Of a stretch of 64,000 bases of DNA, positions 1-64,000 are shown piece by piece. Below the pieces are notes generated by a model. It saw only the letters and a program-made list of their open reading frames with translations. It was not told where the DNA came from and made no database searches. A program made the position numbers and the translations under genes. This stretch comes from Paragordius varius (lineage: Eukaryota; Animalia; Nematomorpha): the NCBI GenBank assembly GCA_964247055.1, contig OZ176053.1, positions 3,782,001 to 3,846,000 of the forward strand, in the 5' to 3' direction. Position 1 is the first letter of the stretch; each line of letters begins with the position of its first letter.

Positions 1-1
1 T

Positions 2-816
2 CTGCGTGTAGACAGGGATTACAATGATATTAATAACATTATAGAAACTAAAAATTCATTTTTTAATCCAGAAAATCCTGATGAATCTTGTCTCATTGAC
101 TATAATTTTGATGCGCTAATTTTTGATGAAACTTTGACTCCCGAGATTAGAGTATGTAAACAATTTTAGAAAATTCTTGATGTTAAAATTTCAAATATAT
201 ACTTTTAAGATTTACCTAAAGTCAATTACATATAAATTTAGTGTTTTCATAAGTTGTACTTTAAAATTGTATAGTTGCATGTATCAATCATTTCTTATAC
301 ATCCTTATTTTTTTCATAATCAATTTTTATTTGATAGAAAATTATACATGATTATTCTCGTAAAAATGGCCTCATTAGCGAATCATATACAAAAAATGAT
401 GATAATACTATATCAAAAAAGAAGAAACACAAAAACGATATACGTATTTTAGTAATCAAACCATTTGCATATAACGACATGTTAATATTTTTAGTACATG
501 TTCGACTTGGGAAATTATTGCGTGAATCTGAAAAGGATGCTTCTAAAAAATCTGAATTTGATTTTTTATTACGATATTACAAAATGTTTAAAATATTTGA
601 TAAAGCTATATATGTATGAAATAAATTTATGCTATATTATGCTAAATATTTTTATAGACACTATCAAAGAATGATTATCACGGATGGGTTGGGATAAAAT
701 TCCCAATTAATCCAATTGATATTTGTAATATAAATTTTTTTATATATAATATGATAATAGGCCAGTTTGAAATTATACTTGCCCTTATAGGCGCATTACA
801 CAAAAAATATTTTTGA
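2..816 (+). CDS. 3' part of a spliced R3H-domain protein gene (possibly NKRF-like); 5' end lies outside the window
   Basis: Phase-consistent GT-AG exon chain by hand: 2-151, 338-443, 495-613, 658-724, 761-816 (TGA). Joining exons 1-2 gives LIFDETLTPEIRKIIHDYSRKNGLISESY, an R3H signature (R-x3-H then GL-x-S-x-S). NKRF similarity (DINNII...LIFDETLT) is from memory and tentative. The last exons are uncertain. Not found by the ORF track. Confidence 0.55.
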
Positions 817-982
817 TATTGGATTGTAAAAAAAATTTTCATATATACTTTTAGCCACCAAATTTTTTGATTTTTATAAAGAGCTTTAAAACTGGCAATT
901 TTATGATTAAACAATAAAATTAACTTTTAAACAATGGGTCTTACCAATAAATTAAATGGGTTAAATAAAGTTTTTGTTTTAG

Positions 983-1501
983 CACTTAGATTTAAATTGG
1001 GGTATTTAGTAACCCCTAGACTAATATTCTAAAAAAAAACTACTGAAAAAAACGCTTTCGATTTGGAACTATGCTTCTATCCTAAAAAAATTATATAAAT
1101 AAGTAAAAATATCTAAATAAATTTAATATTAAAAAAACTACTTTGACGTCATTTTTAATTTAAAACATTTATTGAAAAAATCGTATTTATTTGATTCTAA
1201 CGCTTAAATTAAAGCTAATTTTTTAAATAACTAATAGCATTGATATAAGCATAGTGGTTAATTTTGCCTTATTTTGTGTCTAACTAATGCACACATGTCA
1301 TATGTTCTAAATTACCTTGAGAATTATCCATAAAAAAAGTAATATTAAATTATTTTAAATGAATCTTTAAATGTTAAGTTAGTGCAAACTATTGCAATAA
1401 TTTAAATTTGTTTTATATAAGTATTTGATATTAAGAGGCTTGGGCGTCTTAAGGCCTCAATTTGAATCGGAGGACTGAAATGTATATGTTGTATCTAAGT
1501 G
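983..1501 (+). mobile_element. piggyBac-like MITE, family A, degraded copy (519 bp)
   Basis: Left end CACTTAGATTTAAATTGGGGTAT after TTAG; right end GTATCTAAGTG followed by TTAA (1502-1505). Collinear with the copies at 11543, 12318 and 13229 but more diverged. Confidence 0.8.
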
Positions 1502-2793
1502 TTAAGTGCAATATAACGACAAATAATTAGCCTCATGCAGATACTTATACAATAAATCGATTGACCAATGTTTGCGCGTTATACCAAAATATTTTAATAC
1601 CATTTTTTACAAAATGGGCATATTTGGATATTAACCAATATTTGGCAATATGTTTTACCGTATTTTTTAAATCTATTAATCACACTTAAAATTTTTGAAT
1701 TAATATTTCTGAGTGGAAAAAAATTTATCCATGCAAGGCTATTTTTAAGACCGCATGCCCATGGGCCGCGATTTGAGTATCACTGAAAAGGTTTTAGTAT
1801 ATTTTGACCGAAATTTTATGAATTAATTTCATATTAGCGGTTTTTTCAATGAACTGTAAAAGTTGTTTTTATATTTTAGTCAATTATTTTTACTATATTT
1901 TCATAAATATAGAAACAGTTCAAAATGTCTTGCTTTTATATACCATGAAATAAAATGGTAAACATCTTAATATAAAGACAAAATCAAATAATGACTATTA
2001 AAAGTCTCATGAAATGGTAAAAAATTTTCTTCTAAGTTTTGCCCAAGATGATGTTGACTTTTTATTTAATCGCCAAAAATATTGGCATAAAAAAATATAT
2101 TATATTAAAATTATTCTCAATTTTTAATATCATCATTTTTTGATAGATATGAGATTTGGACGTCCATGATAGGGTGTAATATTTATAAAATAAAATTTTT
2201 ATTAATACTAGTTTTATCAAAGATTTCTTCATCCCAACCCCCGACGCAACTAGCCCGTTGTCTCTGAACAATCATTCACTGCTATGGAATGCGGCAAGGA
2301 GCGTGTGGGCGACGTGGGTTTGCCACACCCTTCTATTGATACACCTTGATATTCCTAAATAACTAAATATACATATTTTAAATTTTTTTTGGTAACTACC
2401 CCAAAAAGGGGGTGGTAACTTTGCTCCTTACCGCAGCTGTCTACATAGGACTACTCTTACCCCCTTACTAGGCTTTTACACCCCTCAAAGCTGGGAAAAA
2501 TCGTTTCATTCTTTAGGGCTTCCAACAAATATATGCAATGAAACGTACAATAGTAATTACATACGCAAAATGAAACTTATTTACATACGAGGCGCAAACT
2601 TAATGATAATAATCAGAGATAAAATCTAAAAAGAATGACAAATATCAAACGAGTGTCTACAAAATTAATCATCAAAATTATATCATAAAAAATCTTATTA
2701 AATTGCGCTGACAACAAAAACTATTAAATAGCGAGAAAGCGATTTTAGTTACGCTTATAGGATTTCACATGCATATAAACTTATGATGTAGGC

Positions 2794-4231
2794 ATGACAT
2801 TTCGCTACAATACCAAAGTAACGATATTGGACAAACCTGTGTCCAAACTTCGTTATGATGTAGTTTATGTGTGTAACAATATAGATTTCATCATCGACAT
2901 TTTACCTTTTATTTTCAGAAATTATACAATATCATTTAAATAGGTCTAATTCTATATCAGAGCTTCAGCAAAGGTTTTTACCCTAATTATTAAAGATTAG
3001 CCGAAAATGGATACAGAGTCGGACAAAGATATTTGGAGTTAATATTTTTACGAGACAAGCAGTTTAAAAGGGAAATAAAACTAGTTAACATTCTTTTGTA
3101 TATAAAAAATGTTATATGGAAGGTATATAGTGATTCTATAATTTTAGCAATTATTTGATAAAGAGGCAGAAAAATTGGAACATGCCAATGATGCCGAAAA
3201 TATTTGTAATTATATTAAATATTTCTCACAGATTATATAATTGAAAATGAAAATTATGTTAACAAGTATATATCCGTACCAAAAGACAAAGGAAATTTAA
3301 ACTGTGTCTATTTTGTCGCTGGTCTACTTCAAGCGATTTTGGTTGGATGCAATTTTGTGAGTTTTTTAATCATTTTTTTAAATTTTAAATTTTAGTTTCT
3401 GATTTTATTTTTTGTGCACATTTTTGATTATGGAAATAATAGCAAAATAAAATGTTAAACCGTCTTTTGCAACTATAGCATATGAGATAAGGATTTTCTC
3501 CAAAAAAGAATGAAATTAACACTTGGATACAACACACTCAATTTAGTCCTTGGATTCAAATTAAGGTAGCTGGATACCCCAGCCCTGTTTTAAATGAAAT
3601 ACTTTAAAAAGTATGGAAGGAATCGAAACCATGGCAAAATTTTGCACTTATATAACATTAGTAAACCGAATATAAAAAATTTTATTCATATAAATACTTG
3701 ATATTACTTATTTTAAAACCGAAAGGTAATTTCGTCAACGTGACATGTGTGAAATGGTAAAATTAAAAATAATACGAAATAAACCGCTTTTTCTATCTCT
3801 ATCAATGTCAGATGTAATTTAAATAGAAAATTAGCTTTAATTTTACCCTTAAAATTAAATGAGGACGATATTTTGCAAAGAAAGTTTAAAATAAAAATGG
3901 CATCGAAGTAGTTTGACATGGAACTTTTTTTTCAAAACAAAATTTTATTTAAATATTTTGGCATATTTATATAATTCTTAGGATGGAAGCATAAATTTTA
4001 ATTGGGACCGTTTCCTTCAAGAGTTTTTTAAAAATATTAATTTAAATTTAGTCTGGGGTATTTAGATACCCCAATTTGAATCGAAGTGCTAAAAGAAGAA
4101 TAATTATAATATATATCGCAATAGAATGTAGCTATCTCGCATGTATCAAATTCAATTACGGTTAGTTAAAACATCCAAATTAATAAAAATTGATTTGAAA
4201 ATTAAACCCAATTAATATAATTTTAACCCCC

Positions 4232-4262
<31 letters not shown>

Positions 4263-4753
4263 AGATGATCCATTATCTCTTAAGAATTATTTGTAATGAT
4301 TTGCACAGGTTCAACCATCTAGGAAACCATGGTTCGCGTTGCATGTTTTCGGAACCTGTGAACCTAATGCGAGAAATGTATATAATGATGAAATTCCTTG
4401 GAAAATTTTTTAATTTAAAAGCACCCAATAATCATAAAAGCATGATACACTTGCTAACTGAGCCGATGTAATCGCTGGCGAGTTAGGATTACATTTTTGC
4501 AGCACCATATGTTTTTATACTTTTTAGCGCACATTTTGTCGCCATTTCAGGAATACGCTTATTTTTGGTTTTGCTAAAATTGGTATATAGTTGCAAAGAA
4601 TTTGCTATAAGTTTTTGCAATTAAATTTAGTTATACAACTATTTTTATTTAATTTAGCCGGCCAAAGTTTCTGTTCATTGGCATAAGGGGACGACATTCA
4701 TGATGGTTTTTGATGAAGTTTCCATAGGCAAAGATCGATTGTTGGAAAAATAA
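2794..4753 (+). CDS. TRAPPC5: Trafficking protein particle complex subunit 5 (Trs31), 186 aa, 6 exons
   Basis: Exons 2794-2859, 2885-2973, 2996-3122, 3148-3205, 3232-3356, 4658-4753, all GT-AG. The spliced protein has the TRAPPC5 hallmarks ILDKP, LLFSEIIQY, ELQQRLAENGYRVG, LFDKEAEKLEHAND, YISVPKDKGNLNCVYFVAG and PAKVSVHWHKGTTFMMVFDE, ending KDRLLEK-TAA. Missed by the ORF track. Confidence 0.95.
3520..4088 (-). mobile_element. piggyBac-like MITE, family A (569 bp), inverted copy inside TRAPPC5 intron 5
   Basis: TTAA(3516-3519)-CACTTGGATACAA...TTTGAATCGAAGTG-CTAA; reverse complement of the copies at 11.5-13.8 kb. Confidence 0.9.
4227..4263. repeat. C26 homopolymer followed by A11
   Basis: Direct count: C at 4227-4252, A at 4253-4263; lies in TRAPPC5 intron 5. 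Confidence 0.9.
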
Positions 4754-5480
4754 TAGCTACGATAAGATCCGATGTATAAATTATTCAACGTTAATAAATA
4801 TTTGTATATAGTTTTATTTATTTGTAATGCTTTTTTTGCTACTACCACACCAACACAATATACAGTTTAACGTTTTTTTGTCAATATTTTTTTGAGAATT
4901 GTCCTTTTTACCTCTTTTTGTTAAAAATGAACATCCGTGACTTTTTTGATCCCATTTTATTATTAATAATAATGGGACTTTTACACTTTTTTCTGCTTAA
5001 AAGTTAAAAGGACTTTTTTATTAATTGCTGAAGATTTGTTTTTTTATATATATAAAATCAGTTTTCATCCACACTTAAAATTTACACGAAAAAATATTGG
5101 TGAAAATATTTTAAATTTCGACAAAATACACGTTTTACATTCGAAATAGCCGTTTTTGCCCATTCTTTCTTATATTATGATCAGATTATTTTGTACAGTT
5201 TTTTTTGGTTGAATTAAATACTACTATTTTCATTCAGAAACTAGAATTCAAAAAATGTTCATGTAACCACATTTCATAGCTCAGTGCACAATATCGTGGA
5301 TCATAAAAAATTACCTGTTTAAATGTATATAAATGCATCACTCATGGCGTTTTTGGTTTTAGCTAATCACTTAATAAAAGTCGCCACAACGAAAAGTCGT
5401 AAAATTAGCTCATATTATCCTTATTTACAAAATCTCATTAATAGTTGTCATAACCTCATTTAAAGCGGAGACTCTAAATA

Positions 5481-5745
5481 TACCATTTACACTTTAAATT
5501 CACTCTTGAACAAATCAAATTCACTCTAAAATGTAATGTGTTTTTTAATATTAAAAATTACCTATATTTTTTTATATTTTTAAAAAATGGAATTTTGTTT
5601 AAAATTTAAAATAATACTGAAAAAATAATAATCTATGCCATAAAGATATATTTCATATCAATAATGAGTATATTAGTCGAAAACACAATTTATTTTTAGG
5701 GTGAATTTGAATTGTTCGAGGGATGAATTTGAATTGTAAATGGTA
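5481..5745. mobile_element. Small inverted-repeat element (MITE-like, family C) with ~50-bp imperfect arms
   Basis: 5481-5531 (TACCATTTACACTTTAAATTCACTCTTGAACAAATCAAATTCACTCTAAAA) is an imperfect reverse complement of 5694-5745. Each arm contains a doubled AAATTCA(C/T)(T/C)CT-like motif. True termini and TSD not resolved. Confidence 0.6.
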
Positions 5746-5768
5746 ATTTAAATTTTTTTTATATGTTC

Positions 5769-6330
5769 GCTCCAAAGTCTGAATTTGGAACTTTCTAAAA
5801 TTAGCTATTTTTTAAAATAAACGCAAAAATGCCGGGGTGATAACGTTAAATATAATAGCTTTTAACATAAAAAAAAGTTTAAAAAAAATAATTTGCTTAA
5901 TATTTTATTTTTAGCAAAATATTGTTGAAAAGTATTGGATGATATTTTGAGTTTGCTAGAAAAACGGTGTAAAAACACTTTATACTATAACAGCACTTTT
6001 TTATAATTCGATGTTAAACATTTTTATTATTTCCGGTTTTTTATAAAAGGACTTAAAACTTATCTGTAAATCAAAAATCTGAGTGATATCCCGCATCATC
6101 AAATCTGGAAAAAGTTTTTTTTATCATCAGTGTTTTTATACCGTTTCCAACATATTTCAAAATACCATCGAATACGATTCAACGATTTTACTAAATAGTT
6201 ATTTTTTAAGCGTAGTATACATTTTTTAAAAAATAATTTTACTTGATGTCGCAATCTAGCATGTATTATCTCAATATTTTTGCGTTTATAAGAAAATTAG
6301 CCTATTTAGAGTGTTTTCAAATCATAAGTC
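5769..6330. mobile_element. Diverged copy of foldback/MITE family B (related to 18887-19443)
   Basis: GCTCCAAAG...TTCTAAAATTAGCTA...TAAAATAAACGCAAAAATGCCG matches the left arm at 18886; CCGTTTCCA (~6141) and TTTGCGTTTA..AGAAAATTAGCCTATTTAGAGTG (~6280-6312) match its right arm. Right boundary approximate. Confidence 0.6.
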
Positions 6331-7105
6331 AAATATAACGAGCTAGAGTGAAAACTTTGATATAGGTGGCATATTAATACATCCACTACTTATAATTTTT
6401 ATTCACATATACAATATTGGTCTTTTCTAACTGGTGGCTTATGCAATGAAAACTACATTTTGATTCATCTTGCGTTATCTGTTCGGCACCTCGCGCAAAA
6501 TAACATAATTATGTTACTATTTTTTAATGAATCCAACGAATTTGTTTAATATTGGTACACAAATTACAGAATAGGGTGGTTTATTTAAATTCATAATTAA
6601 CTTTACACGGTTTATGCTTTACAAACCCTGCCTTTTTGGAAAATAATTTTATTCAGCACATTTTTCCAGGGGATTCATTTTTTATTTAAACGAAATCTAT
6701 TCTAAGTTTATATGTCCATATCTCCCCACCATTATATTTAATTAAGTCTTGCGATATTTTTCGATAACAGATATTTAGCTTAAAAATTGAATTTGGGGAT
6801 TTATTTGCATCTATTAATTAATAATATTAAAATAAATAATTTATTGACTAACCACAGATCACATTCGTATATCCATGACTGCTCTTAATAGACTAAAACA
6901 TAGTGTCATATAAAATAAATACATATTAATTCTATATAAAAATATCAAATAAAATCGATTAAAAAACTTTAAAATATCATATGATATAAATCATTCTTTG
7001 CTGAAATTATTGAAGTATAAATGCGATTAAAGTCCTCTGTATATTATGTGTGCAAGAAATGACGTTTAAAAACATTAAGATAGCGTAAATGTTTTTCGAT
7101 TTATA

Positions 7106-10100
7106 TTAAGATATAATGGCACGAGATGCTTTTCCAGGTTGCAAAAGGCATTCGGTACTAAGGCATTTACGTTTTTCAATCATTTCATGGGTAAGTTTGT
7201 AGGGTATATCGTTTTCAAAGCGGGATATAGCCTATGTCATGTAAAAATCAACCGTAAATTATTCGAAATAAAATAAATTCCAACGATTTCCAAATAATAT
7301 TTATTATATATTAGTAATACCTCAAGTTTTCGAGCCCTTTTCATATCCAATAACTTTGTTCGACTCAGCATTTCATTATTTTCGGCCAACAAACGCAATT
7401 CAAAATAATACTTTGCGTATACGCTGGAAGGTACATTTATGTTGAATTGCAATAATTCTAAAAATTCTTTCTCCAATTCATTTCTATGAGAGTTTCAAAA
7501 TAAAAAAACAATTAATGCTAAATATTATTAGCATTAAGGCATGCGATTGATAAAAAAATCACAACAACAGTTGGTGTTTGACAACACTTTTCTATTGGTC
7601 AAAAATTGCATTGATTTATTCACAAGACTGTATTTAAACTATTTTTTAAAAAAATGCTATATTTTTGTCGTTGAATAATTTTTTAATTAATAATTTTTCC
7701 CATATATAAACATGTATAAACACACTTTTATAACGCTCACAATTGTTTTTGGGGACAATAAAAAAAATTTGCTTTTAAAATAAAAAAATGTATTATACAC
7801 GTCATCCACCGGAACTTCCTTTAAAATTTGGCAATAATCAACATTCCAAACAGCTTGGTCATCCCAAACCTTAGAGGCCAAAATAATGGCACCCAATACA
7901 ATGCGTCTCCATGTGTTTGGTTTTAGTATTATATCTTCGGCATATGTTAATAAACGTTCCAAATATACCTGAAACACAGTATTAAATAAAATATATCTAC
8001 CAAAAAAACAGAAAAGAATTTTTGATAAAAACTATTAAATATACAAGAAAACACTATTTAACTATTAAATAAATGAATGCCAACGCCGTTTTTGCTTAAA
8101 TTGATTTTTAAGAGTCCTAAAACAAAAAAAAACATATCTGTTTTCATGTTTATATTAATTATTGCTGCAATATATGGTTGATATTATAAAATTATAAAAA
8201 TTTATTTTTCTCTTAAAATTTAATAAATTTTTTATTTGATTTAATAAATAAATGTATTACCAAAGTTATGACAGCACATTCGGCAGTAAGTTGAGCATTT
8301 GTAAATAAATTTCGTAAAAATTTGTAGATTGTTTTGAAATCCGGATCTTTTATATCCCCGGAGTCACCATATTTATCTTTCTGTATATGATTATGATTGA
8401 TTTTATAAAATATACATGATAGTTGTTAAATATTAATACACCAAAAAATATTATAGCATCAAAATTGAAATAGTCTAAAATAATTAAATGGTTAAATGTT
8501 GCATAATATAATAACTGTAAAATAATATGTATTTACTCCAATCGTTTTCATAAATAATAACAAAAAATTATTTTTCGCCTCATCTAAATTTAAAATATCA
8601 TTTTTGGATTTTGGTAATATTGACCAAACTTAATTTTATCGCGAATGCAGTAGACCCCACCCTCCAAAAACCCCAATTGTGTGGGAAATACATGGTCGCC
8701 ATCTGCATTTTTTGAATTTGCTTAAATTTCAATTATTGTCAATATTACTCCATTGATATGTTACTAAATAAAAACATTTTGAAATCATTTTTTGTTATTT
8801 GGCTTATTGTCAGACTATAACAATGACATATAGGTACGTTTGTAGAAAGTACACTTACATACAATTAAAAACTAAAAGACTTACAGTCATGTCTATATAG
8901 AATTGTCTTTTTTTTTTATTTAAATGATTATAATTTTTTTTTAATTGTTTTGATGTTTGATATGTCAACTTTCAACATGCGCATTTTTAAGCCTTAAAAT
9001 AATAGTAGCCTATTTATTGTAAGAATTTTTAATTTATAATTAAAAGATGTTGCAAAATATTATTCTTGAACATTTTATCTACAACATGCGCATGTAATTT
9101 ATGATAACCAAGTTTAATATATGTTTTCATTTTCTAGGGGTTTTTAACATGCACTTAAAATATATAAGAAAACCCAAGCAGATGTCCATTTAATCTCTAT
9201 ATATATAAAGAAATAAATCATAAATCTAGAGTTATTTTAAAAAATTATGAATATCAACGATAACCCATTATTTCTTCTTTGCTCGGCAGCTAGTGTACTT
9301 GAAGGTTTATATTAAAAAATAAAAATTCAGAACAAAATCCAATATTAAAATCAATATGATAAAAAACCCCGGTGTAGTACCCCTCTAGAGCAACATAATA
9401 AAATTGCAAGACTTTGCGAAGAGAGAAGGGAAAAAAATCTAAAAAATTATTATAATTTTTCTTCACATATTTTGTTGGAATGTATGCAAAGAAAACCCCT
9501 AGAAAATGAAAACAATTATAAATTTATTTAAATATTATAATCAATAAATATTTTTATCTTTTAAATTATATTTTGGTTATGTGTGTTTAAACTTTATTAA
9601 TAAAATTTTATAATTAATATTTTACAAAAGATAAAAATTACAATATGCGCATGTTGTGCATCAAGAATAATATTTTGCAATATCTTTTATAATTATAAAT
9701 TAAAAATTCTTACAATAAATAGGCTACTATTATTTTAAGGCTTAAAAATGCGCATGTTGAAAGTTGACATATCAAACATCAAAACAATTAAAAAAAAATT
9801 ATAATCATTTAAATAAAAAAAAAAGACAATTCTATATAGACATGACTGTAAGTGAATTATGATTTTCTTAGTATGAGGGAATCATTATAGCGGGCTTATA
9901 TTTAAACATAAACAAATAAATACAGTAATTAAATAAAAGCATTTTTAAAATTACCAACCCTCAAAGTCAAATAGAATTAGGCCAAAAAACAAATTGTAAA
10001 AGTGTAGTTAAATTATAATAATAGGTAAATTTTTAACAAATTATTAAATCATACATTTAAGGGATGTACTTTCTCATCAAAAATTTGACTGTTGTTTGTT

Positions 10101-10957
10101 CCTGTGCTGGAATATGATTTATGCATTTGTTTAAGTGTAGTACAACGGCAAGGTGATTGTTTATTCTGATCACTGCTCATTTTTTCCATATTTGTCGGTT
10201 GATCATTAGATAATTTTAAATTATGGGTAGAACTATTAGATAATGTGTTTTGCAAAGATTCTGAACTTTCCAAAAACTTTGTCAACTGTAAGTGTCGTTT
10301 AGAATATGGATCCAGTATTCTTTCATTTTTGGGCTCAGATTGTATGTGATATAATATGGCTAATGCTAAACTCTTCACAACCATCTTCAGATTTGGTTGA
10401 GAAACAGTACAGTCATCAATAAAAATGGTGGATGTGGAATTACAACGAACAATAGAATTTTTAAAGCGACGAGATCTTATATCATTTACAACTGATGATT
10501 TGGAAGAACTGTTGGAAGGTTTAATCAAAAAATCAGCATCGCCATCTGCAATTAAATATTGGAGTAAACCTGATATTTTATTCCCATCATAGTGGCGACT
10601 ATACGATTCGCTTTTCTTTAACTACTATTTATTTATATATTTACTTGACGTCTTTTGGATATCACAATACCTAAACATTAATTTTTAAAAACAACTTTTA
10701 TCACTCCCACATTTGGATATGAAAAGGGGCCCAGTAATTGGGTTTGATGATGGATCTTTATATATATCTAAATTTAATATTAGAATACCATCGGGTTCCC
10801 GTTCACTAATGTGCTGAATATGGATATAATCTAATTTTTTAAAGTTTCCATCCTTTAATGTTTTACCGCGTCGTTTAACATTTAGACACAAACCTTTATA
10901 CGCCTTATTTTTAGATTCTGGATCTGGTTGAACAAAGCAACACAACTTATTACCCAT
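7106..10957 (-). CDS. CCNY: Cyclin Y / cyclin Y-like, about 450-460 aa
   Basis: Exons (minus): 10957-10789, 10755-10711, 10670-10645, 10621-10055, 8380-8261, 7968-7799, 7483-7321, 7231-7106 (TAA). Motifs: MGNKLCC (myristoylation/palmitoylation-type N-terminus), [110 protein letters not shown]-terminal AIIS. The cyclin-box exons are secure; N-terminal splice choices are less certain. Confidence 0.95.
8884..9848. mobile_element. Tc1/mariner-like non-autonomous foldback element (965 bp) in a cyclin Y intron
   Basis: TA(8882-83)-CAGTCATGTCTATATAGAATTG...CAATTCTATATAGACATGACTG-TA(9849-50). The arms are near-perfect reverse complements for ~185 bp (8884-~9069 vs ~9661-9848), with further patchy matches inward (e.g. 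GTTTTCATTTTCTAGGGGTTTT ~9123 vs ~9492). No coding capacity. Confidence 0.85.
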
Positions 10958-11542
10958 ATATGACCTGGATCAAGCGTTGGCCAGACATGAATTAATACAT
11001 TCAATAAACATTATGATAAATTATTTAATAGTAAGATGTATGGGCTGTAAAACACGTTTGGGGAAGAAAGCCCTTCTTCCAAAGTGAAACTTATTTACTT
11101 ATATTGATAAGCCATAAGTGACTAACCACTTTTTAGAATTGGCACACGTTGTTCACTATCTAGTGTAAAAATCGGGTTTTTTGAAAAAATGGAATTCCTA
11201 AAAATTTGAAGTAGGAAGACGTTCCCGAAACAATCACATAGTGTGAGTTTATTTATTTAATGTTATACAATGCGACGATAGTCAATAAGCCTTTTTTGAT
11301 TAAGTCCCTCTATTTAACCAAACCTAGTGTGACAACAGGAGCTTTAAAATATTATTGCCGATGACAAAATATGAAAAACGCGAGGCTTTTACATATAAAT
11401 ACGCCCATGGTAACTTAACCACTTTTTAAATTACCCTCTCAATCAACACCACTCGTGTAAACATTTTAGCAAATATTGATTTGGAACACGTTTCCGAAAA
11501 ACAAAGCTTATTCAATATTTACAATATTTTTTTAATATTTAA

Positions 11543-12121
11543 CACTTCGATTCAAATTGGGGTATCTAAATACCCCAGACTAAATTTGAATTAGCATTTT
11601 TAAAAAACTACTGAAGGAAACGGTCCCAATTTAATTTATGCTTCTATCCTAATACAAATTATATAAATATGTTAAAATATCTAAATAAAATTTTGTTTTG
11701 AAAAAAAAGTTCCATGTCAAATTACTTCGACGCCATTTTTATTTTAGAAACCTTTTGCAAAATATCGTCCTCATTTAATTTTGTGGGTAAAATTAAAGCT
11801 AATTTTTTATATAAATTACATCTAACATTGATAGAAATAGAAAAAGCGGTTTATTTTGTATTCTTTTTTAATTTTACAATTTGACACATGTCACGTTGAC
11901 GAAATTTTTGCCTTTCGGTTTTAGCTTGAAATAAGTAATATCAAGTATTTTTGAATAAAATTTTTTATATATTTCGGTTTATTAGTTATATAAGTGCAAA
12001 ATTTTGCCATGGTTTCGATTCCTTCCATACTTTTTAAAGTATTAAATTTTAAACAGGCCTAAGGTATTTAACTACCCCAATTTGAATCGAAGGACTAAAA
12101 TGAATGTATTGTATCCAAGTG
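11543..12121 (+). mobile_element. piggyBac-like MITE, family A (579 bp)
   Basis: TTAA-CACTTCGATTCAAATTGGGGTAT...TTGTATCCAAGTG-TTAA; perfect TTAA at 11539-11542 and 12122-12125. Confidence 0.9.
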
Positions 12122-12317
12122 TTAATGAATGTGCCGACGGGACGGGGCCACTTTTATATTAGCCTTTTATTTCCGAGCCGGCTATTCGAAATGTTTTTAA
12201 ACAATTGTTCGCTTTTGAATATATTCAGGTGAGAGGCCTAACTTGCATTTCTGGCGCCCAGTGCATAAATCTGTGATGGCGCCCCCTCCCCATACATGCA
12301 ACAACTCCTTGCATTAA

Positions 12318-12877
12318 CACTTCGATTCAAATTGGGGTATCTAAATACCCCTGACTTAATTTAAGTTGGGATTTTTAAAAAAATACTAAGGGAAACGGTC
12401 CCAATTTAAAATGCTTCTATCCTGATAAGCCTTATATAAATATGCCAAAATATATCAATAAAATTTTGTTTTGAAAAAAAAGTTTCATCTCAAACTACTT
12501 CGACGCCATTTTTATTTTACAAAATTTTTCCAAAATATCGTCTTCATTTAATTTTAAGGGTAAAACTAAAGCTAAATTTTATACATCTAACATTGATAGA
12601 AATAGAAAAAGCGGTTGTATTATGTTTTAATTTTACTATTTGACACATGTCACGTTGACGAAATTTTTACCTTTCGGTTCCAGCTAAATATATTTAATAT
12701 CAAATATTTTTGAGTTTTTTATATATTTAGGTTAATTAATGTTATATAAGTGCAAAATTTTGCCATGGTTTCGATTCCTTCCATACTTTTTAAAGTATTT
12801 GATTTTAAACAGGCCTGGGGTATCCAACTACCCCAATTTGAATCGAAGGACCAAAATTAATGTATTGTATCCAAGTG
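12318..12877 (+). mobile_element. piggyBac-like MITE, family A (560 bp)
   Basis: TTAA at 12314-12317 and 12878-12881; same termini and internal sequence as 11543-12121. Confidence 0.9.
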
Positions 12878-13014
12878 TTAAAATCATATTCAAATGGTAA
12901 GAGGGATCTTAAATATTATTAATACTAAAAGAGATTGAAAATCATGACCACTAATAAATAGGTGATGTTTTATGTATTCATTATAAAAATAGCTTTTGAA
13001 TATATATTTAAAAT

Positions 13015-13076
13015 CCGACGCCCCTTTACCTATGGCGCTAGCAGCATCAGCCCCCTTCCCCCTATCTACGACACTA
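13015..13076 (-). mobile_element. Possible terminal fragment of a GC-rich hAT-like non-autonomous element
   Basis: The reverse complement starts TAGTGTCGTAGATAGGGGGAAGGGGG, resembling CAGTGGCGTA(G)..GGGGG ends of hAT-type MITEs. No partner end or TSD found. Confidence 0.25.
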
Positions 13077-13228
13077 AATCAGGTTGGCGGAGCTGCTGTT
13101 TCAAATTAGTACCCCTAATTAGCTGCTTCTTTAGCTCGTTACCTTTTGGAGTAGTTTAACACGATTAAAATCTAAAGGTCATAAAAAGTACTCAAGGTAT
13201 TTCCAAGTTAAAAAACACGCTCTATTAA

Positions 13229-13799
13229 CACTTCGATTCAAATTGGGGTATCTAACCCCATACTACATCTGAGTTAGGATTTTTAAAAAACTACTGAGTG
13301 AAACGGTCCCAATTTAATTTATGTTCTATCCTAATAAAAATTATATAAATATGCCAAAATATATCAATAAAATTTTGTTTTGAAAAAAAAGTTCCATGTC
13401 AAACTACTTCGACGCCATTTTTATTTCATAAGATTTTTGCAAAATATTGTCTTCATTTAGTGTTAAGGGTAAAATTAAAGCTAATTTTTTATTTAAATTA
13501 CATTTAACATTGATATAAATGGAAAAAGCGGTTTATTTTGTATTATTTTTCAATTTTATATTGCACACATGTCACATTAACCAAATTTTTACCTCTCGAT
13601 TTTAGCTCAAAATAAGTTATTAAGTATTTTTGATAAAAAAATTTTTTGTATTCCGGTTTATTAATGATATATAAGTGCAAAATTTTGCCATGGTTTCGAT
13701 TCCTTCTATATTTTTTAAATTTAATTTTAAACAGGTCTGGGGTATTTAACTACCCCAATTCATATCGAAGGAATAAAATAAATGTTTTGTATCCAAGTG
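13229..13799 (+). mobile_element. piggyBac-like MITE, family A (571 bp)
   Basis: TTAA at 13225-13228 and 13800-13803; same termini and internal sequence as the other copies. Confidence 0.9.
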
Positions 13800-14132
13800 T
13801 TAAGCTTTTTAAGGGCCTGATTTTTTTTGTTTGCAAATTAAAATTGTGAAAAAATCGTCGTATGAACCCTTTCGCCTCCATTTTTTTCTATGGATTTTTT
13901 ATTGCATTACACAACTAATTATAAATGTTATTATGGGTAAAAAACTTAATAAAAATGTTTCAAATTAGATTTTACCAGCAAATTCTTGATCGTTATGGAT
14001 TTAAAAATCAGATGTTTGTTTTAAACATTTTAAAGCTATTATATGGAACGCTTGAAGTTAATAAACTGTAAAAAGGCCTATGTCTATTACAGGAAAACAA
14101 TATATACAATTTTCATAAAAAATATCGTGTTG

Positions 14133-14134
<2 letters not shown>

Positions 14135-14196
<62 letters not shown>
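14135..14196. repeat. (AT)31 microsatellite
   Basis: Perfect AT dinucleotide run of 62 bp. Confidence 0.95.
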
Positions 14197-14198
<2 letters not shown>

Positions 14199-14389
14199 TG
14201 ATAAATGTTTCAGAATTATCATGGTCGTTTTGGCCCTAACGCGTAAGAAATTTATTTACTTTTAGGGTAAGTGATTCATATCAGAACATCGCAAAACTTG
14301 CGCACATATTTTATAAAATTACTTTGGTGTAAGCTAAACGCTCTATTCCAAAAATATCACTAAACTATATCATTAAAAAGCAAAGTAAT

Positions 14390-14717
14390 TGTTAATTGGT
14401 TATAACCTTAAGTTATATTATTAATTTATTATATAATTTATATGATATTGTATGTACAAGTATTCTAATTATAGTTGCCAACTTTAACCTTAAGTTAAAT
14501 TATACGACATTGTATTTAATAAGTAATCTAATGACTATTATATATATGGATATTTTATATGACATTGTATTTGATACAAATAGTATTCTAATTTATTATT
14601 GTAATTTATCCTTGCTAAAATATATAAATACACCTATACCAACACTGAGCAATCAGTTAATAAATGTACTTAATTTGAGTTATTAATTCATATGTCGTCT
14701 CTATTCTAAACGCATTA
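14390..14717 (+). repeat. 5' LTR (328 bp), TGTTA...CATTA
   Basis: Matches 18519-18850 except for two 2-bp indels and one C/T substitution seen by eye. TATA-like TATATAAATA at 14621-14630; AATAAA at 14659-14664. Confidence 0.95.
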
Positions 14718-14718
14718 T

Positions 14719-14732
14719 TGGTACCGTTAATG
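14719..14732 (+). promoter_or_regulatory. Putative primer-binding site TGGTACCGTTAATG
   Basis: TGG begins 1 nt after the 5' LTR, as expected for complementarity to a tRNA CCA end. The cognate tRNA was not identified. Confidence 0.55.
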
Positions 14733-17700
14733 GACGAAATTTCCAAAATCAGTATTAACGAATACGATCCAAACACTAATTTTAAACAATACTTAAAGCA
14801 CGTGAATCGTATCTTAATCGCTAAAAACATTAATCCAAATGATGAAATATTAAAAAACTTATTCCTGGCCTATGCAGGACTACGCACAATCTCTAAACTG
14901 GAAAACCAAGCGTTTCCTACGAAAATAGAGGAGATGACATGGGCTCAAATTCAAAAATTGGCAATGCAAATCTTTGCCCCGGACAAAAGCATATGGCTGA
15001 GTCGTGAAGAATTCTTTAAAACAACCAGACAAGAAGGCGAACCAATCATGAGTTATATGGAAAGATTAAAAGTACTAGCTGACGATTGTGATTTTGAAGG
15101 CAATATCTCATACTTATTAAGAGATGTTTTCTTGATAGGACTAAATATGCTAATCCTAGAACGGGAATTACATATAAGATTCCCCACGGGTCAAAATGAA
15201 GGCGAACCAGTGTTACAAATGGTAATTGATATGGCGCATTCCCTCGAAGTGATTGAACCGAAGGTGCTGAAAATCCGCCAAGAAAGAACCATACACCAAA
15301 GAGACTGCCAAAGATGTGGGAAATGTCATGCAATCGATAAATGCAGTGCAAAGAGTCAACGATGCTATAAGTGCGGAAAATACAACCATTTTGCAAAGTA
15401 TTGCCGAACCAAATATCCCACCAAACCAGGTATTCGGGCAGTGACAAATTCAACGGGGATGGGCCCAACGATAACAGTGCAACTTAACGGAATAGAAACA
15501 TCAATGTTGTTTGACACCGGTGCGGATGTGACAGTTATCAATGAGAGATACTGGAAATCAACAGGACAACCACGACTGGAGGTAGGACAAAGACTATCCA
15601 CATACAATAATGAAACTATCCCAACCATGGGTAAAACAGAATTGCGCGTAACAATAAACGGTATGACAAAAACCCTTGAATGTTTTGTAACCGAGGGAGA
15701 TCGGCCATTAATTTTTGGTCTCCCTTGGATCCGTGCATTTGCTTTAAATTTACCAGATAATGTGATGATCAATAATATAACTAATAAATCTATATATAAC
15801 CAGTATAATAGGTTGTTCTCGGACGGGTTAGGCTGTCTTAAGGATATGGAGGTATCGATTGCGATAAAAAATAATGCAACACCCAAAATATACCCCTGCA
15901 AGAGAGTTCCCCTACCCCTCCAAGAACGTGTGGAAAAGGAACTAGATAGATTGATAAACCTAGGTATCTTGAGAAAAATTGACCCAAATAGGGAGCGAAT
16001 ATCGTGGGCCACACCAACAGTAAATATATTAAAACCAAATGGCCAAAAAGGATATGTGCGGATTTTCGAATCAGCCTCAATCCTCATTTGCTACCCGATT
16101 CCCACGTAATCCCCACCTTTGATGAACTAATCTCAAGAACAGCTCAAGGGACAGTTTTTACGTCACTAGACCTGAAGGATGCTTACCTGCAAATTCCCAT
16201 AAAACAATCATCACAACCACTACTGACCATAACTACCCATCAAGGTTTTTATTGTTACCAACGACTTCCATTTGGGTTGACTACGGCCCCTCATATATTT
16301 CAACGAATCATGGATAATTTGATTGGTGATATACCAGGTATATGTATCTATTTAGATGACATATTAATATCAGGTAAAACAAGAACCGAACATGACGCCA
16401 CATTGACCAGGGTATTGCAACGATTGGAAGCTGCAGGGTTGAAACTGAGCAGAGACAAATTGCAACTTGCCGTTTCATCTGTCAATTACATGGGATATGA
16501 ATTTCAAAGAATGGAATTCGTCCCACCAATGACAAAATTCAAGCTTTGATCAATTGTCCGAGACCCACCAATAAGACAGAACTAAGATCATTTTTAGGAC
16601 TGCTAAACTTTCATGAACGATTCATACCAAATCTCCATCAAGCGATATGCAACCTCCACAGAAACACAGGTTCAATTAGACCATGGGCCTGGACCGAGAT
16701 AGAAGAAGAGGAGTTCCAATCCGCAAAACAACTAAATAAATTACAATACATTAATACCGTTTAACCCAAATTGGCCAATACTAATAGAAACAGACGCATC
16801 AAACAAGGGATTTGGAGCGATCTTACTACATATTACCCCGGAATGAAAGCGTCCCATATCATACGCTTCACGCAAATGCACCGATGCCGAAACCAATTAT
16901 TCAACAATAGAGAAAGAAGCAAAAGCTATCACGTATGCTATAGAAAAATTTAAACCATTTATATATGGTAGAAAATTCAAAATTATAACCGACCACAAAC
17001 CACTAATCGGGTTATTTGGTCGAACTCGAAATTTACAAAATATTAATAATGCTAAACTTCTTAGATGGATCTATAAAACATCGGGATACGACTATGAAAT
17101 CGAATATAAAAAAGGGCAAAACAACTTAGCCGACGCTCTATCCAGATTACCAAATAATGATAATACCATGGAGGTGCATAATGAAGATGATGAGGTATCA
17201 CACACGGTAAAATTTTTAACTATGAATAAATTTAATCTAAGTAAAGAGTTAGTGGAGGAGGAGATAAGGTTAGATCCATTGGCAAACAAACTTAAATCAG
17301 CAATAAGAACAAATGATTGGAGTGATCCAAGTATAAAGGAATTTCTGAAAGTAAAAAATGAGATTCAAATATACTATAATCTTTTATTTGTAAATGACAG
17401 ATTACTAATACCTACATCCTTGCAGCGGGACGTAATGAAATTCCTACATACTGGACATAACGGAGCGCAATCGATGAAACAACAAGCAAGACAATCCATA
17501 TATTGGCCAAACTTAGAAAAAGATTTAGAAAATTTTGTAGAAATATGTGAACCGTGTCAAAGAAACAAGCCTAATATAAAGGAAAATCCAAAGTGGAAAT
17601 GGAATTTCAACACCGCGTTGTGGGAGAGAATTCACATCGACATAGCCGGCCCCATAGATGGTTATTTTTGGTTAGTTACCATTGATAGCGCTTCAAGATG

Positions 17701-18518
17701 GGTTGAGGTGGATCTACTCAAATCGATAACCTCACAACAATTATTGAATTGTTCAGAAAAACACATGGCCAGAGGTTTTCCGAGACAGATAGTCACTGAT
17801 AATGGGCCATACTTTACATCCCATGAATTCAGAAGTACCTTACATAATCTTAATATAAAACATTTTAGTGAGTCCATACCATCCCAAGTCCAATGGATTG
17901 GTTGAAAGTATTGCAACCCTCAAATTCAGATATAGAGCTACGAAAACGCAAACAATGCATGCCCACGAGGCAATCAACACGATTTTATATGGCTATCGAA
18001 ATTCAACACACAGTGCCATCATGAATACACCATCACAAGTCTTTCTGAAGAGACACCCAAATGGTCCGATGTCATGGCTAAAAACACAAACAACTGAGTT
18101 TATCGATAATGAAATAGAACCGACTCGCCAGTTTGTTCCAAGAGAGAAGGTTTTTATAAAAAATGAAATAGAAAAAGGATGGAGGGCAGGGGAAATATTA
18201 GAACGCCGGGGTCCATTATCATATATGGTAACAGACGAAACAGACAGAGTTCTTAGAAAACACGCTGATCAATTAAAACAAAGAATGGAATGTCCGAGAA
18301 CAACCACGCCAGCGCCCGAAACACCAATTAATTCCGAAGAATATACCTCTACTCCACCAGATCTCGAAGCCATAAACAATAATATACAACCATCGCCGAT
18401 AGGCATAACCACACAGGATAATAACGTAGCTCCAACAACGAATATAGACATGCCTAAACCCAGGTACCCACAACGCCAGCGAAAACCCCCAGACCGCTTT
18501 ACTATAGGGGGAAGATAA
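14730..18518 (+). pseudogene. gag-pol polyprotein, broken by four frameshifts and one in-frame TGA
   Basis: Gag zinc knuckles CQRCGKCHAIDKC and CYKCGKYNHFAKYC; protease LFDTGADVTVI; RT RICADFR, LDLKDAY, YLDDIL; RNase H ETDAS, YSTIEKEAKAI, TDHKPL, ADALSR; integrase HTGH..CEPC, IHIDIAGP, VTDNGPYF, SPYHPKSNGLVE. Frame breaks near 16046, 16501, 16735 and 17860; TGA at 16844-16846. Confidence 0.93.
18506..18515 (+). promoter_or_regulatory. Polypurine tract AGGGGGAAGA
   Basis: Ends 3 nt upstream of the 3' LTR start. Confidence 0.8.
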
Positions 18519-18850
18519 TGTTAATTGGTTATAACCTTAAGTTATATTATTATTATTTATTATATAATTTATATGACATTGTATGTACAAGTATTCTAAT
18601 TATAGTTGCCAACTTTATAACCTTAAGTTAAATTATACGACATTGTATTTAATAAGTAATCTAATGACTATTATATATATGGATATTTTATATGACATTG
18701 TATTTGATACAAATAGTATTCTAATTTATTATTGTAATTTATCCTTGCTAAAATATATAAATACACCTATACCAACACTGAGCAATCAGTTAATAAATGT
18801 ACTTAATTTGAGTTATTAATTCATATGTCGTCTCTATTCTAAACGCATTA
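18519..18850 (+). repeat. 3' LTR (332 bp)
   Basis: Direct repeat of 14390-14717, followed immediately by the TSD GTAAT. Confidence 0.95.
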
Positions 18851-18886
18851 GTAATATTTTTTAATAAATTTAATTTTAGATGTAAG

Positions 18887-19443
18887 CTCCGAAGGTAAAA
18901 TTTTTAGCACTTCTAAAATGGGCTACTTCTCCTAAAATAAACGCAACAATGCCGAGATTGCCTAATAAAAAATTCAAATATACTGTAAATTTATACACAA
19001 AAAAATATTTTTGTGGATACTTTTTCCTAATAATGTTTTGCAAAATTTTGTTGAAGCATAAGACTATTTTGAAGCATGATGATGGAAATGGTAAAAGAAC
19101 GCTTTAAAATATTATAATTTTTTTTTACATAATTCGATAATTCTAAACATTTACCTCAGAATTCGGATTAAATATTCGTTCGTCTTCAAATTGATGTTAA
19201 ATAAATTGTGATTTTTTTGAAAAAAATCAAAGCAAACAAACCTTTAAAATAAAATTCTGAAATAGAAATTTCAGCATTTTATAATTATATAAAACCGTTT
19301 CCATCATCCTCAAAATATGAAGTACGCTCATCAAAGTTTTTCTAAAGCATATAATCAAAATGTTTATCGCGCAATGTCGGAATATTTGCGTTTATTTTAA
19401 GAGAATTAGCCCATTTAAAGTGGAAAAATTTGTACCTTCAGAG
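18887..19443. mobile_element. Foldback/MITE family B (557 bp) with long imperfect inverted arms
   Basis: CTCCGAAGGTAAAATTTTT..AAATGGGCTA..TAAAATAAACGCAA at the left is the imperfect reverse complement of TTGCGTTTATTTTAAGAGAATTAGCCCATTT..AAAATTTGTACCTTCAGAG at the right. Inner match GATGATGGAAA (~19078) vs TTTCCATCATC (~19298). TA follows the right end; the left flank is not a clean TSD. Confidence 0.7.
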
Positions 19444-19891
19444 TACCATCTAAAATTAAAATTTTTTAAAAATATTATTTTGCATTTAAGTTCATCATAT
19501 ACTTTAGTAATATTTTTTGGACTAAAGCTCACCAAAAATATTTTTTGACTTGACTTGCAAGTTTTTATCATGACTTGCTTTCATGTGATAAAATATTTAA
19601 CATTAGACGACGTAGAATTGATTCGGATAATAAAAAACCATATGATCAAGTAAAACGATTTGGCAAGTGTGGTATGTGGGGCACACTTACCAGATTTAAA
19701 AACATGGATAAAATTATTTTGGAAACGATTTATATAAAATTTAGGTTTTATATGTAATTAAATTGCTAATGCTATAAACTGTTTTGATAATTTTTGCATA
19801 ATTAACTACTTAAAATTGGGTGGATACATAAGAGAATAAATTTTTAAAAAAACTAAGAACAATGCAAATAAAAATATGCTAAATTTAACAG

Positions 19892-20417
19892 CGTGAACAC
19901 GCAAAAAATTTGATTCACCAAGATATATTAAAAGTAATATTTTTTAATTTTGTTTAAAATTTTCAAATCTTCGTTTAAGAATAAACGCTAAAGGTTACCT
20001 CGCCATCAAAACATGTAAGGAGTTTTTTAATCATAAATTTATTTCAATTGTAATGTTGATAATTAATTAAAAATATATGTTATATTGTAAAAAGATTACT
20101 AACAAAATGACTCGTGTGGTAAAAAATAGAATGTTTTAATTGTGAATGATTTCATGAATTTATAATTTTTAGTTACCGGGCTCAATATTTAGAAATATTA
20201 ATAATATTAAATAAGATGCGTGCCATTGAGTTTAAAAAACTTCAATTAATGCATATAGTATTGATTGTTTATCTTTTTGAAACTTAATTTATAAATTTTG
20301 GACGAATATGATCAAAATGATTTCCGTAAATTTAGAATTGGGTGGCAAAAACAGTTACATTCATACGCAAAAGACATACTTCCTGATCTTCAAGCGTACA
20401 CTTACTGGACTAAGTAA
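19892..20417 (+). CDS. Putative spliced gene of unknown function ending at the satellite boundary
   Basis: Phase-consistent GT-AG chain by hand: 19892-19933 (REHAKNLIHQDILK), 19994-20014, 20095-20132, 20173-20257 (YRAQYLEILIILNKMRAIEFKKLQLMHI). The last exon ends either at TGA 20386 or, in another frame, at TAA 20417. Possible further exons at ~19610-19745. No homology recognised. Confidence 0.3.
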
Positions 20418-20420
20418 ACT

Positions 20421-23400
20421 CATATATCTTTAATAATCAAATTATATTAATCATGATTATATGGGTAATTATAACAATCAACCATACATATTTAACAATC
20501 AAATTATATTAACCATGATTTTATGGGTAATTACAACAATCAACCATACATATTTAACAATCAAATTATATTAACCATGATTATATAGGTAATTACAACA
20601 ATCAACCATACATATTTAACAATCAAATTATATTAACCATGATTGTATGGGTAATTACAACAATCAACCATACATATTTAACAATCAAATTATATTAACC
20701 ATGATTGTATGGCTAATTACAACAATCAAATAAACATCTTTAACAATCAAATTATATTAACCAGGATTTTATTGGTAATTACAGCAATCAACCAATCATC
20801 TTTAACAATCAAATTATATTAACCATGATTGTATGGGTAATTACAACAATCAACCAAACATCTTTAACAATCAAATTATATTAATCATGATTGTAAGGGT
20901 AATTACAACAATACACCAAACATCTTTAACAAACAAATTATATTAACCATGATTGTATGGGTAATTACAAAAATCAACCAATCATCTTTAACAATCAAAT
21001 TATATTAACCATGATTGTATGGGTAATTACAACAATCAAATAAACATCTTTAACAATCAAATTATATTAACCATGATTGTAAGGGTAATTACAACAATCA
21101 ACCAAACATCTTTAACAATCAAATTATATTAACCATGATTGTATGGGTAATTACAACAATCAACCAATCATCTTTAACAATCAAATTATATTAACCATGA
21201 TTGTAAGGGTAATTACAACAATCAACCAAACATCTTTAACAATCAAATTATATTAACCATGATTGTATGGGTAATTACAACAATCAACCAATCATCTTTA
21301 ACAATCAAATTATATTAACCATGATTGTATGGGTAATTACAACAATCAACCAATCATCTTTAACATTCAAATTATATTAACCATGGATAACTACAACAAT
21401 CAACCAATCATCTTTAACAATCAAATTATATTAACCATGATTGTATGGATAACTACAACAATCAACCAAACATCTTTAACATTCAAATTATATTAACCAT
21501 GGATAACTACAACAATCAACCATACCTCTTACACAATCAAATTATATTAACCATGATTATATGGATAACTACAACAATCAACCAAACATCTTTAACATTC
21601 AAATTATAATAACCATGATTGTATAAGTAATTACAACAATCACCATACCTCTTTAACAATCAAATTATATTAACCATGATTGTATAAGTAATTACAACAA
21701 TCACCATACCTCTTTAACAATCAAATTATATTAACCAAGATTGTATAAGTAATTACAACAATCACCATACCTCTTTAACAATCAAATTATATTAACCATG
21801 ATTGTATGGGTAATTACAACAATCATCCATACCTCTTTAACAATCAAATTATATTAACCATGATTGTATGGGTAATTACAACAATCACCATACCTCTTTA
21901 ACAATCAAATTATATTAACCATGATTGTATGGGTAATTACAACAATCATCCATACCTCTTTAACAATCAAATTATATTAACCATGATTGTATGGGTAATT
22001 ACAACAATCATCCATACCTCTTTAACAATCAAATTATATTAACCATGATTGTATGGGTAATTACAACAATCAACCATACCTCTTTAACAATAAAATTATA
22101 TTAACCATGATTGTATGGAATTACAACAATCAACCATACCTCTTTAACAATAAAATTATATTAACCATAAATGTATGGGTAATTACAACAATCAACCATA
22201 TCTCTTACACAATCAAATTATATTAACCATGATTGTATGGGTAATCACAACAATCAACCATACCTCTTTAACAATCAAATTATATTAACCATGATTGTAT
22301 GGGTAATTACAACAATCATCCATACCTCTTTAACAATCAAATTATATTAACCATGATTGTATAAGTAATTACAACAATCAACCATACCTCTTTAACAATC
22401 AAATTATATTAACCATGATTGTATGGGTAATTACAACAATCATCCATACCTCTTTAACAATCAAATTATATTAACCATGATTGTATGGGTAATTACAACA
22501 ATCATCCATATCTCTTTAACAATCAAATTATATTAACCATGATTGTATGGGTAATTACAACAATCATCCATACCTCTTTAACAATCAAATTATATTAACC
22601 ATGATTGTATAAGTAATTACAACAATCAAACATACCTCTTTAACAATAAAATTATATTAACCATGATTGTATGGGTAATTACAACAATCAACCATACCTC
22701 TTTACCAATCAAATTATATTAACCATGATTGTATGGGTAATTACAACAATCAACCATACCTCTTTAACAATAAAATTATATTAACCATGATTGTATAAGT
22801 AATTACAACAATCACCATACCTCTTTAACAATCAAATTATATTAACCATGATTGTATAAGTAATTACAACAATCACCATACCTCTTTAACAATCAAATTA
22901 TATTAACCATGATTGTATGGGTAATTACAACAATCAACCATACCTCTTTAACAATAAAATTATTTTAAGCATGATTGTATGGGTAATTACAACAATCATC
23001 CATACCTCTTTAACAATCAAATTATATTAACCATGATTGTATGGGTAATTACAACAATCAACCATACCTCTTTAACAATAAAATTATATTAACCATGAAT
23101 GTATGGGTAATTACAACAATCAACCATATCTCTTACACAATCAAATTATATTAACCATGATTGTATGGAATTACAACAATCAACCATACCTCTTTAACAA
23201 TAAAATTATTTTAACCATGAATGTTTGGGTAATTACAACAATCAACCTCTTTAACAATCAAATTATATTAACCATGATTGTATGGGTAATTACAACAATC
23301 ACCATACCTCTTACACAATCAAATTATATTAACCATGATTGTATGGGTAATTACAACAATCAACCATACCTCTTTAACAATCAAATTATATTAACCATGA

Positions 23401-26400
23401 TTGTATGGGTAATTACAACAATCAACCATACCTCTTTAACAATAAAATTATATTAACCATGATTGTATAAGTAATTACAACAATCACCATACCTCTTACA
23501 CAATCAAATTATATTAACCATGATTGTATGGGTAATTACAACAATCAACCATACCTCTTTAACAATAAAATTATATTAACCATGAATGTTTGGGTAATTA
23601 CAACAATCAACCATACCTCTTTAACAATCAAATTATATTAACCATGATTGTATAAGTAATTACAACAATCACCATACCTCTTTAACAATAAAATTATATT
23701 AACCATGATTGTATAAGTAATTACAACAATCACCATACCTCTTTAACAATAAAATTATATTAACCATGATTGTATAAGTAATTACAACAATCACCATACC
23801 TCTTTAACAATAAAATTATATTAACCATGATTGTATAAGTAATTACAACAATCACCATACCTCTTTAACAATCAAATTATATTAACCATGATTGTATAAG
23901 TAATTACAACAATCACCATACCTCTTTAACAATAAAATTATATTAACCATGATTGTATAAGTAATTACAACAATCACCATACCTCTTTAACAATAAAATT
24001 ATATTAACCATGATTGTATAAGTAATTACAACAATCACCATACCTCTTTAACAATAAAATTATATTAACCATGATTGTATAAGTAATTACAACAATCACC
24101 ATACCTCTTTAACAATAAAATTATATTAACCATGATTGTATAAGTAATTACAACAATCACCATACCTCTTTAACAATAAAATTATATTAACCATGATTGT
24201 ATAAGTAATTACAACAATCACCATACCTCTTTAACAATCAAATTATATTAACCATGATTGTATGGGTAATTACAACAATCATCCATACCTCTTTAACAAT
24301 CAAATTATATTAACCATGATTGTATGGGTAATTACAACAATCACCATACCTCTTTAACAATCAAATTATATTAACCATGATTGTATGGGTAATTACAACA
24401 ATCAACCATACCTCTTTAACAATAAAATTATATTAACCATGATTGTATGGGTAATTACAACAATCAACCATACCTCTTTAACAATAAAATTATATTAACC
24501 ATGATTGTATGGGTAATTACAACAATCAACCATACCTCTTTAACAATCAAATTATATTAACCATGATTGTATGGGTAATTACAACAATCAACCATACCTC
24601 TTTAACAATCAAATTATATTAACCATGATTGTATGGGTAATTACAACAATCAACCATACCTCTTTAACAATAAAATTATATTAACCATGATTGTATGGGT
24701 AATTACAACAATCAACCATACCTCTTTAACAATCAAATTATATTAACCATGATTGTATGGGTAATTACAACAATCAACCATACCTCTTTAACAATCAAAT
24801 TATATTAACCATGATTGTATGGGTAATTACAACAATCAACCATACCTCTTTAACAATCAAATTATATTAACCATGATTGTATGGGTAATTACAACAATCA
24901 ACCATACCTCTTTAACAATCAAATTATATTAACCATGATTGTATGGGTAATTACAACAATCAACCATACCTCTTTAACAATAAAATTATATTAACCATGA
25001 TTGTATGGGTAATTACAACAATCAACCATACCTCTTTAACAATCAAATTATATTAACCATGATTATATGGGTAATTACAACAATCAACCATACCTCTTTA
25101 ACAATCAAATTATATTAACCATGATTGTATGGGTAATTACAACAATCAACCATACCTCTTTAACAATCAAATTATATTAACCATGATTGTATGGGTAATT
25201 ACAACAATCACCATACCTCTTTAACAATCAAATTATATTAACCATGATTGTATGGGTAATTACAACAATCAACCATACCTCTTTAACAATAAAATTATAT
25301 TAACCATGATTGTATGGGTAATTACAACAATCAACCATACCTCTTTAACAATCAAATTATATTAACCATGATTGTATGGGTAATTACAACAATCAACCAT
25401 ACCTCTTTAACAATCAAATTATATTAACCATGATTGTATGGGTAATTACAACAATCACCATACCTCTTTAACAATCAAATTATATTAACCATGATTGTAT
25501 GGGTAATTACAACAATCACCATACCTCTTTAACAATCAAATTATATTAACCATGATTGTATGGGTAATTACAACAATCAACCATACCTCTTTAACAATAA
25601 AATTATATTAACCATGATTGTATGGGTAATTACAACAATCAACCATACCTCTTTAACAATCAAATTATATTAACCATGATTATATGGGTAATTACAACAA
25701 TCAACCATACCTCTTTAACAATCAAATTATATTAACCATGATTGTATGGGTAATTACAACAATCAACCATACCTCTTTAACAATCAAATTATATTAACCA
25801 TGATTGTATGGGTAATTACAACAATCACCATACCTCTTTAACAATCAAAATATATTAACCATGAATGTTTGGGTAATTACAACAATCAACCATACCTCTT
25901 ACACAATCAAATTATATTAACCATGATTGTATGGGTAATTACAACAATCACCATACCTCTTTAACAATCAAAATATATTAACCATGAATGTTTGGGTAAT
26001 TACAACAATCAACCATACCTCTTACACAATCAAATTATATTAACCATGATTGTATGGGTAATTACAACAATCAACCATACCTCTTTAACAATCAAATTAT
26101 ATTAACCATGATTGTATGGGTAATTACAACAATCAACCATACCTCTTTAACAATCAAATTATATTAACCATGATTGTATGGGTAATTACAACAATCAACC
26201 ATACCTCTTTAACAATCAAATTATATTAACCATGATTGTATGGGTAATTACAACAATCAACCATACCTCTTTAACAATCAAAATATATTAACCATGATTG
26301 TATGGGTAATTACAACAATCACCATACCTCTTTAACAATCAAAATATATTAACCATGAATGTTTGGGTAATTACAACAATCAACCATACCTCTTACACAA

Positions 26401-29400
26401 TCAAATTATATTAACCATGATTGTATGGGTAATTACAACAATCACCATACCTCTTTAACAATCAAAATATATTAACCATGAATGTTTGGGTAATTACAAC
26501 AATCAACCATACCTCTTACACAATCAAATTATATTAACCATGATTGTATGGGTAATTACAACAATCAACCATACCTCTTTAACAATCAAATTATATTAAC
26601 CATGATTGTATGGGTAATTACAACAATCAACCATACCTCTTTAACAATCAAATTATATTAACCATGATTGTATGGGTAATTACAACAATCAACCATACCT
26701 CTTTAACAATCAAATTATATTAACCATGATTGTATGGGTAATTACAACAATCACCATACCTCTTTAACAATCAAAATATATTAACCATGAATGTTTGGGT
26801 AATTACAACAATCAACCATACCTCTTACACAATCAAATTATATTAACCATGATTGTATGGGTAATTACAACAATCAACCATACCTCTTTAACAATCAAAT
26901 TATATTAACCATGATTGTATGGGTAATTACAACAATCAACCATACCTCTTTAACAATCAAATTATATTAACCATGATTGTATGGGTAATTACAACAATCA
27001 ACCATACCTCTTTAACAATCAAATTATATTAACCATGATTGTATGGGTAATTACAACAATCAACCATACCTCTTTAACAATCAAATTATATTAACCATGA
27101 TTGTATGGGTAATTACAACAATCAACCATACCTCTTTAACAATCAAATTATATTAACCATGATTGTATGGGTAATTACAACAATCAACCATACCTCTTTA
27201 ACAATAAAATTATATTAACCATGATTGTATGGGTAATTACAACAATCACCATACCTCTTTAACAATCAAAATATATTAACCATGAATGTTTGGGTAATTA
27301 CAACAATCAACCATACCTCTTACACAATCAAATTATATTAACCATGATTGTATGGGTAATTACAACAATCAACCATACCTCTTACACAATCAAATTATAA
27401 TAACCATGATTGTATGGGTAATTACAACAATCACCATACCTCTTTAACAATCAAAATATATTAACCATGAATGTTTGGGTAATTACAACAATCAACCATA
27501 CCTCTTACACAATCAAATTATATTAACCATGATTGTATGGGTAATTACAACAATCAACCATACCTCTTTAACAATCAAATTATATTAACCATGATTGTAT
27601 GGGTAATTACAACAATCAACCATACCTCTTTAACAATCAAATTATATTAACCATGATTGTATGGGTAATTACAACAATCAACCATACCTCTTTAACAATC
27701 AAATTATATTAACCATGATTGTATGGGTAATTACAACAATCAACCATACCTCTTTAACAATCAAATTATATTAACCATGATTGTATGGGTAATTACAACA
27801 ATCAACCATACCTCTTTAACAATCAAATTATATTAACCATGATTGTATGGGTAATTACAACAATCAACCATACCTCTTTAACAATAAAATTATATTAACC
27901 ATGATTGTATGGGTAATTACAACAATCAACCATACCTCTTTAACAATCAAATTATATTAACCATGATTATATGGGTAATTACAACAATCAACCATACCTC
28001 TTTAACAATCAAATTATATTAACCATGATTGTATGGGTAATTACAACAATCAACCATACCTCTTTAACAATCAAATTATATTAACCATGATTGTATGGGT
28101 AATTACAACAATCACCATACCTCTTTAACAATCAAATTATATTAACCATGATTGTATGGGGAATTACAACAATCAACCATACCTCTTTAACAATAAAATT
28201 ATATTAACCATGATTGTATGGGTAATTACAACAATCAACCATACCTCTTTAACAATCAAAATATATTAACCATGATTGTATGGGTAATTACAACAATCAC
28301 CATACCTCTTTAACAATCAAATTATATTAACCATGATTGTATGGGTAATTACAACAATCAACCATACCTCTTTAACAATCAAATTATATTAACCATGATT
28401 GTATGGGTAATTACAACAATCAACCATACCTCTTTAACAATAAAATTATATTAACCATGATTGTATGGGTAATTACAACAATCAACCATACCTCTTTAAC
28501 AATAAAATTATATTAACCATGATTGTATGGGTAATTACAACAATCACCATACCTCTTTAACAATCAAAATATATTAACCATGAATGTTTGGGTAATTACA
28601 ACAATCAACCATACCTCTTACACAATCAAATTATATTAACCATGATTGTATGGGTAATTACAACAATCAACCATACCTCTTTAACAATCAAATTATATTA
28701 ACCATGATTGTATGGGTAATTACAACAATCAACCATACCTCTTTAACAATAAAATTATATTAACCATGATTGTATGGGTAATTACAACAATCACCATACC
28801 TCTTTAACAATCAAAATATATTAACCATGAATGTTTGGGTAATTACAACAATCAACCATACCTCTTACACAATCAAATTATATTAACCATGATTGTATGG
28901 GTAATTACAACAATCAACCATACCTCTTTAACAATAAAATTATATTAACCATGATTGTATGGGTAATTACAACAATCACCATACCTCTTTAACAATCAAA
29001 ATATATTAACCATGAATGTTTGGGTAATTACAACAATCAACCATACCTCTTACACAATCAAATTATATTAACCATGATTGTATGGGTAATTACAACAATC
29101 AACCATACCTCTTTAACAATAAAATTATATTAACCATGATTGTATGGGTAATTACAACAATCACCATACCTCTTTAACAATAAAATTATATTAACCATGA
29201 TTGTATGGGTAATCACAACAATCACCATACCTCTTACACAATCAAATTATATTAACCATAATTGTATGGGTTATTACAACAATCAACCATACCTCTTAAA
29301 CAATAAAATTATATTAACCATGATTGTATGGGTAATTACAACAATCACCATAGCTCTTTAACAATCAAATTATATTAACCATGAATGTTTGGGTAATTAC

Positions 29401-32400
29401 AACAATCAACCATACCTCTTACACAATCAAATTATATTAACCATGATTGTATGGGTAATTACAACAATCAAACATACCTCTTTAACAATAAAATTATTTT
29501 AACCATGATTGTATGGGTAATTACAACAATCATCCATACCTCTTTAACAATCAAATTATATTAACCATGATTGTATGGGTAATTACAACAATCAACCATA
29601 CCTCTTTAACAATAAAATTATATTAACCATGAATGTATGGGTAATTACAACATTCAACCATACCTCTTTAACAATCAAATTATATATACCATGATTGTAT
29701 GGGTAATTACAACAATCAACCATACCTCTTTAACAATAAAATTATATTAACCATGAATATATGGGTAATTACAACAATCAACCATACCTCTTTTACAATC
29801 AAATTATATTAACCATGAATGTTTGGGTAATTACAACAATCATACATATCTCTTTAACAATCAAATTATATTAACCATGATTGTATGGAATTACAACAAT
29901 CATACATACCTCTTACACAATTAAATTATATTAACCATGATTGTATGGGTAATTACAACAATCACCATAGCTCTTTAACAATCAAATTATATTAACCATG
30001 ATTGTATGGGTAATTACAACAATCAAACATACCTCTTTAACAATAAAATTATTTTAACCATGATTGTATGGGTAATTACAACAATCATCCATACCTCTTT
30101 AACAATCAAATTATATTAACCATGATTGTATGGGTAATTACAACAATCAAACATACCTCTTTAACAATAAAATTATATTAACCATGAATGTTTGGGTAAT
30201 TACAACAATCAACCATACCTCTTACACAATCAAATTATATTAACCATGATTGTATGGGTAATTACAACAATCAAACATACCTCTTTAACAATAAAATTAT
30301 TTTAACCATGATTGTATGGGTAATTACAACAATCATCCATACCTCTTTAACAATCAAATTATATTAACCATGATTGTATGGGTAATTACAACAATCAACC
30401 ATACCTCTTTAACAATAAAATTATATTAACCATGAATGTATGGGTAATTACAACATTCAACCATACCTCTTTAACAATCAAATTATATATACCATGATTG
30501 TATGGGTAATTACAACAATCAACCATACCTCTTTAACAATAAAATTATTTTAACCATGAATGTATGGGTAAATACAACAATCAACCATACCTCTTTAACA
30601 ATAAAATTATATTAACCATGAATGTATGGGTAATTACAACAATCAACCATATCTCTTTAACAATCAAATTATTTTAACCATGATTGTATGGAATTACAAC
30701 AATCATACATATCTCTTTAACAATCAAATTATATTAACCATGAATGTATGGGTAATTACAACAATCAACCATACCTCTTTAACAATAAAATTATATTAAC
30801 CATGAATGTATGGGTAATTACAACAATCAACCATACCTCTTTAACAATAAAATTATTTTAACCATGAATGTATGGGTAATTACAACAATCAACCATATTT
30901 AACAATCAAATTATATTAACCATGAATGTTTGGGTAATTACAACAATCAACCATACCTCTTTAACAATAAAATTATATTAACCATGAATGTATGGGTAAT
31001 TACAACAATCAACCATACCTCTTTAACAATAAAATTATTTTAACCATGAATGTATGGGTAATTACAACAATCATACATATCTCTTTAACAATCAAATTAT
31101 ATTAACCATGAATGTATGGGTAATTACAACAATGAACCATACCTTTTTAACAATAAAATTATATTAACCATGAATGTATGGGTAATTACAACAATCAACC
31201 ATAGCTCTTTAACAATAAAATTATTTTAACCATGAATGTATGGGTAATTACAACAATCAACCATATCTCTTTAACAATCAAATTATATTAACCATGAATG
31301 TTTGGGTAATTACAACAATCATACATATCTCTTTAACAATCAAATTATATTAACCATGATTGTATGGAATTACAACAATCATACATACCTCTTTAACAAT
31401 AAAATTATATTAACCATGAATGTATGGGTAATTACAACAATCATACATATCTCTTTAACAATTAAATTATATTAACCATGATTGTATGGGTAATTACAAC
31501 AATCAACCATACCTCTTTAACAATAAAATTATTTTAACCATGAATGTATGGGTAAATACAACAATCAACCATACCTCTTTAACAATAAAATTATATTAAC
31601 CATGAATGTATGGGTAATTACAACAATCAACCATATCTCTTTAACAATCAAATTATTTTAACCATGATTGTATGGAATTACAACAATCATACATATCTCT
31701 TTAACAATCAAATTATATTAACCATGAATGTTTGGGTAATTACAACAATCATACATATCTCTTTAACAATCAAATTATATTAACCATGATTGTATGGAAT
31801 TACAACAATCATACATACCTCTTTAACAATAAAATTATTTTAACCATGAATATATGGGTAATTACAACAATCAACCATACCTCTTTTACAATCAAATTAT
31901 ATTAACCATGAATGTTTGGGTAATTACAACAATCAACCATATCTCTTTAACAATCAAATTATATTAACCATGATTGTATGGGTAATTACAACAATCAACC
32001 ATATCTCTTACACAATAAAATTATATTAACCATGAATATATGGGTAATTACAACAATCAACCATACCTCTTTAACAATAAAATTATATTAACCATGAATG
32101 TATGGGTAATTACAACAATCAACCATATCTTTTTAACAATCAAATTATATTAACCATGAATGTTTGGGTAATTACAACAATCATACATATCTCTTTAACA
32201 ATCAAATTATATTAACCATGATTGTATGGAATTACAACAATCATACATACCTCTTACACAATCAAATTATATTAACCATGATTGTATGGGTAATTACAAC
32301 AATCAACCATACCTCTTTAACAATAAAATTATTTTAACCATGAATGTATGGGTAATTACAAAAATCAACCATACCTCTTTAACAATAAAATTATATTAAC

Positions 32401-35400
32401 CATGAATGTATGGGTAATTACAACAATCAACCATATCTCTTACACAATCAAATTATATTAACCATGAATATATGGGTAATTACAACAATCAACCATACCT
32501 CTTTAACAATAAAATTATTTTAACCATGAATGTATGGGTAATTACAACATTCAACCATACCTCTTTAACAATAAAATTATATTAACCATGATTGTATGGG
32601 TAATTACAACAATCAACCATACCTCTTTAACAATAAAATTATTTTAACCATGAATGTATGGGTAATTACAACATTCAACCATACCTCTTTAACAATAAAA
32701 TTATATTAACCATGATTGTATGGGTAATTACAACAATCAACCATACCTCTTTAACAATCAAATATATTAACCATGATTGTATGGGTAATTACAACAATCA
32801 ACCATACCTCTTTAACAATCAAATTATATTAACCATGATTGTATGGGTAATTACAACAATCAACCATACCTCTTTAACAATCAAATTATATTAACCATGA
32901 ATGTATGGGTAATTACAACAATCAACCATACCTCTTTAACAATAAAATTATTTTAACCATGAATGTATGGGTAATTACAACATTCAACCATACCTCTTTA
33001 ACAATCAAATTATATTAACCATGAATATATGGGTAATTACAACAATCAACCATATCTCTTTAACAATAAAATTATATTAACCATGAATGTATGGGTAATT
33101 ACAACATTCAACCATACCTCTTTAACAATAAAATTATATTAACCATGATTGTATGGGTAATTACAACAATCAACCATACCTCTTTAACAATCAAATTATT
33201 TTAACCATGAATGTATGGGTAATTACAACATTCAACCATACCTCTTTAACAATAAAATTATATTAACCATGATTGTATGGGTAATTACAACAATCAACCA
33301 CTCTTTAACAATCAAATATATTAACCATGATTGTATGGGTAATTACAACAATCAACCATACCTCTTTAACAATCAAATTATATTAACCATGATTGTATGG
33401 GTAATTACAACAATCAACCATACCTCTTTAACAATAAAATTATATTAACCATGAATGTATGGGTAATTACAACAATCAACCATACCTCTTTAACAATAAA
33501 ATTATTTTAACCATGAATGTATGGGTAATTACAACATTCAACCATACCTCTTTAACAATAAAATTATATTAACCATGATTGTATGGGTAATTACAACAAT
33601 CAACCATACCTCTTTAACAATAAAATTATATTAACCATGAATGTATGGGTAATTACAACAATCAACCATACCTCTTTAACAATAAAATTATTTTAACCAT
33701 GAATGTATGGGTAATTACAACATTCAACCATACCTCTTTAACAATAAAATTATATTAACCATGATTGTATGGGTAATTACAACAATCAACCATACCTCTT
33801 TAACAATCAAATTATATTAACCATGATTGTATGGGTAATTACAACAATCAACCATACCTCTTTAACAATAAAATTATATTAACCATGAATGTATGGGTAA
33901 TTACAACAATCAACCATACCTCTTTAACAATCAAATTATATTAACCATGATTGTATGGGTAATTACAACAATCAACCATACCTCTTTAACAATAAAATTA
34001 TATTAACCATGAATGTATGGGTAATTACAACAATCAACCATACCTCTTTAACAATAAAATTATTTTAACCATGAATGTATGGGTAATTACAACATTCAAC
34101 CATACCTCTTTAACAATAAAATTATATTAACCATGATTGTATGGGTAATTACAACATTCAACCATACCTCTTTAACAATCAAATTATATTAACCATGATT
34201 GTATGGGTAAATACAACAATCAACCATACCTCTTTAACAATAAAATTATATTAACCATGAATGTATGGGTAATTACAACAATCAACCATATCTCTTTAAC
34301 AATCAAATTATTTTAACCATGATTGTATGGGTAATTACAACAATCAACCATACCTCTTTAACAATAAAATTATATTAACCATGATTGTATGGGTAATTAC
34401 AACAATCAACCATATCTCTTTAACAATCAAATTATATTAACCATGAATGTATGGGTAATTACAACAATCAACCATACCTCTTTAACAATAAAATTATTTT
34501 AACCATGAATGTATGGGTAATTACAACAATCATACATATCTCTTTAACAATCAAATTATATTAACCATGAATGTATGGGTAATTACAACAATCAACCATA
34601 CCTCTTTAACAATAAAATTATATTAACCATGATTGTATGGGTAATTACAACAATCAACCATATCTCTTTAACAATCAAATTATATTAACCATGAATGTAT
34701 GGGTAATTACAACAATCAACCATACCTCTTTAACAATAAAATTATATTAACCATGATTGTATGGGTAATTACAACAATCAACCATATCTCTTTAACAATC
34801 AAATTATATTAACCATGAATGTATGGGTAATTACAACAATCATACATACCTCTTTAACAATAAAATTATATTAACCATGAATGTTTGGGTAATTACAACA
34901 ATCAACCATACCTTTTTAACAATAAAATTATATTAACCATGAATGTATGGGTAATTACAACAATCAACCATACCTCTTTAACAATAAAATTATTTTAACC
35001 ATGAATGTATGGGTAATTACAACAATCAACCATATCTCTTTAACAATCAAATTATATTAACCATGAATGTATGGGTAATTACAACAATCAACCATACCTC
35101 TTTAACAATAAAATTATTTTAACCATGAATGTATGGGTAATTACAACAATCATACATATCTCTTTAACAATCAAATTATATTAACCATGAATGTATGGGT
35201 AATTACAACAATGAACCATATCTCTTTAACAATCAAATTATATTAACCATGAATGTTTGGGTAATTACAACAATCAACCATACCTCTTTAACAATAAAAT
35301 TATTTTAACCATTAATGTATGGGTAATTACAACAATCAACCATATCTCTTTAACAATCAAATTATATTAACCATGAATGTTTGGGTAATTACAACAATCA

Positions 35401-38400
35401 ACCATACCTCTTTAACAATAAAATTATATTAACCATGATTGTATGGAATTACAACAATCATACATACCTCTTTAACAATAAAATTATTTTAACCATGAAT
35501 GTATGGGTAATTACAACAATTAAGCATATCTCTTTAACAATCAAATTATATTAACCATGAATGTATGGGTAATTACAACAATCAACCATACCTCTTTAAC
35601 AATAAAATTATATTAACCATGATTGTATGGGTAATTACAACAATCAACCATATCTCTTTAACAATTAAATTATATTAACCATGAATGTATGGGTAATTAC
35701 AACAATCAACCATACCTCTTTAACAATAAAATTATATTAACCATGAATGTATGGGTAATTACAACAATCAACCATATCTCTTTAACAATCAAATTATATT
35801 AACCATGAATGTTTGGGTAATTACAACAATCAACCATACCTTTTTAACAATAAAATTATATTAACCATGAATGTTTGGGTAATTACAACAATCAACCATA
35901 CCTTTTTAACAATAAAATTATATTAACCATGAATGTATGGGTAATTACAACAATCAACCATACCTCTTTAACAATAAAATTATTTTAACCATGAATGTAT
36001 GGGTAATTACAACAATCAACCATATCTCTTTAACAATCAAATTATATTAACCATGAATGTATGGGTAATTACAACAATCAACCATACCTCTTTAACAATA
36101 AAATTATTTTAACCATGAATGTATGGGTAATTACAACAATCATACATATCTCTTTAACAATCAAATTATATTAACCATGAATGTATGGGTAATTACAACA
36201 ATGAACCATATCTCTTTAACAAACAAATTATATTAACCATGAATGTTTGGGTAATTACAACAATCAACCATACCTCTTTAACAATTAAATTATATTAACC
36301 ATGATTGTATGGGTAATTACAACAATCAACCATACCTCTTTAACAATAAAATTATTTTAACCATGAATGTATGGGTAAATACAACAATCAACCATACCTC
36401 TTTAACAATAAAATTATATTAACCATGAATGTATGGGTAATTACAACAATCAACCATATCTCTTTAACAATCAAATTATTTTAACCATGATTGTATGGAA
36501 TTACAACAATCATACATATCTCTTTAACAATCAAATTATATTAACCATGAATGTTTGGGTAATTACAACAATCATACATATCTCTTTAACAATCAAATTA
36601 TATTAACAATGATTGTATGGAATTACAACAATCATACATACCTGTTTAACAATAAAATTATTTTAACCATGAATGTATGGGTAATTACAACAATTAAGCA
36701 TATCTCTTTAACAATCAAATTATATTAACCATGATTGTATGGGTAATTACAACAATCAACCATACCTCTTTAACAATAAAATTATATTAACCATGAATGT
36801 ATGGGTAATTACAACAATCAACCATATCTCTTTAACAATCAAATTATTTTAACCAAATTACAACAATCATACATATCTCTTTAACAATCAAATTATATTA
36901 ACCATGATTGTATGGAATTACAACAATCATACATACCTCTTACACAATTAAATTATATTAACCATGATTGTATGGGTAATTACAACAATCAACCATACCT
37001 CTTTAACAATAAAATTATTTTAACCATGAATGTATGGGTAAATACAACAATCAACCATACCTCTTTAACAATAAAATTATATTATCCATGAATGTATGGG
37101 TAATTACAACAATCAACCATATCTCTTTAACAATCAAATTATATTAACCATGAATGTTTGGTTAATTACAACAATCATACATATCTCTTTAACAATCAAA
37201 TTATATTAACCATGATTGTATGGAATTACAACAATCATACATACCTCTTACACAATCAAATTATATTATCCATGAATGTATGGGTAATTACAACAATCAA
37301 CCATACCTCTTTAACAATAAAATACAACAATCAACCATATCTCTTTAACAATCAAATTATATTAACCATGAATGTTTGGGTAATTACAACAATCATACAT
37401 ATCTCTTTAACAATCAAATTATATTAACCATGATTGTATGGAATTACAACAATCATACATACCTCTTACACAATCAAATTATATTAACCATGAATGTATG
37501 GGTAATTACAACAATCAACCATACCTCTTTAACAATCAAATTATATTAACCATGAATGTATGGGTAATTGCAACAATCAACCATACCTCTTTAACAATCA
37601 AATTATATTAACCATGAATGTATGGGTAATTGCAACAATCAACCATACCTCTTTAACAATAAAATTATATTAACCATGAATGTATGGGTAATTACAACAA
37701 TCAACCATACCTCTTTAACAATCAAATTATATTAACCATGAATGTTTGGGTAATTACAACAATCATACATATCTCTTTAACAATCAAATTATATTAACCA
37801 TGATTGTATGGAATTACAACAATCATACATACCTCTTACACAATCAAATTATATTAACCATGAATGTATGGGTAATTACAACAATCAACCATACCTCTTT
37901 AACAATCAAATTATATTAACCATGAATGTATGGGTAATTGCAACAATCAACCATAACTCTTTAACAATAAAATTATATTAACCATGAATGTATGGGTAAT
38001 TACAACAATCAACCATACCTCTTTAACAATCAAATTATATTAACCATGAATGTTTGGGTAATTACAACAATCATACATATCTCTTTAACAATCAAATTAT
38101 ATTAACCATGATTGTATGGAATTACAACAATCATACATACCTCTTACACAATCAAATTATATTAACCATGAATGTATGGGTAATTACAACAATCAACCAT
38201 ACCTCTTTAACAATCAAATTATATTAACCATGAATGTATGGGTAATTGCAACAATCAACCATACCTCTTTAACAATAAAATTATTTTAACCATGAATGTA
38301 TGGGTAATTACAACAATCAACCATACCTCTTTAACAATAAAATTATATTAACCATGAATGTTTGGGTAATTACAACAATCATACATATCTCTTTAACAAT

Positions 38401-41400
38401 CAAATTATATTAACCATGATTGTATGGAATTACAACAATCATACATACCTCTTACACAATTAAATTATATTAACCATGATTGTATGGGTAATTACAACAA
38501 TCATACATATCTCTTTAACAATCAAATTATATTAACCATGATTGTATGGAATTACAACAATCATACATACCTCTTACACAATTAAATTATATTAACCATG
38601 ATTGTATGGGTAATTACAACAATCAACCATACCTCTTTAACAATAAAATTATTTTAACCATGAATATATGGGTAATTACAACAATCAACCATACCTCTTT
38701 TACAATCAAATTATATTAACCATGAATGTTTGGGTAATTACAACAATCATACATATCTCTTTAACAATCAAATTATATTAACCATGATTGTATGGAATTA
38801 CAACAATCATACATACCTCTTACACAATTAAATTATATTAACCATGATTGTATGGGTAATTACAACAATCAACCATACCTCTTTAACAATAAAATTATTT
38901 TAACCATGAATGTATGGGTAAATACAACAATCAACCATACCTCTTTAACAATAAAATTATATTAACCATGAATGTATGGGTAATTACAACAATCAACCAT
39001 ATCTCTTTAACAATCAAATTATTTTAACCATGATTGTATGGAATTACAACAATCATACATATCTCTTTAACAATCAAATTATATTAACCATGAATGTTTG
39101 GGTAATTACAACAATCATACATATCTCTTTAACAATTAAATTATATTAACCATGAATGTATGGGTAATTACAACAATCAACCATACCTCTTTAACAATAA
39201 AATTATATTAACCATGAATGTATGGGTAATTACAACAATCAACCATACCTCTTTAACAATAAAATTATTTTAACCATGAATGTATGGGTAATTACAACAA
39301 TCAACCATATCTCTTTAACAATCAAATTATATTAACCATGAATGTTTGGGTAATTACAACAATCAACCATACCTCTTTAACAATAAAATTATATTAACCA
39401 TGAATGTATGGGTAATTACAACAATCAACCATACCTCTTTAACAATAAAATTATTTTAACCATGAATGTATGGGTAATTACAACAATCATACATATCTCT
39501 TTAACAATCAAATTATATTAACCATGAATGTATGGGTAATTACAACAATGAACCATACCTTTTTAACAATAAAATTATATTAACCATGAATGTATGGGTA
39601 ATTACAACAATCAACCATACCTCTTTAACAATAAAATTATTTTAACCATGAATGTATGGGTAATTACAACAATCAACCATATCTCTTTAACAATCAAATT
39701 ATATTAACCATGAATGTTTGGGTAATTACAACAATCATACATATCTCTTTAACAATCAAATTATATTAACCATGATTGTATGGAATTACAACAATCATAC
39801 ATACCTCTTACACAATTAAATTATATTAACCATGATTGTATGGGTAATTACAACAATCAACCATACCTCTTTAACAATAAAATTATTTTAACCATGAATG
39901 TATGGGTAATTACAACAATCAACCATACCTCTTTAACAATCAAATTATATTAACCATGATTGTATGGAATTACAACAATCATACATACCTCTTACACAAT
40001 CAAATTATATTAACCATGATTGTATGGGTAATTACAACAATCAACCATACCTCTTTAACAATCAAATTATATTAACCATGATTGTATGGGTAATTACAAC
40101 AATCAACCATATCTCTTTAACAATCAAATTATATTAACCATGAATGTATGGGTAAATACAACAATCAACCATACCTCTTTAACAATAAAATTATTTTAAC
40201 CATGAATGTATGGGTAAATACAACAATCAACCATACCTCTTTAACAATAAAATTATTTTAACCATGAATGTATGGGTAATTACAACAATCAACCATATCT
40301 CTTTAACAATCAAATTATATTAACCATGAATGTTTGGGTAATTACAACAATCAACCATACCTCTTTAACAATCAAATTATATTAACCATGATTGTATGGG
40401 TAATTACAACAATCAACCATATCTCTTACACAATAAAATTATATTAACCATGATTGTATGGGTAATTACAACAATCAACCATACCTCTTTAACAATAAAA
40501 TTATTTTAACCATGAATGTATGGGTAAATACAACAATCAACCATACCTCTTTAACAATAAAATTATATTATCCATGAATGTATGGGTAATTACAACAATC
40601 AACCATATCTCTTACACAATAAAATTATATTAACCATGAATATATGGGTAATTACAACAATCAACCATACCTCTTTAACAATAAAATTATATTAACCATG
40701 AATATATGGGTAATTACAACAATCAACCATATCTTTTTAACAATCAAATTATATTAACCATGAATGTTTGGGTAATTACAACAATCATACATATCTCTTT
40801 AACAATCAAATTATATTAACCATGATTGTATGGAATTACAACAATCATACATACCTCTTACACAATCAAATTATATTAACCATGATTGTATGGGTAATTA
40901 CAACAATCAACCATACCTCTTTAACAATCAAATTATATTAACCATGATTGTATGGGTAATTACAACAATCAACCATACCTCTTTAACAATCAAATTATAT
41001 TAACCATGATTGTATGGTTAATTACAACATTCAACCATACCTCTTTAACAATAAAATTATATTAACCATGATTGTATGGGTAATTACAACAATCAACCAT
41101 ACCTCTTTAACAATCAAATTATATTAACCATGATTGTATGGGTAATTACAACAATCAACCATACCTCTTTAACAATCAAATTATATTAACCATGATTGTA
41201 TGGGTAATTACAACATTCAACCATACCTCTTTAACAATAAAATTATATTAACCATGATTGTATGGGTAATTACAACAATCAACCATACCTCTTTAACAAT
41301 CAAATTATATTAACCATGATTGTATGGGTAATTACAACAATCAACCATACCTCTTTAACAATCAAATTATATTAACCATGATTGTATGGGTAATTACAAC

Positions 41401-44400
41401 AATCAACCATACCTCTTTAACAATCAAATTATATTAACCATGATTGTATGGGTAATTACAACAATCAACCATACCTCTTTAACAATCAAATTATATTAAC
41501 CATGATTGTATGGGTAATTACAACATTCAACCATACCTCTTTAACAATAAAATTATATTAACCATGATTGTATGGGTAATTACAACAATCAACCATACCT
41601 CTTTAACAATCAAATTATATTAACCATGATTGTATGGGTAATTACAACAATCAACCATACCTCTTTAACAATCAAATTATATTAACCATGATTGTATGGG
41701 TAATTACAACATTCAACCATACCTCTTTAACAATAAAATTATATTAACCATGATTGTATGGGTAATTACAACAATCAACCATACCTCTTTAACAATCAAA
41801 TATATTAACCATGATTGTATGGATAATTACAACAATTAATCATACCTCTTTAACAATCAAATTATATTAACCATGATTGTATGGGTAATTACAACAATCA
41901 ACCATACCTCTTTAACAATAAAATTATTTTAACCATGAATGTATGGGTAATTACAACATTCAACCATACCTCTTTAACAACAAAATTATATTAACCATGA
42001 ATATATGGGTAATTACAACAATCAACCATACCTCTTTAACAATCAAATTATATTAACCATGAATATATGGGTAATTACAACAATCAACCATACCTCCTTA
42101 ACAATCAAATATATTAACCATGATTGTATGGGTAATTACAACATTCTACCATACCTCTTTAACAATAAAATTATATTAACCATGAATATATGGGTAATTA
42201 CAACAATCAACCATACCTCTTTAACAATCAAATATATTAACCATGATTGTATGGGTAATTACAACAATCACCATACCTCTTTAACAATCAAATTATATTA
42301 ACCATGATTGTATGGATAATTACAACAATCATCCATACCTCTTTAACAATCAAATTATATTAACCATGAATGTATGGGTAATTACAACAATCAACCATAC
42401 CTCTTTAACAATAAAATTATATTAACCATGAATGTATGGGTAATTACAACAATCAACCATATCTCTTACACAATCAAATTATATTAACCATGATTGTATG
42501 GGTAATTACAACAATCAACCATACCTCTTACACAATAAAATTATATTAACCATGAATGTATGGGTAATTACAACATTCAACCATACCTCTTTAACAAAGA
42601 TTTGTTATTGATTTGAGCACATCGATCCACCGCTTTTTGGGTCGGCCCCTTCTGCGGGTGCCATCTACCAACCCAAAGAGTATGCCTTTTCTAGCGAGTC
42701 GGATCGCAGGATATGGCCCAGATATTTTAGCTGTTTAAAGGTTATTAAATCGTAAAGTAAAAATTCGGGTTTAATGAATTTGAGTATGTAAGAATTGGAG
42801 ATGTGGGCTTTCCAGGAGATTCTCAATATTTTTCGAAAGCACCACATTTGAAAAGAGTTTATGCGGGCTTTGTCAATGGAATTGCATATCCATGATTCGG
42901 ACCCATAAATTGCCACGGGGTATATCATCGCCTTCAGGATGGCAAGTTTAGTTGGAAGTCTTATGACCGACGAGTTCCAAATTTTGGACAGTTTACCCAT
43001 AGTGGCTCGTCCCAATGCTAGTCGTGCTCGTATGTCGGGGTCCGAGCTACCGTCGGATGTAATTATGGAGCCTAGGTATTTACAGTGATCGGTTAGTTCG
43101 ATGGGGGAGTTATTGATTGTAAATGGTAGTTGTGGAGCGTATAGGATAATTATTTTAGATTTAGCTGGGTTCAGCTTAAGACCCATCAAACTTGCTTCGA
43201 TGGTGAGATTATTTAAAAGATAGGTCATGTCCGTGTAGGATTCTGACAAGAGAATGGTGTCATCGGCGTACCGGAGATTGCAAATAGTAAGACCACCGAT
43301 CCGTGCCCCAATATGTTGTGGAAAGTTACAATTGCGTATTAATGTTTCTGTGTATAAGTTAAATAGGAGGGGAGAAAGGACACATCCTTGTCTCACACCT
43401 CTGAGAATAGGAAACCAGTTGGTGGGACCGAATTGAGTTTTTATCGCACCATGAATGTATGGGTAATTACAACATTCAACCATACCTCTTTAACAATAAA
43501 ATTATATTAACCATGAATGTATGGGTAATTACAACATTCAACCATACCTCTTTAACAATCAAATTATATATACCATGATTGTATGGGTAATTACAACAAT
43601 CAACCATACCTCTTTAACAATAAAATTATATTAACCATGATTGTATGGGTAATTACAACAATCAACCATACCTCTTTAACAATAAAATTATATTAACCAT
43701 GAATATATGGGTAATTACAACAATCAACCATATCTCTTACACAATTAAATTATATTAACCATGATTGTATGGGTAATTACAACAATCAACCATACCTCTT
43801 TAACAATAAAATTATATTAACCATGATTGTATGGGTAATTACAACAATCAACCATACCTCTTTAACAATAAAATTATATTAACCATGATTGTATGGGTAA
43901 TTACAACAATCAACCATATCTCTTACACAATCAAATTATATTAACCATGATTGTATGGGTAATTACAACAATCAACCATACCTCTTTAACAATAAAATTA
44001 TATTAACCATGATTGTATGGGTAATTACAACAATTAACCATACCTCTTTAACAATAAAATTATATTAACCATGAATATATGGGTAATTACAACAATCAAC
44101 CATATCTCTTACACAATTAAATTATATTAACCATGATTGTATGGGTAATTACAACAATCAACCATACCTCTTTAACAATAAAATTATATTAACCATGATT
44201 GTATGGGTAATTACAACAATCAACCATACCTCTTTAACAATAAAATTATATTAACCATGATTGTATGGGTAATTACAACAATCAACCATACCTCTTTAAC
44301 AATAAAATTATATTAACCATGAATATATGGGTAATTACAACAATCAACCATACCTCTTTAACAATAAAATTATATTAACCATGATTGTATGGGTAATTAC

Positions 44401-47400
44401 AACAATCAACCATACCTCTTTAACAATAAAATTATATTAACCATGAATGTATGGGTAATTACAACAATCAACCATACCTCTTTAACAATAAAATTATTTT
44501 AACCATGAATGTATGGGTAATTACAACATTCAACCATACCTCTTTAACAATAAAATTATATTAACCATGATTGTATGGGTAATTACAACAATCAACCATA
44601 CCTCTTTAACAATCAAATATATTAACCATGATTGTATGGATAATTACAACAATTAACCATACCTCTTTAACAATCAAATTATATTAACCATGATTGTATG
44701 GGTAATTACAACAATCAACCATACCTCTTTAACAATCAAATTATATTAACCATGATTGTATGGGTAATTACAACAATCAACCATATCTCTTTAACAATAA
44801 AATTATATTAACCATGAATGTATGGGTAATTACAACAATCAACCATACCTCTTTAACAATAAAATTATATTAACCATGATTGTATGGGTAATTACAACAA
44901 TCAACCATACCTCTTTAACAATAAAATTATATTAACCATGAATGTATGGGTAATTACAACAATCAACCATACCTCTTTAACAATAAAATTATTTTAACCA
45001 TGAATGTATGGGTAATTACAACATTCAACCATACCTCTTTAACAATAAAATTATATTAACCATGATTGTATGGGTAATTACAACAATCAACCATACCTCT
45101 TTAACAATCAAATTATATTAACCATGATTGTATGGATAATTACAACAATCAACCATACATCATACACAATCAAATTATATTAACCATGATTGTATGGATA
45201 ATTACAACAATCAACCAAACCTCTTACACAATCAAATTATATTAACCATGATTGTATGGATAATTACAACAATCATCCATACCTCTTTAACAATCAAATT
45301 ATATTAACCATGATTGTATGGATAATTACAACAATCATCCATACCTCTTTAACAATCAAATTATATTAACCATGATTGTATGGGTAATTACAACAATCAA
45401 CCATACATCATACACAATCAAATTATATTAACCATGATTGTATGGGTAATTACAACAATCATCCATACCTCTTAACAATTAAATTATATTAACCATGATT
45501 GTATGGGTAATTACAACAATCAACCATACCTCTTTAAGAATCAAATTATATTAACCATGATTGTATGGGTAATTACAACGATCAACCATACCTCTTAACA
45601 ATTAAATTATATTAACCATGATTGTATGGGTAATTACAACAATCAACCATACATCATACACAATCAAATTATATTAACCATGATTGTATGGATAATTACA
45701 ACAATCAACCATACATCATACACAATCAAATTATATTAACCATGATTGTATGGGTAATTACAACAATCATCCATACCTCTTAACAATTAAATTATATTAA
45801 CCATGATTGTATGGGTAATTACAACAATCAACCATACCTCTTTAAGAATCAAATTATATTAACCATGATTGTATGGGTAATTACAACGATCAACCATACC
45901 TCTTAACAATTAAATTATATTAACCATGATTGTATAGGTAATTACAACAATCAACCATACATCATACACAATCAAATTATATTAACCATGATTGTATGGA
46001 TAATTACAACAATCAACCATACATCATACACAATCAAATTATATTAACCATGATTGTATGGGTAATTACAACAATCATCCATACCTCTTAACAATTAAAT
46101 TATATTAACCATGATTGTATGGGTAATTACAACAATCAACCATACCTCTTTAAGAATCAAATTATATTAACCATGATTGTATGGATAATTACAACAATCA
46201 TCCATACCTCTTTAACAATCAAATTATATTAACCATGATTGTATGGGTAATTACAACAATCAACCATACATCATACACAATCAAATTATATTAACCATGA
46301 TTGTATGGATAATTACAACAATCAACCAAACCTCTTACACAATCAAATTATATTAACCATGATTGTATGGATAATTACAACAATCATCCATACCTCTTTA
46401 ACAATAAAATTATATTAACCATGATTGTATGGATAATTACAACAATCATCCATACCTCTTTAACAATCAAATTATATTAACCATGATTGTATGGGTAATT
46501 ACAACAATCAACCATACATCATACACAATCAAATTATATTAACCATGATTGTATGGATAATTACAACAATCAACCAAACCTCTTACACAATCAAATTATA
46601 TTAACCATGATTGTATGGATAATTACAACAATCAACCAAACCTCTTACACAATCAAATTATATTAACCATGATTGTATGGATAATTACAACAATCATCCA
46701 TACCTCTTTAACAATCAAATTATATTAACCATGATTGTATGGGTAATTACAACAATCAACCATACATCATACACAATCAAATTATATTAACCATGATTGT
46801 ATGGATAATTACAACAATCATCCATACCTCTTTAACAATCAAATTATATTAACCATGATTGTATGGGTAATTACAACAATCAACCATACATCATACACAA
46901 TCAAATTATATTAACCATGATTGTATGGATAATTACAACAATCAACCAAACCTCTTACACAATCAAATTATATTAACCATGATTGTATGGGTAATTACAA
47001 CAATCAACCATACCTCTTTAAGAATCAAATTATATTAACCATGATTGTATGGATAATTACAACAATCATCCATACCTCTTTAACAATCAAATTATATTAA
47101 CCATGATTGTATGGGTAATTACAACAATCAACCATACATCATACACAATCAAATTATATTAACCATGATTGTATGGATAATTACAACAATCAACCAAACC
47201 TCTTACACAATCAAATTATATTAACCATGATTGTATGGATAATTACAACAATCAACCAAACCTCTTACACAATCAAATTATATTAACCATGATTGTATGG
47301 ATAATTACAACAATCATCCATACCTCTTTAACAATCAAATTATATTAACCATGATTGTATGGGTAATTACAACAATCAACCATACATCATACACAATCAA

Positions 47401-50400
47401 ATTATATTAACCATGATTGTATGGATAATTACAACAATCAACCAAACCTCTTACACAATCAAATTATATTAACCATGATTGTATGGATAATTACAACAAT
47501 CAACCATACCTCTTAACAATCAAATTATATTAACCATGATTGTATGGGTAATTACAACAATCAACCATACATCATACACAATCAAATTATATTAACCATG
47601 ATTGTATGGATAATTACAACAATCAACCATACATCATACACAATCAAATTATATTAACCATGATTGTATGGGTAATTACAACAATCATCCATACCTCTTA
47701 ACAATTAAATTATATTAACCATGATTGTATGGGTAATTACAACAATCAACCATACCTCTTTAAGAATCAAATTATATTAACCATGATTGTATGGGTAATT
47801 ACAACGATCAACCATACCTCTTAACAATTAAATTATATTAACCATGATTGTATGGGTAATTACAACAATCAACCATACCTCTTACACAATCAAATTATAT
47901 TAACCATGATTGTATGGGTAATTACAACAATCAACCATACCTCTTAACAATTAAATTATATTAACCATGATTGTATGGGTAATTACAACAATCAACCATA
48001 CATCATACACAATCAAATTATATTAACCATGATTGTATGGATAATTACAACAATCAACCATACCTCTTAACAATCAAATTATATTAACCATGATTGTATG
48101 GGTAATTACAACAATCAACCATACATCATACACAATCAAATTATATTAACCATGATTGTATGGATAATTACAACAATCAACCATACATCATACACAATCA
48201 AATTATATTAACCATGATTGTATGGGTAATTACAACAATCATCCATACCTCTTAACAATTAAATTATATTAACCATGATTGTATGGGTAATTACAACAAT
48301 CAACCATACCTCTTTAAGAATCAAATTATATTAACCATGATTGTATGGGTAATTACAACGATCAACCATACCTCTTAACAATTAAATTATATTAACCATG
48401 ATTGTATGGGTAATTACAACAATCAACCATACCTCTTACACAATCAAATTATATTAACCATGATTGTATGGGTAATTACAACAATCAACCATACCTCTTA
48501 ACAATTAAATTATATTAACCATGATTGTATGGGTAATTACAACAATCAACCATACCTCTTTAACAATAAAATTATATTAACCATGATTGTATGGATAATT
48601 ACAACAATCAACCATACCTCTTACACAATTAAATTATATTAACCATGATTGTATGGGTAATTACAACAATCAACCAAACATTTTTAACAAACAAATTATA
48701 TTAACCATGATTGTATGGATAATTACAACAATCAACCATACCTCTTACACAATTAAATTATATTAACCATGATTGTATGGATAATTACAACAATCAACCA
48801 TACATATTTAACATTCAAATTATATTAACCATGATTGTATGGATAATTACAACAATCAACCATACCTCTTTAACAATAAAATTATATTAACCATGATTGT
48901 ATGGATAACTACAACAATCAACCATACCTCTTTAACAATAAAATTATATTAACCATGATTGTATGGATAATTACAACAATCAACCATACCTCTTTAACAA
49001 TTAAATTATATTAACCATGATTGTATGGGTAATTACAACAATCAACCAAACATTTTTAACAAACAAATTATATTAACCATGATTGTATGGATAATTACAA
49101 CAATCAACCATACCTCTTACACAATTAAATTATATTAACCATGATTGTATGGATAATTACAACAATCAACCAAACATTTTTAACAAACAAATTATATTAA
49201 CCATGATTGTATGGATAATTACAACAATCAACCATACCTCTTACACAATTAAATTATATTAACCATGATTGTATGGGTAATTACAACAATCAACCAAACA
49301 TTTTTAACAAACAAATTATATTAACCATGATTGTATGGATAATTACAACAATCAACCATACCTCTTACACAATTAAATTATATTAACCATGATTGTATGG
49401 ATAACTACAACAATCAACCATACCTCTTTAACAATAAAATTATATTAACCATGATTGTATGGATAATTACAACAATCAACCATACCTCTTTAACAATTAA
49501 ATTATATTAACCATGATTGTATGGGTAATTACAACAATCAACCAAACATTTTTAACAAACAAATTATATTAACCATGATTGTATGGATAATTACAACAAT
49601 CAACCATACCTCTTTAACAATAAAATTATATTAACCATGATTGTATGGATAATTACAACAATCAACCATACCTCTTTAACAATAAAATTATATTAACCAT
49701 GATTGTATGGATAATTACAACAATCAACCATACCTCTTTAACAATTAAATTATATTAACCATGATTGTATGGATAATTACAACAATCAACCATACATATT
49801 TAACATTCAAATTATATTAACCATGATTGTATGGATAATTACAACAATCAACCATACCTCTTTAACAATAAAATTATATTAACCATGATTGTATGGATAA
49901 CTACAACAATCAACCATACCTCTTTAACAATAAAATTATATTAACCATGATTGTATGGATAATTACAACAATCAACCATACCTCTTTAACAATTAAATTA
50001 TATTAACCATGATTGTATGGGTAATTACAACAATCAACCAAACATTTTTAACAAACAAATTATATTAACCATGATTGTATGGATAATTACAACAATCAAC
50101 CATACCTCTTACACAATTAAATTATATTAACCATGATTGTATGGATAATTACAACAATCAACCAAACATTTTTAACAAACAAATTATATTAACCATGATT
50201 GTATGGATAATTACAACAATCAACCATACCTCTTACACAATTAAATTATATTAACCATGATTGTATGGGTAATTACAACAATCAACCAAACATTTTTAAC
50301 AAACAAATTATATTAACCATGATTGTATGGATAATTACAACAATCAACCATACCTCTTACACAATTAAATTATATTAACCATGATTGTATGGATAATTAC

Positions 50401-53400
50401 AACAATCAACCATACATATTTAACATTCAAATTATATTAACCATGATTGTATGGATAATTACAACAATCAACCATACCTCTTTAACAATAAAATTATATT
50501 AACCATGATTGTATGGATAACTACAACAATCAACCATACCTCTTTAACAATAAAATTATATTAACCATGATTGTATGGATAATTACAACAATCAACCATA
50601 CCTCTTACACAATTAAATTATATTAACCATGATTGTATGGGTAATTACAACAATCAACCAAACATTTTTAACAAACAAATTATATTAACCATGATTGTAT
50701 GGATAATTACAACAATCAACCATACCTCTTTAACAATAAAATTATATTAACCATGATTGTATGGATAACTACAACAATCAACCATACCTCTTTAACAATA
50801 AAATTATATTAACCATGATTGTATGGATAATTACAACAATCAACCATACCTCTTACACAATTAAATTATATTAACCATGATTGTATGGGTAATTACAACA
50901 ATCAACCAAACATTTTTAACAAACAAATTATATTAACCATGATTGTATGGATAATTACAACAATCAACCATACCTCTTTAACAATAAAATTATATTAACC
51001 ATGATTGTATGGATAACTACAACAATCAACCATACCTCTTTAACAATAAAATTATATTAACCATGATTGTATGGATAATTACAACAATCAACCATACCTC
51101 TTACACAATTAAATTATATTAACCATAATTGTATGGGTAATTACAACAATCAACCAAACATTTTTAACAAACAAATTATATTAACCATGATTGTATGGAT
51201 AATTACAACAATCAACCATACCTCTTACACAATTAAATTATATTAACCATGATTGTATGGGTAATTACAACAATCAACCAAACATTTTTAACAAACAAAT
51301 TATATTAACCATGATTGTATGGATAATTACAACAATCAACCATACCTCTTACACAATTAAATTATATTAACCATGATTGTATGGATAACTACAACAATCA
51401 ACCATACCTCATTAACAATAAAATTATATTAACCATGATTGTATGGATAACTACAACAATCAACCATACCTCTTTAACAATAAAATTATATTAACCATGA
51501 TTGTATGGATAACTACAACAATCAACCATACCTCTTTAACAATAAAATTATATTAACCATGATTGTATGGATAATTACAACAATCAACCATACATCTTAC
51601 ACAATTAAATTATATTAACCATGATTGTATGGGTAATTACAACAATCACCATACATCTTTAACAATCAAATTATATTAACCATTATTGTATGGGTAATTA
51701 CAACAATCACCATACCTCTTTAACAATCAAATTATATTAACCATGAATGTATGGGTAATTACAACAATCACCATACCTCTTTAACAATCAAATTATATTA
51801 ACCATTATTGTATGGGCAATTACAACAATCACCATAAATCTTTAACAATCAAATTATATTAACCATTATTGTATGGGCAATTACAACAATCACCATACAT
51901 CTTTAACAATCAAATTATATTAACCATTATTGTATGGGTAATTACAACAATCACCATACATCTTTAACAATCAAATTATATTAACCATTATTGTATGGGT
52001 AATTACAACAATCACCATACCTCTTTAACAATCAAATTATATTAACCATGAATGTATGGGTAATTACAACAATCACCATACCTCTTTAACAATCAAATTA
52101 TATTAACCATGATTGTATGGGTAATTACAACAATCACCATACCTCTTTAACAATCAAATTATATTAACCATTATTGTATGGGTAATTACAACAATCACCA
52201 TACATCTTTAACAATCAAATTATATTAACCATGATTGTATGGGTAATTACAACAATCACCATACATCTTTAACAATCAAATTATATTAACCATGATTGTA
52301 TGGGTAATTACAACAATCACCATACCTCTTTAACAATCAAATTATATTAACCATGATTGTATGGGCAATTACAACAATCACCATACATCTTTAACAATCA
52401 AATTATATTAACCATGATTGTATGGGTAATTACAACAATCAACCATACCTCTTTAACAATCAAATTATATTAACCATGATTGTATGGGTAATTACAACAA
52501 TCAACCATACCTCTTTAACAATCAAATTATATTAACCATGATTGTATGGGCAATTACAACAATCATCCATACCTCTTTCAAAATCAAATTATATTAACCA
52601 TGATTGTATGGGTAATTACAACAATCACCATACATCTTTAACAATCAAATTATATTAACCATGATTGTATGGGCAATTACAACAATCATCCATACCTCTT
52701 TCAAAATCAAATTATATTAACCATTATTGTATGGGTAATTACAACAATCACCATACATCTTTAACAATCAAATTATATTAACCATGATTGTATGGGTAAT
52801 TACAACAATCTCCATACATCTTTAACAATCAAATTATATTAACCATTATTGTATGGGTAATTACAACAATCACCATACATCTTTAACAATCAAATTATAT
52901 TAACCATGATTGTATGGGCAATTACAACAATCACCATACATCTTTAACAATCAAATTATATTAACCATGATTGTATGGGCAATTACAACAATCATCCATA
53001 CCTCTTTCAAAATCAAATTATATTAACCATGATTGTATGGGTAATTACAACAATCAACCATACATCTTTAACAATCAAATTATATTAACCATTATTGTAT
53101 GGGTAATTACAACAATCACCATACATCTTTAACAATCAAATTATATTAACCATGATTGTATGGGCAATTACAACAATCACCATACATCTTTAACAATCAA
53201 ATTATATTAACCATGATTGGATGGTTAATTACAACAATCAACCATACCTCTTACACAATCAAATTATATTAACCATGATTGTATGGATAATTACAACAAT
53301 CAACCATACATCTTTAACAATCAAATTATATTAACCATGATTGTATGGGCAATTACAACAATCAACCATACCTCTTTAACACTTAAATTATATTAACCAT

Positions 53401-56400
53401 GATTGTATGGGTAATTACAACAATCAACCATACCTCTTTAACACTTAAATTATATTATTGTATGGGTAATTACAACAATCAACCATACCTCTTTAACACT
53501 TAAATTATATTAACCATGATTGTATGGGTAATTACAACAATCAACCATACCTCTTTAACACTTAAATTATATTAACCATGATTGTATGGGTAATTACAAC
53601 AATCAACCATACCTCTTTAACACTTAAATTATATTAACCATGATTGTATGGGTAATTACAACAATCAACCATACCTCTTTAACACTTAAATTATATTAAC
53701 CATGATTGTATGGGTAATTACAACAATCATCCATACCTCTTTAACAATTAAATTATATTAACCATGATTGTATGGTTAAACAATCATCCATACCTCTTTA
53801 ACAATCAAATTATATTAACCATGATTGTATGGGTAATTACAACAATCAACCATACCTCTTTAACACTTAAATTATATTAACCATGATTGTATGGGTAATT
53901 ACAACAATCAACCATACCTCTTTAACACTTAAATTATATTAACTATGATTGTATGGGTAATTACAACAATCAACCATACCTCTTTAACACTTAAATTATA
54001 TTAACTATGATTGTATGGGTAATTACAACAATCAACCATACCTCTTTAACACTTAAATTATATTAACTATGATTGTATGGGTAATTACAACAATCAACCA
54101 TACCTCTTTAACACTTAAATTATATTAACCATGATTGTATGGGTAATTACAACAATCAACCATACCTCTTTAACACTTAAATTATATTAACCATGATTGT
54201 ATGGGTAATTACAACAATCAACCATACCTCTTTAACACTTAAATTATATTAACCATGATTGTATGGGTAATTACAACAATCAACCATACCTCTTTAACAC
54301 TTAAATTATATTAACCATGATTGTATGGGTAATTACAACAATCAACCATACCTCTTTAACAATCAAATTATATTAACCATGATTGTATGGGTAATTACAA
54401 CAATCAACCATACCTCTTTAACACTTAAATTATATTAACCATGATTGTATGGGTAATTACAACAATCAACCATACCTCTTTAACACTTAAATTATATTAA
54501 CCATGATTGTATGGGTAATTACAACAATCAACCATACCTCTTTAACACTTAAATTATATTAACCATGATTGTATGGGTAATTACAACAATCAACCATACC
54601 TCTTTAACAATCAAATTATATTAACCATGATTGTATGGGTAATTACAACAATCAACCATACCTCTTTAATAATCAAATTATATTAACCATGAATGTATGG
54701 GTAATTACAACAATCAGCCATACCTCTTACATAAACAATTTATATTAACCATGATTGTATGGGCAATTACAAACAATCAACCATACCTCTTTAACACTTA
54801 AATTATATTAACCATGATTGTATGGGTAATTACAACAATCAACCATACCTCTTACGCAATCAAATTATATTAACCATGATTGTATGGACAATTACAACAA
54901 TCAACCATACCTCTTACACAATCAAATTATATTAACCATGAATGTATGGGTAATTACAACAATCAACCATACATCTTTAACAATCAAATTATATTAACCA
55001 TGATTGTATGGATAATTACAACAATCAACCATACCTCTTACACAAACAATTTATATTAACCATGATTGTATGGACAATTACAACAATCAACCATACCTCT
55101 TACACAATCAAATTATATTAACCATGATTGTATGGGCAATTACAACAATCAACCATACCTCTTACACAATCAAATTATATTAACCATGATTGTATGGGCA
55201 ATTACAACAATCAACCATACCTCTTACACAATCAAATTATATTAACCATGAATGTATGGGTAATTACAACAATCAACCATACATCTTTAACAATCAAATT
55301 ATATTAACCATGATTGTATGGATAATTACAACAATCAACCATACCTCTTACACAAACAATTTATATTAACCATGATTGTATGGACAATTACAACAATCAA
55401 CCATACCTCTTACACAATCAAATTATATTAACCATGATTGTATGGATAATTACAACAATCAATCATACATCTTTAACAATCAAATTATATTAACCATGAT
55501 TGTATGGGCAATTACAACAATCAACCATACCTCTTTAACACTTAAATTATATTAACCATGATTGTATGGGTAATTACAACAATCAACCATACCTCTTAAC
55601 AATCAAATTATATTAACCATGATTGTATGGATAATTACAACAATCAACCATACATCTTTAACAAACAATTTATATTAACCATGATTGTGTGGACAATTAC
55701 AACAATCAACCATACCTCTTACACAATCAAATTATATTAACCATAATTGTATGGATAATTACAACAATCAATCATACATCTTTAACAATCAAATTATATT
55801 AACCATGATTGTATGGGCAATTACAACAATCAACCATACCTCTTTAACACTTAAATTATATTAACCATGATTGTATGGGTAATTACAACAATCAACCATA
55901 CCTCTTTAACACTTAAATTATATTATTGTATGGGTAATTACAACAATCAACCATACCTCTTTAACACTTAAATTATATTAACCATGATTGTATGGGTAAT
56001 TACAACAATCAACCATACCTCTTTAACACTTAAATTATATTAACCATGATTGTATGGGTAATTACAACAATCAACCATACCTCTTTAACACTTAAATTAT
56101 ATTAACCATGATTGTATGGGTAATTACAACAATCAACCATACCTCTTTAACACTTAAATTATATTAACCATGATTGTATGGGTAATTACAACAATCATCC
56201 ATACCTCTTTAACAATTAAATTATATTAACCATGATTGTATGGTTAAACAATCATCCATACCTCTTTAACAATCAAATTATATTAACCATGATTGTATGG
56301 GTAATTACAACAATCAACCATACCTCTTTAACACTTAAATTATATTAACCATGATTGTATGGGTAATTACAACAATCAACCATACCTCTTTAACACTTAA

Positions 56401-59400
56401 ATTATATTAACTATGATTGTATGGGTAATTACAACAATCAACCATACCTCTTTAACACTTAAATTATATTAACTATGATTGTATGGGTAATTACAACAAT
56501 CAACCATACCTCTTTAACACTTAAATTATATTAACTATGATTGTATGGGTAATTACAACAATCAACCATACCTCTTTAACACTTAAATTATATTAACCAT
56601 GATTGTATGGGTAATTACAACAATCAACCATACCTCTTTAACACTTAAATTATATTAACCATGATTGTATGGGTAATTACAACAATCAACCATACCTCTT
56701 TAACACTTAAATTATATTAACCATGATTGTATGGGTAATTACAACAATCAACCATACCTCTTTAACACTTAAATTATATTAACCATGATTGTATGGGTAA
56801 TTACAACAATCAACCATACCTCTTTAACAATCAAATTATATTAACCATGATTGTATGGGTAATTACAACAATCAACCATACCTCTTTAACACTTAAATTA
56901 TATTAACCATGATTGTATGGGTAATTACAACAATCAACCATACCTCTTTAACACTTAAATTATATTAACCATGATTGTATGGGTAATTACAACAATCAAC
57001 CATACCTCTTTAACACTTAAATTATATTAACCATGATTGTATGGGTAATTACAACAATCAACCATACCTCTTTAACAATCAAATTATATTAACCATGATT
57101 GTATGGGTAATTACAACAATCAACCATACCTCTTTAACACTTAAATTATATTAACCATGATTGTATGGGTAATTACAACAATCAACCATACCTCTTTAAC
57201 ACTTAAATTATATTAACCATGATTGTATGGGTAATTACAACAATCAACCATACCTCTTTAACAATCAAATTATATTAACCATGATTGTATGGGTAATTAC
57301 AACAATCAACCATACCTCTTTAACACTTAAATTATATTAACCATGATTGTATGGGTAATTACAACAATCAACCATACCTCTTTAACACTTAAATTATATT
57401 AACCATGATTGTATGGGTAATTACAACAATCAACCATACCTCTTTAACACTTAAATTATATTAACCATGATTGTATGGGTAATTACAACAATCAACCATA
57501 CCTCTTTAACACTTAAATTATATTAACCATGATTGTATGGGTAATTACAACAATCAACCATACCTCTTTAACACTTAAATTATATTAACCATGATTGTAT
57601 GGGTAATTACAACAATCAACCATACCTCTTTAACACTTAAATTATATTAACCATGATTGTATGGGTAATTACAACAATCAACCATACCTCTTTAACACTT
57701 AAATTATATTAACCATGATTGTATGGGTAATTACAACAATCAACCATACCTCTTTAACACTTAAATTATATTAACCATGATTGTATGGGTAATTACAACA
57801 ATCAACAATACCTCTTTAACACTTAAATTATATTAACCATGATTGTATGGGTAATTACAACAATCATCCATACCTCTTTAACATTTAAATTATATTAACC
57901 ATTGTATGGGTAATTACAACAATCAACCATACCTCTTTAACACTTAAATTATATTAACCATGATTGTATGGGTAATTACAACAATCATCCATACCTCTTT
58001 AACACTTAAATTATATTAACCATGATTGTATGGGTAATTACAACAATCAACCATACCTCTTTAACACTTAAATTATATTAACCATGATTGTATGGGTAAT
58101 TACAACAATCAACCATACATATTTAACACTTAAATTATATTAACCATGATTGTATGGGTAATTACAACAATCAACCATACCTCTTTAACACTTAAATTAT
58201 ATTAACCATGATTGTATGGGTAATTACAACAATCAACCATACCTCTTTAACACTTAAATTATATTAACCATGATTGTATGGGTAATTACAACAATCATCC
58301 ATACCTCTTTAACACTTAAATTATATTAACCATGATTGTATGGGTAATTACAACAATCAACCATACCTCTTTAACACTTAAATTATATTAACCATGATTG
58401 TATGGGTAATTACAACAATCATCCATACCTCTTTAACACTTAAATTATATTAACCATGATTAATTATATTAACCATGATTGTATGGGTAATTACAACAAT
58501 CAACCATACCTCTTTAACACTTAAATTATATTAACCATGATTGTATGGGTAATTACAACAATCATCCATACCTCTTTAACACTTAAATTATATTAACCAT
58601 GATTGTATGGGTAATTACAACAATCATCCATACCTCTTTAACACTTAAATTATATTATTGTATGGGTAATTACAACAATCAACCATACCTCTTTAACACT
58701 TAAATTATATTAACCATGATTGTATGGGTAATTACAACAATCAACCATACCTCTTTAACACTTAAATTATATTAACCATGATTGTATGGGTAATTACAAC
58801 AATCAACCATAATATTAACCATGATTGTATGGTTAAACAATCATCCATACCTCTTTAACACTTAAATTATATTAACCATGATTGTATGGGTAATTACAAC
58901 AATCAACCATACCTCTTTAACACTTAAATTTTATTAACCATGATTGTATGGGTAATTACAACAATCAACCATACCTCTTTAACACTTAAATTATATTAAC
59001 CATGATTGTATGGGTAATTACAACAATCAACCATACCTCTTTAACACTTAAATTATATTAACCATGATTGTATGGGTAATTACAACAATCAACCATACCT
59101 CTTTAACACTTAAATTATATTAACCATGATTGTATGGGTAATTACAACAATCAACCATACCTCTTTAACACTTAAATTATATTAACCATGATTGTATGGG
59201 TAATTACAACAATCAACCATACCTCTTTAACATTTAAATTATATTAACCATGATTGTATGGGTAATTACAACAATCAACCATACCTCTTTAACACTTAAA
59301 TTATATTAACCATGATTGTATGGGTAATTACAACAATCAACCATACCTCTTTAACACTTAAATTATATTAACCATGATTGTATGGGTAATTACAACAATC

Positions 59401-62400
59401 AACCATACCTCTTTAACACTTAAATTATATTAACCATGATTGTATGGGTAATTACAACAATCATCCATACCTCTTTAACATTTAAATTATATTAACCATG
59501 ATTGTATGGGTAATTACAACAATCAACCATACCTCTTTAACACTTAAATTATATTAACCATGATTGTATGGGTAATTACAACAATCAACCATACCTCTTT
59601 AACACTTAAATTATATTAACCATGATTGTATGGGTAATTACAACAATCAACCATACCTCTTTAACACTTAAATTATATTAACCATGATTGTATGGTTAAA
59701 CAATCATCCATACCTCTTTAACAATCAAATTATATTAACCATGATTGTATGGGTAATTACAACAATCAACCATACCTCTTTAACACTTAAATTATATTAA
59801 CCATGATTGTATGGGTAATTACAACAATCAACCATACCTCTTTAACAATCAAATTATATTAACCATTGTATGGGTAATTACAACAATCAACCATACCTCT
59901 TTAACACTTAAATTATATAAACCATGATTGTATGGGTAATTACAACAATCATCCATACCTCTTTAACACTTAAATTATATTAACCATGATTGTATGGGTA
60001 ATTACAACAATCAACCATACCTCTTTAACACTTAAATTATATTAACCATGATTGTATGGGTAATTACAACAATCAACCATACCTCTTTAACACTTAAATT
60101 ATATTAACCATGATTGTATGGGTAATTACAACAATCAACCATACCTCTTTAACAATCAAATTATATTAACCATGATTGTATGGGTAATTACAACAATCAA
60201 CCATACCTCTTTAACACTTAAATTATATTAACCATGATTGTATGGGTAATTACAACAATCAACCATACCTCTTTAACACTTAAATTATATTAACCATGAT
60301 TGTATGGGTAATTACAACAATCAACCATACCTCTTTAACAATCAAATTATATTAACCATGATTGTATGGGTAATTACAACAATCAACCATACCTCTTTAA
60401 CACTTAAATTATATTAACCATGATTGTATGGGTAATTACAACAATCAACCATACCTCTTTAACAATCAAATTATATTAACCATGATTGTATGGGTAATTA
60501 CAACAATCATCCATACCTCTTTAACACTTAAATTATATTAACCATGATTGTATGGGTAATTACAACAATCAACCATACCTCTTTAACACTTAAATTATAT
60601 TAACCATGATTGTATAAGTAATTACAACAATCAACCATACCTCTTTAACACTTAAATTATATTAACCATGATTGTATGGGTAATTACAACAATCATCCAT
60701 ACCTCTTTAACACTTAAATTATATTAACCATGATTGTATGGGTAATTACAACAATCATCCATACCTCTTTAACACTTAAATTATATTAACCATGATTGTA
60801 TGGGTAATTACAACAATCAACCATACCTCTTTAACACTTAAATTATATTAACCATGATTGTATGGGTAATTACAACAATCATCCATACCTCTTTAACACT
60901 TAAATTATATTAACCATGATTGTATGGGTAATTACAACAATCATCCATACCTCTTTAACACTTAAATTATATTAACCATGATTGTATGGGTAATTACAAC
61001 AATCATCCATACCTCTTTAACACTTAAATTATATTAACCATGATTGTATGGGTAATTACAACAATCAACCATACCTCTTTAACACTTAAATTATATTAAC
61101 CATGATTGTATGGGTAATTACAACAATCATCCATACCTCTTTAACACTTAAATTATATTAACCATGATTGTATGGGTAATTACAACAATCAACCATACCT
61201 CTTTAACACTTAAATTATATTAACCATGATTGTATGGGTAATTACAACAATCATCCATACCTCTTTAACACTTAAATTATATTAACCATGATTGTATGGG
61301 TAATTACAACAATCATCCATACCTCTTTAACACTTAAATTATATTAACCATGATTGTATGGGTAATTACAACAATCATCCATACCTCTTTAACACTTAAA
61401 TTATATTAACCATGATTGTATGGGTAATTACAACAATCAACCATACCTCTTTAACACTTAAATTATATTAACCATGATTGTATGGGTAATTACAACAATC
61501 AACCATACCTCTTTAACACTTAAATTATATTAACCATGATTGTATGGGTAATTACAACAATCATCCATACCTCTTTAACACTTAAATTATATTAACCATG
61601 ATTGTATGGGTAATTACAACAATCATCCATACCTCTTTAACACTTAAATTATATTAACCATGATTGTATGGGTAATTACAACAATCAACCATACCTCTTT
61701 AACACTTAAATTATATTAACCATGATTGTATGGGTAATTACAACAATCAACCATACCTCTTTAACACTTAAATTATATTAACCATGATTGTATGGGTAAT
61801 TACAACAATCATCCATACCTCTTTAACACTTAAATTATATTAACCATGATTGTATGGGTAATTACAACAATCATCCATACTTCTTTAACACTTAAATTAT
61901 ATTAACCATGATTGTATGGGTAATTACAACAATCAACCATACCTCTTTAACACTTAAATTATATTAACCATGATTGTATGGGTAATTACAACAATCATCC
62001 ATACCTCTTTAACACTTAAATTATATTAACCATGATTGTATGGGTAATTACAACAATCAACCATACCTCTTTAACACTTAAATTATATTAACCATGATTG
62101 TATGGGTAATTACAACAATCATCCATACCTCTTTAACACTTAAATTATATTAACCATGATTGTATGGGTAATTACAACAATCAACCATACCTCTTTAACA
62201 CTTAAATTATATTAACCATGATTGTATGGGTAATTACAACAATCAACCATACCTCTTTAACACTTAAATTATATTAACCATGATTGTATGGGTAATTACA
62301 ACAATCAACCATACCTCTTTAACACTTAAATTATATTAACCATGATTGTATGGGTAATTACAACAATCAACCATACCTCTTTAACACTTAAATTATATTA

Positions 62401-64000
62401 ACCATGATTGTATGGGTAATTACAACAATCAACCATACCTCTTTAACACTTAAATTATATTAACCATGATTGTATGGGTAATTACAACAATCAACCATAC
62501 CTCTTTAACACTTAAATTATATTAACCATGATTGTATGGGTAATTACAACAATCAACCATACCTCTTTAACACTTAAATTATATTAACCATGATTGTATG
62601 GGTAATTACAACAATCAACCATACCTCTTTAACAATCAAATTATATTAACCACGATTGTATGGATAATTACAACAATCAACTATACCTCTTTAACACTTA
62701 AATTATATTAACCATGATTGTATGGGTAATTACAACAATCAACCATACCTCTTTAACACTTAAATTATATTAACCATGATTGTATGGGTAATTACAACAA
62801 TCAACCATACCTCTTTAACACTTAAATTATATTAACCATGATTGTATGGGTAATTACAACAATCAACCATACCTCTTTAACACTTAAATTATATTAACCA
62901 TGATTGTATGGGTAATTACAACAATCAACCATACCTCTTTAACAATTAAATTATATTAACCATGATTGTATGGGTAATTACAACAATCAACCATACCTCT
63001 TTAACACTTAAATTATATTAACCATGATTGTATGGGTAATTACAACAATCAACCATACCTCTTTAACACTTAAATTATATTAACCATGATTGTATGGGTA
63101 ATTACAACAATCAACCATACCTCTTTAACAATTAAATTATATTAACCATGATTGTATGGGTAATTACAACAATCAACCATACCTCTTTAACAATTAAATT
63201 ATATTAACCATGATTGTATGGGTAATTACAACAATCAACCATACCTCTTTAACACTTAAATTATATTAACCATGATTGTATGGGTAATTACAACAATCAA
63301 CCATACCTCTTTAACAATTAAATTATATTAACCATGATTGTATGGGTAATTACAACAATCAACCATACCTCTTTAACACTTAAATTATATTAACCATGAT
63401 TGTATGGTTAAACAATCATCCATACCTCTTTAACAATCAAATTATATTAACCATGATTGTATGGGTAATTACAACAATCAACCATACCTCTTTAACACTT
63501 AAATTATATTAACCATGATTGTATGGGTAATTACAACAATCAACCATACCGCTTTAACACTTAAATTATATTAACCATGATTGTATGGGTAATTACAACA
63601 ATCAACCATACCTCTTTAACACTTAAATTATATTAACCATGATTGTATGGGTAATTACAACAATCAACCATACCTCTTTAACAATTAAATTATATTAACC
63701 ATGATTGTATGGGTAATTACAACAATCAACCATACCTCTTTAACACTTAAATTATATTAACCATGATTGTATGGGTAATTACAACAATCATCCATACCTC
63801 TTTAACAATCAAATTATATTAACCATGATTGTATGGGTAATTACAACAATCAACCATACCTCTTTAACAATTAAATTATATTAACCATGATTGTATGGGT
63901 AATTACAACAATCAACCATACCTCTTTAACACTTAAATTATATTAACCATGATTGTATGGGTAATTACAACAATCAACCATACCTCTTTAACAATTAAAT
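20421..64000. repeat. 62-bp tandem satellite array, ~690 monomers, runs off the window
   Basis: Consensus AACCATGATTGTATGGGTAATTACAACAATCAACCATACCTCTTTAACAATCAAATTATATT (62 bp, 17/62 G+C, no CpG). Period confirmed directly (TAACAATCAA at 24541 and 24603). All monomers are head-to-tail in one orientation; 60- and 61-bp indel variants recur. Confidence 0.99.
42598..43447 (-). mobile_element. RTE-clade non-LTR retrotransposon fragment (850 bp, C-terminal half of RT plus post-RT region) inserted in the satellite
   Basis: GVRQGCVLSPLLFNLY, NLRYADDTILLS, GLKLNPAKSKI, KYLGSII, YGSESW, FQMWCFRKILRISW, GHILR; after a 1-nt frameshift near 42682 it reads ILFGLVDGTRRRGRPKKRWIDVLK, an RTE-type C-terminal motif. 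The first 12 aa of the track ORF 42665-43483 are satellite-derived. Confidence 0.92.

What the first reader, a model, noticed from the sequence alone, without database searches (positions are those of the whole stretch)
2860..3231. Obligate 22-26 nt spliceosomal introns in TRAPPC5
Four consecutive introns are 25, 22, 25 and 26 nt (2860-2884, 2974-2995, 3123-3147, 3206-3231). None is a multiple of 3 and recognisable TRAPPC5 sequence lies on both sides, so all must be removed. This is far below usual animal intron sizes and near the Paramecium range, yet the standard genetic code and the cyclin Y/RTE/gypsy content suggest an animal. Reduced lineages such as dicyemids, orthonectids or myxozoans are candidates (inference). 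No branch-point or polypyrimidine consensus is evident beyond an AT-rich run and a terminal AG, which points to a spliceosome that can work with very little space. The lack of 3n lengths fits NMD-linked selection, but n is tiny.
Basis: partly seen in the sequence, partly recalled or inferred. Interest (0 to 1): 0.75.

Follow-up and report, generated by a model that had tools for sequence, protein, structure and literature searches.

The report
Tiny 22-26-base introns in TRAPPC5
An ordinary housekeeping gene of an AT-rich animal genome, whose nearest available relative is a horsehair worm, can be read only if 22-26-base pieces are spliced out; introns this short are published for just two other animal groups, and I could get no RNA to show the cutting.

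Summary
Window 2794-3458 (+) is the single-copy TRAPPC5/Trs31 gene. Removing exactly these lets exons 2-5 align without a gap to zebrafish TRAPPC5 residues 24-156 and to consecutive Pfam TRAPP positions. A fifth intron (39 nt) is probable, and a sixth (25 nt) is possible.

The host is an animal, but not a dicyemid, orthonectid or myxozoan. An L2HGDH tree puts it next to the horsehair worm Gordionus (support 100/99).

The same short class (22-31 nt) occurs in BiP, 14-3-3, CCT6, DHODH and NDUFA9 in other DNA of this genome. There it sits at the 5' end of genes, ahead of introns of 69 nt to about 1 kb. U1, U2 and U6 snRNAs, SF1 and a U2AF65-like gene are present.

I found no RNA, so splicing itself is inferred.

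Introns under 30 nt are published only for myxobolid myxozoans and Dicyema, so this is a new member of a known kind. Earlier agents of this scan reported the same class many times in other windows of this genome.

The parts
2794..2859 (+). TRAPPC5 exon 1 (22 codons, start ATG 2794-2796)
   Evidence: First ATG after an in-frame TAA at 2776-2778. Exon 2's own frame is closed just upstream by the acceptor's TAG, so translation must enter from this exon. The peptide is too divergent for a PDB hit.
2860..2884 (+). Intron 1, 25 nt, GT-AG, phase 0 (an alternative donor at 2863 would make it 22 nt)
   Evidence: A 3n+1 removal is needed to join the exon 1 and exon 2 frames.
2885..2973 (+). TRAPPC5 exon 2
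   Evidence: Pfam TRAPP positions 1-23. Zebrafish TRAPPC5 2j3w_B residues 24-51.
2974..2995 (+). Intron 2, 22 nt, GT-AG, phase 2
   Evidence: Removal makes chain residues 52-54 continuous. Retention gives a stop 10 nt after the donor.
2996..3122 (+). TRAPPC5 exon 3
   Evidence: Pfam TRAPP positions 26-66, E 4e-7. 2j3w_B residues 54-95 and Drosophila 7b6d_F residues 63-101.
3123..3147 (+). Intron 3, 25 nt, GT-AG, phase 0
   Evidence: The flanking exons map to consecutive TRAPPC5 residues.
3148..3205 (+). TRAPPC5 exon 4 (19 codons plus 1 nt)
   Evidence: Fills chain residues 96-114 and Pfam positions 67-84 exactly. It is too short to search on its own.
3206..3231 (+). Intron 4, 26 nt, GT-AG, phase 1
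   Evidence: The split codon TAT (Tyr) matches residue 115 of zebrafish TRAPPC5, a Tyr directly before the YIIE motif.
3232..3356 (+). TRAPPC5 exon 5
   Evidence: Pfam TRAPP positions 85-129. 7b6d_F residues 122-162, E 8e-12, and 2j3w_B residues 116-154.
3357..3395 (+). Intron 5, 39 nt, GT-AG, phase 0; a multiple of 3 that ends in an in-frame TAG (probable)
   Evidence: Read-through stops at the intron's last codon. Splicing continues the frame for 20 more codons. The downstream peptide has no significant TRAPPC5 hit.
3396..3458 (+). TRAPPC5 exon 6 with stop TAA 3456-3458. Alternatively it ends at 3453, followed by a possible sixth intron 3454-3478 (25 nt) and a last exon 3479-3513.
   Evidence: Frame arithmetic. 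The alternative gives a C-terminus nearer in length to orthologues, but 10 extra codons cannot be tested.

Best explanation
Window 2794-3458 (+) is the single-copy TRAPPC5/Trs31 gene of an AT-rich ecdysozoan. Its closest sequenced relative in the databases is the horsehair worm Gordionus. The 175-codon reading frame is split by five GT-AG introns (possibly six) of 25 (or 22), 22, 25, 26 and 39 nt.

These are ordinary U2-type spliceosomal introns that have shrunk to a lineage-specific minimum of about 22 nt. They belong to a class of 22-31 nt introns, with a tail to about 45 nt. In this genome the class sits within roughly the first 0.6 kb of genes. Introns further downstream run from 69 nt to about 1 kb.

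Recognition probably rests on four things:
- a reduced 5' site (GTA, T at +6);
- an interior of about 89% A+T;
- a short T run followed by YAG at the 3' end;
- an A somewhere 7-12 nt before the AG that acts as the branch point.

Shown here: the boundaries, the need for removal, the same class in other genes, the placement of the host, and the presence of U1, U2, U6, SF1 and a U2AF65-like gene.

Inferred: that the RNA is in fact cut there, the branch point, and the 5'-proximity rule.
For: - Exact GT-AG boundaries, with exon peptides mapping without a gap to TRAPPC5 residues 24-156 and to consecutive Pfam positions.
- Every retained intron gives a premature stop.
- The gene is single-copy.
- The same class occurs elsewhere in the genome:
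  - BiP: 23 and 28 nt, then 69 nt.
  - 14-3-3: 22 nt. A paralogue on contig 2 is exactly 22 nt shorter between the flanking anchors.
  - CCT6: 23 and 23 nt, with Pfam positions 18-38 and 39-97 abutting.
  - DHODH: 22 and 31 nt.
  - NDUFA9: 30 and 28 nt.
- In a splice-aware scan of 220 kb, 22-26 nt GT-AG introns numbered 8, against 0-3 (mean 1.6) for five control dinucleotide pairs.
- Host placement.
- Spliceosome parts found: at least 35 U2 copies, at least 8 U1, 2 U6, SF1 and a collinear U2AF65-like gene.
Against: - No RNA evidence. No same-species protein or transcript turned up in two protein searches, and an exon-level search found nothing.
- No orthologous TRAPPC5 locus from a relative could be fetched, so I do not know whether these intron positions are conserved.
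- The intron 1 donor is ambiguous. Intron 5 and the last exon lack homology support.
- ORF-only and codon-score-only scans showed no excess over controls.
- The NDUFA9 junctions, the DHODH 22-nt junction and the first CCT6 junction were judged against orthologue sequences recalled from memory, not fetched.
Confidence: 0.88

Rival explanations
1. The segments are not removed. The locus is a decaying pseudogene or carries assembly errors, and the apparent exons are remnants.
For: No transcript evidence was available. The C-terminal exon has no detectable homology.
Against: Five of five interruptions have GT-AG ends. The spliced frame has no internal stop over 175 codons. Exons 2-5 are collinear with TRAPPC5 without any indel. 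It is the only TRAPPC5 copy in the genome. Identical-looking interruptions occur in essential genes such as BiP and CCT6.
Confidence: 0.03
2. The segments are removed by a route other than the spliceosome. Candidates are precise DNA elimination as with ciliate IESs, IRE1-type unconventional splicing as for the 23-26 nt XBP1 intron, or translational bypass.
For: The sizes match those of ciliate IESs and of the XBP1 intron (own knowledge). No lariat or junction data are available.
Against: The ends are GT...AG, not the TA of ciliate IESs. The 5' GTA and the 3' T-run plus YAG are splice-site-like. A full major-spliceosome toolkit is present. The class is spread over many unrelated genes.
Confidence: 0.03
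3. The true introns are longer or different: some of the small 'exons' are skipped, or other splice sites are used.
For: Alternative in-frame GT or AG pairs exist near several junctions. Examples are the donor at 2863 and acceptors at 3000 and 3016.
Against: Any alternative other than the 2863 donor deletes or inserts residues in a stretch that otherwise aligns without a gap to zebrafish and Drosophila TRAPPC5 and to consecutive Pfam positions.
Confidence: 0.03
4. The host is a dicyemid, orthonectid or myxozoan. The introns would then simply be the already published ones.
For: Dicyema and myxobolids are the only animals published with introns under 30 nt (PMC13644364).
Against: L2HGDH is 70% identical to Gordionus against about 60% to all others. 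It groups with Gordionus at 100/99 inside an ecdysozoan clade, away from the three cnidarians. GC of about 27% matches the 26.9% reported for Gordionus montsenyensis. The genome also keeps kb-sized introns and many transposons. No dicyemid, orthonectid or myxozoan sequence was in the tree, so the exclusion is indirect.
Confidence: 0.03

Closest known systems
Ultra-short introns of myxobolid myxozoans (Hadjez et al. 2026, PMC13644364)
   Same: GT-AG introns of 22-27 nt in conserved genes. The 5' site is reduced to GTa. There are weak A residues upstream of the AG and no real polypyrimidine tract. U2 and U2AF are retained. The hosts are parasitic.
   Different: In myxobolids these are the bulk of introns (median 22-27 nt), in compact cnidarian genomes. 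Here they are a 5'-proximal subclass beside introns of 69 nt to about 1 kb, in a transposon-rich ecdysozoan genome of 110.6 Mb. A short T-run plus YAG is still visible at the 3' end.
Dicyema japonicum short introns (PMC6736024, and as discussed in PMC13644364)
   Same: Animal GT-AG introns under 30 nt with reduced splice-site motifs.
   Different: A different phylum (a spiralian), with genome-wide shortening. I did not read PMC6736024 in detail.
Ciliate tiny introns (Paramecium about 25 nt, Stentor 15-16 nt; own knowledge, Stentor also cited in PMC13644364)
   Same: The size range.
   Different: These are protists with uniformly tiny introns. Paramecium has a variant genetic code. Here the code is standard and long introns coexist.
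Nematode short introns (C. elegans, mode near 50 nt, UUUUCAG 3' site, no minor spliceosome; own knowledge)
   Same: The closest phylum. There is a T-run plus YAG at the 3' end, no clear branch-point consensus, and no U12 hit (absence is not proven).
   Different: The shortest nematode introns are about twice as long.
XBP1/HAC1 unconventional intron (23-26 nt, cut by IRE1; own knowledge)
   Same: The size.
   Different: It occurs in a single gene, has no GT-AG ends, and is defined by paired stem-loops.

Membership tests
U2-type GT-AG spliceosomal intron | GT at the 5' end and AG at the 3' end | tested here: met
   All five TRAPPC5 introns and nine more in other genes.
U2-type GT-AG spliceosomal intron | Removal restores a conserved, uninterrupted reading frame | tested here: met
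   Gapless mapping to TRAPPC5 residues 24-156, consecutive Pfam positions, and no internal stop.
U2-type GT-AG spliceosomal intron | Absent from mature mRNA, with a lariat formed at a branch-point A | not testable with these tools
   No RNA data for this species could be reached.
U2-type GT-AG spliceosomal intron | Major spliceosome components encoded in the genome | tested here: met
   U2, U1, U6, SF1 and a U2AF65-like gene.
Animal ultra-short intron class (myxobolid/Dicyema type) | Length under 30 nt | tested here: met
   22-26 nt in TRAPPC5. Twelve of the 14 collected introns are 30 nt or shorter, eleven of them under 30 nt.
Animal ultra-short intron class (myxobolid/Dicyema type) | 5' site reduced to GTa | tested here: met
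   GTA in 10/14 and G at +5 in only 2/14.
Animal ultra-short intron class (myxobolid/Dicyema type) | Short introns are the genome-wide norm (median under 30 nt) | tested here: not met
   CCT, HSP70, cyclin Y, NDUFA9 and Rft1 carry introns from 69 nt to about 1 kb. The sample is small.
Animal ultra-short intron class (myxobolid/Dicyema type) | Host is a myxozoan or a dicyemid | tested here: not met
   Sister to Gordionus (Nematomorpha) at 100/99.
TRAPPC5/Trs31 (Bet3-like TRAPP subunit, Pfam PF04051) | Match to PF04051 and best match to TRAPPC5 rather than TRAPPC3 or TRAPPC6 | tested here: met
   Exon-wise PF04051 hits. The only PDB hits are TRAPPC5 chains 7b6d_F, 2j3r_B and 2j3w_B. The joined protein was not searched.
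U12-type (minor spliceosome) intron | Extended 5' site and branch-site consensus, with U12 snRNA present | tested here: not met
   No such motifs in the introns and no U12 hit. The tool warns that a blank does not prove absence.
Ciliate-type IES or ciliate intron | TA-bounded element, or a ciliate host with a variant code | tested here: not met
   GT-AG ends, a standard code and an animal host.

The most novel reading that the evidence does not exclude
A horsehair-worm-like ecdysozoan would be a third, independent animal lineage with spliceosomal introns under 30 nt. Unlike in myxozoans and dicyemids, these are confined to the first few hundred bases of genes and coexist with transposon-filled introns of up to about a kilobase. 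The shrinkage would then depend on position in the gene, for example promoter- or cap-proximal, and would not be a by-product of genome compaction. Gene finders that forbid such introns would break genes like TRAPPC5. That could inflate the 'missing universal genes' reported for Nematomorpha.
Probability: 0.5. Interest if true: 0.72.

Novelty: new member of a known kind. Interest (0 to 1): 0.6.

Why it matters
Introns under 30 nt were long held to be absent from animals. A 2026 survey of 51 animal genomes found them only in myxobolid myxozoans and Dicyema, and linked them to parasitic genome reduction (PMC13644364).

A nematomorph-like genome of 110 Mb that is full of satellites and retrotransposons, yet splices 22-26 nt introns at gene 5' ends, would separate 'minimal intron' from 'compact genome'. 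It would also offer one organism in which the same spliceosome handles both extremes.

There is a practical side. A gene like TRAPPC5, with five or six such introns in 0.7 kb, is likely to be mis-modelled by pipelines with a minimum intron length of about 30-40 nt (own knowledge of common defaults, not checked here). That bears on the low BUSCO completeness (71.6% for Gordionus) and on the claims of gene loss in this phylum.

Tried and rejected
- **ORF-only scan.** I scanned 220 kb for GT..AG bridges against control dinucleotides. There was no excess. Adding codon scores and a first splice-aware dynamic programme gave at most a hint at 22-23 nt. Gene density here is too low and chance open frames too common. 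Only after adding an intron-composition term did the 22-26 nt bin stand out, at 8 against 0-3. That term was trained on introns already found, so the result is indicative only.
- **Gordionus gene structures.** Look-ups for the Gordionus 14-3-3 and L2HGDH found no record.
- **Exon 5 as a query for exon-sized fragments in relatives.** No candidates.
- **Retrocopy of TRAPPC5 as indirect proof of splicing.** None found.
- **PDB searches with exons 1 and 6.** Only spurious repeat-protein hits.
- **Piezo, Rft1 and cyclin Y junctions.** No tiny intron could be fixed without a reference protein.
- **GMP reductase.** The 22-nt junction is probable and the 19-nt one only possible. The Pfam positions leave a gap that I could not resolve.
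Not reproduced: 6 of 14.
- **The joined spliced protein.** Not sent to any search or folding tool. Exons were searched singly by reference. Joining was done only inside scripts, to count frames and stops.

Full report
**What is at the locus**

The window is AT-rich eukaryotic DNA, 23-37% GC in 2-kb windows and mostly 25-29%. It comes from contig 4 of a 110.56-Mb assembly in 44 contigs.

Reading 2300-3900 and checking frames gives this gene model on the + strand:
- exons 2794-2859, 2885-2973, 2996-3122, 3148-3205, 3232-3356 and 3396-3458;
- introns 2860-2884 (25 nt), 2974-2995 (22), 3123-3147 (25), 3206-3231 (26) and 3357-3395 (39).

All five begin with GT and end with AG. Their G+C is 10-28% (20% pooled, against 28% in the exons) and they are T-rich (48% T, against 34% in the exons).

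**Is removal really required?**

I searched the exons one by one, by reference.
- In Pfam, exon 2 matches TRAPP PF04051 positions 1-23, exon 3 matches 26-66 and exon 5 matches 85-129. The 19-codon exon 4 fits the 18 positions left between them.
- Against solved structures, the only hits are TRAPPC5 chains.
- On zebrafish TRAPPC5 (2j3w_B), exon 2 covers residues 24-51, exon 3 covers 54-95 and exon 5 covers 116-154.
- Drosophila TRAPPC5 (7b6d_F) gives E 8e-12 for exon 5.
- Counting the whole and split codons, the four exons tile residues 24-156 with no insertion or deletion. The codon split by intron 4 is TAT, matching the Tyr that precedes YIIE in the fish protein.

Retaining any single intron brings a stop 10-81 nt after the donor, and the unspliced frame stops at codon 50. 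Exon 2's frame is closed immediately upstream by the acceptor's own TAG, so it can be translated only through exon 1.

A second in-frame donor at 2863 would make intron 1 22 nt instead of 25.

Intron 5 (39 nt, a multiple of 3, ending in an in-frame TAG) is probable. A sixth intron of 25 nt at 3454-3478 would lengthen the C-terminus to a size nearer to orthologues. Neither terminal exon gives a significant hit, so these parts are inferred.

I did not send the joined protein to any search or fold. Joining was done only inside scripts, to count frames and stops.

The gene is single-copy and has no retrocopy.

**Whose genome is it?**

A 441-codon open frame in neighbouring DNA (L019) is L-2-hydroxyglutarate dehydrogenase. 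Its best hit is Gordionus sp. (Nematomorpha) at 70% identity over 97% of the query. All other named animals reach about 57-62%.

In a maximum-likelihood tree of 21 animals it is sister to Gordionus with support 100/99. The pair sits in a clade with a nematode and two mites (95/93), away from the three cnidarians.

The GC content matches the 26.93% published for Gordionus montsenyensis. The assembly is smaller than the 200-300 Mb quoted for published nematomorph genomes, so it is probably another species.

14-3-3 is too conserved to help.

The long open L2HGDH frame also shows that the genetic code is standard.

Its candidates (dicyemid, orthonectid, myxozoan) are not supported. This rests on one gene, and no member of those groups was in the tree.

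**Is this a class or a one-off?**

In the DNA that I could fetch (200 kb upstream of the window plus two HSP70 loci), the same kind of intron recurs:
- BiP-type HSP70: 23 and 28 nt, then 69 nt.
- 14-3-3: 22 nt.
- CCT6: 23 and 23 nt. The second junction joins Pfam positions 18-38 and 39-97 exactly.
- DHODH: 22 and 31 nt.
- NDUFA9: 30 and 28 nt (I judged these junctions against a human sequence recalled from memory).
- Probably GMP reductase and a USP: 22 nt each.

A 14-3-3 paralogue on contig 2 is exactly 22 nt shorter between anchors on either side of the intron. This is independent evidence that the 22 nt are not coding.

A splice-aware scan of 220 kb found 8 GT-AG introns of 22-26 nt, against 0-3 (mean 1.6) for five control dinucleotide pairs. 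Simpler scans showed nothing, and the successful one used a composition term learnt from known cases, so it is only indicative.

**Two classes and a 5' polarity**

The same genome has ordinary introns:
- about 400-700 nt in a CCT gene on contig 1;
- 89 nt to about 2 kb in the cyclin Y gene that lies on the other strand of this window;
- 91 or 106 nt in Rft1.

In BiP, CCT6, NDUFA9, DHODH and GMP reductase, every tiny intron precedes every long one. All tiny introns lie within about 0.6 kb of the start codon. TRAPPC5, at only 0.7 kb long, is tiny throughout. The number of genes is small, but the pattern agrees with earlier notes of this scan.

**Signals**

I aligned 14 short introns.
- The 5' end is GTA in 10, with T at +6 in 11 and G at +5 in only 2.
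- The 3' end has T at -5 and -6 in 10-11 and a pyrimidine at -3 in 13.
- The interior is 37% A, 51% T, 6% C and 5% G.
- A-rich motifs of the TAAT or TAAAT type lie 7-14 nt before the AG in most of them, but no position is fixed.
- Two of the 14 lengths are multiples of 3, which is too few cases to test the NMD idea.

**Spliceosome**

The genome holds at least 35 U2 copies above the Rfam threshold, at least 8 U1 and 2 U6. It also holds one SF1 helix-hairpin hit and a collinear multi-exon match to the U2AF large subunit on contig 8. No U12 was found, and the tool warns that this does not prove absence.

**Literature**

Hadjez et al. 2026 (PMC13644364) report introns under 30 nt only in myxobolid myxozoans and Dicyema among 51 animal genomes. 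Their main text does not mention nematomorphs.

The two nematomorph genome papers held in the library never use the word 'intron'. Searches for hairworm or Nematomorpha together with intron terms found nothing relevant. The Current Biology nematomorph genome paper is not in the library, so prior mention there cannot be excluded.

**Verdict**

The four introns are real features and almost certainly spliceosomal. The host inference was wrong in its detail.

The phenomenon is a new member of a known kind, with an unusual 5'-polarised two-class layout. Direct RNA proof is missing. The scan had already reported the same class many times in other windows of this genome.

Noticed in passing
window 20427-64000: A 62-bp satellite fills the rest of the window. 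It has about 705 copies at 90% match and a strong C-over-G skew of about -0.4. It is interrupted at roughly 42.5-43.5 kb by a reverse-transcriptase fragment (Pfam RVT_1).
   Followed up: partly
window 14680-18520: A Ty3/gypsy-type LTR retrotransposon. Its gag, aspartic protease, RT and integrase domains are spread over several separate open frames. I only observed it.
   Followed up: partly
window 7118-10957 (- strand): A cyclin Y gene (starts MGNKLCC) with ordinary introns of 89 nt to about 2 kb lies next to TRAPPC5. Both intron classes therefore occur within 8 kb of each other.
   Followed up: partly
window 3713-3919 (-), 11714-11884 (+), about 12540 and about 13449: Several copies of a short repeated element (MITE-like) whose chance ORFs give nearly identical peptides. 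One copy lies just downstream of TRAPPC5.
   Followed up: no
G000 C2:13882898-13883491: A 14-3-3 paralogue with 75-85% DNA identity to the contig-4 gene. It lacks exactly the 22 nt that form that gene's tiny intron.
   Followed up: partly
L024 5522-5951, L025 5447-6029, L015 2637-3382, L004 1190-2620: In CCT6, NDUFA9, DHODH and BiP the first two introns found are 22-31 nt. All later introns run from 69 nt to about 1 kb, a 5'-to-3' polarity of intron size.
   Followed up: partly
L014 3612-3630: A possible 19-nt GT-AG intron in GMP reductase. It would be the shortest seen here. The Pfam positions leave a gap, so it is unproven.
   Followed up: partly
G000 C3:257000-527000 and other sites: An unusually large and graded U2 snRNA family: 46 matches, of which 35 exceed the Rfam threshold, from 178 down to 47 bits. 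Many are clustered on contig 3.
   Followed up: no
G000 C4:1872539-1873015: Another TRAPP-family gene (Bet3- or TRAPPC6-like) covers the whole Pfam domain in one 220-codon open frame. Not every small gene carries tiny introns.
   Followed up: no
G000 whole genome: No U12 snRNA match, as in nematodes. The tool's warning means absence is not shown.
   Followed up: no
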